A stretch of 59,100 bases of DNA, filler included. It is 4 parts of 4 records of this genome, joined end to end, with 100 filler letters (N's around TTAATTAATTAA, not from the genome) between each part and the next. Parts side by side here need not be neighbours in the genome. Positions count along the whole stretch, not along the records: positions 36,996 to 50,786 come from SRR20825006_696; 3 more parts are not named here. The stretch is one strand, 5' to 3'. Position numbers and translations under genes: made by a program. Shown here one piece after another: positions 1 to 59,100 of this stretch. Below the pieces are notes generated by a model. The model ran no database searches. It was not told where the DNA came from and saw only the letters and a program-made list of their open reading frames with translations. Each line of letters opens with the position of its first letter. Position 1 is the first letter of the stretch.

Positions 1-223
1 TTTGTGGCAACAAAAACACATCTTGAAATTCTTACTCAGCCGGATAAAATGTGGTTAGCTACTTCCAAGTAGTTCAAGTCTCCAATTACTTCGTACAATG
101 AATTTATACTTACTCCATACATCAACTAAAAACATTACTGTGATGCTTCTTTCTAAAATAGATATAGCTTACAAATTGTTAAAGTGGTAAATAGTTGGAA
201 ATAGCAAAGACACTTCGAAAGGG

Positions 224-260
224 GCTTGGTTTCTGACCGAAAGGAACTTAGAAACCAAGC
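224..260. other. Hairpin / possible terminator inside the element
   Basis: Perfect 11-bp inverted repeat GCTTGGTTTCT(224-234)...AGAAACCAAGC(250-260), downstream of the minus-strand HTH gene. Confidence 0.45.
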
Positions 261-412
261 TTCCTTCTCCGCTTACTAAACCGGAAAGTGCCCTGGATTT
301 TGACAAAGGAAAAATTTCAGGGGGTCTTTTCCTGTTCGCCTTCCCGTCCTTTAGAAAATTTGTTTTCTTTTGATAAATTCTCGTGCTCCTCCATAGAAAA
401 GTCTCTATTTTA

Positions 413-715
413 CTACCACCTACTCGGTTTTACCAGTTTGGGGTTCTTACGAGCCAGCTCCAACAATTCCTTTTTGGAAAAGAAAACCGACCGTCCTATC
501 TGGAAATATGGCACCATACCCTTTTTCTTCCAGCTGATCAGACTGGTGACCGATATACCCAGAAATTTTGCCGCTTCTTTTTGGGTTAGCCTGTCCTCTT
601 CCGGGTTGGTACTGCCGATAGGTATCGTTTCTGTTTTTCGGATTTCTTCGACCACCATTCGGACTACTCTTTTCAAATCTTCCTTGTTGTGCGTGTAGAA
701 TAATACGTTTCCCAT
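413..715 (-). CDS. Helix-turn-helix (HTH_17/MerR-like) excisionase-type DNA-binding protein
   Basis: LTQKEAAKFLGISVTSLISWKKKGMVPYFQIGRSVFFSKKEL is a typical Xis-like HTH; ATG at 715 preferred over TTG at 721. Confidence 0.85.
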   Translation of the reverse strand: MGNVLFYTHNKEDLKRVVRMVVEEIRKTETIPIGSTNPEEDRLTQKEAAKFLGISVTSLISWKKKGMVPYFQIGRSVFFSKKELLELARKNPKLVKPSRW

Positions 716-861
716 CTTCAAACTTTTTTAAATTAAACTCTTGTTTCAACAGTTCAAAGTTGGAATAAAACTGCGCTGTATAATTGAGTGTTCGTTTAAT
801 CCATGCAGTAAAACCTTTGATATCGTAGCTTTAACGCACTTTAGGGTATTTCATTTTACTT

Positions 862-1671
862 TTAAGTGTTTCGTTTAAGTTTGCTTAAAAAGGTACGGAT
901 ATTAGGAGAATTTTTATAGTGAGTGGCAAACTTCATCTCGCTCGGAAGTTTTTCTACGGACTGTCCAAGCCCTGGATAAATGGCTTTTAATAACATGGCT
1001 ACATCGGAAAAGGGATTGGTAATAATCTCTTCCTTGCACAATACCCAAAAGAGTTCTATAAAGCTGGCCTTATCAAGTATCGGTGGCGGGGAAAAAGAAC
1101 CATTTATCCCCCGAAGCTTTTGTTGTCCCCGCTCCGGTTCAAAATTAGTGAATACAAAATGACGGATTTCATCCTGGTAATTATGGTTATAATATTCGCT
1201 TAGATAATTAAAAATATCCTTTTGTCCTATGGTTTCCTTGTTGTGGTAGCCTTGGGGTCTTAACTTAAGTTTGATCGAGGGATATACAGGTACCACCGGG
1301 TATACCATTTCAATGGAGCCTGTCTTGGTTGACAAATTTACTGCCGGATTATTCTCTTCCTTATAATCCACTACTTTCCAAGAGTCTTTTACCCGCTTAA
1401 CCTGTCTCTTTTTAATGTAAAAATACATAGCTGTGGCACTGACCAAAAGAATTAGTATGTAGGCTATGGTAAAAAAAGTACGGAAACTCCAATCATAGGA
1501 ATCATTCAGAAAAAAGCTAACTTCTAAAAAAGTAAACAATAAAAAAAGTATTGTAAAGAAGATAATGTACAGATTCCCAGAAAAGAAAGCCCTTATCTTA
1601 TTATAAAGCCTTCTTGCTGCATCATCCATTTTTATCATCAAAACACCGATATGTTCAAAAAAATTATTCAT
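862..1671 (-). CDS. Hypothetical protein with two N-terminal transmembrane helices and a soluble C-terminal domain
   Basis: 269-aa ORF overlapping the integrase stop (ATGA); two hydrophobic stretches LYIIFFTILFLLFTFLEVSFFL and FFTIAYILILLVSATAMYFYI. Confidence 0.75.
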   Translation of the reverse strand: MNNFFEHIGVLMIKMDDAARRLYNKIRAFFSGNLYIIFFTILFLLFTFLEVSFFLNDSYDWSFRTFFTIAYILILLVSATAMYFYIKKRQVKRVKDSWKVVDYKEENNPAVNLSTKTGSIEMVYPVVPVYPSIKLKLRPQGYHNKETIGQKDIFNYLSEYYNHNYQDEIRHFVFTNFEPERGQQKLRGINGSFSPPPILDKASFIELFWVLCKEEIITNPFSDVAMLLKAIYPGLGQSVEKLPSEMKFATHYKNSPNIRTFLSKLKRNT

Positions 1672-2906
1672 ATCTTATTCCAAGTGCTGTCCATTTCCTG
1701 CCTTTTAAAATCTTCAGCGATTTTTACATAACGCCTAAAGGAGCTTTCCTTTTTATGTCCAGTAATATTCCTGATCACTATTTCTTTCATCCCTAAAATT
1801 AAACTATTTGTTACAAATGTTTTACGAGCGGTATGACTCGTTATAAATTCATACTTGGGTGCGGTCTTATCTACCCGCCTTTGTCCGATATAGCGGGTAA
1901 TGGTTACCAGAATATTGATTTCGGCCTCTTTACAGCACTTTTTAATGTATTCATTAAATTTCTGTGAAGAAATTACCGGTAGTGGTTCATAAATGGTATC
2001 CTTGTATTTATCCAACAAAGCTTTTGAATAATTGTTCAGGGGTATAACCTGATCTATTGTCTTTGTTTTTTGGACATTAAGCCGGATATGGTCTTCTTGT
2101 ATGTTCGATGAACGTAATTGCTTGACATCGGAGAAGCGAAGTCCCGTAAAACAGCTAAAACAGTAAGTGTCGCGTACATGTTCTAATTTCTTTGAAGTAA
2201 ACTCATGCTGATATAAGGTCATGAGCTCTTCTATGGTAAGGAAGATCACTTCGATGGGATCTTCTTTCGCTTTGAATTTCTTGTATGCATGGTTATCATG
2301 ATATCCCCTATCCGATGCCCATGTCATGAACGTCTTTAAAATTTTAATGATACAGGCAAAATAACTATTGGTGTACTTTTTCTTTAGAAAAGTATATTCC
2401 TGTAGGTTTTCAAAAAAGGTTTGATTGATAGTATCAAAATACAAAGCATAACCGGTATTTTTCTCAAAAGTTTTAAAAAAATTAGAGATGGTTACGTAAG
2501 ATTTAATAGTCCTTTCTACTTTGGTAGCTTTACTTTTTTCAATAAACTCGACAAAAGAAGGCCAAAACTCATGGCTTAAACGGGTAGCACTTAGATTGGT
2601 ATCGAGCTTTTCCAATATAAATTCTTTAGAGGAAGTAATTTCATTTAAAAGGATGTACCTGAATAATTTTTTGAGATCTGTTTCAAGTTCGTCTATCTTC
2701 TTATTATACTCTATATGGTAATTATAGGCTTCCCCTTTTCTTGGTGGCCGGATACGTTGGTTATCCTCCATCCATTGGGAAAGCGAACATTTTACCCCTT
2801 TAACTTGTTTACGGATACGCTGCCCATCTACAGTAATACTATAATAAACTGGTGAAAGACCACTTTTATCAATCTTGTTCTTAACAACATAAAAAGAAAC
2901 TTGCAT
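1668..2906 (-). CDS. Tyrosine recombinase / site-specific integrase (Bacteroidetes type: arm-binding, SAM-like and catalytic domains)
   Basis: Catalytic residues intact: GLRFSD (R), QKTK (K), HTARKT (HxxR), TGHK (H), RRYVK (Y); N-terminal SPVYYSITVDGQRIR arm-binding-like segment. Confidence 0.95.
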   Translation of the reverse strand: MQVSFYVVKNKIDKSGLSPVYYSITVDGQRIRKQVKGVKCSLSQWMEDNQRIRPPRKGEAYNYHIEYNKKIDELETDLKKLFRYILLNEITSSKEFILEKLDTNLSATRLSHEFWPSFVEFIEKSKATKVERTIKSYVTISNFFKTFEKNTGYALYFDTINQTFFENLQEYTFLKKKYTNSYFACIIKILKTFMTWASDRGYHDNHAYKKFKAKEDPIEVIFLTIEELMTLYQHEFTSKKLEHVRDTYCFSCFTGLRFSDVKQLRSSNIQEDHIRLNVQKTKTIDQVIPLNNYSKALLDKYKDTIYEPLPVISSQKFNEYIKKCCKEAEINILVTITRYIGQRRVDKTAPKYEFITSHTARKTFVTNSLILGMKEIVIRNITGHKKESSFRRYVKIAEDFKRQEMDSTWNKI

Positions 2907-2928
2907 AATATTACTAATGGATTTAATT

Positions 2929-2960
2929 GGACAAAAGAGGTGACAAAAAAGGTGACAAAA
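2929..2960 (+). repeat. Tandem direct repeats, putative integrase arm-type binding sites
   Basis: GGACAAAA (2929), GGTGACAAAA (2939), GGTGACAAAA (2951) between the int start and the att-like core. Confidence 0.6.
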
Positions 2961-3068
2961 TTTTTAAAAAACTTAAAAAAAATAGGTTTAAGTAAATTTC
3001 ACATACACCAAATATAGTGATTTATAAGGGGTTACAGGAGGTATAAAATAAGAAAAGTTCTATAGTAC

Positions 3069-3084
3069 TCCCGCCTCGAGTACA
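3069..3084 (+). other. Putative att core: duplicated 3' end of a tRNA (probably tRNA-Leu)
   Basis: TCCCGCCTCGAGTACA matches my recollection of flavobacterial tRNA-Leu 3' ends (T-arm/acceptor); no 5' tRNA half upstream; a terminator follows immediately. Confidence 0.7.
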
Positions 3085-3122
3085 AAAACCCTTGTTAATC
3101 ATTTGATTTTCAAGGGTTTTTT
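3084..3122. terminator. Rho-independent terminator (likely bidirectional: former tRNA and rodA)
   Basis: AAAAACCCTTG...CAAGGGTTTTTT stem-loop with A/T tails on both sides. Confidence 0.75.
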
Positions 3123-3191
3123 ATTTTTATAGACTTTTATTGTACGCTTATTTTGGATCATTCCCAATTGTTGTGTTCATGCAAAATTAAC

Positions 3192-4472
3192 CTACATCCA
3201 CTCGTTAATTCTATTAGCGTCTAGTTTCAAAAAGATAAATAAAAGCACGGTAAATCCTAGCAGACCTGACCCTCCATAGCTAAAAAACGGCAATGGAATT
3301 CCTACAGTAGGCAACAAACCAATTACCATTCCTACATTAATTGCAAAGTGAAAAAAGATGATAGATGCTACAGAATAACCATATATTCTGCTGAAAGCAG
3401 ATTTTTGGCGTTCTGCCAAAAACAACAACCTTAAAATAAGCATCGAAAACAATAGAATAACTGCAGATGTTCCTACAAAACCCCACTCTTCTCCAACTGT
3501 ACTAAAAATATAATCGGTATGTTGTTCTGGGACAAAGTTTCCTTTGGTTCTTGTTCCTTCTAAAAATCCTTTCCCCATAAAACCTCCAGAACCAATAGCA
3601 GATTCTGATTGATAGGTATTATACCCAATAGTTTTTCTAATCTGATTAAGTTTCAGAGGATCGTCTTCTAGTCGTAACCACAAACTAAAACGGTCTCTGT
3701 GTCGTTGCTCAAAAACACTATTGTATATAAAATTAACAGAATACGAAAAAGCAGTAGCTATAATTAAAATAATTGTTAGCTGAGGAATAGATACTTTTTT
3801 CTTTTTCTTTTTAGAGAAATAATAAACCAACCCTAACAACAATGCACAACCCAAAAACACCCAGATAGTACCATAAAGTAGCGTGGACACAAATAAAACA
3901 ACAACAAACAATCCCACTAAAAGATACATTGGATGTAACCCTTCTCGATACAATACAAAAAAGAAAGCAGCATAGACTAATGCACTTCCAGGATCTGGCT
4001 GCGGAATGATAAGTAATGCTGGTAAACTTATAATAATAAAAGCTCTAAATAAGTCTTTAGGATTCTGAATATCGGTTTGTATATCACTTAAAAATTTAGC
4101 CAATGCCAAAGCTGTTGCAGCTTTAGCAAACTCAGACGGCTGAAGCGTCATCCCTCCAATTGCATACCAAGAAGTTGCTCCATTTACATTTTTCCCAAAA
4201 ACATAGAGCCCTAATAAAGATAGCAACGAAACCAAATAAATAATACTAGAAAACCGTTCGTAAAATTTAGCTTCTACAGATAAAATAAGGACAATGAGGA
4301 CGCAGCTTACAATTATAAACACTAATTGCTTCCCATAATAAGTTTCAGCATTTAAAACACTCCCTAACTCCCCAGTAAAAGAAGCGGAATAAATATTTAA
4401 CCAACCAATAAAAACCAATAATGCATACAGCAGAATACTAAACCAGTCTACTTTTTTTAAAAAATCACTCAT
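3192..4472 (-). CDS. rodA: Rod shape-determining protein RodA (SEDS glycosyltransferase)
   Basis: Polytopic membrane protein with QPSEFAK, QPDPGS, PEQHTDYIF, GIPLPFFSYGGS motifs; follows mrdA. Confidence 0.97.
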   Translation of the reverse strand: MSDFLKKVDWFSILLYALLVFIGWLNIYSASFTGELGSVLNAETYYGKQLVFIIVSCVLIVLILSVEAKFYERFSSIIYLVSLLSLLGLYVFGKNVNGATSWYAIGGMTLQPSEFAKAATALALAKFLSDIQTDIQNPKDLFRAFIIISLPALLIIPQPDPGSALVYAAFFFVLYREGLHPMYLLVGLFVVVLFVSTLLYGTIWVFLGCALLLGLVYYFSKKKKKKVSIPQLTIILIIATAFSYSVNFIYNSVFEQRHRDRFSLWLRLEDDPLKLNQIRKTIGYNTYQSESAIGSGGFMGKGFLEGTRTKGNFVPEQHTDYIFSTVGEEWGFVGTSAVILLFSMLILRLLFLAERQKSAFSRIYGYSVASIIFFHFAINVGMVIGLLPTVGIPLPFFSYGGSGLLGFTVLLFIFLKLDANRINEWM

Positions 4473-6401
4473 TTAAGGCAAAGGTTTTTTAGTAGGTTGC
4501 TTTATAACTTCTTTTTCTGGCCATTTAACAAATGTTTTTCCATCGTTTATCCTAAACGATTCTCCACTTAGTGGCTTAGCATATTCTTCTTCCAAACTAC
4601 CTTTTAAAAGATAATTCTCCATATCTGTTCTGGTAATTTCGCCTTTTACATATTTTTCTATCATTAAACTAGCAATTCTACCAGCCCATCTACTCCCCCA
4701 ATATCCATTTTCAACAAAAACAGCTATAGCTATTTTAGGATCTTCTACTGGTGCAAAAGCTACAAATATAGAATGGTCTGTGAGCTGTACTCTTTCTCCT
4801 TCTATTTTTGTAAAATTCTCCGCAGTCCCTGTTTTTCCAGCAATATTAATCCCTGGAATTCTAAGCAAGCTTGCTGTTCCCTTATTATAAACATCATACA
4901 TCCCCTGCACTACAGGCTCAAAATTTTTAGTATCAATTGTGGTTTGATGTTTTTCTAAAAATTTATTTGGTATGGTATCATTTTCTATTTCTTTGATAAT
5001 ATGTGGCGTATAATAATACCCTCTATTTGCAATAGTAGCCGTTAAATTTGCTAACTGAATTGGGGTAGACAAAACCTCCCCTTGTCCAATAGCGTTAGAC
5101 AATGTATTTGTTGCAAACCATCGTCTTTCTCCATATACGCTGTTATAATAATCTGCATCTGGAATTTTACCAGATTGACCCGTTGGAAGATCATATCCTA
5201 GATAATTTCCTAATCCAAAACTTTCTACATGCTTCTCCCAAGCATTCATCCCTTCTGCAGAAGTAGGATACTTCTCAATAATTCGCCTGTATGTATTTGC
5301 AAAATAAGCATTACAAGATGCTTCAATTCCTCTTCTTAAGTTGTTTCGTGTTCCAGATGGGCAGTGGCAGCCCATAAACGAATTTCTTCCATAGCGATAC
5401 CCATGGTAACAGGTAAAAGTTGTACTCTCATCTATAACTCCTTCTTGCAAGCCAATTAAAGCATTCACTGTTTTAAATGGAGAACCGGGCGGATACATAG
5501 CATTCAAACCTCGGTCGTACAAGGGTTTCGCAATGGAGTCGTAATACAGCTCTGTATAATTTTTTGACCTCTTCCTCCCTACTAACAAGTCTGGATCATA
5601 ACTAGGCGCAGAAACCAAAGCCAATATTTCTCCCGTTTTAGGATCCAAAGCCACTATCCCTCCACGCTTATGAATCATTAATTTTTCTCCATATTTCTGA
5701 AGCTCATTATCCAACGTCAAAACGATATCCTTTCCAGGAACAGGGAGCGTATCAAAAACACCATCTTTATAAGGACCAATAACTCTATTAAAACGATCTT
5801 TCTGAATAAACTTCACCCCTTTTCTTCCTCGCAAAACATTTTCATACTCTTCTTCCACACCTTGCCTACCTATTAACTCCCCAGATTGGTAATAAGAATA
5901 TTTTTTTAAATCACGGTTATTCACTTCGCTTATATACCCTAAAACATTAGCCCCTACATGTGTCATATAGTGTCTTAAAGATCGTTTCTGAATATAAAAA
6001 CCTTCATATTTACGCATTTTTTCTTGCAAAATAGCATACTCCTTTTTAGAAAGCTGCGGTACAAATACTGAAGGAAGTCTAGGAGAATAAATTCTTGCTT
6101 TCTTATATTTTTTTTCAAACTCTTCTTTGGTAATATTAAGCAAAGCGCAAAACTCTAGAGTATCAAGCGGCTTCACTTCTCTTGGAATAACCATTACATC
6201 ATAAGAAGGTTGATTAGCCACCAATAACTCCCCATTTCTATCATAAATATGCCCTCTTTCTGGGTAATCATAAACTGCATTAATTGCAGTATCATTTAAT
6301 GGATTTTTATTGGTATTATCTAACAATTGCAAATAAGAAAGCCTCCCTATATAAACAATAGCGATGATAATAATAATAGATGCTAAAAGAAGTTTTCTCA
6401 T
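4473..6401 (-). CDS. mrdA: Penicillin-binding protein 2
   Basis: PERGHIYDRNG, SPFK (SxxK), SCN (SxN), KTGT motifs; in the mre operon. Confidence 0.97.
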   Translation of the reverse strand: MRKLLLASIIIIIAIVYIGRLSYLQLLDNTNKNPLNDTAINAVYDYPERGHIYDRNGELLVANQPSYDVMVIPREVKPLDTLEFCALLNITKEEFEKKYKKARIYSPRLPSVFVPQLSKKEYAILQEKMRKYEGFYIQKRSLRHYMTHVGANVLGYISEVNNRDLKKYSYYQSGELIGRQGVEEEYENVLRGRKGVKFIQKDRFNRVIGPYKDGVFDTLPVPGKDIVLTLDNELQKYGEKLMIHKRGGIVALDPKTGEILALVSAPSYDPDLLVGRKRSKNYTELYYDSIAKPLYDRGLNAMYPPGSPFKTVNALIGLQEGVIDESTTFTCYHGYRYGRNSFMGCHCPSGTRNNLRRGIEASCNAYFANTYRRIIEKYPTSAEGMNAWEKHVESFGLGNYLGYDLPTGQSGKIPDADYYNSVYGERRWFATNTLSNAIGQGEVLSTPIQLANLTATIANRGYYYTPHIIKEIENDTIPNKFLEKHQTTIDTKNFEPVVQGMYDVYNKGTASLLRIPGINIAGKTGTAENFTKIEGERVQLTDHSIFVAFAPVEDPKIAIAVFVENGYWGSRWAGRIASLMIEKYVKGEITRTDMENYLLKGSLEEEYAKPLSGESFRINDGKTFVKWPEKEVIKQPTKKPLP

Positions 6402-6907
6402 GTACTTTTTCTACTAAAGAGTGAGATAAAGATTAAACACATAATTAAGGTGAATATTGCAGAAAATAAGGTTTTTTTTAGAATCAGCAATATATGTGCA
6501 AAACTAAATATCTCTAAACTGAAAAGTACAAAATGGTGTGTTAAAATTAAGATAATGAGATAATTAATACGCTGACCAAAATATGTTTTTTCAATCTTTA
6601 TATTATGATAATCATAACTTACCCCAAAAACAGACCGCATCATTAACGGTCTAAAATAGGCTACAAAAACACATGCAGCTGCATGCACGCCACCACTATC
6701 ACTAAACATATCTATTGCTAACCCTAAAAGAAAAGCTGAAAAAATAAATAAAATCCTATTGTCTTTATCAAAAGGAAATAGAATGATAAAAAGTAGATAG
6801 ATATACGGATTTAAATAACCTAAAAAGTTAATATTACTAAAAATAACCACCTGTAAAATTACAAGCGCCACAAATCGAAGTATGGTTACAAAAGCTGTAT
6901 TATTCAT
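6398..6907 (-). CDS. mreD: Rod shape-determining protein MreD
   Basis: Hydrophobic protein with FLLGLAIDMFSDSGGVHA, between mreC and mrdA; ATG at 6907 preferred. Confidence 0.92.
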   Translation of the reverse strand: MNNTAFVTILRFVALVILQVVIFSNINFLGYLNPYIYLLFIILFPFDKDNRILFIFSAFLLGLAIDMFSDSGGVHAAACVFVAYFRPLMMRSVFGVSYDYHNIKIEKTYFGQRINYLIILILTHHFVLFSLEIFSFAHILLILKKTLFSAIFTLIMCLIFISLFSRKST

Positions 6908-7721
6908 CGATAGAAGCTTCAAGGGTTAAAATCTCATCCCTGTTCAGGTTTTCAATAACATAAACATGGTCTAACGTGGTCATATCGTTAAACAATTTTA
7001 CATCTATTAAATAATAATTTTGAGAAACATCCAAATCAAAATTTTCTATGGTTCCAATAGGTATTCCTTTGGGGAAAATACTTGACATTCCGCCAGTTAT
7101 TACGGTATCTCCTTTCTTAATGGCAGCAGACCGCAAAATATCGACTAACTGAACAGTTTTAAAGTCTTCTCCATTCCATTTTAAGGATCCAAAATTATTA
7201 GTATTCTTTATAGATGCATTTATTTCTGAAAGCGAATTTAATACCGATTGTACATTTGCATAATTGCTAGAATTGTTCTCTATAATCCCAACAATTCCTT
7301 TGGAAGTAATTACCCCCATATCTTGCTTTACACTATCATTTCTCCCTTTATTTATAAGCAAATAATTACGCCTTTTATTAAAGCTATTTTTTATAATTGA
7401 AGCATTGTACAAATTATAATTTGTAAATAAAGAATCAGAAGAAAATGTAGAATCTATTGCATTATCTTCAATATTTAAAAGCTGCTTACGCAAGCGCAAG
7501 TTTTCTTCTACTAATTGCTTGTTGTACTCTTTTAAATGAAAGTAATCTGAGATATTATTAGAATTACTATATACTTTTCCAGATACCCAATTTGCCGAGT
7601 TTACAAACTTAGTTTTTTGATATGAATGTGACTGAAAAGTAAAAAATAGCGACAAGCCAAAAAGCAATAGAAAGGTAATAAAGGTCTTATTCCTTATTAA
7701 AAAATTGACAATTTGTTGCAT
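6900..7721 (-). CDS. mreC: Rod shape-determining protein MreC
   Basis: N-terminal TM, coiled coil (LVEENLRLR), INKGRNDSV, GDTVITGGMSSIFPKGIPIG. Confidence 0.95.
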   Translation of the reverse strand: MQQIVNFLIRNKTFITFLLLFGLSLFFTFQSHSYQKTKFVNSANWVSGKVYSNSNNISDYFHLKEYNKQLVEENLRLRKQLLNIEDNAIDSTFSSDSLFTNYNLYNASIIKNSFNKRRNYLLINKGRNDSVKQDMGVITSKGIVGIIENNSSNYANVQSVLNSLSEINASIKNTNNFGSLKWNGEDFKTVQLVDILRSAAIKKGDTVITGGMSSIFPKGIPIGTIENFDLDVSQNYYLIDVKLFNDMTTLDHVYVIENLNRDEILTLEASIDE

Positions 7722-7730
7722 TCACTAATT

Positions 7731-8759
7731 CTATTTTATTAAGATTGGTTTATACTTCTCTAGATTTTTTAAAGCTATCCCCGTACCTCTTACTACCGCT
7801 CTTAATGGATCTTCGGCAATATAAACAGGAAGATCTGTTTTTTGCGAAATACGCTTATCAAGACCTCTAAGCATAGAACCTCCTCCTGCAAGATAAATTC
7901 CTGTATTGTAAATATCGGCAGCTAATTCTGGTGGCGTTTGAGATAGGGTTTCCATTACCGCATCTTCAATTCTTAAAATCGATTTATCCAGAGCTTTAGC
8001 AATCTCTCTATATGAAATTTGCACTTGTTTAGGTTTCCCTGTTAAAAGGTCACGCCCTTGAACACTCATTTCTTCTGGCGGAATTTCAAGATCTTCGGTA
8101 GCAGCTCCAATAGCTATTTTTATATTTTCTGCAGTAGTTTCTCCAACATATAAGTTATGCTGAGTCCGCATATAATAAATAATATCGTTTGTAAATACAT
8201 CTCCAGCAATTTTTACAGATTTATCACAAACAATCCCTCCTAAAGCAATTACTGCAATTTCGGTAGTTCCTCCACCTATATCAACAATCATATTTCCTTT
8301 AGGCTGCATAATATCCAATCCAATTCCAATAGCAGCAGCCATTGGCTCATGAATTAAATATACCTCTTTTCCATTAACACGCTCAGCAGATTCTTTTACC
8401 GCACGCATTTCTACTTCTGTTATTCCTGATGGAATACAAATAACCATTTTCAATGTAGGCTGAAAAAAACGTTTTTTTAATGCTGGAATTCCTTTAATGA
8501 ACATATTGATCATTTTTTCGGAAGCATCAAAATCGGCAATTACACCATCTTTTAAAGGCCTTATTGTTTTTATATTTTCATGGGTTTTTCCTTGCATCAT
8601 GCTGGCTTCCTTACCAACTGCAATAATTTTTCCAGTCATTCTGTCTCTGGCCACAATAGAAGGACTATCCACAACCACTTTGTCGTTATGAATAATTAGC
8701 GTATTTGCTGTTCCTAAATCTATAGCAATTTCTTCGGTCAAGAAGTCAAAAAATCCCAT
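7731..8759 (-). CDS. mreB: Actin-like rod shape-determining protein MreB
   Basis: IAIDLGTANT, EPMAAAIG, DIGGGTTE, LAGGGSMLRGLD. Confidence 0.98.
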   Translation of the reverse strand: MGFFDFLTEEIAIDLGTANTLIIHNDKVVVDSPSIVARDRMTGKIIAVGKEASMMQGKTHENIKTIRPLKDGVIADFDASEKMINMFIKGIPALKKRFFQPTLKMVICIPSGITEVEMRAVKESAERVNGKEVYLIHEPMAAAIGIGLDIMQPKGNMIVDIGGGTTEIAVIALGGIVCDKSVKIAGDVFTNDIIYYMRTQHNLYVGETTAENIKIAIGAATEDLEIPPEEMSVQGRDLLTGKPKQVQISYREIAKALDKSILRIEDAVMETLSQTPPELAADIYNTGIYLAGGGSMLRGLDKRISQKTDLPVYIAEDPLRAVVRGTGIALKNLEKYKPILIK

Positions 8760-8850
8760 GAATTCTTCTGATATTAATCTGGTTATTTCCGCAAAGTGCG
8801 ACTAAAATATACCGAATATTTATTTCGGTATTTATTTGTTTATTTTATTC

Positions 8851-8880
8851 ATAACCTCGCAAATTACTTTGCGAGGTTAT
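8851..8880 (-). terminator. Stem-loop after purH
   Basis: Perfect 13-bp inverted repeat ATAACCTCGCAAA-TTAC-TTTGCGAGGTTAT. Confidence 0.6.
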
Positions 8881-8910
8881 TTCTGTTTTAATTCTTTCAA
8901 ATGTAATGAA

Positions 8911-10443
8911 TTAATGTTTAAAATGACGTGTTCCTGTAAACACCATTGCAACATTATTTTCATTACAATAATCAATACTTAATTGATCTTTTATGGAACC
9001 TCCTGGCTGAATTACACTTGTAATTCCTGCCTTATCTGCAATTTCTACACAATCTGGAAATGGGAAGAAAGCATCACTAGCCATTGCAGCTCCATTAAGG
9101 TCGAAACTAAAAGATTTTGCTTTCTCAATAGCCTGCCTTAAAGCATCCACTCTACTTGTTTGCCCTGTACCACTTGCACAAAGTTGTAAGTTCTTAGCAA
9201 AAACAATTGTATTAGATTTTGTATGCTTACAAATTTTAGAAGCAAACAATAAATCCTTTAACTCACTTTCGGTAGGTTTATTGTTAGTCTCATAAGTAAT
9301 ATCTTCTAAAACATCTGTTTTAAGGTCTTTTTCCTGAACCAAAACTCCATTCAGACAAGAACGAACAGTTGTTTTAGGAAGTTCTATATCTTTTTGAACT
9401 AAAAGGATTCTATTCTTTTTCCCCTTTAAAACCTCTAAAGCCTGCGCAGAATATGAAGGCGCAATTACTACTTCACAAAATAAAGAATGAATCTCCTCAG
9501 CAGTTTCTGCATCAATTTCTGTATTTGAAATTAAAATACCTCCAAAAGCAGAAACAGGATCTCCAGCCAACGCATCTACATATGCCTCCTTTATAGTTGC
9601 TCTAGTTGCAACCCCACACGCATTATTGTGTTTTAAAATAGCAAATGTCGGATCATCATTTTTAAACTCTCCCATTAAGTTTACGGCAGCATCCACATCT
9701 AGTAAATTATTATAGGAAAGCTCTTTTCCATGAAGTTTATCAAACATCTCGTCCATATTTCCGTAAAAATATCCTTTTTGATGTGGATTCTCTCCATAAC
9801 GTAATGTTTGGCCATTAGATTCGCTTACTTTATAAGCCTCTAATTCTTCTGTCTGATTGAAGTAATTAAAGATTGCGCTATCATAATGCGAAGAAACATT
9901 GAAAGCTTTAGCTGCAAAACGTTTTCTATTCTCAATAGAAGTTTGTCCATTTTGCGTTGTTATAATATCCAAAAATTCTGCATAATCTTCCATAGAAGAA
10001 ACGCAAATAACATCTTTGAAATTTTTAGCAGCAGCTCTAATTAAAGAAATTCCTCCTATATCAATTTTTTCAATAATATCTTGCTCGCTTGCTCCACTAG
10101 CTACCGTTTTTTCAAACGGATATAAATCTACAATAACAATGTCAAGCTGTGGAATTTCATATTGCGCTAATTCTGCAACATCTCCATCATGATCTTGTCT
10201 GTTTAAAATTCCACCAAAAACTTTTGGATGCAATGTTTTAACACGCCCTCCTAAAATTGAAGGATAGCTAGTAACATCTTCCACAGGGATCACGTTTATA
10301 CCCAGATCTTTTATAAATTTCTCGGTTCCTCCAGTAGAGTAAATTGTTACTCCTTGCTCATCTAATTTCTTTACAATTGGTTCTAATCCGTCTTTACTGA
10401 AAACAGAAATTAAAGCCGATTTGGCTTGCTTCAAATTATTCAT
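8911..10443 (-). CDS. purH: Bifunctional AICAR transformylase/IMP cyclohydrolase
   Basis: ALISVFSK, GGRVKTLHP, IDIGG, LRYGENPHQ, ASDAFFPF, IQPGGS, RHFKH. Confidence 0.98.
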   Translation of the reverse strand: MNNLKQAKSALISVFSKDGLEPIVKKLDEQGVTIYSTGGTEKFIKDLGINVIPVEDVTSYPSILGGRVKTLHPKVFGGILNRQDHDGDVAELAQYEIPQLDIVIVDLYPFEKTVASGASEQDIIEKIDIGGISLIRAAAKNFKDVICVSSMEDYAEFLDIITTQNGQTSIENRKRFAAKAFNVSSHYDSAIFNYFNQTEELEAYKVSESNGQTLRYGENPHQKGYFYGNMDEMFDKLHGKELSYNNLLDVDAAVNLMGEFKNDDPTFAILKHNNACGVATRATIKEAYVDALAGDPVSAFGGILISNTEIDAETAEEIHSLFCEVVIAPSYSAQALEVLKGKKNRILLVQKDIELPKTTVRSCLNGVLVQEKDLKTDVLEDITYETNNKPTESELKDLLFASKICKHTKSNTIVFAKNLQLCASGTGQTSRVDALRQAIEKAKSFSFDLNGAAMASDAFFPFPDCVEIADKAGITSVIQPGGSIKDQLSIDYCNENNVAMVFTGTRHFKH

Positions 10444-10469
10444 TGTTATTGTGTTGTTTTTGGATTGTG

Positions 10470-10477
10470 CAAAAGTA
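10470..10477 (-). promoter_or_regulatory. Bacteroidetes -7 promoter element of purH
   Basis: TACTTTTG on the minus strand matches TAnnTTTG, 27 nt upstream of the ATG. Confidence 0.7.
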
Positions 10478-10553
10478 ATTTATTTGCATTAAATAGTTGT
10501 GCTGTATAAAAGAAAAAAACAGCATTAAAGCTGTTTTTAGATTATTATATGCT

Positions 10554-11030
10554 TTATTTTAGAATTGAAGCTACTTGGCTATTTACAAATTCCAAAAATT
10601 CTTCATCGTCTTTAGAAAATGGATCTGCAGTATGCGAATCAATATCTATTTGTCCAATATTTTCCCCGTTTACAAAAAGTGGAATTACAATTTCAGCTTT
10701 TACAAAAATGCTACATGCAATATAATTGTTTTGCGCTTTTACATCGGGTACTACAAAATTGCTATTGGAAACAGCCACTTGGCCGCAAATTCCTTTTCCA
10801 AAAGGGATAATAGTATGATCTGATGGCTCTCCAGCAAACGAACGTAACTTTAATTCTTCTTTATTTCCATTTCTGAAATAAAAACCAACCCAATCATAAT
10901 ATGGAACATTCTCTTGCAGAAGCTCGCAAATACCTGTTAATCTATCATCAACTGAGGCATCTTCCCTCTTGATTATATTGTTTACTTCAGATTTTAAATC
11001 TTCAAATGTCATCTTAAAAAATTTTGACAA
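10554..11030 (-). CDS. GAF-domain protein, free methionine-(R)-sulfoxide reductase (MsrC/YebR) family
   Basis: WVGFY, GKGICGQVA, VPDV...YIACS, EIVIP, IDIDS motifs; exact start uncertain. Confidence 0.85.
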   Translation of the reverse strand: MSKFFKMTFEDLKSEVNNIIKREDASVDDRLTGICELLQENVPYYDWVGFYFRNGNKEELKLRSFAGEPSDHTIIPFGKGICGQVAVSNSNFVVPDVKAQNNYIACSIFVKAEIVIPLFVNGENIGQIDIDSHTADPFSKDDEEFLEFVNSQVASILK

Positions 11031-11186
11031 AGGTATAATAAAGTTTAATGTTTATAAAGTTTGTATTCTGAAAAGAAGAATATCATTTCACTGTAAAAAC
11101 GAAGACTCCTCCCCCCCATTTAACAAGAAAATTTTTACTTTAGAAATTATTTCTTACCTTAGGAATAAACTTAAAAATAAAAGAAA

Positions 11187-11396
11187 ATGAAAAAAATAAT
11201 ATTAAGTGCATCTATGTTATTGATAGCAGGAGGTGCTTTTGTATCGTGTAAAGAAACAACAAAGGAAAAAGAAGTTATTATAAAAGAAGAACCTGCCGCA
11301 GAAGAAGACCAAGGTGTTCTTGAGCGCGTTGGCGAAAAGGTAGACGATAAAGTTGACGAAGAAGTAGATGAAACTATTGATAAGATAGGAGACTAA
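11187..11396 (+). CDS. Small acidic lipoprotein, function unknown
   Basis: Signal peptide II MKKIILSASMLLIAGGAFVS-C followed by a K/E/D-rich mature part; A-rich initiation region. Confidence 0.8.
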   Translation: MKKIILSASMLLIAGGAFVSCKETTKEKEVIIKEEPAAEEDQGVLERVGEKVDDKVDEEVDETIDKIGD

Positions 11397-11463
11397 TTTC
11401 AATCAAAATAGCACCTTAGTAAAAAACAATTAGCTTACATATTAGTAGTTTTTTTGCTAAGCC

Positions 11464-11660
11464 AAAAGGGGCTGTTTAAGCAGTAATTGTCGTTGTCGAA
11501 CTGAGCTTGTCGTTGTCAACTGAGCTTGTCGAAGTTTCGAACATCTCAACTCAAAATGTCATCCTTCGACAAGCTCAGGAGGACATCTCGACCAAGAAGA
11601 CATTTCGACAAGCTCAGGAGGACATTTTGAGTTTTGGGCACTTTTTAAACAGCTTCTTTT
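11464..11660. repeat. MITE/REP-like nested palindromic element
   Basis: Terminal inverted repeats AAAAGGGGCTGTTTAA / TTAAACAGCTTCTTTT (14 of 16 match); internal CTGAGCTTGTCG(AAG) x2 and TTCGACAAGCTCAGGAGGACAT x2 in opposite orientation; AACTCAAAATGTC / GACATTTTGAGTT pair. Confidence 0.8.
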
Positions 11661-11664
11661 TAAC

Positions 11665-12540
11665 TTACCCTCTAGGCATTTCAATATAAGAATCGTCATT
11701 ACTCACCTCTGGAAACTCTCTATTAATCCATCGCTCCTTAGCCTTTTCTATGGTCTCTTTTTCTGAAGCTACAAAATTCCAAAAAATATGTTTCTCTTCA
11801 GGAAAAGCTTCTCCTCCAAATAAGAGCAAATGTGTATGCTCGGCAACTTCTACTTTACAAACATCTTCCGTTTTAGAAACAATCATATTTCCTTCATCAA
11901 TTTTTTCATCACAAGCCTGAATACTTCCCTTTACAATACAAATTCCAATCTCTCCTTTTACTTGATCTACAACCTCTAAATTAGTTTTACCTGTGGTCTT
12001 TATTTCAACCATAAACAAAGGAGAATGAACTGGAACAGGCGATTTCTTTCCAAAAGCCTCCCCAGCAATTAATGTATAATTAGCTCCTTCTTTTTCCCAT
12101 TTCGGCAATTGCTTCTTTTCAATATGATGAAATTCGGGTTCCATTGCTTCTAATTCTTCAGGTAATGCTACCCATATTTGAAAACCATGAGTTGTAAACG
12201 CTTCGCCATTTCTTAAAAGCTCTGGCGTACGTTCGGTATGCACAGCGCCCTTTCCAGCTGTCATCCAATTAACAGATCCTGGGGTAATTACTTGATCACT
12301 CCCAACACTATCTCGGTGCCTAATTTCTCCTTCAAATAAATACGTAAGCGTGGAAATTCCAATATGTGGATGCTGACCAATATCCATATAATTACCAGGT
12401 TTTATAGTTGTTGGCCCCATATGGTCTATAAATATAAAAGGACCTACCATTCTTTTTTTTCTGAAGGGAAGTAATCTTCCCACTAAAAAATCTCCAATAT
12501 CTCGAGCACGCTCTTCTATAATTAAACCTTTGTTTGACAT
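11665..12540 (-). CDS. Pirin family protein
   Basis: GPFIFIDHMGP, HPHIG, HRDSVG, NWMTAGKGAVHTE, QIWVALP. Confidence 0.95.
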   Translation of the reverse strand: MSNKGLIIEERARDIGDFLVGRLLPFRKKRMVGPFIFIDHMGPTTIKPGNYMDIGQHPHIGISTLTYLFEGEIRHRDSVGSDQVITPGSVNWMTAGKGAVHTERTPELLRNGEAFTTHGFQIWVALPEELEAMEPEFHHIEKKQLPKWEKEGANYTLIAGEAFGKKSPVPVHSPLFMVEIKTTGKTNLEVVDQVKGEIGICIVKGSIQACDEKIDEGNMIVSKTEDVCKVEVAEHTHLLLFGGEAFPEEKHIFWNFVASEKETIEKAKERWINREFPEVSNDDSYIEMPRG

Positions 12541-12601
12541 ATTTTTTCTTTTTTATAAAGATAGCTATACAAGAGAAACTATTTTAAAATAATACCCTAA
12601 T

Positions 12602-12640
12602 AAAAAAGTCGCCTAAAAAATTAATTTTTAGACGACTCTT
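12602..12640 (-). terminator. Terminator after gldN
   Basis: AGTCGCCTAAAAA...TTTTTAGACGACT stem, T-tract on the minus strand. Confidence 0.6.
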
Positions 12641-12677
12641 AAATGTTATTTTGTATTGAATTGGTAGCTATTTAATT

Positions 12678-13568
12678 TTAATAACTCCACATATCTTGTT
12701 CCTTATCTCTTATTTTCTCTTCTAAACGTTGAGATTCTAACAATTGAAACATGGCATTATCTGGGATATAATCTTTAATAGATCTATCTCCTTGCACATT
12801 TTCTTCTTTGTATATAACAGCGTTAAAACGTCTGGCATTTAACAATTGATCGAAAGAAATTGGTCTTGAAGAATTTTTATTATTAAAGGCTTTTGCTTCG
12901 TGTAAAATATCTCTTGAACTTGGAAACCAAACCCAGAATAACTCTACTAAATCTGATTGCTCACTGTCAATAAAATTCACATCTGGAGCAACAGGCGCTA
13001 GCCCTAGCAAACGATATTTTAATTCTCCTTGACGCTTATCAAAGTACCAAACTCCTTTAATACGCCATTCTTGAATATCGGCAGCTGTAAGCTCTCTTCG
13101 GTTTATATACTCTAAAGAAACTTGCTCTCCAGCATTTAGTTGTTCATATCCAAGATCTGTAGTATCCACTTTTTGCAAAGTAGCTTCTAAATCTCCAAAT
13201 TTTCTTTTTTCGGTAAAATACGAATCAACATAAATATCCTTTAAATTTCCATTTTTGATATTTTTAATGATGACATCGTATAAAGATCTACGCTCGCTTC
13301 CTATATCTACAGTATCTATTGGATAATAATATGGGAAGTTAATACGCTCATCTAAATCGATTCGCTCCCACACAGTTTTAGACCAAAGAATATCTCTATC
13401 GTCTACATAACCGTATGGCAAAGGCTCATCGTTATCGGCCTCTATCTGATCCACCGTTTTTACACCAACTTCTTCTGGAAACTCTGCATTTAATAGGTTT
13501 GCTTGCGCAAAACTACTTGCAGACACAAGAACAGTTGTTATAGTTAATACAATACCTTTCCAATTCAT
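12678..13568 (-). CDS. gldN: Gliding motility / T9SS protein GldN
   Basis: PLPYGYVDDRDILWSKTVWERIDL, GVWYFDKRQGELKYRLLG, LFWVWFP; follows gldM. Confidence 0.95.
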   Translation of the reverse strand: MNWKGIVLTITTVLVSASSFAQANLLNAEFPEEVGVKTVDQIEADNDEPLPYGYVDDRDILWSKTVWERIDLDERINFPYYYPIDTVDIGSERRSLYDVIIKNIKNGNLKDIYVDSYFTEKRKFGDLEATLQKVDTTDLGYEQLNAGEQVSLEYINRRELTAADIQEWRIKGVWYFDKRQGELKYRLLGLAPVAPDVNFIDSEQSDLVELFWVWFPSSRDILHEAKAFNNKNSSRPISFDQLLNARRFNAVIYKEENVQGDRSIKDYIPDNAMFQLLESQRLEEKIRDKEQDMWSY

Positions 13569-13583
13569 AACATCAATAATTTA

Positions 13584-15153
13584 TTAATTTGTTAGCTCAA
13601 CAACAACAGGCGATACTTTTTTAAGTTTGTAAGATCTGTTATTAGTTATATAAGCCTCAATATCAAAAATCTGAACTGCCTCTCCTCTACCTGCTCTTTT
13701 AAGTGCAGATTTAGCTCGGCTATCTAATTTGTTTCCTCTAACCTCAACAGTTGGCTGACCAGGTACTTTAAATTTAAAGCCACTAATAGCTAAGTTTAAA
13801 TCGAAGTCAAAGTCTTCTAACATCGCTCCTACAGTAGAGATTTCAAGGTTATTTCTTGGCATTTTAATTTCGCCATATTCACCTCTTACCGTTCCTGAAG
13901 GACGTGGAATATCTTTAATTCTGAATTCTGAAGTTGAAGAAACTCCTTGACCGTCTGGAAGTGTTCCACTTGCCTTAATCACAACAGTTCTTCCTGTCCC
14001 AGGATTCATTGCATACTTACTTCCAGAAACTTTTTTAAGTCCGGCCGCAGATGCACTTACTTTATTATCTGGAATACCAGGAATAGAAATTGTAATAGGA
14101 TTAGAAACTCCACGGTACACCACATTCATTTTATCTGCTGAAATTACTGCCGCATTTGGCTTGGTAATAGTTGCAAATTTTTGAGAAACTGGCACTTCTA
14201 TTGGCTCTCCATCTTGTTTAAAGATTAAGTTCCCTTCAAGAGTATGATCTCCTGCTGAACCAGCACTTACTTTAAGTTTTACTCGCCCGTTTTCAATAAC
14301 GAAATCATCTCCTTCTTTAAGATCTCTTCCGTCTAACTTAAGATTTACTTCGTTAGGCTTAGTACTTCCATCTTTTCTCCCTAAAACAATTGCTCCATCA
14401 AAAGTTTCTCCTTGATAGTAAGCAGATTTAGGCTGCTCTAACAACGTAGTATAATTGGTCATTGAAAGATCGGAAGCCATTTGCCCTTGCAACATCGCTT
14501 TTAAAATCTCATCTTGAGTAGTTTTAATATCCGACTGTAATAAAGTAACCTTTGTTAAAGAGGCTACTAAAGGAAATCCTTCGTAATGATAGTTTAACCA
14601 ATCGATCTTTTTACCATCTCTATTTTCCGCTTTTCCATTTTCATCTCCTGTAGTAAAACGAGTTTCGATAGAAGATTTCAAAGCCGATTTCTGAGCAGGT
14701 TTCATTAAAGAATCTGGAATCTCAGTAATCGTTTCTATAGAGCTCTCTCTAAAGTTGTTAATATAATTTACAAATTTTTGTCCTTCCGCAGAATAACGAT
14801 CCCCTTGAAAGAAAGCCTGATCTAGGTAATCCGACTTATCCATTACTTCATAATCTTGAAGATCTTCTTGTGGAATTTTAGAAACCATCTGTCCTTTTAA
14901 GCTATCTAAATAACTATTAAACTTCATTGATGTTTCTTTTATTTCTTCTACATCTCTAAAAAGAGCTTCGTATTTTTCTGGCTGTTCTGTAGATTTTAAT
15001 TTCAAATCGTTAAACGCTGCCAAGTTACGTTCTGTAGCTTTTTCATTAAAGTTTGTAAGCTTTTCGTTTAATAATCCAAAAGCCGACAATACTTCTTTAC
15101 TCATATTCAACGCCAACATTGCAATGAAAACCAAATACATTAGGTTAATCATC
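13584..15153 (-). CDS. gldM: Gliding motility / T9SS motor protein GldM (5' end cut by contig break)
   Basis: MINLMYLVFIAMLALNMSKEVL N-terminal motif, AVISADKMNVVYRGVSNPI; the first few residues are probably lost in the gap. Confidence 0.95.
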
Positions 15154-15253
15154 NNNNNNNNNNNNNNNNNNNNNNNNNNNNNNNNNNNNNNNNNNNNTTA
15201 ATTAATTAANNNNNNNNNNNNNNNNNNNNNNNNNNNNNNNNNNNNNNNNNNNN
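15154..15253. other. Artificial contig spacer
   Basis: N44-TTAATTAATTAA-N44 (stops in all six frames); genes are truncated on both sides. Confidence 0.99.
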
Positions 15254-17350
15254 TGCAGGACCATTAATGGTCATACTTACCGAGGTCATTGGGCTGCTCA
15301 GGTCAAAACCAGAATACAATTTTTTGGCATCGTCCAAACAGCAGATGGACACACCTGCATTTCCTATTTTCCCATAGATATCAGGTCGGTGGTCCGGGTC
15401 GTTTCCGTACAAGGTCACAGAATCAAAAGCGGTGGACAAGCGTTTGGCCGGCATATCCATACTCACATAATGGAATCGGCGATTGGTGCGCTCCGGTCCA
15501 CCCTCGCCCGCGAACATTCGCGTGGGGTCCTCCCCTTCTCTTTTGAACGGGTAAAGTCCCGCCGTGTAGGGAAACTCTCCTGGTACATTTTCTTGCAAAA
15601 TCCACTGCAAAATATCGCCCCAAGCTTGGTATTTGGGCAAGGACACTTTTGGAATCTGACTGTGCGACAAGGATTCGGTATGCGTTTTTATATTGACTTC
15701 CTTGTCCCTTACTTTAAAGGAATAGATTTCCGATTTGTAACGGGCCACTTTTTCCCGCCATTTTAAGATGGCTTCCCAATTATGGGGATTCAAGTGCATT
15801 TTTACGCGGTCAAACTCTTTGATGAGGAGGTTGACCAATGCTTTGGATTCTTCATTTTTGATGTGCTTCCCGATTTCATCTTCATTCAAGCCGGATTTAT
15901 CCAAAAATGACTTTTCGGCCTGTTCTTGGTCCATTTCCAACGTTGAAGCCAATGTTAAAAAGATACCGTAAAGCTTTTGGGCTATTTTGGATTCTTCCTT
16001 TGCCTTGGCATCATAACTTCTATTGTTTTCGGCTATTTCTGAAAGATATCGGGTTCTTGCTGGCGGAATCACATAAATTTTCTCCGCCATTTCCTGGGTA
16101 ATCTCAATAGTGGAATTCAGAGTCGAACCTGCTTTCTCCATCAAGGTATCCATCACCTTTTTATAGAGACTGTTCATCCCAGGGTCATTGAACTGCGAAG
16201 CAATGGTACCGAAAATGGGAAGTTCATCTTCGTTGGTATGCCATAATCCGTGGTTGCGGGCATATTGCTTTTTCACATCGCGAAGGGCATCCAAAGCACC
16301 TCGTTTATCAAATTTATTGATGGCTACGATATCCGCAAAATCCAACATATCGATTTTTTCCAACTGCGTGGCCGCACCAAATTCGGGAGTCATCACGTAG
16401 AGCGATACATCACTGTGCTCCAATATTTCGGTATCGGACTGACCTATCCCTGAGGTTTCCAGAATAATCAGGTCGTATTTTGCCGCTTTCAGTACTTGTA
16501 CAGCTTCCGAAACATGTTTGGACAGTGCCAAATTGGACTGCCGTGTGGCCAAGGAACGCATGTACACCCTTTCGCTATTGATGGCGTTCATTCGGATTCT
16601 ATCGCCCAAAAGAGCACCTCCTGTTTTTCGTTTGGAAGGATCTACGGATACAATTCCGATGTGTTTATCCGGAAAATCCATTAAAAATCGACGCACCAAC
16701 TCATCTACCAAACTGGACTTACCTGCCCCACCTGTTCCTGTGATTCCCAAAACGGGAACGCTATTTTTTGATTCTTCAATAATGGTTTGATACTTCTCAA
16801 ATTCCTCGTGACGATTCTCTGCCAATGAAATTAAACGGGCCAAAGTGTTCGGATGCTTCTCTTCCAGCTCGTTCTCCAAGCTTTTTCCTTTGGAAAGATT
16901 CAGATCTGGAACGACAGTGTCGCATCTCTCCACTAAATCGTTGATCATACCTTGTAGACCCATTTCCCGGCCATCGTCGGGGGAATAAATACGTTCGATA
17001 CCGTAATCCATCAGCTCTTTGATTTCTTCTGGAAGAATTACACCGCCACCACCGCCAAATATTTTGATGTGACCCGCTCCTCGTTCCTTCAACAAATCGA
17101 ACATATAACGAAAGTATTCGTTATGCCCGCCTTGGTAAGATGTCAAAGCAATGGCATTGGCATCCTCTTGAATGGCACAATCCACCACTTCGGCAACACT
17201 CCTATCGTGCCCCAAATGAATCACCTCAACTCCTGTGGCCTGAATAATTCTTCTCATAATATTGATAGCCGCATCATGACCATCAAAAAGCGAGGCCGCG
17301 GTAACAATTCTGATTTTATTTTTGGGTTTGTAGGTTTTTATTTGTTCCAT
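15254..17350 (-). CDS. icmF: Fused isobutyryl-CoA mutase IcmF / methylmalonyl-CoA mutase family (B12-binding + MeaI GTPase + mutase), 3' truncated
   Basis: [14 protein letters not shown]12 domain, [10 protein letters not shown]-loop, [31 protein letters not shown]...RLSTAFD mutase domain. Confidence 0.92.
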
Positions 17351-17492
17351 CTGCAATAAAAGGTCTGATTTTGCACTGCAATTTACAGAAAATGCAATTG
17401 AAAATTGATTTTGATTAAGATTGTATAAAAAATATTAAATCTTTGGGCTTGCTTTTTTGAATACCATAATTTTATCCGCTCAAATGTGTCCC

Positions 17493-18341
17493 ATGAAACT
17501 GACCATTCTTATCAACTGCCCGGACCAATCCGGAATCATTCGTTCCGTTACCACCTTTGTGCACCAGCAAAAGGGAAACGTGGTATATCTGGATCAACAC
17601 GTGGACAAACAGGCCGGTGTGTTTTTTATGCGCCTTAAAAGCGAGTTTGAACAGGAGATTGACCTATCCTCCTTCAAAACGGATTTTGAAAAAGAGTTGG
17701 CCAGTGAGTTCAACATGGAATGGGATGCATACACCGACGATTACAAGCCCAAAATGGCCATTTTTGTTTCCAAATACAATCATTGCCTCTACGATTTGCT
17801 AAGTAGGTACAATTCTGGGGAATTATCGGTGGACATACCATTTATATTGAGCAATCACACGGATTTGGAATATGTTGCGGAGCAGTTCAACATCCCCTAT
17901 TTTCATATTCCCGTAACCAAAGCGACCAAGGAGGAGGCCGAGGACAAACAGTTGGGACTTTTGGAGCAATATGGGGTGGATTTTATTGTTTTGGCCAGGT
18001 ATATGCAGATTGTATCTCCAAAGGTGATAGATGTATTCCCGCAGAAAATCATCAATATCCACCATTCGTTCTTACCTGCCTTTGCCGGGGCCAAACCCTA
18101 CCATGCTGCTTTTGAAAGAGGTGTAAAAATTATTGGTGCCACGAGCCACTACGTAACAGAGGACTTGGATGCCGGACCAATTATAGAGCAAGATGTCACT
18201 ACCGTTTCGCATACCCATTCGGTTAAGGATTTTATAGCCAAGGGAAGGGATTTGGAGCGTATTGTACTTTCGCGGGCGGTTCAACTTCATGTAGCGCGAA
18301 AAACGATGGTCTACAATAACAAGACCGTGATTTTTTCATAA
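17493..18341 (+). CDS. purU: Formyltetrahydrofolate deformylase
   Basis: ACT domain CPDQSGI, VLARYMQI, INIHHSFLPAFAGAKPY, LDAGPIIEQ; ATG at 17493. Confidence 0.97.
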   Translation: MKLTILINCPDQSGIIRSVTTFVHQQKGNVVYLDQHVDKQAGVFFMRLKSEFEQEIDLSSFKTDFEKELASEFNMEWDAYTDDYKPKMAIFVSKYNHCLYDLLSRYNSGELSVDIPFILSNHTDLEYVAEQFNIPYFHIPVTKATKEEAEDKQLGLLEQYGVDFIVLARYMQIVSPKVIDVFPQKIINIHHSFLPAFAGAKPYHAAFERGVKIIGATSHYVTEDLDAGPIIEQDVTTVSHTHSVKDFIAKGRDLERIVLSRAVQLHVARKTMVYNNKTVIFS

Positions 18342-18403
18342 TCAAAGATTATGTATCTTATAATCAACGAGCAATAAACAAACAATTCAATCAATAGCCT
18401 AAA

Positions 18404-20692
18404 ATGCATCAAGATTATATACAACCGAACCCATGGAGTATTATTGAGGAAGGTTTCGATAAAGGTCGGGTAAAATCTTCCGAAAGTCTTTTCAGTATAG
18501 GCAATGGGGCCATGGGGCAACGTGCCAATTTTGAAGAAGCCTATTCTGGCCCCACCTTTCAAGGCAGCTATATCGGAGGGGTTTATTATCCTGATAAAAC
18601 CCGGGTAGGATGGTGGAAAAACGGCTATCCTGAATATTTTGCCAAGGTATTGAATGCTCCCAATTGGATTGGTATTGATGTAGAGATTGATGGCTCCGCT
18701 TTGGATTTGGCCACCTGCTCCAACATTAAAAATTTTAAACGCGAGCTGAACATGAGAGAGGGTTGGTACCAAAGAAGTTTTGTGGCCAACACATCCAAAA
18801 ACATTGAAATAGAGGTGGTTGCGACTCGTTTCTTGAGTTTATCGCATGACGAAGTGGGAGCCATCAAGTTTGAGATTACTCCGCTCAATTCCGATGCCTC
18901 AATTGTTTTTAAACCCTATATCGATGCAGGTATTACCAATGAGGATAGCAACTGGGACGATAAGTTTTGGAATACTACAAAGATAACATCAGAAAAAAAC
19001 AGGGCTTTTATTGCATCCCACACCATGAAGACAAATTTTAAGGTGTGCACATTTATGCAGGCCCATTTGTCGTATGGCGACAACCTAAAAGTAACGCCAG
19101 ATGCAGAAAAGAAAGAAGAATTATCTATTGGTTTCGAATTCTCTCAAAATGTAAAAAAGGGCGAAAAAGTAAGTTTGACCAAATTTGGTGGATATACCGT
19201 GGACCGCAACCACCCGCCCGAAAAATTGACCGAAGCAGCAAATACTGTTTTAGACCAAGCATCATCACTTGGTTTTGAAGGGCTTTTGGAAGAACAGAAA
19301 AAAGCTTGGGCGTCCATCTGGGACATGAGCGACATTACGATTGAAGGTGACATAAAAGCTCAACAAGGCATCCGATTCAATATTTTTCAACTGAACCAAA
19401 CATATACAGGTACTGATTCCCGATTGAACATTGGCCCGAAAGGATTTACGGGCGAAAAATACGGAGGTAGTACCTATTGGGATACCGAAGCGTACTGTTT
19501 ACCATTTTATATGGCGACCAAAAACCAAGAAGTAGCTCGGAAATTGCTCAAGTACAGGTACAACCATCTGGAAAAAGCCATTGAAAATGCCGAAAAACTA
19601 GGTTTTAAGAACGGTGCCGCACTTTATCCGATGGTCACCATGAACGGAGAGGAATGCCATAATGAGTGGGAAATCACTTTTGAGGAAATCCATAGAAATG
19701 GGGCAATTGCCTACGCCATTTTTAACTATACCAGATACACTGAAGATTACAGCTACATTCCAGAAATGGGGCTTGAAGTCCTAATCGGTATAGCCCGTTT
19801 TTGGCAACAGCGGGTCAATTGGTCCGAACACCGAAACAAATATGTGATGCTGGGTGTGACCGGGCCAAACGAATATGAAAACAACGTACACAACAACTGG
19901 TACACTAACTATTTGGCCAAGTGGTGTCTGGAGTATGCTTTGGAACAGTTGGAACAGGTGCAACAAAACCATCCTGCGGATTACAAAAGGGTGATGGAAA
20001 AAACCAAGTTGACCAACGACGAGACAGGACTTTGGAAAAAAGTGGCTGCCCACATGTATTTCCCGTATTCCGAAGAGCATGGTGTCTATTTGCAACAAGA
20101 TGGGTTCTTGGACAAGGATTTGGTCCGTGTGGCCGACTTGGACAAAAAAGAACGCCCCATTAACCAACATTGGAGCTGGGACAGAATTTTACGCTCACCC
20201 TACATCAAACAAGCAGATACGCTACAGGGATTCTATTTTTTTGAGAATCACTTTACCGAGCAGGAACTGGAAAAACACTTTGATTTTTATGAGCCGTTTA
20301 CCGTTCATGAATCTTCGCTTTCGCCTTGCGTTCACTCGGTGCAGGCAGCCAAATTAGGCAGAATGGAACAAGCTTACACATTCTACCTGCGTACTTCTCG
20401 ATTGGATTTGGACGATTACAATAAGGAAGTGGAAGAAGGATTGCACATTACCTCCATGGCAGGAACTTGGATGAGCATTGTTGAAGGCTTTGGCGGTATG
20501 AGGGTTAAGGACGGAAAACTTTCTTTTACCCCTAAAATCCCTGAACAATGGGAAATGTATTCCTTCAAAATCAATTTTAGGGAAAGAGTTATAAAAGTGA
20601 CGGTGAGCCAAAATGGTGCTGATTTGGAGATTGACGGAGGCGAACCCCTAGAAATCGTCGTCAACGAAAAACCAATCACATTATCCGCTTAA
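18404..20692 (+). CDS. Glycoside hydrolase family 65 (maltose phosphorylase-like)
   Basis: ESLFSIGNGAMGQR, IGPKGFTGEKYGGSTYWDTE, GPNEY, IKQAD, HESSLS. Confidence 0.93.
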   Translation: MHQDYIQPNPWSIIEEGFDKGRVKSSESLFSIGNGAMGQRANFEEAYSGPTFQGSYIGGVYYPDKTRVGWWKNGYPEYFAKVLNAPNWIGIDVEIDGSALDLATCSNIKNFKRELNMREGWYQRSFVANTSKNIEIEVVATRFLSLSHDEVGAIKFEITPLNSDASIVFKPYIDAGITNEDSNWDDKFWNTTKITSEKNRAFIASHTMKTNFKVCTFMQAHLSYGDNLKVTPDAEKKEELSIGFEFSQNVKKGEKVSLTKFGGYTVDRNHPPEKLTEAANTVLDQASSLGFEGLLEEQKKAWASIWDMSDITIEGDIKAQQGIRFNIFQLNQTYTGTDSRLNIGPKGFTGEKYGGSTYWDTEAYCLPFYMATKNQEVARKLLKYRYNHLEKAIENAEKLGFKNGAALYPMVTMNGEECHNEWEITFEEIHRNGAIAYAIFNYTRYTEDYSYIPEMGLEVLIGIARFWQQRVNWSEHRNKYVMLGVTGPNEYENNVHNNWYTNYLAKWCLEYALEQLEQVQQNHPADYKRVMEKTKLTNDETGLWKKVAAHMYFPYSEEHGVYLQQDGFLDKDLVRVADLDKKERPINQHWSWDRILRSPYIKQADTLQGFYFFENHFTEQELEKHFDFYEPFTVHESSLSPCVHSVQAAKLGRMEQAYTFYLRTSRLDLDDYNKEVEEGLHITSMAGTWMSIVEGFGGMRVKDGKLSFTPKIPEQWEMYSFKINFRERVIKVTVSQNGADLEIDGGEPLEIVVNEKPITLSA

Positions 20693-20811
20693 TCCATCAA
20701 ATAAAAGAACGAAATAATTTTCGGATCGAGGTGATTTCAGCTAAAAATTGATAAAATCAATCAGTTTTAAGTTGATTCGAGCTATTTTCATATCAACTTA
20801 AAAATTTAACC

Positions 20812-21513
20812 ATGAAAAGATTATTGCTATGCGTATTGGTATTCCAACTGGTGGGCTGTGCTGAACTGCAACAAGTGGTCAACCAATTGCCCCAAGGTAC
20901 TGGAATCGGAAATGATCAAATAGCCCAAGGACTCCGCGAGGCCCTAAATATGGGAATTGAAAAACAAGTTAACAAACTTACGAGCGAGAACGGGTTCTAT
21001 AAGAACGAACTAGTAAAAATCCTGCTGCCGGAAGAACTTCAAAAAGTGGACAAAACTTTGCGTGATATCGGTCTGTCCAGTTTGGCCGACGAAGGATTAA
21101 GAATTATCAACCGTGCCGCGGAAGATGCCGTTGGAGAAGCCACACCAATTTTTGTACAGGCAGTAAAGGGCATCACTTTTAACGATGCCAGACAAATACT
21201 TTTGGGGAACGATAACGCAGCGACTCAATATTTACAGCAAGCGACCAAGACACAACTGTACAACAAATTCAATCCGGTGATAAAAAATTCGTTCCAAAAA
21301 GTAGGCGCGGACCAAATCTGGAGCAATATTATCACCAAGTACAATAGCTTGCCGTTGACCAATGATGTAAACCCTGATTTAACCGATTATACCACCAATG
21401 AAGCCTTGGAAGGAGTGTACGCCATGATTGCGGTAGAGGAAAAGGAAATTAGGACAAAAGTTTCGTCAAGAACAACAGATTTGTTAAAAAAGGTCTTTGC
21501 TCTTCAGGATTAA
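20812..21513 (+). CDS. DUF4197-family lipoprotein
   Basis: Lipobox LVGC; GLREAL, VKILLPEEL, INRAAEDA, IAVEEKEIR. Confidence 0.85.
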   Translation: MKRLLLCVLVFQLVGCAELQQVVNQLPQGTGIGNDQIAQGLREALNMGIEKQVNKLTSENGFYKNELVKILLPEELQKVDKTLRDIGLSSLADEGLRIINRAAEDAVGEATPIFVQAVKGITFNDARQILLGNDNAATQYLQQATKTQLYNKFNPVIKNSFQKVGADQIWSNIITKYNSLPLTNDVNPDLTDYTTNEALEGVYAMIAVEEKEIRTKVSSRTTDLLKKVFALQD

Positions 21514-21682
21514 TCATAATTTTTTGATAAAAACGCAATAACTCAAAAAAGAAGACGTTATAAACTCAATAATTAAGTATAATTATAACAAAATCCTAAA
21601 GTTAAATTAACCTTGGCCTCAAGGTTAAACTTGAATTTTGTACAAGTTATCTGAGTTAGCATTTTTTTGAGTTAGTTAGTTT

Positions 21683-21711
21683 AAAAACCGGTGTTCCTCA
21701 CCGGTTTTTTT
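21683..21711 (+). terminator. Rho-independent terminator
   Basis: AAAAACCGGTG-TTCCT-CACCGGTTTTTTT. Confidence 0.85.
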
Positions 21712-22030
21712 CTTTATCGGTATCCCAAAAACGTTGAATCCTACATTTGAACCAGGAACATTTCAGTTTGAGCTCAAAAAACAACACTCCTCTCTTTTGA
21801 GTTAACAGTAGAACGGATTAAAGCATATTGTTCCGACAATTTGAACCAAATTACGCCCGTAAAAAGGATACGTTAATATTGTCCAAAACTAGTGTTAGCG
21901 AAGACTCCGAAATTGGCTGTATACGTTAAATTTTAGATAAATTACCTGATTTATAGACGTATACCTGCAACCAACGTAGTCCACCAGCATCTTTTGAACG
22001 TATCTTTGTTATTAACAAATCTTGAGAGCT

Positions 22031-22222
22031 ATGAATAATCAAAATTGTAAAGTAGGGGCCGTAACACCGATTACAGGTTTAAGCCAAGCAGCTACCATTT
22101 TGGAGATAATGCACCAAAATTTTATGGAAAAAGCAGCCAGTGTAGCTGCAAAGGAGAATCAGTTGGATGAGTTTTTCAAAAGAAAGGCACAGAACATCAA
22201 AAAGATTTTAGAAAGCCTATAA
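22031..22222 (+). CDS. Small hypothetical protein (63 aa)
   Basis: ATG at 22031 preceded by TATCTTTG (-7 promoter consensus, 22001-22008); helical-looking sequence; convergent with pyrF. Confidence 0.65.
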   Translation: MNNQNCKVGAVTPITGLSQAATILEIMHQNFMEKAASVAAKENQLDEFFKRKAQNIKKILESL

Positions 22223-22238
22223 TCGGCATTGCTATGTT

Positions 22239-23060
22239 CTATTTGATTTTGTTCAGTTCAATTTGCATTTCTTGCTGGATTTCGTGTGCCTTTTTTGCAG
22301 CGGCTTCGGCAAAGTCATTGCCCGTTGATGCATAAATAATTCCTCTGGAAGAATTCACCAACAAACCTACATTTTTGGTGATTCCATACTTGCATACTTC
22401 TTGCAAACTACCTCCTTGTGCCCCTACTCCTGGAACCAATAAAAAGCTCTCAGGTACAATTTTTCGAATATCTTCCAAGTAAGAAGCCTTGGTGGCCCCG
22501 ACCACATACATCAATCGTTCTGAACCTTTGTAGGTTTTGGAAACGGACAACACTTCTTTGTACAATTCCTGCCCATCAACATTTTTGGTCTGAAAATCAT
22601 ACGCGCCCTGATTGGAAGTCAATGCCAATAGGATGGTATGCTTATCCTTAAATTCCAAAAAAGGTTCAACGGAATCCTTGCCCATATACGGCGCAATGGT
22701 AATGGAATCAAAATCCATGGTCTCAAAAAAGGCCTTGGCATAGCGGGTAGATGTATTTCCGATATCTCCACGTTTGGCATCCGCAATGGTAAAAATCTCA
22801 GGATGCTCGGTATTTAGATATTCCATGGTTCGCTCCAAGGACTTCCACCCATCAATTCCATAGGCTTCATAAAAGGCAATATTGGGTTTATAGGCCACGC
22901 AATAGGAATGTGTAGCATCTATAATAGCTTTGTTGAAAGCGAAAATGGGATCCTCTTCTTTTAGAAGGTAATCAGGAATTTTATCCAAATCAGTGTCGAG
23001 ACCAACACAGAGGAATGATTTTTTTTGACGTATCTGGGCGATTAAATCTTCTATCTTCAT
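22239..23060 (-). CDS. pyrF: Orotidine-5'-phosphate decarboxylase
   Basis: [41 protein letters not shown]. Confidence 0.97.
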
Positions 23061-23102
23061 TGAGGTGCGTTCTCGAAAGTACTAAAAAATGTATGCTAAA
23101 CA

Positions 23103-24179
23103 TTAAAATATTTCTGAAGCTTCTTTGAGTTTTTCCGTGTTTTCCACCAACATCAACTCATCGATAATCTTTTGGACATCTCCGTTTATAATGTTCTGTA
23201 AATCGTAAAGGGTAAGACCTATTCGGTGATCGGTAACTCTTCCTTGCGGATAGTTATAGGTACGAATTTTGGCCGAACGGTCCCCGCTACTAACCTGAGA
23301 GTTACGTTTGGCAGCATCTTCGGCCTGTTTTTTGGCCAATTCCATATCATACAAACGTGCACGGAGCACCTTGAATGCCTTATCCTTGTTCTTGTGCTGG
23401 GATTTTTCATCCTGACATTGCGCCACAATTCCCGTAGGTTCGTGGGTAAGCCGTACGGCAGAATAGGTCGTATTCACCGACTGACCACCGGGTCCTGAAG
23501 AACAGAAATAATCGATACGAACGTCTTTGGGATCAATTTGAACGTCGAATTCCTCCGCCTCCGGAATTACCATTACGGTTGCGGCACTGGTGTGTACCCG
23601 ACCTTGGGTCTCGGTCTGTGGTACACGTTGCACACGGTGCACCCCTGCTTCAAACTTGAGGGTTCCGTACACATCTTCTCCATTTACTTCAAAGTGGATT
23701 TCCTTGTATCCACCGCTGGTTCCCTCGCTCAAATCGATAACGTTGGTCTTCCATCCTTTGGATTCGCAATATTTGGTATACATACGGAACAGGTCGCCTG
23801 CAAAAATACTGGCTTCATCTCCACCGGTACCTGCACGGATTTCCATTACAACGTTTTTGGCATCTTCTGGATCTTTAGGAATCAGAAGAAACTTGATTTC
23901 CTCTTCCAATTTGGGCAAGGCACTTTTGGCCTCGTCCATCTGCATTTTGGCCATTTCCACCATTTCGGCATCACTGCCGTCCGAAATAATTTCCTCTGCC
24001 TCCTCTATGTTATTGGTAAGGGTTATGTATTCGTCACGTTTGTCGCTCAGCAATTTAAGGTCCTTATACTCCTTGTTCAGTTTTACGTACCTTTTTTGGT
24101 CCGCGATAATATCCGGCTGTATGATCAGGTCCGAAACCTCATCAAAACGCTGTTTTACAATGTTGAGTTTGTCTAGCAT
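23103..24179 (-). CDS. prfA: Peptide chain release factor 1
   Basis: GGQ motif ([10 protein letters not shown]), VPQT (PxT recognition loop), [16 protein letters not shown]. Confidence 0.98.
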
Positions 24180-24248
24180 AAATCAATCCTCCTAATAGGA
24201 ATGCGAATTTACGATTTTTTAATGGGATTATTTTCTAACCAAATGAGG

Positions 24249-25544
24249 TCAGTTACCAACAAAAGTAGTTCCAAAGGTAACAATGAAAGCATCAAGGCCG
24301 TCGCTACGATTATATCGGCTAAATTGAAGGTTGATGGTCTTTAAACCAAAATTGAGCAGCCGGGCACTCGTAAAAATATCCTTGTATTGCACTCCTACCC
24401 CGTATTGATGGGCATCATAATTGGACAAATCATAGTCCGAAGTATAAAAGTCGTAGGTAGACAATGCTTGCTCTTTGGGATAAAAATAATCCGCCGCTGT
24501 TTGGGTGTAGTAGCGGTAGCTGGGATATACGGTAAACTTATCCGAAAGTTTGACCGGGGCTTCCAGACTGGCTGTGTGTGAATTTACACCCCAATCATCC
24601 CAATAAAAGCGATAGTAAGATCGCAGGATCACCAAATCGTTCAAATAATAATTCAAACGACCACCAACAGGTAGTTTAAAACGACTATCTGGCAATTGCT
24701 CCACATTGTCCGCCAATTGAAACTCATCAATATAAAAATCCTCAAAATCCGAAAAATACACCCGCTGGAAGGGCGTGCTCAACAATCCGTGCTGGGATAC
24801 CACATCCATAAAAAGTGCTCCTTGCAATTTTTGGCTCAAAATCTGGGAAAAGCTCAGGGAAAGCGAATAGGAGTTCCTGTTCTCATCATCAAATTCCGTA
24901 AAAATAGGGCTGTAATTCCCGTTCCCCGAGATACGATTATCAAAAAAACCTTCACGTAGTTCTATGGGATACTGTGAATTCCATTTATCCAAAAACACGC
25001 GACCGCTCAGGGTAATTTCTGTATTTTTTTCGTTGAACAATTTAGTAAAGCTGCCACCAAACCCTATGGAAGAATAATCGTATTCCGATGAAAAATAGGC
25101 GTTGGCACTCCAAATGGTGTTTCGGTCATCGGAACTATGTTGGTATGAGGGGTTGATATAGACCAGCATATCCTTTCGAGATTCTCCCGAAGAAGCGTCA
25201 AAAGGAGTAACATTGAGTCCACCGTCCAAAGGATTCACGTTACTGGAAGAAGCAGAGGTATAGGCGGACAGACCAACATCCACCGTTAAAATATCGTCTT
25301 CGTTCATAGGCATTCTAAGAACTATGCTCGAAGTCGCATCAGTTAACTCTTCGGTACCTTCCCCACCAGTTACTGCTGCATTTTGCCCATCCTGATTATA
25401 ATAACTGAACAATACGTCGATTTCACTTGTCTCCAAAACCCTTCTCTTGTACGAAGTGTCCGCTTGTTGCGACCAGCCGATGAATGTTATCAAAAAGAAA
25501 AGGATTACGAAAACGGATTTTACTGATCTGGACAACTGCGTCAT
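24249..25544 (-). CDS. DUF3570-family protein (predicted outer-membrane beta-barrel)
   Basis: Signal peptide; SSEYDYSSIG, EQLPDSR, YRFYWDDWGV, YRYYTQTAADYF, TSDYDLS; aromatic beta-strand pattern; adjacent to DUF4266/apbE. Confidence 0.85.
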   Translation of the reverse strand: MTQLSRSVKSVFVILFFLITFIGWSQQADTSYKRRVLETSEIDVLFSYYNQDGQNAAVTGGEGTEELTDATSSIVLRMPMNEDDILTVDVGLSAYTSASSSNVNPLDGGLNVTPFDASSGESRKDMLVYINPSYQHSSDDRNTIWSANAYFSSEYDYSSIGFGGSFTKLFNEKNTEITLSGRVFLDKWNSQYPIELREGFFDNRISGNGNYSPIFTEFDDENRNSYSLSLSFSQILSQKLQGALFMDVVSQHGLLSTPFQRVYFSDFEDFYIDEFQLADNVEQLPDSRFKLPVGGRLNYYLNDLVILRSYYRFYWDDWGVNSHTASLEAPVKLSDKFTVYPSYRYYTQTAADYFYPKEQALSTYDFYTSDYDLSNYDAHQYGVGVQYKDIFTSARLLNFGLKTINLQFSRYNRSDGLDAFIVTFGTTFVGN

Positions 25545-25571
25545 AAGGTTTTAGGTTGATTAAGCTAGCAT

Positions 25572-25781
25572 CTAATTACATCCGCATCCGCCCCCTGTTT
25601 TGCCACCATTGGCACCGGAGGACGCCTCCCTATAAATATGGAAATTGGTCTCGAACCGTTCGCAAGGCCTGGCACTCAACTGCATCTCTTCAGCGTTCAC
25701 ATAGACTTTATCATACTCTCGCACTACAACGCAAGAGCTCGCTAAGATTAAAAGGAACAATAGAGCAATAAGTTTTCCCAT
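25572..25781 (-). CDS. DUF4266-family small lipoprotein
   Basis: Lipobox ASSC; C-terminal YREASSGANGGKTGGGCGCN. Confidence 0.9.
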   Translation of the reverse strand: MGKLIALLFLLILASSCVVVREYDKVYVNAEEMQLSARPCERFETNFHIYREASSGANGGKTGGGCGCN

Positions 25782-25793
25782 ACCATAAATGTA

Positions 25794-26789
25794 CTAATTC
25801 GTATCGAACATAATCCCTGAACTTCGATGAACTTTGTTCTCAGAATCTACCACAACGGCCTCTACCCCATCAATCTGATTGATCATATGCAAACCAACAT
25901 CGCGCCCCATTGTAAAAACTGCCGTTGCCAAAGCATCGCACAGCTCGGCTTGTTTGGCAAAAATGGAAACACTGTTGATTCCCCGCGTAGGATATCCCGT
26001 TCTTGGGTCGATAATATGGGAGTATTTTTCACCGTTGAGCGTGATGTATTTTTCGTAATTCCCCGAAGTGGCGACCGAGGACTCCACTACAGGCAACCAA
26101 CTGAAAACTTTGCCCTTGCTCAATGGGTTGGCAATTCCTACCAACCATTTTTCCCCGGTTACCTTGGTTCCCCATGTAGTTAGGTCGCCAGAAGCGTTTA
26201 TGATTCCTCCTTTCACATCCTTGGACACAAGTAAATCCTTCGCTTTATCAGCAGCATACCCCTTACCAATGGCCCCAAATCCGATTCTCATTCCTTTTTC
26301 AGGGAGATACACAGTCAGGTTTTCCGCATCTAATTTGATTTTTTTAAATCCCACTTTTGACACAGAATTTTTGATTTCGGCCTCACTTGGCATCTTATCC
26401 ATGGTACCATCAAACTTCCAGATATTGTCCATGGAAGCATAAGTGATATCAAAAGCACCGTCTGTAATTTCAGATATTTTGATGGCTCGCTCAATCAATC
26501 CAAAAAGCTCTTGACTTACTTTAATGGGTTTTATACCTGCATTTTTGTTGACGAGGGAAGTTTCGGAGTTGTCGTCCCACGATGAAATAATCCGTTCTAT
26601 CCGCTCAATTTCGGATACAGCTTCATCTATATTGATGTAACCTATTTCCTCGTTTGGTGCCACCACGGTTATCTCGAACCGAGTACCCATTAATTTTAAG
26701 GTCTTTTTTACGGTAACACCTGTTTGCCCCAACTGCCCGAACGACAGCAGGCAAGATAGACTGCACACTAAGGCTACGAGGATTTTCAT
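25794..26789 (-). CDS. apbE: FAD:protein FMN transferase ApbE
   Basis: LMGT, TDGAFDIT, GAIGKGYAAD, NASGD, ATSGNYE, HIIDPRTG, DALATA. Confidence 0.96.
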   Translation of the reverse strand: MKILVALVCSLSCLLSFGQLGQTGVTVKKTLKLMGTRFEITVVAPNEEIGYINIDEAVSEIERIERIISSWDDNSETSLVNKNAGIKPIKVSQELFGLIERAIKISEITDGAFDITYASMDNIWKFDGTMDKMPSEAEIKNSVSKVGFKKIKLDAENLTVYLPEKGMRIGFGAIGKGYAADKAKDLLVSKDVKGGIINASGDLTTWGTKVTGEKWLVGIANPLSKGKVFSWLPVVESSVATSGNYEKYITLNGEKYSHIIDPRTGYPTRGINSVSIFAKQAELCDALATAVFTMGRDVGLHMINQIDGVEAVVVDSENKVHRSSGIMFDTN

Positions 26790-27223
26790 TTTAAGAATTT
26801 ATTGAGGGTATTAATATATTTTTCAGGACTGGTCCGGGCCACAAAGCCGGTAGTGCCCAATACATGTTGGTCTTTGTCCATAACCACCACCAATGGAAAG
26901 TATCCTTTGGTATTGTATTTTTCGGCCAAGGCCTTATTCTGGTTCATTTTGGCCTCTGGAAGTTGATTTTGTTTTTTCCTGGGAAAATCTGCGTCGTACA
27001 TTACATAATGCTCCAAAGCATAAGCCTTGAACTCATCACTATCAAAAATATGTTTCTTTAAACGGATGCAAGGAGCGCACCAATCCGACCCTGAGAAAAC
27101 CAGAACAATCGGTTTGTCCTCCGAAGACGCTTTGGTAAGTGCATCATCAAAACTTTCTTGCCACTGTTGTGCCTGAAGCATACCACAGCAAGTGAATAGT
27201 AGAATGTAGATTAATTTTTTCAT
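26786..27223 (-). CDS. Exported thioredoxin-family protein
   Basis: Signal peptide; FSGSDWCAPC active site; GYFP cis-Pro loop; ATGA overlap with apbE. Confidence 0.92.
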   Translation of the reverse strand: MKKLIYILLFTCCGMLQAQQWQESFDDALTKASSEDKPIVLVFSGSDWCAPCIRLKKHIFDSDEFKAYALEHYVMYDADFPRKKQNQLPEAKMNQNKALAEKYNTKGYFPLVVVMDKDQHVLGTTGFVARTSPEKYINTLNKFLK

Positions 27224-27243
27224 TCGATTTGGGATTCAAAAAA

Positions 27244-27684
27244 CTATTCATAAACCCGTAAAATGGAACCATCGAGTTCCGTATTGTAAACTGTTAGTGC
27301 CCTGGCCGGGGTTCCATCCACCTGATTTAACGGGGTTCCATCCTGACCAAACCTTGAACCATGCACATCGCAATAAAAAATACCGCCGCTCTGGTCCACA
27401 AAACGCACCTGATCATAAGATTGATGACTGCAAACTTGGCTCGCCGCCACATATTCTCCTTGTAGGTTTCTGGCAACGACCACTAAGTTCTTTAAAATAA
27501 AACCTCCGTTTTCGGAAAGATTCGAAGCTTCGGCTGAAGTAAGGTCAATGGTAAAGTCGATTCCTGTAGGCTCATCGACCAAGTTGCCATCAATTTCATC
27601 CTTGGAACACCCTTGTAAACAGGGAAATGTAAGGGCAAATGCGGCGCCAGCTCCCAAACTTCGGAGAAACTCTTTTCTTTCCAT
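27244..27684 (-). CDS. Rieske [2Fe-2S] lipoprotein
   Basis: CSH...CDVHGS Rieske ligands; Tat-like leader MERKEFL and lipobox LQGC. Confidence 0.9.
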   Translation of the reverse strand: MERKEFLRSLGAGAAFALTFPCLQGCSKDEIDGNLVDEPTGIDFTIDLTSAEASNLSENGGFILKNLVVVARNLQGEYVAASQVCSHQSYDQVRFVDQSGGIFYCDVHGSRFGQDGTPLNQVDGTPARALTVYNTELDGSILRVYE

Positions 27685-27732
27685 AGCATTAAGGTTTATA
27701 TATTAAAACGCTATTTCCAGAGAAATCGTATG

Positions 27733-28911
27733 CTAGTATTCAAACTTGCCATACTCGCTTTGGATGGTCAATTTTTTGGTTTCGGATGGTTCTACCCGTC
27801 CAATAATCCGTGCATCTACATCAAAGCTTTGAGAAATAGCAATAATTTTTTTTGCAACCCGCTCATCCACATATAGTTCCATTCGATGGCCACAGTTAAA
27901 AACTTGGTACATCTCTTTCCAATCGGTTCCAGATTGTTCTTGAATCAATTTGAACAGGGGTGGAATCGGGAACAGGTTATTTTTGACTATGTGCAGATTG
28001 TCCACAAAATGAAGAATCTTGGTCTGGGCTCCGCCACTGCAATGCACCATCCCATGGATTTCATCGGAAGAATATTGCTCCAATATTTTTTTGATGATGG
28101 GTGCGTATGTTCGCGTAGGCGACAAAACCAATTTCCCTGCATCAAGGGGTGAACCGGGCACCTCATCGGTTAGTTTTGTATTGCCCGAATACACCAATTC
28201 ATCAGGAACAGATGCATCAAAACTTTCCGGGTATTTTTCTGCTAGATATTTTGAAAAAACGTCATGTCGCGCGGAAGTCAATCCATTACTGCCCATTCCG
28301 CCGTTATATTCGGTTTCGTAGCTCGCCTTTCCGAAGGAGGCCAACCCAACAATTACATCTCCAGCCTTGATATTGGCGTTATCAATGATATTTTTTCGTT
28401 CCATTCTGGCCGTTACGGTGGAATCAACTATTATAGTACGCACCAAATCGCCAACATCTGCAGTTTCACCTCCCGTGGAACGGATGGTGATGCCATGTTT
28501 GTCCAAATCGGATATCAATTCTTCGGTACCATTGATAATGGCCGAAATTACTTCCCCTGGAATCAAATTTTTGTTCCTTCCTATGGTAGAAGAAAGCATA
28601 ATATTATCTGTGGCTCCGACGCAAATCAAATCATCCACGTTCATGATAAGTGCATCTTGCGCAATCCCTTTCCAAACCGAAACATCTCCTGTTTCTTTCC
28701 AATACATGTATGCCAAAGAGGATTTTGTTCCCGCACCATCGGCGTGCATTACCAAACAATGGTCTTCGCTACCTGTTAAATAATCGGGTACAATTTTACA
28801 GAACGCTTTAGGAAACAGTCCTTTATCAATATTCTTGATGGCGTTGTGCACATCTTCCTTCGAGGCAGAAACACCTCTTTGAGCATATCTTTTACTGGTA
28901 TCCGATGACAT
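27733..28911 (-). CDS. purM: AIR synthase (Bacteroidetes-type PurM)
   Basis: YAQRGVSASKEDVH, HADGAGTK, GGETADVGD, GMGSNGLT, MYQVFNCGH. Confidence 0.93.
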   Translation of the reverse strand: MSSDTSKRYAQRGVSASKEDVHNAIKNIDKGLFPKAFCKIVPDYLTGSEDHCLVMHADGAGTKSSLAYMYWKETGDVSVWKGIAQDALIMNVDDLICVGATDNIMLSSTIGRNKNLIPGEVISAIINGTEELISDLDKHGITIRSTGGETADVGDLVRTIIVDSTVTARMERKNIIDNANIKAGDVIVGLASFGKASYETEYNGGMGSNGLTSARHDVFSKYLAEKYPESFDASVPDELVYSGNTKLTDEVPGSPLDAGKLVLSPTRTYAPIIKKILEQYSSDEIHGMVHCSGGAQTKILHFVDNLHIVKNNLFPIPPLFKLIQEQSGTDWKEMYQVFNCGHRMELYVDERVAKKIIAISQSFDVDARIIGRVEPSETKKLTIQSEYGKFEY

Positions 28912-28925
28912 ATGAAAGGTTTGGG

Positions 28926-28933
28926 CAAAAATA
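28926..28933 (-). promoter_or_regulatory. Bacteroidetes -7 promoter element of purM
   Basis: TATTTTTG on the minus strand, 15 nt upstream of the ATG. Confidence 0.6.
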
Positions 28934-28991
28934 ACGGAAAGCCATCAAACTATTGATATGCTTTCCGTGTTTTCAATTTTTCTTGAGTGTT

Positions 28992-31178
28992 CTATTTGGA
29001 AAACAACATTTCGCGGTATTTGGTAAATGGCCAGAATTCATCGGCTATCAATTTCTCCAAGGCATCGGAATGCTCCCGTATCTTCTCAAAATACGGCTTT
29101 ACATTGTTACAGTATGCCTGGGCCTTTTTATCCACTACGGACATTCCGTTGGCCCTTTTACGGGCATCGGCCATTTCATCGGTCAATCTTTTTATTTCAA
29201 CAATATGTTCCCCTATCTGCTCCAAAATGTTCAATTGTCCCTCGGCCACTTTTTTATGAGCTGCCCCATAGACTTCTTTGAGACCACTGATGTTTTCCAG
29301 CAGCATATTTTGATATTTTACTGCTGCAGGAATGATATGATTATAGACCATTTCACCCAATACACGGCCCTCTATTTGGATATGGAAGATGTATGCTCCC
29401 AATTCCACCTCTTTGTGGGCCTTGAGTTCCACTTCGTTCATCACATCCATCTGCTTGAAGAGGTCGATACTCTCCTTTGCAGTGATTACCTGAAGGGCCT
29501 CTGGTGTATTTTTATTGAAGCTCAGTTTTCGCCTTCTTGCCTCTTCCTGCCATTCTATTCCGTAACCATCACCTTCAAAACGAATACGCTTGGAGGTTTT
29601 GATATACTCCCGAAGCACATTGAAAACGGCTTCGTCCTTTTTCAGGTTTTTCTTGTCTATCAATACATCAACCTCCTTTTTAAAGTCGGTCAGCTGTTTG
29701 GCCATGATCGTATTGAGCATGGTCATGGGCTTGGCGCAGTTCAACTTGGAGCCCACACCCCGCATTTCAAACTTGTTGCCCGTAAAGGCGAACGGTGATG
29801 TTCTGTTTCTATCGGTGTTGTCCAATAAAATTTCAGGAATCTTACCCACCACGTTAAGCTTAAGCTCTGTCTTTTCCTGGGGCGATAGCTTTCCTTTGGA
29901 AACACCCTCCAATTCATCGAGTACATCGCTGAGTTGTTTACCAATAAATATGGAAATGATCGGTGGCGGTGCTTCATTGGCCCCCAATCGATGATCGTTA
30001 CTTGCGGAGGCAATGGATGCCCTCAACAATTCTTCATAGGTGTCCACGGCTTTGATGGTATTCACGAAAAACGTCAAAAACTGTAGGTTTTTCATGGGTG
30101 TTGTACCCGGGCTCAACAGGTTGACCCCTGTATCGGTGGCCAACGACCAATTATTGTGTTTACCCGAACCGTTGATTCCCGCAAATGGCTTTTCGTGGAA
30201 CAACACCGAAAAATTATATTTATCGGCAATCTCTTCCATCACATCCATAAGCAATAGGTTATGGTCTACGGACAGATTGGCTTCTTCAAAAACCGGGGCC
30301 AGTTCAAACTGGTTTGGAGCCACCTCATTATGACGGGTTTTCACGGGAATGCCAAGTTTGGTACACTCTTTTTCCAGTTCACTCATAAAGCCCAGTACCC
30401 GGGCGGGTATCACACCAAAATAATGGTCATCAAGCTGTTGACCTTTAGCGGAAAAACTTCCCACCAGGGTACGGCCGGTTACGGAGAGGTCCAATCGGGA
30501 ATTGGCCAGTGCCTTGTCTATCAAAAAATATTCTTGCTCCCACCCTAATGTGGCGTGGACTTTTCTTACATTTTTATCAAAATATTGCGCCACTCCTGTT
30601 GCAGCTTGGTCAACTGCTTGCAAAGCTCGAAGCAAAGGAGCTTTGTTATCCAAAGCCTCGCCTGTGTAGGCCACAAATATGGTGGGGATACAAAGTGTTG
30701 TCTTATAGACAAATGCCGGTGAGGTTGGATCCCATGCGGTATATCCGCGTGCTTCAAAAGTATTTCGGATTCCACCGCTCGGAAAACTGGAAGCATCTGG
30801 TTCTTGCTGTACCAATTGTGCTCCCCCAAACTTTTCCATTGCCTTGCCGTTGGGCAGAATATCAAAAAATGCATCGTGCTTCTCTGCCGTTGCACCTGTC
30901 AAGGGCTGAAACCAATGCGTATAGTGCGTAGCTCCCATGGAAAGTGCCCAGGCCTTCATGCCCTCGGCTACTTGGTCCGCAATCTTTCTATCTATTTTTG
31001 TGCCTTGGAAAATAGCTGATTTTACTTTTTCGAATGCTTCACCGGTAAGAAATTGAAGCATCTTATCTTCATTGAAAACATTTTTCGCAAATAGGTCCGA
31101 TCTTTTGCCTGTTTCATCAATATTGATATGTTCCCTATTGCGGCTTTCGACCAAAGCTTGAAATCTTGTTTTCGGCAT
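28992..31178 (-). CDS. Glutamine synthetase type III
   Basis: THYTHWFQPLTG, EPDASSFPSGG, GWEQEYFL, HNEVAPNQFE, HEKPFAGINGSGKHNNWS, DRNRTSPFAFTGNKFEMR; ATG at 31178. Confidence 0.96.
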   Translation of the reverse strand: MPKTRFQALVESRNREHINIDETGKRSDLFAKNVFNEDKMLQFLTGEAFEKVKSAIFQGTKIDRKIADQVAEGMKAWALSMGATHYTHWFQPLTGATAEKHDAFFDILPNGKAMEKFGGAQLVQQEPDASSFPSGGIRNTFEARGYTAWDPTSPAFVYKTTLCIPTIFVAYTGEALDNKAPLLRALQAVDQAATGVAQYFDKNVRKVHATLGWEQEYFLIDKALANSRLDLSVTGRTLVGSFSAKGQQLDDHYFGVIPARVLGFMSELEKECTKLGIPVKTRHNEVAPNQFELAPVFEEANLSVDHNLLLMDVMEEIADKYNFSVLFHEKPFAGINGSGKHNNWSLATDTGVNLLSPGTTPMKNLQFLTFFVNTIKAVDTYEELLRASIASASNDHRLGANEAPPPIISIFIGKQLSDVLDELEGVSKGKLSPQEKTELKLNVVGKIPEILLDNTDRNRTSPFAFTGNKFEMRGVGSKLNCAKPMTMLNTIMAKQLTDFKKEVDVLIDKKNLKKDEAVFNVLREYIKTSKRIRFEGDGYGIEWQEEARRRKLSFNKNTPEALQVITAKESIDLFKQMDVMNEVELKAHKEVELGAYIFHIQIEGRVLGEMVYNHIIPAAVKYQNMLLENISGLKEVYGAAHKKVAEGQLNILEQIGEHIVEIKRLTDEMADARKRANGMSVVDKKAQAYCNNVKPYFEKIREHSDALEKLIADEFWPFTKYREMLFSK

Positions 31179-31344
31179 ATTCAATAATTTTTAATTTTCA
31201 AATCTACAATTAAGAATTTAATAATTTAAACTTCAAAAATTACTTTTTTTTCATTGATCCCTTTCAAAAACAGGGGTAATATAAATAATAAAGGGAAGTT
31301 TGTGATTTTACCCCCTTAAAACATTGATAATTAAATGAAAAAAC

Positions 31345-31352
31345 TATTTTTG
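31345..31352 (+). promoter_or_regulatory. Bacteroidetes -7 promoter element of the GSII gene
   Basis: TATTTTTG upstream of the ATG at 31390. Confidence 0.6.
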
Positions 31353-31389
31353 TTAATCATAAAATTGAGAACGATTAACTACCAGAATT

Positions 31390-32400
31390 ATGAGCAAATC
31401 TAAATTAGAGTATCTATGGTTGGATGGTTATGAGCCAACAGCCAACATTAGAAGCAAGACTAGAATTGAGGAAGATTTTAGCGGTAAATTGGAAGACTGC
31501 CCTACGTGGTCCTTCGATGGTTCTTCTACCAAACAAGCCGAAGGTGGTTCCTCTGACTGCCTGTTGAAGCCTGTTGCAATTTACCCTGATCCAGCAAGAA
31601 GAAATGGTTATTTGGTAATGACCGAGGTGTTGAACCCTGATGGAACTCCACACGCGAGCAACTCCAGAGCTACTATCGATGATGAGGATGACGACTTCTG
31701 GTTTGGATTTGAGCAGGAATACTTTATTATGGACACTGCAACTCAGTTGCCACTGGGCTTTCCTGTTGGAGGTTATCCAGGACCACAAGGTCTATACTAC
31801 TGTTCCGTTGGTGGAAGAAACACTTGGGGCAGAGACCTAGTTGAGGAGCACGCCGACCTTTGTTTGGACGCTGGTCTTCAGTTCGAAGGTATCAACCAAG
31901 AAGTTGCCGCTGGACAGTGGGAATTCCAATTGTTCGCCAAAGGTGCCAAGAAAGCCGGTGATGAAATTTGGGTTGCACGCTATATGCTACAAAGATTGAC
32001 CGAGAGCTACGGTTACTATATTGAGTACCATCCAAAACCTATCAAAGGTGACTGGAACGGTTCCGGTATGCACGCCAACTTCTCCAACGAGCTTTTAAGA
32101 ACTTGCGGGTCTAAAGAAATTTACGAAAAAGTATGTGAAGCTTTCCGTCCGGTGACCAAAGAGCACATTGCCGTTTATGGTGAGTACAATGATGAGCGAT
32201 TGACCGGTAAGCACGAAACTGCTTCCATTAGCGATTTTAGCTACGGAGTTTCCGATAGGGGTGCTTCCATCAGAATCCCTATTATGACCGTTGAAAGAGG
32301 CTGGAAAGGATGGTTGGAAGATAGAAGACCTGCTTCCAATGCCGATCCTTACAAAGTTGCGGCCGTTATCGTAAAAACGGTTAAATCCGCAAAAGTATAA
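31390..32400 (+). CDS. Glutamine synthetase type II
   Basis: LEYLWLDG, WSFDGSST, FGFEQEY, PQGLYYC, EVAAGQWEFQ, DWNGSGMHANFS, RLTGKHET, EDRRPASNADPY. Confidence 0.96.
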   Translation: MSKSKLEYLWLDGYEPTANIRSKTRIEEDFSGKLEDCPTWSFDGSSTKQAEGGSSDCLLKPVAIYPDPARRNGYLVMTEVLNPDGTPHASNSRATIDDEDDDFWFGFEQEYFIMDTATQLPLGFPVGGYPGPQGLYYCSVGGRNTWGRDLVEEHADLCLDAGLQFEGINQEVAAGQWEFQLFAKGAKKAGDEIWVARYMLQRLTESYGYYIEYHPKPIKGDWNGSGMHANFSNELLRTCGSKEIYEKVCEAFRPVTKEHIAVYGEYNDERLTGKHETASISDFSYGVSDRGASIRIPIMTVERGWKGWLEDRRPASNADPYKVAAVIVKTVKSAKV

Positions 32401-32436
32401 TAAACACGTATATAAATTAGTTGTTGATTATAGATG

Positions 32437-32466
32437 AAAACCGTCCCGCTTTTTGGGGCGGTTTTT
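32437..32466. terminator. Bidirectional terminator between convergent genes
   Basis: AAAACCGTCCC-GCTTTTT-GGGGCGGTTTTT. Confidence 0.75.
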
Positions 32467-33403
32467 ATTTTATGGTAAAATAAACAAAGGTGACGTAAAA
32501 AGCCAAGAGAATCAATCCGTCTCTCCAGCCCAAACGCAATCCCTTGGGAAAGAAAACCAAAGGAAGAACAAGAAAGGATATTCCCAACATCCAAAAAATA
32601 TCACTGGACAATAAACCTTGGTCCATAACTGTAATTGGAGTAATAATTGATGTTATACCCAGTACGGCCAACAGATTAAAAATGTTGGAACCAATCAAGT
32701 TCCCAAGAGATATTGCTTTTTCCTTTTTTAGTACCGCGATTACCGATGCCGCCAATTCCGGAATGCTTGTGCCTACCGAGACTATTGTGATTCCAATTAT
32801 ACGATCGCTTACCCCAAAAGAGGATGCCAATCCTACGGAGCCATCTATCAACAATTCCGAACCTCCCCAAAGCGCCGTCCCCCCTATTCCCAAAAAGAGA
32901 ACGATCTTATACAGAGGCAAAGGCACATCATCCTCTGGCATTTCATCCACAACAGCTGTTTTCTGAAATCTTAAAAGGTAGACCAAAAACACAAATAGAA
33001 AGGATACTAAAATAATCCCTTCGTATTGCTGAAGCTCTCCATCAAAATATATAAAACCACCAAAGAGCAAAGAAGCAAGCATCATAACGGGCCAATCCGT
33101 AGTATAGAAGCTCTTTCTTACATCTATACTACCCATTATAACGGTAATGGCCAAAACCAGTCCTAAATTAGCTATGTTGGAACCGACCACATTACCTAGT
33201 GCCAAGTCGGGAAAACCATCAAGGGCCGCTTTTATACTAACTATCAGTTCAGGGGCTGAGGTGGCAAAGGAAACCACCGTCATGCCGACGACAATCTTGG
33301 GAATATTCATTCTAAGGGATAATGCCACTGCCGATTTTAACAACCAGTTTCCGCCTGCAATCAACAGTACCAACCCCAAAACAATAAAAAGTAAATTTCC
33401 CAA
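32465..33403 (-). CDS. Calcium/sodium antiporter (CaCA, YrbG-like)
   Basis: Alpha repeats ATSAPEL...GNVVGSNIAN and GTSIPEL...GNLIGSNIFN; TTG start; TATCTTTG promoter at 33420-33427 (-). Confidence 0.93.
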   Translation of the reverse strand: MGNLLFIVLGLVLLIAGGNWLLKSAVALSLRMNIPKIVVGMTVVSFATSAPELIVSIKAALDGFPDLALGNVVGSNIANLGLVLAITVIMGSIDVRKSFYTTDWPVMMLASLLFGGFIYFDGELQQYEGIILVSFLFVFLVYLLRFQKTAVVDEMPEDDVPLPLYKIVLFLGIGGTALWGGSELLIDGSVGLASSFGVSDRIIGITIVSVGTSIPELAASVIAVLKKEKAISLGNLIGSNIFNLLAVLGITSIITPITVMDQGLLSSDIFWMLGISFLVLPLVFFPKGLRLGWRDGLILLAFYVTFVYFTIK

Positions 33404-33469
33404 AAAGTAATTTTTCGGTCAAAGATAAGGGAAGAAACCCGCAACCAAGAAGGTTATCTAAAAAATAAA

Positions 33470-33534
33470 AACTATAAAAATAGTTAATAAACTATAAAAA
33501 TAGTTGTTTAACTAAATTATTAGTATTAGGTTTG
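33470..33534 (+). promoter_or_regulatory. Three phased palindromic operators plus -7 promoter of blaI-like gene
   Basis: AACTATAAAAATAGTT (33470), AACTATAAAAATAGTT (33490), AACTAAATTATTAGTA (33510), then TAGGTTTG (33527-33534). Confidence 0.85.
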
Positions 33535-33554
33535 AACCATATAAGTACAGAATC

Positions 33555-33914
33555 ATGCAAAAATTGACCAATAAGGAAGAGGAAATCATGAAAATTCTCT
33601 GGGAGCTCAAGAAGGCTTTCGTTAAGGAAATCCTAGAGGAGATTCAAGGTGAAAAACCGCATTACAATACGCTATCTACTATTGTTAGGAATTTACAGGA
33701 AAAAGGGTTTGTTGACTACGAAGCGTTCGGTAACACTCATAGATATTTCCCCGTAGTAACAAAGGAAGAGTATAGAAAAAAGTATGTGAACGCTGCCATT
33801 GCCGATTATTACAACGACTCTTTTAAAAGTTTGGTCTCCCACTTTGCGCAGGAGGAGAAAATTTCCATTTCGGAACTCAAAGAAATCATTGACTTAATAG
33901 AAAAGAAGAAGTAA
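33555..33914 (+). CDS. BlaI/MecI/CopY family transcriptional repressor
   Basis: LTNKEEEIMKILW, HYNTLSTIVRNLQEKGFV, YFPVVTKEEY. Confidence 0.96.
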   Translation: MQKLTNKEEEIMKILWELKKAFVKEILEEIQGEKPHYNTLSTIVRNLQEKGFVDYEAFGNTHRYFPVVTKEEYRKKYVNAAIADYYNDSFKSLVSHFAQEEKISISELKEIIDLIEKKK

Positions 33915-35629
33915 TGGAACCGATATTCATGTATCTTTTACAGTCCATCGTTATCTCTGGAGGTTTTTTGGCGGTGTATCATATTTTCTTAAAACATGAA
34001 ACCCTTTTCAAAGAGAATAGATTGTTTCTTTTATCGGGTTTGGCATTGACCTTTTTGTTTCCTCTGATAAAAATCAAGAGAAACATTGTGGTTGACCGAC
34101 CTATATTCACTGAAACCGGAGAGCAGTTATCCCAAGTGGCTCAAACAGCTTCTGAAAGTGTTTGGCACTCACCAGAAAACATTCTTCTTACCTTATACAT
34201 AGGAGTCTGTATATTCTTAACGAGAAGATTTATTTTGAAGCTGGCTTCACTAAAAAAACTGGCCCAAAATGCATATCGAAGAAGAGAAAGACCGTTTTTG
34301 CACATGCAAACGGAAAAGAGAATCTACCCCTTCTCCTTTTTTAATTACATTTTTTACAATCCTAGTCTTTTTGAACCCAACGAGCTGCACTCGGTTCTAG
34401 AACATGAAAAAGTACATGCCCGGCAGCTTCACACCTTGGACATATTATTATTGGAAGTTTTAAAAATATTTTTCTGGTTCAACCCTGCATTGTGGTTTTA
34501 CAAAAGTGCCGTAAAACAAAACCTGGAATATTTGGCCGATCACTTTGCCATTGCAAACGCAGGCGACAAAAAATCCTACCAGTATCTGATGCTAAAACAA
34601 GCGGTAGATACTCAGGAATACACTTTAGCCAATTCATTTTATAATTCATTAATCAAAAAGCGAATAGTCATGTTAAATCAAAATCAATCCAAAAAAATCA
34701 ATGTGCTCAAAACGTTAATGGTCGCACCATTATTAGGGCTGCTGTTGGTCAGCTTTAATATTGAGGAAAATTTTCTCTATAAAGATCTGGACAGCATAGA
34801 TAGTGTTATCGGCAACGAAACAGCCCCAAAAGATAAAACGGTGGAGTTGACGATCGACAAAAACACTACTGATACCGAACTGGACAAAATAAAAAAGGAT
34901 CTGGCCAAAGACGGTATCGACTTTAGCTACACGACCGTTAGAAACGATAACAAGGAAATTATTGATATTTCCCTACAAATGAGCGGTAAAAACTCCAAGG
35001 GGAAAACGTTTAGCGGCAATTATAGTAGCAATTCCGATGACGCTATCGACCCCATAACGGTATTGTTTGATGATGAGAGCAACGCAGTTTCTTTTTGGAA
35101 TGCAAGAAAGAAAAACGTAAGAATCCATAAAATTAAGGGAACAGGCACTATTAGCACCGGTGACAGCACCAAAATAATCATTAGGAAGAGGGATGATAAA
35201 AAAATAGTGATCGTGGACGGTAAACAACTGAGTGATGAAGAGGTTAAAGAACTTCATATTGGCAGTAACTCATCTCTACATGTTATTGATGAGGATTCTG
35301 ACTTGGAAAACAAACATGTTACTATCCGAAAAATCGAGAAAAAAGGAAAAGGGAACCATGTTATGGTCATCAGGGATTCTGATGACGATAAGGACATTGA
35401 AGTGATAAGCGGGGACGATGACTCGAGCTATTTTTTTATAGACAATGACGGTAAAGGGGAGTCACTATATTATGTGGATGGCAAAAAGGCCAAATCAGAG
35501 GATATCAAAAAAATTGACCCCAAAGACATTGAGCGTATGGATGTATTAAAAGGCGATAAGGCGGTTGAAAAATATGGCAAGAAAGCCAAAAATGGAGTTA
35601 TTGAAATAACAACGAAAAAAAGCAAATAA
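33914..35629 (+). CDS. BlaR1-like M56 metallopeptidase with C-terminal TonB-dependent-receptor plug-like domain
   Basis: TM helices, PFSFFNYIF, HEKVH (HExxH), WFNP, EYLAD, IKKRIVML; C-terminal YYVDGK...IERMDVLKG...YGKKAKNGVIEITTK. Confidence 0.9.
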   Translation: MEPIFMYLLQSIVISGGFLAVYHIFLKHETLFKENRLFLLSGLALTFLFPLIKIKRNIVVDRPIFTETGEQLSQVAQTASESVWHSPENILLTLYIGVCIFLTRRFILKLASLKKLAQNAYRRRERPFLHMQTEKRIYPFSFFNYIFYNPSLFEPNELHSVLEHEKVHARQLHTLDILLLEVLKIFFWFNPALWFYKSAVKQNLEYLADHFAIANAGDKKSYQYLMLKQAVDTQEYTLANSFYNSLIKKRIVMLNQNQSKKINVLKTLMVAPLLGLLLVSFNIEENFLYKDLDSIDSVIGNETAPKDKTVELTIDKNTTDTELDKIKKDLAKDGIDFSYTTVRNDNKEIIDISLQMSGKNSKGKTFSGNYSSNSDDAIDPITVLFDDESNAVSFWNARKKNVRIHKIKGTGTISTGDSTKIIIRKRDDKKIVIVDGKQLSDEEVKELHIGSNSSLHVIDEDSDLENKHVTIRKIEKKGKGNHVMVIRDSDDDKDIEVISGDDDSSYFFIDNDGKGESLYYVDGKKAKSEDIKKIDPKDIERMDVLKGDKAVEKYGKKAKNGVIEITTKKSK

Positions 35630-35660
35630 TTAAACTAGAACCGTATTTTGAATTGTCCGT

Positions 35661-35691
35661 AGAACCGTCTTAGTAAGGCGGTTCTTTTTTT
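35661..35691 (+). terminator. Terminator after blaI-M56 operon
   Basis: AGAACCGTCTT-AGT-AAGGCGGTTCT followed by a T-tract. Confidence 0.8.
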
Positions 35692-36002
35692 ATTATGACA
35701 AACGAAAACCTTAAAATAGGCTCATTTATAAACGAAAGTCCTCTAGGTTTTCAAAGAGAAGGCAAAAAAGCCCCTACAAATATGACATTTTCAAATATAA
35801 AAGTCATTTTAACCTTACAATTTAAAACTTTTTTCAAGGACAGATATTTCAGTTGAAGAAACAAGTCGTTTTTAAGGATACAATCTCGTATTCAATTACA
35901 TTATTTATTGCCTAATCACTTGGAATCATGATATCTATCATTATATATTCGAAGAAACAACAATAAAATAACTGTTTTTTCAAACCTAAAATCAATCAAA
36001 AA

Positions 36003-36068
36003 ATGATAGCAATTGTAAAGTTTTTCATCACACTTCTAGTGCAACTCTTAACGCTTATATTTATTTAG
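36003..36068 (+). CDS. Putative 21-aa hydrophobic small protein (not in ORF track)
   Basis: MIAIVKFFITLLVQLLTLIFI*; A-rich initiation region CTAAAATCAATCAAAAA; TATATTCG promoter-like element at 35944-35951. Confidence 0.45.
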   Translation: MIAIVKFFITLLVQLLTLIFI

Positions 36069-36152
36069 GACCGTTAAGGGTTGCTACATTGTTATTAATG
36101 ACAACCTCTTGTAAACTGGTTTACCTATATTTGTGAAAAGCAACGTATTCTT

Positions 36153-36296
36153 ATGTTTTACAAGATATTGGCAAAAATCAATAAGGCCCTGCTTCCATCA
36201 TACACTAAAAAGGGATTGGACCTCGCCAAAGCTTCCAAACTACAATTGGCCATTATAGGTTGGCGCTACTACGTTACCAAAAATGCGTTGGATTAA
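36153..36296 (+). CDS. Small basic flavobacterial protein (47 aa; not in ORF track)
   Basis: MFYKILAKINKALLPSYTKKGLDLAKASKLQLAIIGWRYYVTKNALD*; TATATTTG promoter at 36126-36133; stop overlaps the apt stop (TTAA). Confidence 0.8.
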   Translation: MFYKILAKINKALLPSYTKKGLDLAKASKLQLAIIGWRYYVTKNALD

Positions 36297-36805
36297 TATT
36301 GGAGCAATACCTCTTTTTGGTATTCTTTTATTTTTTCTGCTCCGTTCAAAAATGTTAGTTCAATCAAAAAATTGCACTGGACCACTTCGCCTCCCAGTTT
36401 TTCCACCAATTTACAAACCGCCCTTGCTGTACCTCCCGTAGCAAGTACATCATCGTGCACCAAGACCCTCTCCCCTGCCTCAATGGCATCCGAATGTATT
36501 TCGAGTGTTCCTGTGCCATATTCCAAATCGTAAGGTTCCGAAATGGTTTTGTACGGAAGCTTTCCGGACTTACGAACGGTTACAAATCCTGCCCCAAGTT
36601 TTTCGGCCAGCATGGGCGCAAAGATAAATCCACGACTATCCACTCCGACCACTTTATCAATTTTCATATTGCTTGTAAAACCCAATAAGGCCTCCCCTGC
36701 TTTTTGGAATGCGAATGGGTTTTTCAATAGTGGGGTAATATCCTTAAAAACGACTCCTGGCTTGGGGAAATCCTCAATATCTCGAATGTAGGGTGCAAAA
36801 TCCAT
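36293..36805 (-). CDS. apt: Adenine phosphoribosyltransferase
   Basis: DFPKPGVVFKDITPLL, DSRGF, RKSGKLP, YDLEYG, VHDDVLATGGT. Confidence 0.98.
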   Translation of the reverse strand: MDFAPYIRDIEDFPKPGVVFKDITPLLKNPFAFQKAGEALLGFTSNMKIDKVVGVDSRGFIFAPMLAEKLGAGFVTVRKSGKLPYKTISEPYDLEYGTGTLEIHSDAIEAGERVLVHDDVLATGGTARAVCKLVEKLGGEVVQCNFLIELTFLNGAEKIKEYQKEVLLQY

Positions 36806-36867
36806 TTTTTGTATGCTAGGGTTTTGTGGTAAAGTTAAAAAGAAATATATTTGCAGCCCTTAAATAA

Positions 36868-36895
36868 GGCCGCGTGGCGCAACTGAATAGCGCAT
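36868..36895 (+). tRNA. tRNA 5' fragment (probably tRNA-Arg), cut by contig end
   Basis: GGCCGCG-TG-GCGCAACTGAATAGCGC acceptor strand and D-arm; TATATTTG promoter at 36846-36853; anticodon not visible, so the isotype is inferred. Confidence 0.75.
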
Positions 36896-36995
36896 NNNNN
36901 NNNNNNNNNNNNNNNNNNNNNNNNNNNNNNNNNNNNNNNTTAATTAATTAANNNNNNNNNNNNNNNNNNNNNNNNNNNNNNNNNNNNNNNNNNNN
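36896..36995. other. Artificial contig spacer
   Basis: N44-TTAATTAATTAA-N44. Confidence 0.99.
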
Positions 36996-37039
36996 AAAAA
37001 TAGCCTCCAGCAGTGGTGAAGATGAGAGATAAACAAGCC

Positions 37040-39727
37040 CTAGAGATAGGCTTGTAAAGTCCGGGTCAGCAGGCCGAAATCAACCGGTTTGGTGATATAG
37101 GCCTTGAACAGGCCATCGGCGGCATCGATATTTTCCTGCATCGCTGCTGCAGTCAATGCAATCACCGGAATGCCAGCGAATTCGGGGTTTTCCTGCATGA
37201 TGAGGCTCAGTTCAATGCCGGTCATGCCGGGCAGGTTGATATCCAGCAGGATCACATCCGGTATCATCGTTTTCAGCAGCTCCAGCCCGGCCTCGGCACT
37301 TTCGCAGGTATGCAGACAAATATGTTCGTAGCGCGAGAAAAAGACCTCAATCAGGCGGATATTGGCCGGATTGTCCTCAATATAAAGCACATGACGGCGC
37401 AGTTTGCTACTTTCGCTGTCCCCCCGCCGATCCAGTAAGGCGGTATCTTCAGCTGAAGTCATGTTACGTGGCGCAGGCGCTGCCATTGTATCCTGCTGAG
37501 AGGACAGTGGCAGTGCTATCCAGAAACTGCTGCCCTGGCCTTCCGTAGTGGCGAAATCAATGCTGCCACCCATGGCCTCTACCAAGCGTTTGCTGACGCT
37601 GAGGCCGACACCACTACCTTCGATATTGGCGTATTCCTGGCCCAGTCGTTCGAATGCGGTGAATACGTGGGCCTGTCTGTCTGCAGCGATGCCCTGACCG
37701 GTATCAGTCACCGTGAGTTTCAGGGTGCTGTTATGGGTCTGCACACTGGTACTGATCAGCACCTTGCCGCCGGCCTTGTTGTATTTGATGGCATTGGTGA
37801 CCAGATTGATAAACACCTGCTTCAACTTGGTGAAGTCAGCAATCACCACACAGTCGTTATTATTGAGCACATCGACATGAACCTCATACTGTTTGGCCAG
37901 TGTCTGCAGCATAGGCAGGCACTCTTCAAACACGCTGGAGATATGCACATGATCGTGGGAAGTCTGAATATTGCCGGCTTCAATTTTGGACAGCTCCAGC
38001 ACATCGTTAATCAGCGTCAATAAATGTTCACCACTGTAGATGATCTGCCTGACACTTTTGTTTTGCGTTTTGCTCAGCATCTGCTCCTTGTCACTCAGCA
38101 GTAACTGGGCAAAGCCGAGAATGCCGTTAAGTGGCGTGCGCAGTTCATGGCTCATCGCAGACAGAAATTCGGACTTGGCATTATTGGCGCGTTCAGCCTG
38201 TTGCTTGGCTTCAATTAAGGCCTGCTGTTCCGCTTTCTGTTTACTGATGTCACGGGCAATACCGGTAAACAAATATTCACCTTCCCACTGAAAGTCACTA
38301 ATGGTCAGTTCGATGGGGAATGCCTTTCCGCTCTTATGCTGCGCCTCGACCTCGACCGGCTGGCCCAGAATACGGCTTTGTTCGGTGGCCAGAAAACGCG
38401 ACATGCCCAGCTTGTGAAGATCCCGGTAACTGGCCGGCATCAGCATGGTGACGTTTTGGCCGATCACTTCTTCCGGCTGATAACCGAAAAGCGTGATGGA
38501 GGCTTTATTGAAGTTTTCGATAATGCCATGGTGGTTGATGGTGATCACGCTTTCGATAGTGTTATCCAGCAAAGTCTGCAGCCGCAGACTTTCATGGCGG
38601 GCGGCAGCTTCCAGTTCCTCACCTTTTTTGAGTTCCTGCTTCAGTTCTGCGGTGTGCTCGCGGATATAATCATTCAGTCTTCTATCGTGATGCTTTTTCA
38701 ACAACAGACTGATGAGGGACAGCAGTATAAGGCCAACAAAGCCCAGGCTCAGCACTAACGGCCAGTCGGTGCTGCCGGATTCTTGGTAAAGAAAATCATC
38801 AAGGTTACCGACCGAATCATATAACCCCAGATCCTGATAGATTTCGCCGATTTGTTGCCACCGGCTCTGGGTCATATGACCGAATTCAACCGTGGGGTAC
38901 AGGCTGAGTTTGAGTAATTGATCGGCTTCAAACTGCAGGTGGGAACGGCTCTTATTCTGACCGTTGTAGTTGGCGAGAATGAGGTCAATGATCTCCTGCG
39001 GATTCTCGGCGGCGTAGCGCCAGCCCCGATACATCGCTTCGCGGAAAGCTTCAACATGCTCGGGATGCTGCTTCAGGTAGCTCTGCGAGGTAAACAGAAT
39101 ATCGCTGTAGAAGCTGATACCGTAATCCTTGGGCGCAATGGTGCGATAAGGAACCTGTTTTTGCGCCAGCTTGAACGGCTCGTTGGAAATATAGGCGGTG
39201 AGCGCATCCACCCGTCCGGCAATCAGATCATCAATATCGGTGGCTTTGGGGTGTACGAAGTTGATCTGGCTGGTATCAATATTTTCCCTCAGGAAAATCG
39301 CCGCCAGATCGTCGGCATAAGACTGACGCGTGACCGTTTTACCGATGAAATCCTGTGCGGAATAGATGCCGGAATCGGCTTTGACCAGCCAGACATAAGG
39401 ACTGTTTTGAAATGTCGCGCCGAGCGCAACCAGTGGCCGGCCTTTCAGATACTCGACTACAATGCCGGTACCCGACAGGCCGAACTCGACTTGACCGCTT
39501 TCCACCTCATCGTATGGGTGGGTATAGCCTGTTTGAATATCGACATTGAGGCCTGCCTGTCGGAAAAAGCCTTTTTCTTTGGCCGCGTAAAGTCCGGCAA
39601 ATTGAAACTGATGCTGCCAGTGCAGCTGAATGGTGACGTCGTGCTGGCCCTGATCATCTGCCTGAGCGTTGAGGGCAGTGCTTAAAACGAGCAGAGCAAG
39701 GATATTTAATAGGTATCTTAGACTCAT
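37040..39727 (-). CDS. Hybrid sensor histidine kinase: periplasmic NMT1/THI5-like binding domain, TM, PAS, HisKA, HATPase, REC
   Basis: QLHWQHQFQFAGLYAAKEKGFF; PAS FGYQPEEVIGQNV; H-box FLSAMSHELRTPLNG; NLVTNAIKYN, DTGQGI, GSGVGL; REC IEDN...LLDINLPG...KP. Confidence 0.93.
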   Translation of the reverse strand: MSLRYLLNILALLVLSTALNAQADDQGQHDVTIQLHWQHQFQFAGLYAAKEKGFFRQAGLNVDIQTGYTHPYDEVESGQVEFGLSGTGIVVEYLKGRPLVALGATFQNSPYVWLVKADSGIYSAQDFIGKTVTRQSYADDLAAIFLRENIDTSQINFVHPKATDIDDLIAGRVDALTAYISNEPFKLAQKQVPYRTIAPKDYGISFYSDILFTSQSYLKQHPEHVEAFREAMYRGWRYAAENPQEIIDLILANYNGQNKSRSHLQFEADQLLKLSLYPTVEFGHMTQSRWQQIGEIYQDLGLYDSVGNLDDFLYQESGSTDWPLVLSLGFVGLILLSLISLLLKKHHDRRLNDYIREHTAELKQELKKGEELEAAARHESLRLQTLLDNTIESVITINHHGIIENFNKASITLFGYQPEEVIGQNVTMLMPASYRDLHKLGMSRFLATEQSRILGQPVEVEAQHKSGKAFPIELTISDFQWEGEYLFTGIARDISKQKAEQQALIEAKQQAERANNAKSEFLSAMSHELRTPLNGILGFAQLLLSDKEQMLSKTQNKSVRQIIYSGEHLLTLINDVLELSKIEAGNIQTSHDHVHISSVFEECLPMLQTLAKQYEVHVDVLNNNDCVVIADFTKLKQVFINLVTNAIKYNKAGGKVLISTSVQTHNSTLKLTVTDTGQGIAADRQAHVFTAFERLGQEYANIEGSGVGLSVSKRLVEAMGGSIDFATTEGQGSSFWIALPLSSQQDTMAAPAPRNMTSAEDTALLDRRGDSESSKLRRHVLYIEDNPANIRLIEVFFSRYEHICLHTCESAEAGLELLKTMIPDVILLDINLPGMTGIELSLIMQENPEFAGIPVIALTAAAMQENIDAADGLFKAYITKPVDFGLLTRTLQAYL

Positions 39728-39790
39728 ATCTGGCGGCGCATCAGGTCAAATTGCATCTTAGCTGAACCCCCGTCCGCAACGCCAGCATTA

Positions 39791-40516
39791 TTACATTCTG
39801 AAGTCGCGGCCGAGATAAACGCTTAAGACTTTCTTATCCTTAAGAATTTCCTCGGGGGTACCGCGGGCGATCACCTCGCCTTCGTTGAAGATGTAGGCGC
39901 GCTGACAAACATTGAGTGTCTCGCGCACATTGTGATCGGTAATGAGAATGCCGATGCCACGGTCGGCCAGTTCCTTGATGATGCCCTGAATATCGAGCAC
40001 CGAAATCGGATCGACGCCGGCAAACGGTTCATCCAGCAAAATAAACTGCGGATCCATCGCCAGCGCACGGGCGATTTCCACCCGCCGGCGTTCACCACCG
40101 GACAGCGATAGACCTTTGGATTTGCGGATATGATCAATATGGAAATCCTGCAGCAAGCGCTCCAGCAGGTCTTTTCTTGCCGCAGTGGTGAGTTCGTCGC
40201 GCGTTTCCAGAATGGCAAACAGATTATCTTCAACGCTGAGCTTGCGGAAAACAGAAGCTTCCTGCGGCAGATAACCGATGCCAAGACGCGCCCGGTCATG
40301 AATCGGGTAATCAGTCAGATCGTATTGATCGAGGAAAATAAAGCCGTGATCGACCGGCACCAGGCCGACAATCATATAAAAACTGGTGGTTTTACCGGCG
40401 CCATTGGGGCCAAGCAAACCGACAATCTCACCACTTTTTACTTCCAGTGAAATATCTTTAACAACTTGACGATCACCGTAGCGCTTCGCCAGTTGCTGCG
40501 CGGATAAAATACTCAT
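39791..40516 (-). CDS. lptB: LPS export ABC transporter ATPase LptB
   Basis: [58 protein letters not shown]. Confidence 0.98.
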
Positions 40517-40527
40517 CGTTGTCGTAA

Positions 40528-41346
40528 TTATTGCAGGTAGCGGCTGTTGACCCAGCCGATCACCACTTCACCGTTAATCGTACCGCGGACCTGAGCCCAG
40601 TTGGTCTGACGCGTCAGTACAATGACTTCCATGGACTGATCAAAGGTGCCCAGCTTCTGATACTGCGTACCGGGACCACTGCGGACGTTGAGCCGGCTGG
40701 ATGTCACCGCTGTCGGGTAGGATTTGGGCTCGCTAGCCTGATTGTCATTTCCGGTCTCGGAGTCAGTTGCCGGTGTGGTTTCTTCAGTTGGAGCGGGGGC
40801 CGGTTTTGCTTCAGGTTCAGAAGGTTTACGGGTGTTCTGCGGCTGAATAATGATATGCACGCGGCCTTTTTTCTGGGTTTCACCGTCGACGGTGACCGGC
40901 TTGGAGTTGGCACTGACCACGTTGCGGGCAATGTCGTACTCGATGTAGTTGCCGGTGAATTCATCACCGTTCTGCCAGACATAACCATCGCCAATCAGGT
41001 AGATTTTCTGTCGATCGGCGTAGTACTCCATTTTCAGCGCCTTGGCTTTAACTGGGTTTTCGCCGGGGTTGTGCACCTGCTGGTAAGTCGCACGTTTGCC
41101 TTCCGCCACGGCTTTGGTCAGCTGTTTGTTCTCATCGTAGAAAAAAGTGATGATGTCGCCGGTAATGCGTAGGGTGCCCTGAGTCAGAATGGCATCCCCT
41201 TTGTATTGCGTTACCCCATCACGGTCGTCTAACTGGGCGTGATCGGCTTCAATGCTGATCGGTTTTTCCCGGTCACTGGGCAAAGCCAGCGCGATAGCAG
41301 GCATGAGCATGGCAATCGCTAGCAGATTAATTGGCAGGCGCATCAT
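40528..41346 (-). CDS. lptA: LPS transport periplasmic protein LptA with C-terminal linker and SH3b-like domain
   Basis: [15 protein letters not shown]...[11 protein letters not shown]...GRVHIIIQP OstA/LptA domain; P/E/T/A-rich linker; [11 protein letters not shown]...WAQV...GWVNSRYL. Confidence 0.92.
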
Positions 41347-41896
41347 ATTGTCCTTTTACCCTTGAATGCAGGTTGATTGTCTCATCATCCAGCGCTGCGT
41401 GCAGGCCGACAGCGTCGGTTACACCCTGCGGTGAATGTATGGTTACCGGCTCTTCCGTATAAGCCGTGTTGTCTTGCGTATTCAGTGTCAGTCTCTCGGT
41501 GCGCATTTCAAACGCGGGATCATCCTTGTTGCTGATAATAACATTTCCGGTCAGCAGTATTGTTTCCGCCTCACCCTGGGTGTGACCGTGCTGTGAACTG
41601 ACAACCCAGGTGTCCTGTCCGGGTTCCAGAAACTCGGTAACCGGCTGGATAATTTCAGTCGAGTCATCATGCGGATAGTGCGCCATTTCCTCGCCCTTGA
41701 CGATACGCGCCGGTTCACCATTGATATCCATAATCGTCATGGTGAAGTCGGTCATTGCGTAATCGCTAGTACGACGTACTTCACTGGACTGCTGCTCCGA
41801 CTGATTGCTGTCGTTAAAAATCAGCCAGAGGCTGAAGACCGCAATCAGCAACAGCCCGAGACGGGCATAGCGGGGCAGGTTAAAAATGACGTTCAA
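41327..41896 (-). CDS. lptC: LPS export protein LptC
   Basis: N-terminal [32 protein letters not shown]; lies between kdsC and lptA. Confidence 0.92.
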   Translation of the reverse strand: MNVIFNLPRYARLGLLLIAVFSLWLIFNDSNQSEQQSSEVRRTSDYAMTDFTMTIMDINGEPARIVKGEEMAHYPHDDSTEIIQPVTEFLEPGQDTWVVSSQHGHTQGEAETILLTGNVIISNKDDPAFEMRTERLTLNTQDNTAYTEEPVTIHSPQGVTDAVGLHAALDDETINLHSRVKGQYDAPAN

Positions 41897-42401
41897 TTTG
41901 ATCCTGCAGGTTACCCTGTCCTTCCATTATGAGTTCACAAACCTCGCGGGCGGCACCATGACCGCCATTCGATGGTGTAATCCAGTGTGCATGTTTTTTG
42001 ACGACATTGTCAGCATCCTGAACCGCCACAGCGAGACCGACACGGCTCATGATCGACAAATCCACCCAGTCATCGCCCACGAAGGCACATTGTTCCGGTT
42101 CCAGTCCCAGTTCGGCAATCAATTGCTCAAAAACCGGCAGTTTAATGCGTTTGCCCTGAAAGACATGATTAATGCCCAGACTGTTCATCCGGTGTTCTAC
42201 CGTTTTTGTGGTGCGACCACTGATGATCGCAATTTCCACCCCGGTCAGTTGCAGTAACTTCATGCCATGGCCGTCACGGGTATGGAAAGATTTATATTCC
42301 TGACCATCGTCACCGATGATAATGCGGCCGTCGGTCAGAACCCCATCGACATCGAAGATGACCAGTTTGATTTTTTTAGCTTTTTCCAGAATATCCTGCA
42401 T
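41880..42401 (-). CDS. kdsC: KDO 8-phosphate phosphatase
   Basis: FDVDGVLTDG, DGHG, IISGR, VGDDWVD, GGHGAAREVCE. Confidence 0.97.
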   Translation of the reverse strand: MQDILEKAKKIKLVIFDVDGVLTDGRIIIGDDGQEYKSFHTRDGHGMKLLQLTGVEIAIISGRTTKTVEHRMNSLGINHVFQGKRIKLPVFEQLIAELGLEPEQCAFVGDDWVDLSIMSRVGLAVAVQDADNVVKKHAHWITPSNGGHGAAREVCELIMEGQGNLQDQIERHF

Positions 42402-42412
42402 TGATTTTCCTG

Positions 42413-43390
42413 TCAGACGACACCGGCGCGAAGCAGGTCATGCATGTTGATAGCGCCGGCCAGTTTTTGCTGTTCGTTGAGAATGAGTAGGGCATTAATC
42501 TTGTAACGCTGCATTAATTCCAGCGCTTCCGCTGCCAGCATTTCCGGCTTGCCGGTTTTACATCCCCGGGTCATGAAAGCAGACAGCGGTTCAGTATGAA
42601 TGTTCACTTCCTGTGCCAGCACCCGGCGCAGGTCACCATCAGTAAAAATGCCGACAACCTGCTGGTTGGCATCGGTCACCGCGGTCATGCCCAGGCCTTT
42701 GGCTGACATTTCAATCAAGGCTTCACTGATCAAGGCTGATTCGCTGATAGTAGGGATGGCGGAACCGGTATGCATTATATCGCTCACCCGCAATAACAGA
42801 CGCCGGCCCAGCAAACCACCCGGATGCGACATGGCAAAGTCTTCTGCAGTAAAGCCGCGGGCTTCCAGCATGGCTATTGCAACGGCGTCGCCCATTACCA
42901 GGGCTGCGGTAGTGCTGGAGGTCGGCGCCAGGCCGAGCGGACAGGCCTCACGTTCGACACTGACATCGAGATGGGCACTGGCGCATTGCGCCAGCGTCGA
43001 GCCCGGTCTGCCGGTCATGGCGATAAATGGCACATGCAGGCGTTTGATCAGCGGCAGGATAGTCAGAATTTCGGCCGTTTCGCCGGAGTTGGATAAGGCC
43101 AGCACCACGTCTTTATCGGTGATCATGCCCAGATCTCCGTGGCTGGCTTCGCCGGGATGAACAAAAAATGCCGGTGTACCGGTACTGGCCAGCGTGGCAG
43201 CGATCTTACTGCCGATATGGCCGGATTTGCCCATGCCGATCACCACAATGCGGCCGGTGCATGCCAGCATAAACTCACAGGCTTTAATAAAATCGTCGTT
43301 GATGCGATCGCGTAAGGCCGAGACAGCCGCCAGTTCGGTGTCGATGACCGCACTGGCGAGCGCTTTAAGCTTATCGTGATCGATCTGCAT
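42413..43390 (-). CDS. kdsD: Arabinose-5-phosphate isomerase (SIS + 2 CBS)
   Basis: GMGKSGHIG, HPGEASHGDLG, EACPLGLAPTSS, HPGG, GIFTDGDLRR. Confidence 0.97.
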   Translation of the reverse strand: MQIDHDKLKALASAVIDTELAAVSALRDRINDDFIKACEFMLACTGRIVVIGMGKSGHIGSKIAATLASTGTPAFFVHPGEASHGDLGMITDKDVVLALSNSGETAEILTILPLIKRLHVPFIAMTGRPGSTLAQCASAHLDVSVEREACPLGLAPTSSTTAALVMGDAVAIAMLEARGFTAEDFAMSHPGGLLGRRLLLRVSDIMHTGSAIPTISESALISEALIEMSAKGLGMTAVTDANQQVVGIFTDGDLRRVLAQEVNIHTEPLSAFMTRGCKTGKPEMLAAEALELMQRYKINALLILNEQQKLAGAINMHDLLRAGVV

Positions 43391-44376
43391 TAACTGATTC
43401 CCGGTATATTCTGGTAGGCGAGAAGACTGTTATAGCCAATATAGACCACTAACAGCAATACCCCTGCAACCCGGCCGATACGACCCTGTGAACAATAGCG
43501 CGCGAAAAGGAAGAGTCCCACTGCCAGAGCGATCATGAATGGGTAATCCCTGTAAAGCAGCATTGGGTCGACGTCTGACGGAGCAATCAGGCCCGGCATG
43601 GCCAGTACAGCCAGCAAATTGAAAATATTCGATCCGAGGATATTACCGACGGCAATATCATGTTCGTGTTTCAGTGCTGAGATAACAGACGCTGCCAGTT
43701 CCGGCAGGCTGGTGCCGATAGCGACAATGGTCAGACCGATAATCAGATCACTGACGCCCAGTAAGGTGGCAATACCACTGGCACCCCAGACCAGTGACTT
43801 GGAGCCGATCAGCAGTGACGCCAGGCCAAGGGCAAAATACCAGCTGGCTTTGCCGGTCGACATCGTGGGTTCGGCATATTCTTCCGCGAACTCTGCCTCT
43901 AAGGGGTCATTTTTTCCCAGACCTTTGTAGGCCATCCAGCCCATGGCAGCAATGGTCAGCAGGAAGCCGGCAAAAAGAATGCCACCATCCAGCCGGCTCA
44001 GTACACCATCGGTTATCATGATGAGCGATATCAGCATGACAAAAGCCAGCAGTGGAAATTCACGGCGCAGCGTGGCCGAGTTGACGACCAGTGGCGCGAT
44101 CAAGGTGGTCACACCCAGCACCAGGCCCACATTGGTAATATTGGAGCCAATGGCATTACCAATACCCATTGCCGGCACCCCATCAAAGGCGGCCAGCGCC
44201 GACACCAGCATTTCCGGTGCTGAGGTGCCGAAACCAACGATAGTGACACCGACAATGAGCGGTGAAACACCGAGATTGCTGGCGATGTTGGCCGCCCCGT
44301 CAATAAAGCGATCTGCGCCCCAAATCAGTATGGCAAAGCCGACCACAATGGCGACAATAAATAAAATGCTGGTCAT
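43390..44376 (-). CDS. yrbG: Calcium/sodium antiporter YrbG
   Basis: GTSAPE...GNAIGSNITN and GTSLPE...GNILGSNIFN; canonical position upstream of kdsD. Confidence 0.93.
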   Translation of the reverse strand: MTSILFIVAIVVGFAILIWGADRFIDGAANIASNLGVSPLIVGVTIVGFGTSAPEMLVSALAAFDGVPAMGIGNAIGSNITNVGLVLGVTTLIAPLVVNSATLRREFPLLAFVMLISLIMITDGVLSRLDGGILFAGFLLTIAAMGWMAYKGLGKNDPLEAEFAEEYAEPTMSTGKASWYFALGLASLLIGSKSLVWGASGIATLLGVSDLIIGLTIVAIGTSLPELAASVISALKHEHDIAVGNILGSNIFNLLAVLAMPGLIAPSDVDPMLLYRDYPFMIALAVGLFLFARYCSQGRIGRVAGVLLLVVYIGYNSLLAYQNIPGIS

Positions 44377-44417
44377 AACGCTCCGTGACTGGTCTGAATC
44401 CGGTTTATTTGAAACAT

Positions 44418-44446
44418 AAAAAAGCCGGGTCTTAGCCCGGCTCTTT
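44418..44446 (-). terminator. Terminator after mlaA
   Basis: AAAAAAGCCGGG-TCTTAG-CCCGGCT; T-tract on the minus strand. Confidence 0.8.
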
Positions 44447-44476
44447 ATTATAAAGTCTCAACTGTCGCTTGTCGTG

Positions 44477-45202
44477 TCAGTCGTCTTCGAAGACATCGAA
44501 GTCATCATTTTGCGGCGGGTTACCGTCGAACACCAGATATTGACGACGTGACATGTAAGCATCACGAACATAGCTGTATTCATCGGTTGCGGCCTGATCC
44601 AGCACTTTCTCTGCTTTCAGCAAATTAGCGCGGGTATCGACAACACGCGTGCCGACCAGCGCGATGCGGGCATCGTCCCCTTCGACGTACATCACAGGAT
44701 CGGTAAACATATCGCCGACCAGACCGAAGGTATCACGCACATTGCGCGGACCAAAGAAAGGCAGCACCACATAGGCACCGGGTTCAGCACCCCAGACACC
44801 CAGTGTCTGACCGAAGTCTTCGTTATTTTTGGTAAAACCACTCAGGCTGGCGACATCAAAAATACCGGCAACACCGACGGTGGTATTCAATACAAAACGG
44901 TGAGTATCACGGTAAGCCTGGTAGAACTTGCCCTGGAACAGGTCATTGATAATGACGGTGATGTCATTCAGGTTACTGAAGAAGTTACTGACACCCTGGC
45001 TGATAGGGTCGGGTACAACCGCATCATAGCCCCTGGCAACCGGTTTGAGCACGGCGGTATCCACTGCATCGTTAAATTGGTACATGGCGCGGTTATATCC
45101 TTCCAATGGATCGCCGGCACTCTGGTTAGTGGTGGCGCAACCGGTCATGAACAGTACCATGGCGGCAACACCCAGTCTGAAAACGGTACGGAGTTGTGTC
45201 AT
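44477..45202 (-). CDS. mlaA: VacJ/MlaA outer-membrane lipoprotein
   Basis: Lipobox MTGC; DPLEGYNRAMY.FN, NFFSNL, EDFGQTLGVWG, YVVLPFFGP, YSYVRDAY. Confidence 0.96.
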   Translation of the reverse strand: MTQLRTVFRLGVAAMVLFMTGCATTNQSAGDPLEGYNRAMYQFNDAVDTAVLKPVARGYDAVVPDPISQGVSNFFSNLNDITVIINDLFQGKFYQAYRDTHRFVLNTTVGVAGIFDVASLSGFTKNNEDFGQTLGVWGAEPGAYVVLPFFGPRNVRDTFGLVGDMFTDPVMYVEGDDARIALVGTRVVDTRANLLKAEKVLDQAATDEYSYVRDAYMSRRQYLVFDGNPPQNDDFDVFEDD

Positions 45203-45332
45203 TGAAATCTTTATCCCTGTTTATTCTTGTTGACCCGCAAATAATCTCACGCTGGTCAGAGCCGATCAAGGGTTCCTGTTGTAATATCGGCAAACAGGGG
45301 GACAAATTTGTTGTATAAAAGCAACAGTCTGC

Positions 45333-46376
45333 TCAGCGCTCCCGGACTGACTGTTCCTGACTCTGCCAGTCGGTTGCTGCTGCATTGTCAAACATATAGC
45401 CGGCAAACACTTCACTGCAGACAAGCCAGCTGTTTTTGCGGGCATAATCAATACAGTCCTGTGGCTTCAAATTAAGCGCTTTTTCTATGGCTTCAGCCAG
45501 GTTGTCACTGAGACTGCCTGTGACTCCCTCCAGTATCACATCAGCTGGCCCGGTGACCGGATAGGCTGCTACCGGCACGCCGCAGGCCATCGCCTCCAGC
45601 AAAACCAGACCGAAAGTATCGGTGCGGCTGGGGAAAACAAACACATCCGCCGCCGCAACGTAACTGGCCAGTTCTCGGCCGAATTTTGCGCCGGTAAAGA
45701 GCACCTTTGGATAATCTTGTCTCAATTGTTCGAGATCCGGACCGTCACCCACAACGACTTTACTGCCGACGACCTCCAGGTCGAGGAAAGCTTCAATATT
45801 TTTTTCCACTGCAACACGGCCCATGTTTAGCAGGATGGGTTTCGGCAGATCGAGTTGCTGCGGCGTATCCGGGGTGAAAATATCGGTATCCACGCCACGG
45901 CCCCAGACTTCAACATGCTCAAACCCCCGTTCAAGCAAACGCTGGCGCTGAGATTCAGTCGGCACCAGGGTACGTACTGCCTGGCCATGAAAGCGACGTA
46001 GCCAGGCATAGGTCCAGCTCAGTGGAATCGGTGCCCTGAGTCGAACATATTCCGGAAACTGAGTGTGATAAGAGGTCGTGAACTGGATATTGTTACGCAG
46101 GCACCAGCGTCTTGCCGCCATGCCCAGCGGGCCTTCAGTCGCAATATGTATGGCGTTGGCATTGTGATGATTTAGTAATTTCGCCACCTTACGGCCGGGA
46201 AACAATGACAGTGGAATACTGGGATAACTGGGACAGGGGATGGTTCTAAACAACTCAGGGGTAATAAAGTGCACTTCATGACCCAGCTGTTCCAGACATT
46301 TGCGGGTCTGTTTTAAGGTCCGCACTACCCCGTTTACCTGGGGTGTCCAGGCATCCGTCACGATAATAATTTTCAT
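45333..46376 (-). CDS. GT4 glycosyltransferase (Agt-like glycolipid synthase)
   Basis: IVTDAWTPQVNGVVRT, HIATEGPLG, WGRGVD, GRVAVEKN, FPSRTDTFGLVLLEAMACG. Confidence 0.9.
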   Translation of the reverse strand: MKIIIVTDAWTPQVNGVVRTLKQTRKCLEQLGHEVHFITPELFRTIPCPSYPSIPLSLFPGRKVAKLLNHHNANAIHIATEGPLGMAARRWCLRNNIQFTTSYHTQFPEYVRLRAPIPLSWTYAWLRRFHGQAVRTLVPTESQRQRLLERGFEHVEVWGRGVDTDIFTPDTPQQLDLPKPILLNMGRVAVEKNIEAFLDLEVVGSKVVVGDGPDLEQLRQDYPKVLFTGAKFGRELASYVAAADVFVFPSRTDTFGLVLLEAMACGVPVAAYPVTGPADVILEGVTGSLSDNLAEAIEKALNLKPQDCIDYARKNSWLVCSEVFAGYMFDNAAATDWQSQEQSVRER

Positions 46377-46426
46377 TGGGGTTTTTCCGCTAACAGCAGG
46401 TGGCGATACTCAAACATAAACAAGCC

Positions 46427-47221
46427 CTAGGCGGCTTGGACAAGGGCTTTGGGCTGTTCGACCAGTTCAGTCCAGTGGAGGATTTCCATTTCGCCGTTAG
46501 GGTGCTCAACCAGGGCGGTACAGCTCTCCACCCAGTCACCGCAGTTGTAGTAATCAATATCATGGTGGCGGGCGATCTCGGCGCGGTGAATGTGACCACA
46601 TACTACGCCGTCAACGCCCTGGCGGGCGGCTTCATGCGCTACAGCTTCCTCGAAATGACTGATGTACTGCACCGCATTTTTGACTTTGTGTTTCAGAAAA
46701 GCCGCCAACGACCAGTAAGAAAAACCCAGCTTGCGGCGCACCAGATTAACGTAACGATTGGCGCGCAGCAGCCATTCGTAAAGCCGGCTGCCGACCTTGG
46801 CCAGCAGCGGCGAGATTTTCACCACACTGTCAAACTGGTCACCGTGGAGAATCAGCAGTTTGCGATTATCGGCGGTGGTATGAATCACTTCATTCTGAAT
46901 TTCAACATTACCGAACACGGCACCATCGTAATCGCGGAGGATTTCATCGTGATTGCCCGGCACATAAATCACCTTGGTGTTATGTTTGGCTTTCCCCAGC
47001 AGGGTGCGAATCACATTATTGTGTGCCTGCGGCCAGAACATTTTCTTTTTCATCTCCCAGACATCGATAATATCGCCGACCAGGTAAAGGTAGTCACATT
47101 CCACTTTATGCAGGAAATCGAGCAGAAAATCAGCGCTACAGCCGCGAAAGCCGAGATGAATATCCGAGATCCAGACGCTGCGAACTTTTAGTTTCTCTTT
47201 CTGACTCACTTGTTTTTGCAT
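46427..47221 (-). CDS. Metallophosphoesterase, PlcP/LpxH-like (probable P-starvation phospholipase C PlcP)
   Basis: ISDIHLG, LVGDIID, PGNHD, HGDQFD, CGHIH, NCGDWVES; directly upstream of the GT4 gene. Confidence 0.85.
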   Translation of the reverse strand: MQKQVSQKEKLKVRSVWISDIHLGFRGCSADFLLDFLHKVECDYLYLVGDIIDVWEMKKKMFWPQAHNNVIRTLLGKAKHNTKVIYVPGNHDEILRDYDGAVFGNVEIQNEVIHTTADNRKLLILHGDQFDSVVKISPLLAKVGSRLYEWLLRANRYVNLVRRKLGFSYWSLAAFLKHKVKNAVQYISHFEEAVAHEAARQGVDGVVCGHIHRAEIARHHDIDYYNCGDWVESCTALVEHPNGEMEILHWTELVEQPKALVQAA

Positions 47222-47262
47222 TATGTGCCCCTACCTTTTATCTTGAGCGCACACTAACTGAT

Positions 47263-47306
47263 TAATATTGCAGCGTTATTAACTTTTTATTGCAGAATCA
47301 TGACGT
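47263..47306 (-). promoter_or_regulatory. Putative tandem Pho boxes
   Basis: Minus strand, 11-bp period: ACGTCATGATT CTGCAATAAAA AGTTAATAACG CTGCAATATTA, resembling PhoB CTGTCAT-N4 repeats. Confidence 0.6.
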
Positions 47307-47361
47307 AAGACCGGCTGCCCGGCTGTCGTATAATCAACGCCTGCCCTGACCAGAGAGAATT

Positions 47362-49401
47362 ATGAGCAACCCATTATTAGACGATTACACCTTGCCGCCG
47401 TTTTCCAGAATCGAGCCGGAACATGTTGAACCGGCCGTGACTCAGGCCATTGAGAAAGCGAGGGAAGCGGTCAATACACTGCTGACCCGCATTGCCGAGC
47501 CCACCTGGGAAACGCTGGTGGAGCCAATGGAAGCCATTGAAGCCAGCATCGATCATGTCTGGTCGCCGGTCAGCCATATGAATTCAGTGGTCAATTCTGA
47601 TGAACTGCGCAAGGCCTACAATGCCTGCCTGCCGCTGCTGAGCGAATTCGGCACTGAACTGGGCCAGAACGAAGATTTGTATCGAGCCTACAAGGCGCTG
47701 GCCGAAGGCGAGGCCTACCAGCAACTGGATACTGCGCAGAAAAAAGTCATTGATAATGCGATTCGTGACTTCCGCCTGTCGGGTGTCGAACTGCCCCCGG
47801 CCCAGCGGGATCAATATAAAAAGATCACGCAGAAGCTGACCGAACTCAGTGCCAAGTTCGAAGAAAACCTGCTCGACGCCACCCACGCCTGGAAAAAACA
47901 CATCACCGATGAGGCCATGCTGTCGGGGTTGCCGCCCTCAACCATTGCGATGGCTGAACAGTTTGCCAAGCGTGACGGTTTGGAAGGCTGGGTATTTACC
48001 CTCGACTTTCCGTCCTATATGCCGGTGATGTCTTATGCGGACAACCGCGAATTGCGTGAAGAAATGTATACCGCTTTTGCTACCAAGGCCTCTGACCAGG
48101 GACCCAATGCCGGTAAATGGGACAACACTGAAGTCATGGCCGAGATTCTGAAACTGCGCCATGAACTCGCCCAACTATTAGGCTTTAATAACCACGCTGA
48201 ACGTTCCCTGGCCACCAAGATGGCACAGACACCGGAACAGGTGCTGGACTTTCTGAATGATCTGGCTGCCCGCAGCAAACCGATTGCCGAGAAAGAGTTT
48301 GAACAGCTCAAGGCCTATGCCAAAGAAACCGCCGGCATGGATGATCTGGAAGCCTGGGATGTGACTTATTTTGCTGAGCAACTGCGTCAGCAGCGCTATT
48401 CGATTTCACAGGAAGAACTCAAACCTTACTTTCCTGAAGACAGAGTGGTGAATGGCCTGTTTGCCGTAGTGAACAAGCTGTACGGGCTGGAAATCACTGA
48501 ACGCAAAGATGTCGATACCTGGCATAAAGATGTGCGTTTCTTCGAAATCCGTGAAGCCAGTGGCGAATTGCGCGGTCAGTTCTATCTGGACCTCTATGCC
48601 CGTCAGCACAAACGTGGTGGCGCCTGGATGGATGAATGTCTGGTGCGTCGTAAAACCGCCAATGGTATTCAGACCCCGGTGGCTTTCCTGACCTGTAACT
48701 TCTCGGAACCGGTCGGCGGTAAACCGGCTTTGTTCACCCATGATGAAGTGACCACGCTGTTCCATGAGTTCGGTCATGGCCTGCACCATATGCTGACCAA
48801 GATTGATTATTCCGGTGTTTCCGGGATTAACGGTGTGGCCTGGGATGCGGTCGAACTGCCGAGCCAGTTTATGGAAAACTGGTGCTGGGAACGCGAAGCG
48901 CTGGATCTGATTGCCGGTCACTATGAAACCGGTGAACCGCTGCCGGAAGCGTTGTATCAGAAAATGATTGCGGCGCGTAACTTCCAGTCAGCGATGCTGA
49001 TGCTGAGACAAATCGAGTTCTCGCTGTTCGACTTCCGTCTGCATCTGGAATTTGATCCGAACGAAGCCAACCAGGTCGACAAGATCCTGGCCGAAGTGCG
49101 CGATCAGATCACCGTGGTCAAACCACCTAAATTCAACCGTTTCGCCCACAGTTTCGCGCATATCTTTGCCGGTGGTTACGCGGCCGGTTATTACAGCTAC
49201 AAGTGGGCGGAAGTTTTATCTGCTGATGCTTTCTCCAAGTTCGAAGAGAACGGGATTTTTGATCGTAAAACCGGTCTGGAATTCCTGTCCTCTATTCTGG
49301 AGCAGGGCGGCTCGAAAGAACCGATGGAACTGTTTATCGAGTTCCGCGGCCGTGAGCCGGAGATTGATGCCTTACTCAGGCACTCCGGTATTGCTGCATA
49401 G
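47362..49401 (+). CDS. prlC: Oligopeptidase A (M3)
   Basis: MSNPLL, KRGGAWM, LFHEFGHGLHH (HExxH), WDAVELPSQF, HIFAGGYAAGYYSYKWAE, FRGREP. Confidence 0.97.
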   Translation: MSNPLLDDYTLPPFSRIEPEHVEPAVTQAIEKAREAVNTLLTRIAEPTWETLVEPMEAIEASIDHVWSPVSHMNSVVNSDELRKAYNACLPLLSEFGTELGQNEDLYRAYKALAEGEAYQQLDTAQKKVIDNAIRDFRLSGVELPPAQRDQYKKITQKLTELSAKFEENLLDATHAWKKHITDEAMLSGLPPSTIAMAEQFAKRDGLEGWVFTLDFPSYMPVMSYADNRELREEMYTAFATKASDQGPNAGKWDNTEVMAEILKLRHELAQLLGFNNHAERSLATKMAQTPEQVLDFLNDLAARSKPIAEKEFEQLKAYAKETAGMDDLEAWDVTYFAEQLRQQRYSISQEELKPYFPEDRVVNGLFAVVNKLYGLEITERKDVDTWHKDVRFFEIREASGELRGQFYLDLYARQHKRGGAWMDECLVRRKTANGIQTPVAFLTCNFSEPVGGKPALFTHDEVTTLFHEFGHGLHHMLTKIDYSGVSGINGVAWDAVELPSQFMENWCWEREALDLIAGHYETGEPLPEALYQKMIAARNFQSAMLMLRQIEFSLFDFRLHLEFDPNEANQVDKILAEVRDQITVVKPPKFNRFAHSFAHIFAGGYAAGYYSYKWAEVLSADAFSKFEENGIFDRKTGLEFLSSILEQGGSKEPMELFIEFRGREPEIDALLRHSGIAA

Positions 49402-49419
49402 TCGCTGCAACGATGCAAT

Positions 49420-49448
49420 AAAAAAGGGCCGAAAGGCCCTTTTTTTTT
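49420..49448. terminator. Bidirectional terminator
   Basis: AAAAAAGGGCC-GAAA-GGCCCTTTTTTTTT. Confidence 0.9.
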
Positions 49449-49471
49449 ATGCTGATCCTGAGCAGTCCAAA

Positions 49472-49888
49472 TTATGAGTTCAGGCAGATCTGCACCGTTT
49501 CCTGCGCTGACTGGATCATGACCGAGACATCATCCTTGGTCACCAGGCCGGCATCAATGTCCTCTTTGAGCTTCTGGTTCAGCGCGCGGGTGGTGTTGGC
49601 GACATCGCCGCCTTGAGCCACCGGCACGATAGCCTGGTCGCGGTATTCGTCAGGCAGATGGTCCAGACCTTGAATCTGGCATTCAGCCATTTTGGCGACA
49701 TAGGCATCAGCTTCGGCACGGATCGCTTTAGCCGTCATATCCGGTCTGTCGTTACTGAGCTTTTTCATCACCAACGGCTTCATCTGTTCACTGTAGTGCT
49801 TTTTATAGTTTTCCTGAGTCTCGGCGTCGATAGCCAGTGCCTGTTGAGCTGTAAAAATAAAAGGCAGTAGTAATAATAGTTTTTTCAT
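49472..49888 (-). CDS. Exported hypothetical protein
   Basis: Sec signal MKKLLLLLPFIFTAQQALA; RBS AAGGA; two Cys; helical-looking. Confidence 0.8.
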   Translation of the reverse strand: MKKLLLLLPFIFTAQQALAIDAETQENYKKHYSEQMKPLVMKKLSNDRPDMTAKAIRAEADAYVAKMAECQIQGLDHLPDEYRDQAIVPVAQGGDVANTTRALNQKLKEDIDAGLVTKDDVSVMIQSAQETVQICLNS

Positions 49889-50044
49889 CGCATATCCTTT
49901 CGGGTCGGGGCTTCATAAAATATCTGGGTGTTGAAGCTGAAACATAATGGTTTAGAAATCAATTTCCTGTGAACTGTATCTGCTTACACAAAATCATTCC
50001 AGATGCACACTCAAGCGTGGAGTCTGACAAAAAAGCGGGCAATA

Positions 50045-50070
50045 AAAAAGGGCAGCGATGTGCCCCTTTT
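50045..50070 (-). terminator. Terminator after ybiI-like gene
   Basis: AAAAAGGGCA...TGCCCCTTTT stem with T-tract on the minus strand. Confidence 0.65.
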
Positions 50071-50086
50071 CATTTGCTTGTCTTCA

Positions 50087-50353
50087 TCAGCGCAGTTGAC
50101 TGTCCTTACTGCCGCGGCGGTTAAAGAGTCCGGCAGCCTTGTTTTCCTTATCAACTTCTTCCTGGCATTGCACGCACAGCCGCACACCGGGAATCGCTTC
50201 ACGGCGGGCTTGTGGAATTTCTTTTTCACACTCTTCGCAGTGCTTCAGGCTCTCGCCTTTGGGCAGACGGCCGCGCACAGCGCTGACGGCATCTTCCACA
50301 CTGGCGTCTATCTGATCTTGTACTGCCCCGTCTTTCGACCATCCTCCAGCCAT
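50087..50353 (-). CDS. ybiI: DksA/TraR-family C4 zinc-finger protein (YbiI-like)
   Basis: MAGGWSKDGAVQDQID, CEEC...IPQARREAIPGVRLCVQCQ, NRRGSKDSQLR; GGAGG RBS. Confidence 0.9.
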   Translation of the reverse strand: MAGGWSKDGAVQDQIDASVEDAVSAVRGRLPKGESLKHCEECEKEIPQARREAIPGVRLCVQCQEEVDKENKAAGLFNRRGSKDSQLR

Positions 50354-50446
50354 GATGACCTCCAAATGACTGTTTTCATAATAGTTTCATTATATTGTAA
50401 AGATGGGGGTAGGGATCAAAATTCTCAAGTTGATTGTTTTTTCTGT

Positions 50447-50525
50447 GTCGGTTGGGCTGAGGTACGAAGCCCAACGATAGAGGTTGAGGGCGTTGTTGGG
50501 CTTCATTGCATTTAGCCCAACCTAC
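50447..50525. repeat. Inverted REP doublet (GTAG-type)
   Basis: GTCGGTTGGGCTGAGGTACGAAGCCCAAC facing GTTGGGCTTCATTGCATTTAGCCCAACCTAC; each unit is palindromic. Confidence 0.8.
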
Positions 50526-50528
50526 ATT

Positions 50529-50761
50529 TTGTCATTGCGAGGTCGGTAGGCCGCGGCAATCTCCCGGAACTAGTTTCTAATTAAAGCTGGGAAGCACCAA
50601 TGGATAAAACATTCAGTTCTATTCTGAACGCTCGTATTTCGCCTTAATGGCGAGTCAGGGTTTATTTGCGTTTTTGGACTTTACCAATAGGGGATGTTGT
50701 CATTGCGAGGCCGTTAGGTCGTGGCAATCTTCCGGAACCTGGTTTTCGGTCAAAGCTGGGA
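50529..50761 (+). repeat. Two diverged direct copies of a ~65-bp GTCATTGCGAG...GCAATC REP-like unit
   Basis: 50529-50592 and 50697-50761 share TTGTCATTGCGAGG...GGCAATCT.CCGGAAC...AAAGCTGGGA. Confidence 0.75.
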
Positions 50762-50786
50762 CGCTGCCGCGGGGCGTTCATTTATT

Positions 50787-50886
50787 NNNNNNNNNNNNNN
50801 NNNNNNNNNNNNNNNNNNNNNNNNNNNNNNTTAATTAATTAANNNNNNNNNNNNNNNNNNNNNNNNNNNNNNNNNNNNNNNNNNNN
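50787..50886. other. Artificial contig spacer
   Basis: N44-TTAATTAATTAA-N44. Confidence 0.99.
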
Positions 50887-51263
50887 GTCATGCCGCCGTC
50901 GCCCGTGGTGGTCGAGGTGCCCGCAAGGGTTGCGCCGCGGCCCAACGCCTCTTTTGCCGGACCCGACAGAGAACCAAAGGACATGCCCGCGATGGTCACC
51001 GGGATTTTCAACTCAATCGGCTTTTTCGCAAAACGCGTACCGAGGGTGACGGAGGTGTCACATTTCTCGCGATAGCCTTCGAGCGGGTAACGCGACATCG
51101 ACGCGCCCATGAACAGCAGGTCATCGAAATGCGGCACACGGCGTTTCGCGCCACCGCCCCGGATGTCGTAAATCCCGGTGGCCGCCGCCCGACGGATTTC
51201 AGCATTCACATCCTTTGAAAAGGTCCACGACTGGCGCGGTTCGGTTTGTGGTGTTTTTTCCAT
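50887..51263 (-). CDS. mgsC: N-methylglutamate synthase subunit C (FMN-binding glutamate synthase family), 3' truncated
   Basis: IRRAAATGIYDIRGGGAKR, SRYPLEGYREKC, IAGMSFGSLS, TTTGDGGM; GAGGAG RBS before ATG 51263. Confidence 0.9.
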
Positions 51264-51273
51264 GTCGCGCTCC

Positions 51274-51960
51274 TCAGTATTCGTCTGCGTGGTCAATGTT
51301 GAAATTGTAGAGTTTGCGGGCGGAACCGTAGCGCTTGAACTCTTCGGGCTTTGCATCGGCACCCGCTTTTTCAAGAAGCTCTTTGAGGATTTCGATGTGT
51401 TCCGGGCGCATCTCTTTTTCGATGCAATCGGCGCCGAGTGATTTCACCGTCCCACGCACGAAAAGACGTGCTTCATAAAGACTGTCGCCAAGTGCATCCC
51501 CTGCGTTACCCAGCACCACAAGGTTGCCCTTTTGCGCCATGAACGCGGACATGTGACCGATGTTGCCATGCACGACAATGTCGATGCCCTTCATCGAAAT
51601 ACCACAACGCGAAGACGCATTGCCTTTGATGTTCAAGAGACCGCCATGTCCGGTTGCGCCGGCATATTGCGAGGCGTCGCCTTCGATGGTGACGGTGCCA
51701 GACATCATGTTTTCGGCCACACCAGGACCCGCAGACCCTTTGACAGTGACCGTCGCCTCTTTGTTCATGCCAGCACAGTAGTAGCCGGTAGACCCTTGGA
51801 TCGTCACGTCAAGCGGGCCATCGAGACCGCAGGCCATCGCATGACTGCCGCGCGGATTGGTGATGATGTATTCCGCATTGGCCTGTGCTTTCGCAGCGGC
51901 CTGTAACGTGCTGTTGATGTCGCGCAGTTCTGTCTGCGTCATATCGAGCGTGTTGGTCAT
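51274..51960 (-). CDS. mgsB: N-methylglutamate synthase subunit B (GXGXG/GltB-C-terminal-like)
   Basis: GSTGYYCAGMN, GVAENMMSG, SRCGISMKG, GHMSAFMAQ, YGSARKLYNF. Confidence 0.92.
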   Translation of the reverse strand: MTNTLDMTQTELRDINSTLQAAAKAQANAEYIITNPRGSHAMACGLDGPLDVTIQGSTGYYCAGMNKEATVTVKGSAGPGVAENMMSGTVTIEGDASQYAGATGHGGLLNIKGNASSRCGISMKGIDIVVHGNIGHMSAFMAQKGNLVVLGNAGDALGDSLYEARLFVRGTVKSLGADCIEKEMRPEHIEILKELLEKAGADAKPEEFKRYGSARKLYNFNIDHADEY

Positions 51961-51963
51961 GGA

Positions 51964-52851
51964 TTAGCGCTCCCAGAAATATACAGTTGCGGGTTCCGGC
52001 TCCCAAACGCGGGCGGCATCAATACCCGGCAGGTCGGCGAACGCACGGTATTCAGAGGCGAAAGCGACGTAGTCGTCTGTTTCGGCCATCACGGCGGGTT
52101 TGCAGGCGATTGGGTCGCGCACAACGCCAAAGCCGTTTTTCGTCCCGGTGACAAAGGTGAAGAACCCATCGAGATCCTTCAGTGTGCCTTCCAAAGCCTC
52201 GCCAAGCGTCGCGCCGTCCGCAATGCGTGAGGAGATATAGGCCGCACCCACTTCGGTGTCGTTTTCCGAGCGTGTGAACACACCTTTTTTCGCCAAAACC
52301 CGGCGCATTTGGTTGTGGTTCGACAGCGAGCCGTTGTGCACGAGGCACTGGTCATCTGCGGTCGAAAACGGATGCGCGCCCATGGTTGTGACGGCGGATT
52401 CTGTCGCCATGCGGGTGTGACCGATACCGTGGCTGCCACCCATCTCGCGCAGGTTAAACCGAGCCGCCACGTCTTTGGGCAGGCCGATTTCTTTATAAAT
52501 TTCCATGGACTCGCCCGACCCCATGATGCGCAGTCCTTTGTTTTCAAGGAACGCAATCGCTGCTTTTTCCGATCCGGCGGGGACAGTGAGCACCGCATGC
52601 GTGCTGATCGACTTGATCGTCACAGGCCCGTCGATTACCGCGCAGAGATCGGCGTCTAGATCGGCAAATGCCGTCTCCGGCGTATCCGACTGAACGGTGA
52701 TTTTGATGCCGCCTGTCTCATCACCATAGATCGCGATCCCTGCACTATCGGGGCCGCGGTCGGTCATGGTGATCAGCATATCGGTTAACATGTCGCCCAG
52801 CTTGGGGCGCAGTTCGTCCTTTTTAAGGAACAGGCCTACAATGCCACACAT
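51964..52851 (-). CDS. mgsA: N-methylglutamate synthase subunit A (class II glutamine amidotransferase)
   Basis: N-terminal MCGIVG (Ntn Cys), RGPDSAG, GHTRMATES, VHNGSLSN, ENDTE; GGAGG RBS. Confidence 0.92.
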   Translation of the reverse strand: MCGIVGLFLKKDELRPKLGDMLTDMLITMTDRGPDSAGIAIYGDETGGIKITVQSDTPETAFADLDADLCAVIDGPVTIKSISTHAVLTVPAGSEKAAIAFLENKGLRIMGSGESMEIYKEIGLPKDVAARFNLREMGGSHGIGHTRMATESAVTTMGAHPFSTADDQCLVHNGSLSNHNQMRRVLAKKGVFTRSENDTEVGAAYISSRIADGATLGEALEGTLKDLDGFFTFVTGTKNGFGVVRDPIACKPAVMAETDDYVAFASEYRAFADLPGIDAARVWEPEPATVYFWER

Positions 52852-52913
52852 ATATCCCTCCATCAGAGTCTTCGGCCCAATCGCCGTTATGATCTGATTA
52901 GAGGGAAATCTTA

Positions 52914-52966
52914 TTTCTCATCAAGAAAGTTTTTCTCTACAGGAGCAAGTTTTTCTGTTTGGGAAA
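52914..52966. promoter_or_regulatory. Three TTTC-N7-GAAA operator-like boxes upstream of mgsA
   Basis: TTTCTCATCAAGAAA (52914), TTTCTCTACAGGAGC (52932), TTTCTGTTTGGGAAA (52952). Confidence 0.6.
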
Positions 52967-53041
52967 TAATCGCCCGGAAATGTCGCGAAATAGGGCGTGG
53001 GCAGCAGCCATCGCACAAAAAACAGACTTCCTTAGAACGCA

Positions 53042-53677
53042 TTATTTTTGTTGAGGGTAGGTGATGACCGAAAGATAGCGCGCGGGAAGCTCAATCAGCG
53101 CCTCTGGCCCATGCGGCGAATCTGCATCAAACAATAGCGAGTCACCCGGTTCCAAAATGTACCGCTTGTCCCCATGCCGATAGTCGATCACGCCCTCAAG
53201 AATATAGAGCAACTCAATGCCCTCATGTTGAAACGCCGGAAAACGGTCGCTCTCGTTGTCCAAGGTGATGAGATAGGGTTCAACCACAACACCGGAGTTG
53301 TTTGACCCAATATGCCCCAACAGGTTGTATTGGTGCCCCGCGCGTGTCCCCGCGCGTTCGATTTCAACACCCTCGCCCGCTTTCACATGCATACAACCGC
53401 GCTCTTCTTCAAAGCCGGAAAACAGTTGAACCAGTGGCACGCGCAGCGCATTGGCGAGGGTTTGAATCGTGTTCAGAGAGGGTGAAATCACACCGTTTTC
53501 GATTTTGGACAGCATCCCAACCGACAGACCCGCCTGCCCCGCAAGATCCGCGCCCGTCATGCGCTGACGCTTGCGCAACTCGCGCACCTGACGGCCAATC
53601 GCCACTTCAAGGTTCTTTTCGCGCGTCTCACGAACCGCATGAGGATTTTGTTGGAGGGTGGTCTGTGATTTTGTCAT
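53042..53677 (-). CDS. XRE-family HTH transcriptional regulator with C-terminal cupin
   Basis: IGRQVRELRK...LSVGMLSKIENGVISPSL; cupin HEGIELLYILEG...LEPGDSLLFDADSPH; ATG 53677 with AGGA RBS. Confidence 0.93.
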   Translation of the reverse strand: MTKSQTTLQQNPHAVRETREKNLEVAIGRQVRELRKRQRMTGADLAGQAGLSVGMLSKIENGVISPSLNTIQTLANALRVPLVQLFSGFEEERGCMHVKAGEGVEIERAGTRAGHQYNLLGHIGSNNSGVVVEPYLITLDNESDRFPAFQHEGIELLYILEGVIDYRHGDKRYILEPGDSLLFDADSPHGPEALIELPARYLSVITYPQQK

Positions 53678-53719
53678 TCGGCGTCCTGTCTCAAAACTGG
53701 TCTTCAATCTATGCTCTGT

Positions 53720-55006
53720 TTACTGCGGCGTGGCTTTAGCACTGCGATCTGGGGCAAGTCGTTGATCCCACAATTGCCCAAGCTCTTCCATATGCCGTTT
53801 TAAACGTGGTCCATTGTGTTCCAGCCAGTCCAAAACGGACACGAAGTCTTCAATCCGGGCCTTGCCATTACGGATTGTAACCACCGGCCAATCTCCGACC
53901 AAGGCATTATCAATCCCAAAAATCTCATCGCCCCACCATCGGGCTGGACCAAAGACATGTGACATCCGGCGCCCCCGCTTCATCGCCGCCAAAACCGACA
54001 CGGAATTGGTCGAATCCGCGAGCTCAACCGCATTGTGCCACAGATCCAAGATCGACGCATATTCCCAACTCACCGCACCCCATGCGCCAGGGAAGCGACT
54101 GCAATAGGTGTCAAAGAATGCTTTGGGCTGACGAAAGAAAAACGCGTTATCCGCCAGTTTTGGGTCATCAAAATCCGGGAACTGAAAGACAAAACGCTCC
54201 ATGAACGCAGCCGACGTGCGCGCAATCAACCTGTTATAGTTGTCGCCGGTACAGGACAGGATATGGCCCTCAAAGCCAAGTTTGTAGGCGGCTTCGGTCA
54301 GAGCCTTGACCATGGGCGGCGGCGAAGAACACCAACAGAGAATATCGGGGGCTTCGGCCATCATGGCTTTGACAATGCCAAGTGCGTCTTTGGTGTCTGC
54401 GCTGTATTGAATGTCTTTGACGATTTCTCGCTTTGCCGCCTCAAATCCGGCGCGATAGACCGCGAGTGACGGCAAGCCCATCAAATCGGTTTGGCTACAT
54501 ACTGCGACGCGGGTGGCCTGAGGTTGGGTGCGCACCAACCACTCAATACCCGCGACATTGAACAGGGGATGCACCTCAGCCGGTGCGATCAAATAAGGCC
54601 GGTCCGGCGACAGATCACTGGGCAACAGGGTCGCCACAAGCACTTTACGCGACATCAGGTAATCAATCGCCTGCGCCACATCATTTCCGCCCAGCGTGAC
54701 GATCAGCGGGATCTGATCTTTTTCGACCATATCGCGGGCCGCGGCCAAAGTTTGGTCCGGACCAATTGCACTATCCTGCACACGCATTTCGATCTTGTGC
54801 CTGCGACCGCCCACCATCAGGCCGCCATGGGTGTTGATCCAGTCCACCCAGATCTTGCAGCCCTCATATCCGGGCAGGCCCCATGCCTGTTCATCCCCGG
54901 ACATGGGAATCAAAAAGCCAATCCGAATGGGCGCGCGGGTTTGTCCGCCCAGTTTCGGCAAAGACCCTGTCACAAGCAGGCGCTGAGAGAGGGAAGAAAT
55001 GCTCAT
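53720..55006 (-). CDS. Branched-chain-type (PBP1) substrate-binding protein, apparently without signal peptide
   Basis: IRIGFLIPMSG, INTHGGLMVGG, APDILCW; no hydrophobic N-terminal leader; no permease or ATPase gene adjacent. Confidence 0.8.
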   Translation of the reverse strand: MSISSLSQRLLVTGSLPKLGGQTRAPIRIGFLIPMSGDEQAWGLPGYEGCKIWVDWINTHGGLMVGGRRHKIEMRVQDSAIGPDQTLAAARDMVEKDQIPLIVTLGGNDVAQAIDYLMSRKVLVATLLPSDLSPDRPYLIAPAEVHPLFNVAGIEWLVRTQPQATRVAVCSQTDLMGLPSLAVYRAGFEAAKREIVKDIQYSADTKDALGIVKAMMAEAPDILCWCSSPPPMVKALTEAAYKLGFEGHILSCTGDNYNRLIARTSAAFMERFVFQFPDFDDPKLADNAFFFRQPKAFFDTYCSRFPGAWGAVSWEYASILDLWHNAVELADSTNSVSVLAAMKRGRRMSHVFGPARWWGDEIFGIDNALVGDWPVVTIRNGKARIEDFVSVLDWLEHNGPRLKRHMEELGQLWDQRLAPDRSAKATPQ

Positions 55007-55184
55007 ATTTTCATCATTGGCCTAATTTTGTGATCATCAGGGCCAAATGGCCCCTGCAAATATATTCCCACAAAGAAAATTCATTGACCACGAAAAAAGT
55101 TGGTTCTCATCTGGTTCATGCCGATTGAACCAATTTATGAATTCGGTTCAGTCCAATGAATTCTAATGTCCAAGGGAGACACTC

Positions 55185-56528
55185 ATGACCAAACGTGTCG
55201 CAATTATCGGAGCGGGTCCCTCCGGCCTCGCACAGCTCCGCGCCTTTCAATCTGCCGCGCATAAAGGCGCAGAGATTCCCGACGTTGTCTGTTTTGAAAA
55301 ACAATCCGATTGGGGTGGGTTGTGGAACTACACATGGCGCACCGGCGTCGATGAAAATGGCGAACCCGTGCATTGTTCAATGTATCGCTATCTGTGGACC
55401 AACGGTCCGAAAGAAGGTTTGGAATTTGCCGACTATTCCTTTGAGGAACATTTCGGCAAACAAATCGCCTCCTATCCGCCGCGCGCCGTCATGGTTGATT
55501 ATATCGAAGGTCGGGTGAAAAAGGCCGGAGTGCGTGATTGGATTCGGTTCTCTACCGTAATCCGCTGGGTCGACTACGATGAGGACACAGGCAAATTTAC
55601 CATCACCGCCCATGACATGGTCGAGGACCGGATGTACAAAGAGGTGTTTGATCATGTGATCGTTGCCTCAGGTCACTTCTCTTCGCCAAACGTGCCCGAA
55701 TACCCTGGGTTCGAGACATTTAATGGCCGCATCGTCCACGCTCATGATTTCCGCGACGCGCGCGAATTTGCGGGCAAAGATGTGCTTTTGGTGGGCGCGT
55801 CTTATTCGGCGGAAGACATCGGATCACAATGTTGGAAGTACGGCGCCAAGTCGATCACAACTTCCTATCGGTCCGCACCCATGGGGTTTGACTGGCCGGA
55901 CAATTGGGAAGAAAAACCTGCGCTGGTGAAAGTCGACGGCAAAACCGCCTTTTTCAAAGATGGCTCCACCAAGGATGTCGATGCGATCATTCTTTGCACT
56001 GGCTATCGTCACTACTTCCCATTCCTGCCTGACGATCTGCGCCTGAAAACGGCCAACCGTTTGGCCACGGCCGACCTCTATAAAGGCGTCGCCTATGTCC
56101 ACAATCCAAAGATGTTCTATCTGGGGATGCAGGATCAGTGGTTCACCTTTAACATGTTCGATGCGCAGGCTTGGTATGTGCGGGACATCATCATGGGCCG
56201 CATCGAGGTGCCCTCTGACAAAGAGGTGCTTTTGGCCGATGTTGCAGAACGCGTTGAGCGCGAAGAACGTCAGGATGATGTGAAATACGCGATCGTCTAT
56301 CAGGGCGATTACGTCAAAGAACTGATCGCCGACACCGACTATCCATCCTTCGATGTGGATGGGGCTTGCGAGGCTTTCTTTGAATGGAAGCACCATAAGG
56401 TCGAGGACATTATGGGCTTTCGCAATCACAGCTATAAATCGGTGATCACCGGAACCATGGCCCCCGCGCACCATACCCCGTGGAAAGATGCGCTGGACGA
56501 TTCCATGGAAGCCTATCTTCAAAACTGA
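55185..56528 (+). CDS. tmm: Trimethylamine monooxygenase (bacterial FMO)
   Basis: GAGPSG FAD motif, [37 protein letters not shown] motif, GASYSAED; methylamine gene context. Confidence 0.95.
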
Positions 56529-56596
56529 TCTAACATGTGACGCAATGGACGGGCCTTTCGCGGGGCCCGTCTCTCTCCTTTTTACAAGGACAAAAA

Positions 56597-58969
56597 ATGC
56601 AAACGCACATTCCCGCAACCCTGTTGCGCCCCGGACCGCCCTCCGCCTCGCGCCCACGCCGCGCGGCGGCCTATGGGCTTCAATCCAACGAAGAGCGCGT
56701 GACCGTTCCCGGTTCTGGCGCGGTCATGGTCGAACTCGCCCAAGGCGATCAGATCACGATTGAGAATATCGAAGGTGGCCAGCGTTGCGAACTTCTGAGC
56801 GCGCATCCCAATGGGCGCTTGGATTGTGGCCTTTTGGGCGCAGCCGCAGACACGTCCGCCTCAGGCCTGCGCGCGATGCTGCTATCACCTCTGTCGGGCT
56901 TTGATCGGCTAAAAAGGGGTCTAATCCAGCGTAATATTGATCTGACGGGTGCAAGTGCCGTCGGTCTTTTTGGCGCTGAAAGCCCCGCGAAAGACAGTGC
57001 CACCTTTACGGCGCAGGGTTCAGGCTGGGCCATCATTGCCGCCCCCGGCGATGTGATGGATTTCGAAACGCAAGACACCACAACACCGCTACGTGTGACC
57101 CTAACCCGTGCCAAATCGCGCCAACCCGGTCAATTCGCCCTGCCCGATCCTTTGGCCGATCCCGTTCAAGACCTGCGGGTCAAATCCGCCACGGCTCAGG
57201 CCTATTTTGTACGCAAAGGCGAGTTCATCCAGATCCTTGATGTCGATGGTCGCCAATGTACTGATTTCCAATGTTTCGACGCGCGCAAAGCGGATCGTGG
57301 CGACTACCTTCCCCTTGATGTCACCACCACGCGCACCATCCTCAACCACGCCTACCCGATGCCCGGACTGCATGGAAAATATTTCGATCAGGACATGACA
57401 CCCCTCATCGAAGTGGTGCAGGACACCTGCGGTCGGCACGACGCTTTCGCCATGGCCTGTTCATCCAAATACTACGATGACATCGGCTATCCCGGTCACG
57501 CCAATTGTTCCGACAATTTCAATGGCGCACTTTCGGCCTATGACATTCCTGGCCGCAAGGGATGGATGGCGGCGAATTTTTTCTTCAACACCCATGTCGA
57601 TGAACATGGCGTTCTGTTGGCTGACGAACCGTGGTCGCGTCCGGGCGATTACGTGTTGTTGCGCGCGCTCACCGATCTGATCTGTGTGTCTTCCGCCTGC
57701 CCCGATGACACCTCCCCGGCCAATGGCTGGAATTTGACCGACATTCATGTGCGCACCTATGCCGCCCAGGAGCGGTTCAGCCGCTCCGTGGCTTGGCGCG
57801 CCACTCCAGACGAGGACCCTGTCATGACCCGTGAAAGCGCCTTTCATCATAACTTTGCCACGCTGACGAGTGATTTCGTCGAGTATCGTGGCTTTTGGCT
57901 GCCAAATTCGTTCCGTCAAACCGACACGATCGAGGGCTATTGGGCCTGCCGTGACGATGTTGTGGTCATGGACCTCTCTGCCCTGCGCAAATTTGAAGTC
58001 ACCGGCCCGGATGCCGAAGCACTGATGAACTGGGTTCTGACCCGCAACGTCGAAAAGCTCGGAGTCGGTCAGGTGGTCTATTCGGCCATGTGTTATGAGC
58101 ATGGTGGCATGATTGACGATGGCACGCTTTTCCGCCTTGGTCCGACGAATTTCCGTTGGATTGGTGGCTCGGACGAAGGTGGCGTTTGGATGCGGGAACA
58201 GGCCGAAAAGCTCGACCTAAATGTGATGATCCGCACCTCCACCGACCAGATGCACAACCTCGCTGTCCAAGGTCCAAAATCCCGCGATCTGATGAAAGAA
58301 ATCATCTGGACCGCCCCGCATCAAACGCCGATCTCCGATCTTGATTGGTTCCGCTTTACCGTGGGCCGGATTGGCAATCATGAGGGCGTGCCTGTCGTGG
58401 TGTCTCGGACGGGCTACACGGGTGAGCTGGGCTATGAAATCTTTTGCCACCCCAAAGACGGCGACGCGGTGTTCAAGGCCGTTTGGGAAGCAGGTCAGGC
58501 CTACGGGATACGTCCGATGGGACTTGCCGGGCTTGACCTTGTGCGGATTGAGGCGGGGCTTGTGTTTGCAGGCTACGATTTCTCCGATCAGACTGATCCG
58601 TTTGAAGCCGGGATTGGCTTTACCGTTCCGCTCAAATCAAAGACTGTGGATTTCGTTGGTCGAGACGCGCTTTTGCGGCGCAAAGAGCATCCCGCCCGCA
58701 AATTTGTCGGGCTTGAGATTGAGGGTCAAAACCACGTTGCCCATGGCGATTGCATCCGCATTGGGCGCGCACAAGTGGGAGAGGTCAGTTCCGCGATGCG
58801 ATCCCCACGCACCGGTCAAGTCATCGCCTTGGCACGGGTCGATGTTGCGCATTCTGAGCCGGGTACAGAGGTCGAAGTTGGCCAATTGGACGGTCATTTG
58901 AAACGCTACAGCGCCAAGGTCACGGCCTTCCCGCATTACGATCCTAAAAAGGAACGTCCGCGCAGTTAA
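56597..58969 (+). CDS. tdm: Trimethylamine N-oxide demethylase (DUF1989 domains + GcvT-like aminomethyltransferase)
   Basis: GRQCTDF, DTCGRHDAFAMAC, NCSDNF, VSSACPDD; GcvT part DLSALRKFEV.GPDA, SRTGYTGELGYE, RIEAG; AAGGA RBS before ATG 56597. Confidence 0.92.
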   Translation: MQTHIPATLLRPGPPSASRPRRAAAYGLQSNEERVTVPGSGAVMVELAQGDQITIENIEGGQRCELLSAHPNGRLDCGLLGAAADTSASGLRAMLLSPLSGFDRLKRGLIQRNIDLTGASAVGLFGAESPAKDSATFTAQGSGWAIIAAPGDVMDFETQDTTTPLRVTLTRAKSRQPGQFALPDPLADPVQDLRVKSATAQAYFVRKGEFIQILDVDGRQCTDFQCFDARKADRGDYLPLDVTTTRTILNHAYPMPGLHGKYFDQDMTPLIEVVQDTCGRHDAFAMACSSKYYDDIGYPGHANCSDNFNGALSAYDIPGRKGWMAANFFFNTHVDEHGVLLADEPWSRPGDYVLLRALTDLICVSSACPDDTSPANGWNLTDIHVRTYAAQERFSRSVAWRATPDEDPVMTRESAFHHNFATLTSDFVEYRGFWLPNSFRQTDTIEGYWACRDDVVVMDLSALRKFEVTGPDAEALMNWVLTRNVEKLGVGQVVYSAMCYEHGGMIDDGTLFRLGPTNFRWIGGSDEGGVWMREQAEKLDLNVMIRTSTDQMHNLAVQGPKSRDLMKEIIWTAPHQTPISDLDWFRFTVGRIGNHEGVPVVVSRTGYTGELGYEIFCHPKDGDAVFKAVWEAGQAYGIRPMGLAGLDLVRIEAGLVFAGYDFSDQTDPFEAGIGFTVPLKSKTVDFVGRDALLRRKEHPARKFVGLEIEGQNHVAHGDCIRIGRAQVGEVSSAMRSPRTGQVIALARVDVAHSEPGTEVEVGQLDGHLKRYSAKVTAFPHYDPKKERPRS

Positions 58970-58991
58970 TTTTGGTCAATCTAAAAGTAAT

Positions 58992-59016
58992 AAAGCCTCC
59001 CTTCGGGGAGGCTTTT
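58992..59016. terminator. Bidirectional terminator between tdm and tRNA-Thr
   Basis: AAAGCCTCCC-TTCG-GGGAGGCTTTT. Confidence 0.9.
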
Positions 59017-59050
59017 CTACATGGGAAATTCCCGGCAGCGAGTAGAAAAG

Positions 59051-59100
59051 TGGTGCCGCTGATAGGACTCGAACCTACGACCCCATCATTACGAATGACG
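59051..59100 (-). tRNA. tRNA-Thr(CGT), 3' part (5' end outside window)
   Basis: Minus strand CGTCA-TTCGTAA-TGATG anticodon arm, GTAGG-TTCGAGT-CCTAT T-arm, encoded CCA end. Confidence 0.93.

Follow-up and report, generated by a model that had tools for sequence, protein, structure and literature searches.

An SH3b domain fused to LptA in Methylophagaceae and Nitrosococcaceae as a possible peptidoglycan tether of the lipopolysaccharide bridge

In the Escherichia coli model, the jellyroll of LptA links LptC in the inner membrane to LptD in the outer membrane, LptC pairing with its N-terminal edge and the N-terminal domain of LptD with the opposite, C-terminal edge, and lipopolysaccharide (LPS) travels along its groove. 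The placement of this Lpt bridge relative to the peptidoglycan mesh and the coordination of LPS insertion with wall growth are poorly understood, and we know of no physical link between the bridge and the wall in that model system. The lptA-SH3 gene, at 40528..41346 (-) of the window, the 59,100-nucleotide stretch of DNA analyzed here, codes for an LptA with an SH3b tail and raises the question of what such a domain does on a subunit of the bridge.

The gene consists of a 272-aa open reading frame (ORF) followed by a TAA stop (40528-40530), and reading of the DNA showed the frame to be unbroken across all 272 codons. Residues 1 to 21 (41284..41346 (-)) form a putative signal peptide with a cleavage site judged by eye: the N terminus is hydrophobic and by eye ends in ALA, the match to the LptA equivalog TIGR03002 begins at residue 21, and residues 14 to 21 have low pLDDT. 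The LptA beta-jellyroll follows at residues 22 to 170 (40837..41283 (-)), as delimited by TIGR03002, AF2 and Foldseek. TIGR03002 (NCBIfam) matched residues 21 to 170 over model positions 1 to 142 of 142, with 136.2 bits against a cut-off of 71.7, and LptD_N (Pfam) matched residues 32 to 141 (E 5.2e-25; 88.3 bits, cut-off 20.4). The jellyroll closes with GRVHIIIQP at residues 161 to 169 (40840-40866), after which come a disordered linker rich in Pro, Thr, Ala, Glu and Lys (residues 171 to 210; 40717..40836 (-)) and an SH3b (SH3_3) domain with a conserved YPT lead-in (residues 211 to 272; 40531..40716 (-)). The Pfam SH3_3 family (PF08239) matched residues 217 to 272 over model positions 1 to 54 of 54 (E 1.3e-12; 48.1 bits, cut-off 27), LNVRSGPGT occupies residues 219 to 227, and the domain forms the C-terminal end of the protein, which extends beyond the jellyroll by about 100 residues. 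Every feature tested places the protein in the LptA family, and the tail belongs to SH3_3. The Pfam and NCBIfam matches, with the motifs located where it had placed them, thus bear out the anatomy described in an earlier note on this DNA, namely, a full LptA jellyroll, a linker of about 40 residues and an SH3 domain in one ORF.

The same note had placed the gene in a kdsD-kdsC-lptC-lptA-lptB operon, and all five genes are indeed present in this order on the same strand, with their domains recognized by Pfam. The kdsD position is held by a kdsD-type SIS+CBS arabinose-5-phosphate isomerase gene (42413..43390 (-); PF01380 and PF00571) and the kdsC position by a kdsC-type HAD phosphatase gene (41880..42401 (-); PF08282). 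They are followed by lptC (41327..41896 (-); PF06835, 2.2e-40), whose end overlaps the start of lptA by 20 nt, and, past lptA-SH3, by an ABC ATPase gene in the lptB position (39791..40516 (-); PF00005 and PF12399), which begins 11 nt past the lptA stop. Genes for a YrbG-like Na/Ca exchanger and MlaA lie farther upstream. Directly downstream of lptB, at 37040-39727 (-), is a gene for an 895-aa hybrid histidine kinase with periplasmic NMT1/THI5-like, PAS, HisKA, HATPase and receiver domains, an arrangement common to the genome G043. In E. coli, rpoN-hpf-ptsN is found at the position downstream of lptB.

Four contigs make up the window, with N runs around TTAATTAATTAA linking them at 15154-15253, 36896-36995 and about 50787-50886, the third placed by analogy and observed only as the motif at 50831-50842. 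The GC contents of the four pieces are approximately 34%, 42%, 52% and 54%. Piece 2 (15254-36895) is 100% identical to G001, the genome of another genus; piece 3 (36996 to ~50786), which holds the lpt genes, shares 87 to 90% identity with a Methylophaga MAG, and piece 4 is likewise Methylophaga-like. Given these differences in GC and kin, more than one organism has contributed to the source assembly, and a search for relatives that takes the window as its center is misleading. None of the 41 genomes around G001 that were searched for the fused LptA gave a match, and G001 is not kin of this gene. The lptA-SH3 gene lies about 3.5 kb within piece 3, and the contig joins thus leave it untouched. 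Public contigs of two runs from different studies (X3 and X4) each span 40300-41600 with 4 substitutions and no gaps, and a public contig of run X8 spans 40489-41393, i.e., the whole gene, with 2 substitutions and no gaps; among the four public runs compared, no indels or joints were found at lptA-SH3. The fusion artefact that the earlier note had asked to be checked was thus not found, as independent contigs carry the gene without indels and relatives keep the fusion with no stop after the jellyroll. Piece 4 contains, at 51274-58969, genes typical of methylated-amine use, including those for an FMO-like monooxygenase (55185-56528), a DUF1989+GCV_T protein (56537-58969), GXGXG and GATase subunits, and a periplasmic binding protein.

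We modeled the full-length protein with AF2 from a 25-sequence alignment. The jellyroll strands (residues 30 to 166) were predicted with a pLDDT of ~90 and the SH3 domain (residues 212 to 267) confidently; pLDDT was below 50 at linker residues 175 to 207. Foldseek matched the jellyroll to P. aeruginosa LptH (4uu4; E 1.1e-13, TM 0.90 on the target) and to E. coli LptA (2r19/2r1a; E ~1e-10, TM 0.80 to 0.89). Like E. coli LptA (YhbN) and LptH, the protein has a full jellyroll, preceded here by a putative signal peptide, with its gene located between lptC and lptB; it differs in having, in addition, the linker and SH3b tail of ~100 residues.

The SH3 domain modeled alone reached a pLDDT of 94.9. 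The closest sequences of solved structure were 2kq8, a “cell wall hydrolase” of B. thuringiensis (8e-7), and 2krs, and its Foldseek neighbors were B. subtilis YrvJ (9a7d), 2krs, 9ovi, 2kt8 and 4krt, only one of them at E <= 0.001. When the domain was compared with 48,161 chains by VIA-align, the phage phiSM101 endolysin Psm (4krt) matched with Z 9.9 and an rmsd of 1.9 over 65 residues. The seven chains at Z >= 8 (4krt, 6bim, 9ovi, 7pj3, 3pvq, 8b2s and 3h41) are all bacterial-type SH3 domains, and six of them belong to peptidoglycan hydrolases (4krt, 6bim, 7pj3 of LytB, 3pvq, 8b2s and 3h41); eukaryotic SH3 domains scored Z <= 7.5. Among the best 150 of 4933 sequence matches were eight SH3-only proteins, four with a glucosaminidase and one with an amidase_3 domain, whose rank is inflated by their own 6 to 12 repeats. 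The nearest sequence and structure relatives of the LptA SH3 are wall-binding modules of peptidoglycan hydrolases. These modules (Psm 4krt, LytB 7pj3/4q2w, NlpC/P60 3h41, 3pvq, 6bim; 2kq8) are of the same Pfam family and are its best structural matches (Z 8.3 to 9.9), and in Psm two SH3_3 copies are described as making up the C-terminal cell-wall-binding domain (PMC7999503). In contrast with them, the LptA module sits on a lipid-transport subunit in a Gram-negative periplasm, and its ligand is putative.

Another periplasmic SH3_3 protein of a gammaproteobacterium is the YgiM/ElsS-type SH3_and_anchor protein (TIGR04211). lptA-SH3 is not of this type: it scored 27.5 bits against TIGR04211, under the cut-off of 65, and its tail has neither a coiled coil nor a membrane anchor. 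The only other SH3_3 gene of G042, a Methylophaga chromosome, is of the YgiM/ElsS type (L071:1327-2070); its product has an N-terminal hydrophobic segment, an SH3 domain, a coiled coil of ~90 residues and a C-terminal membrane helix.

How widespread is the fusion? The best 120 of 260 homologues all combine PF03968 with PF08239. They are called LptA wherever they are named, except for one hypothetical protein, and their hosts are Methylophaga species or MAGs assigned to Methylophagaceae or “Piscirickettsiaceae.” A scan of one genome per species yielded 53 loci, including those of the isolates M. thiooxydans DMS010, M. muralis and M. pinxianii and of closed chromosomes. Within the order that holds G042 and Nitrosococcus, 85 of 90 genomes match, and in 83 of these 85 the match extends to at least query residue 268; of the other two, G101 is truncated at a contig end and G044 has an LptA that stops after the jellyroll. 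With a profile of distant members, the best 120 of 878 matches again all had both PF03968 and PF08239, and the most distant members, at 35 to 42% identity, were from Nitrosococcus oceani, N. watsonii and Ca. Nitrosoglobus terrae.

Beyond the order, we searched samples of the class and of the phylum. In the class sample of 401 genomes, 327 of the 400 scored genomes matched the LptA query; among the 150 matches listed, besides which there were 192 weaker ones, the SH3 domain was reached in only four, all from this order. In the phylum sample of 401 genomes, the C-terminal 140 residues at E <= 1e-8 matched G042 alone, with a query so stringent that weakly similar fusions could have escaped. The fusion was thus not found outside the order in the samples of 401 class and 401 phylum genomes, although lineages beyond these samples may have it. 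Among the best 150 of 4933 matches in a search of 1.84 billion representatives, the two-domain proteins were P0121, P0125, P0129, P0130 and the fragment P0127, and the protein atlas contains three clusters with the LptA-SH3 architecture (54, 58 and 55 members), from Pseudomonadota. Three unrelated LptA-like proteins, P0131 (326 aa), P0141 (240 aa) and P0143 (311 aa), have two tandem LptD_N domains per chain, a different way of elaborating LptA.

Databases thus already hold hundreds of two-domain proteins, called plain LptA. The earlier note had not recognized the architecture from the literature, and we likewise found no description of an LptA-SH3 fusion in a search that left subscription journals largely outside. 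Each of the domains is known; what is new is the combination of LptA with SH3.

The fused gene appears to be the only lptA of its hosts. In each of the genomes G042, G043, G127 and G131 (4 of 4), LptD_N was found in two genes and no more: lptD and the fused lptA. Being the sole LptA in these four related genomes, which serve as a proxy for the genome of the window, the SH3-bearing protein would therefore have to do the job of LptA there.

We compared the regions of the protein among 59 distinct full-length sequences. Mean pairwise identity was 0.65 for the jellyroll, 0.53 for the SH3 domain and 0.22 for the linker, which ranges from 28 to 56 residues (median, 42) and is rich in Thr, Pro, Ala, Lys, Ser and Glu. 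By the Nei-Gojobori method, dN/dS was ~0.05 for the jellyroll (90 pairs), ~0.22 for the SH3 domain (189 pairs) and ~0.95 for the linker (398 pairs), values that come from pair sets unlike between regions and, for the linker, from a poor alignment. The SH3 domain is under purifying selection. Its pairwise identities co-vary with those of the jellyroll (r 0.92, with none of 999 permutations as high), as expected if both were inherited together. Within the domain, W250, G264 and W265 are invariant.

The number of SH3 copies varies, from none in G044 and one in most genomes to two (P0130/L062 and the fragment P0127) and three (L063). The L062 and L063 proteins are Nitrosoglobus-type LptAs, with two tandem SH3 domains encoded at L062:2922-4220 (G125) and three at L063:3002-4405 (G131). 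In the SH3 domains of L063, the usual LN.R.GPG motif has decayed and an L.LY.SAN-like sequence stands in its place, which suggests an altered or relaxed binding site.

At the other extreme, G044, a 1.1-Mb genome, has an SH3-less lptA (L066:3058-3844) coding for an LptA of 178 aa in a 193-codon open frame. In a tree built from jellyrolls only, this LptA nests within the Methylophagaceae, in the 95/91 set beside L041/L042, and its SH3-less state therefore is a secondary loss. Where relatives have the linker and SH3, the lptA-lptB spacer of G044 comprises 250 nt with 25% GC, and tblastn with the tails of five relatives revealed no SH3 remnant in it at E <= 10. We considered that the loss of SH3 might be linked to loss of the wall, and rejected this idea: G044 keeps 3 PBP-type transpeptidase genes, like four relatives. 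A cell can thus do without the SH3 domain while retaining its wall.

In the same jellyroll-only tree, the Nitrosococcus-type and Methylophaga-type clades were not joined, the former being placed beside unfused outgroups with weak support (91/68). An AU test did not reject a single clade of both types (delta lnL 0.80, p 0.449). A single origin of the fusion is thus compatible with the data but not proven.

What, then, might the tail do? We tentatively favor, at somewhat less than an even chance, a role in tethering LptA to peptidoglycan at the end that faces the outer membrane, a reading in which both the ligand and the effect on the bridge are drawn from kinship and anatomy. The lptA-SH3 product would be the LptA of the cell and, by the E. 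coli model, would bridge LptC to LptD. Its leash would start directly past the last jellyroll strand, at the end that faces LptD and the outer membrane, and its 28 to 56 disordered residues would give the SH3 domain several nanometers of reach. The domain would bind the peptidoglycan layer just below the outer membrane; LptA, whether free or in the bridge, would be kept at the sacculus, and the bridge would be fixed or stabilized where it passes through the wall. Relatives have 0 to 3 SH3 copies, and this number may set how strongly the protein binds. A tether is the best reading because the SH3 domain belongs to a wall-binding type, experiences selection and, like avidity modules, differs in copy number between relatives. 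This suggests, but does not prove, that the bridge is tied to the wall. The earlier note had proposed that the domain could fix or position the bridge in the sacculus or bring in a wall hydrolase, an idea that fits the kinship of the SH3, its selection and its copy-number variation and that as a mechanism remains conjectural.

The anchoring of envelope-spanning machines to the wall has precedents, including the predicted SH3b lipoprotein TagV (PMC7614798). TssL/TagL and TagV of the T6SS share with the proposed tether the concept that a small module fastens a trans-envelope machine to the wall; the module of TagV is likewise SH3b-like and was compared with that of Psm, and its binding to peptidoglycan is put forward there as a proposal (PMC7614798). 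These T6SS accessory proteins are separate proteins, whereas in lptA-SH3 the module forms part of a core bridge subunit.

Several points argue against a tether. SH3b denotes a fold, not a ligand, and the isolated SH3 model gave just one Foldseek match at E <= 0.001. Nitrosoglobus-type copies have a degenerate LN.R.GPG motif, and the domain was lost in G044, which has a wall. Well-studied contacts of SH3b domains with peptidoglycan mostly concern Gram-positive walls, and the Psm and TagV cases of peptidoglycan binding are themselves termed unconfirmed in the same source (PMC7614798).

The main rival to the tether, which we regard as unlikely, is that the SH3b domain is a protein-binding module that docks onto LptD/LptE, another outer-membrane lipoprotein, or a peptidoglycan synthase or hydrolase; LPS insertion would then be coupled to that partner rather than to the wall polymer. 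SH3 folds commonly bind proteins, a leash of 28 to 56 residues could reach neighboring Lpt parts, and the domain co-evolves tightly with the jellyroll. The SH3_and_anchor protein ElsS of A. baumannii also speaks for this possibility: it has been linked to cell wall elongation by the Rod system and, by analogy with an H. pylori SH3 protein, is a candidate scaffold (PMC7481262). More generally, periplasmic SH3 proteins of Gram-negative bacteria have been proposed in that source to be scaffolds for wall-synthesis proteins (PMC7481262). However, the nearest relatives of the LptA SH3 are wall-binding modules and not protein adaptors, and a copy number of 0 to 3 is more typical of the binding of a many-site polymer than of a 1:1 protein contact.

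Less likely still, LptA or its cargo would be the target of the tail, which would bind LPS sugars or another envelope glycan or limit the self-association, stability or turnover of LptA. The position of the tail would suit such a role. E. coli LptA forms head-to-tail oligomers, and the tail exits at the C-terminal edge through which these contacts are made. However, the AF2 monomer model showed no sign of a fixed docking of the SH3 domain onto the jellyroll (pTM 0.56, with linker pLDDT below 50), and no glycan-binding relatives stood out in the VIA-align comparison. As for the linker being a PxxP ligand of its own SH3 domain, this candidate was rejected: PxxP was not enriched in the linkers, 31 of 59 having at least one such motif versus 34.9 +/- 3.4 after shuffling.

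We deem it very improbable that the appendage is an evolutionary passenger without a function of its own. G044 did lose its SH3, with an AT-rich 250-nt spacer left behind, and the linker evolves neutrally, as a passenger would allow. Against this, the SH3 domain has a dN/dS of ~0.22, has been duplicated in tandem in some lineages, and was kept in 83 of the 85 matching genomes, across families whose jellyrolls are 35 to 40% identical. Finally, we can practically dismiss an artefact of assembly or gene calling, in which lptA and a distinct SH3 gene would have been run together through an overlooked stop codon or frameshift. The window does concatenate contigs of a mixed assembly, but lptA-SH3 is well away from either end of its contig (36996 to ~50786), independent contigs contain the gene free of indels, and the ORF recurs in isolate genomes and in complete chromosomes.

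Returning to the tether, its extension to the whole order is more tentative again: the LPS bridge may be physically tied to peptidoglycan via its own LptA, with export sites that would be fixed points of the sacculus and with avidity provided by one to three SH3 domains. The organisms concerned are marine and soil Gammaproteobacteria, in which the automatic annotation “LptA” conceals a conserved extra domain. The only LptA of the cell bearing a leashed module of wall type, conserved across Methylophagaceae and Nitrosococcaceae, offers a handle on the question of how the bridge relates to the wall, and the naturally occurring proteins with 0, 2 and 3 copies lend themselves to comparison. Should the SH3 domain bind a protein instead, it would point to a new partner of the bridge. 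If the tether is real, these bacteria would offer a natural test case of how a rigid lipid bridge spanning the envelope can cross a wall that is growing and persist alongside it.
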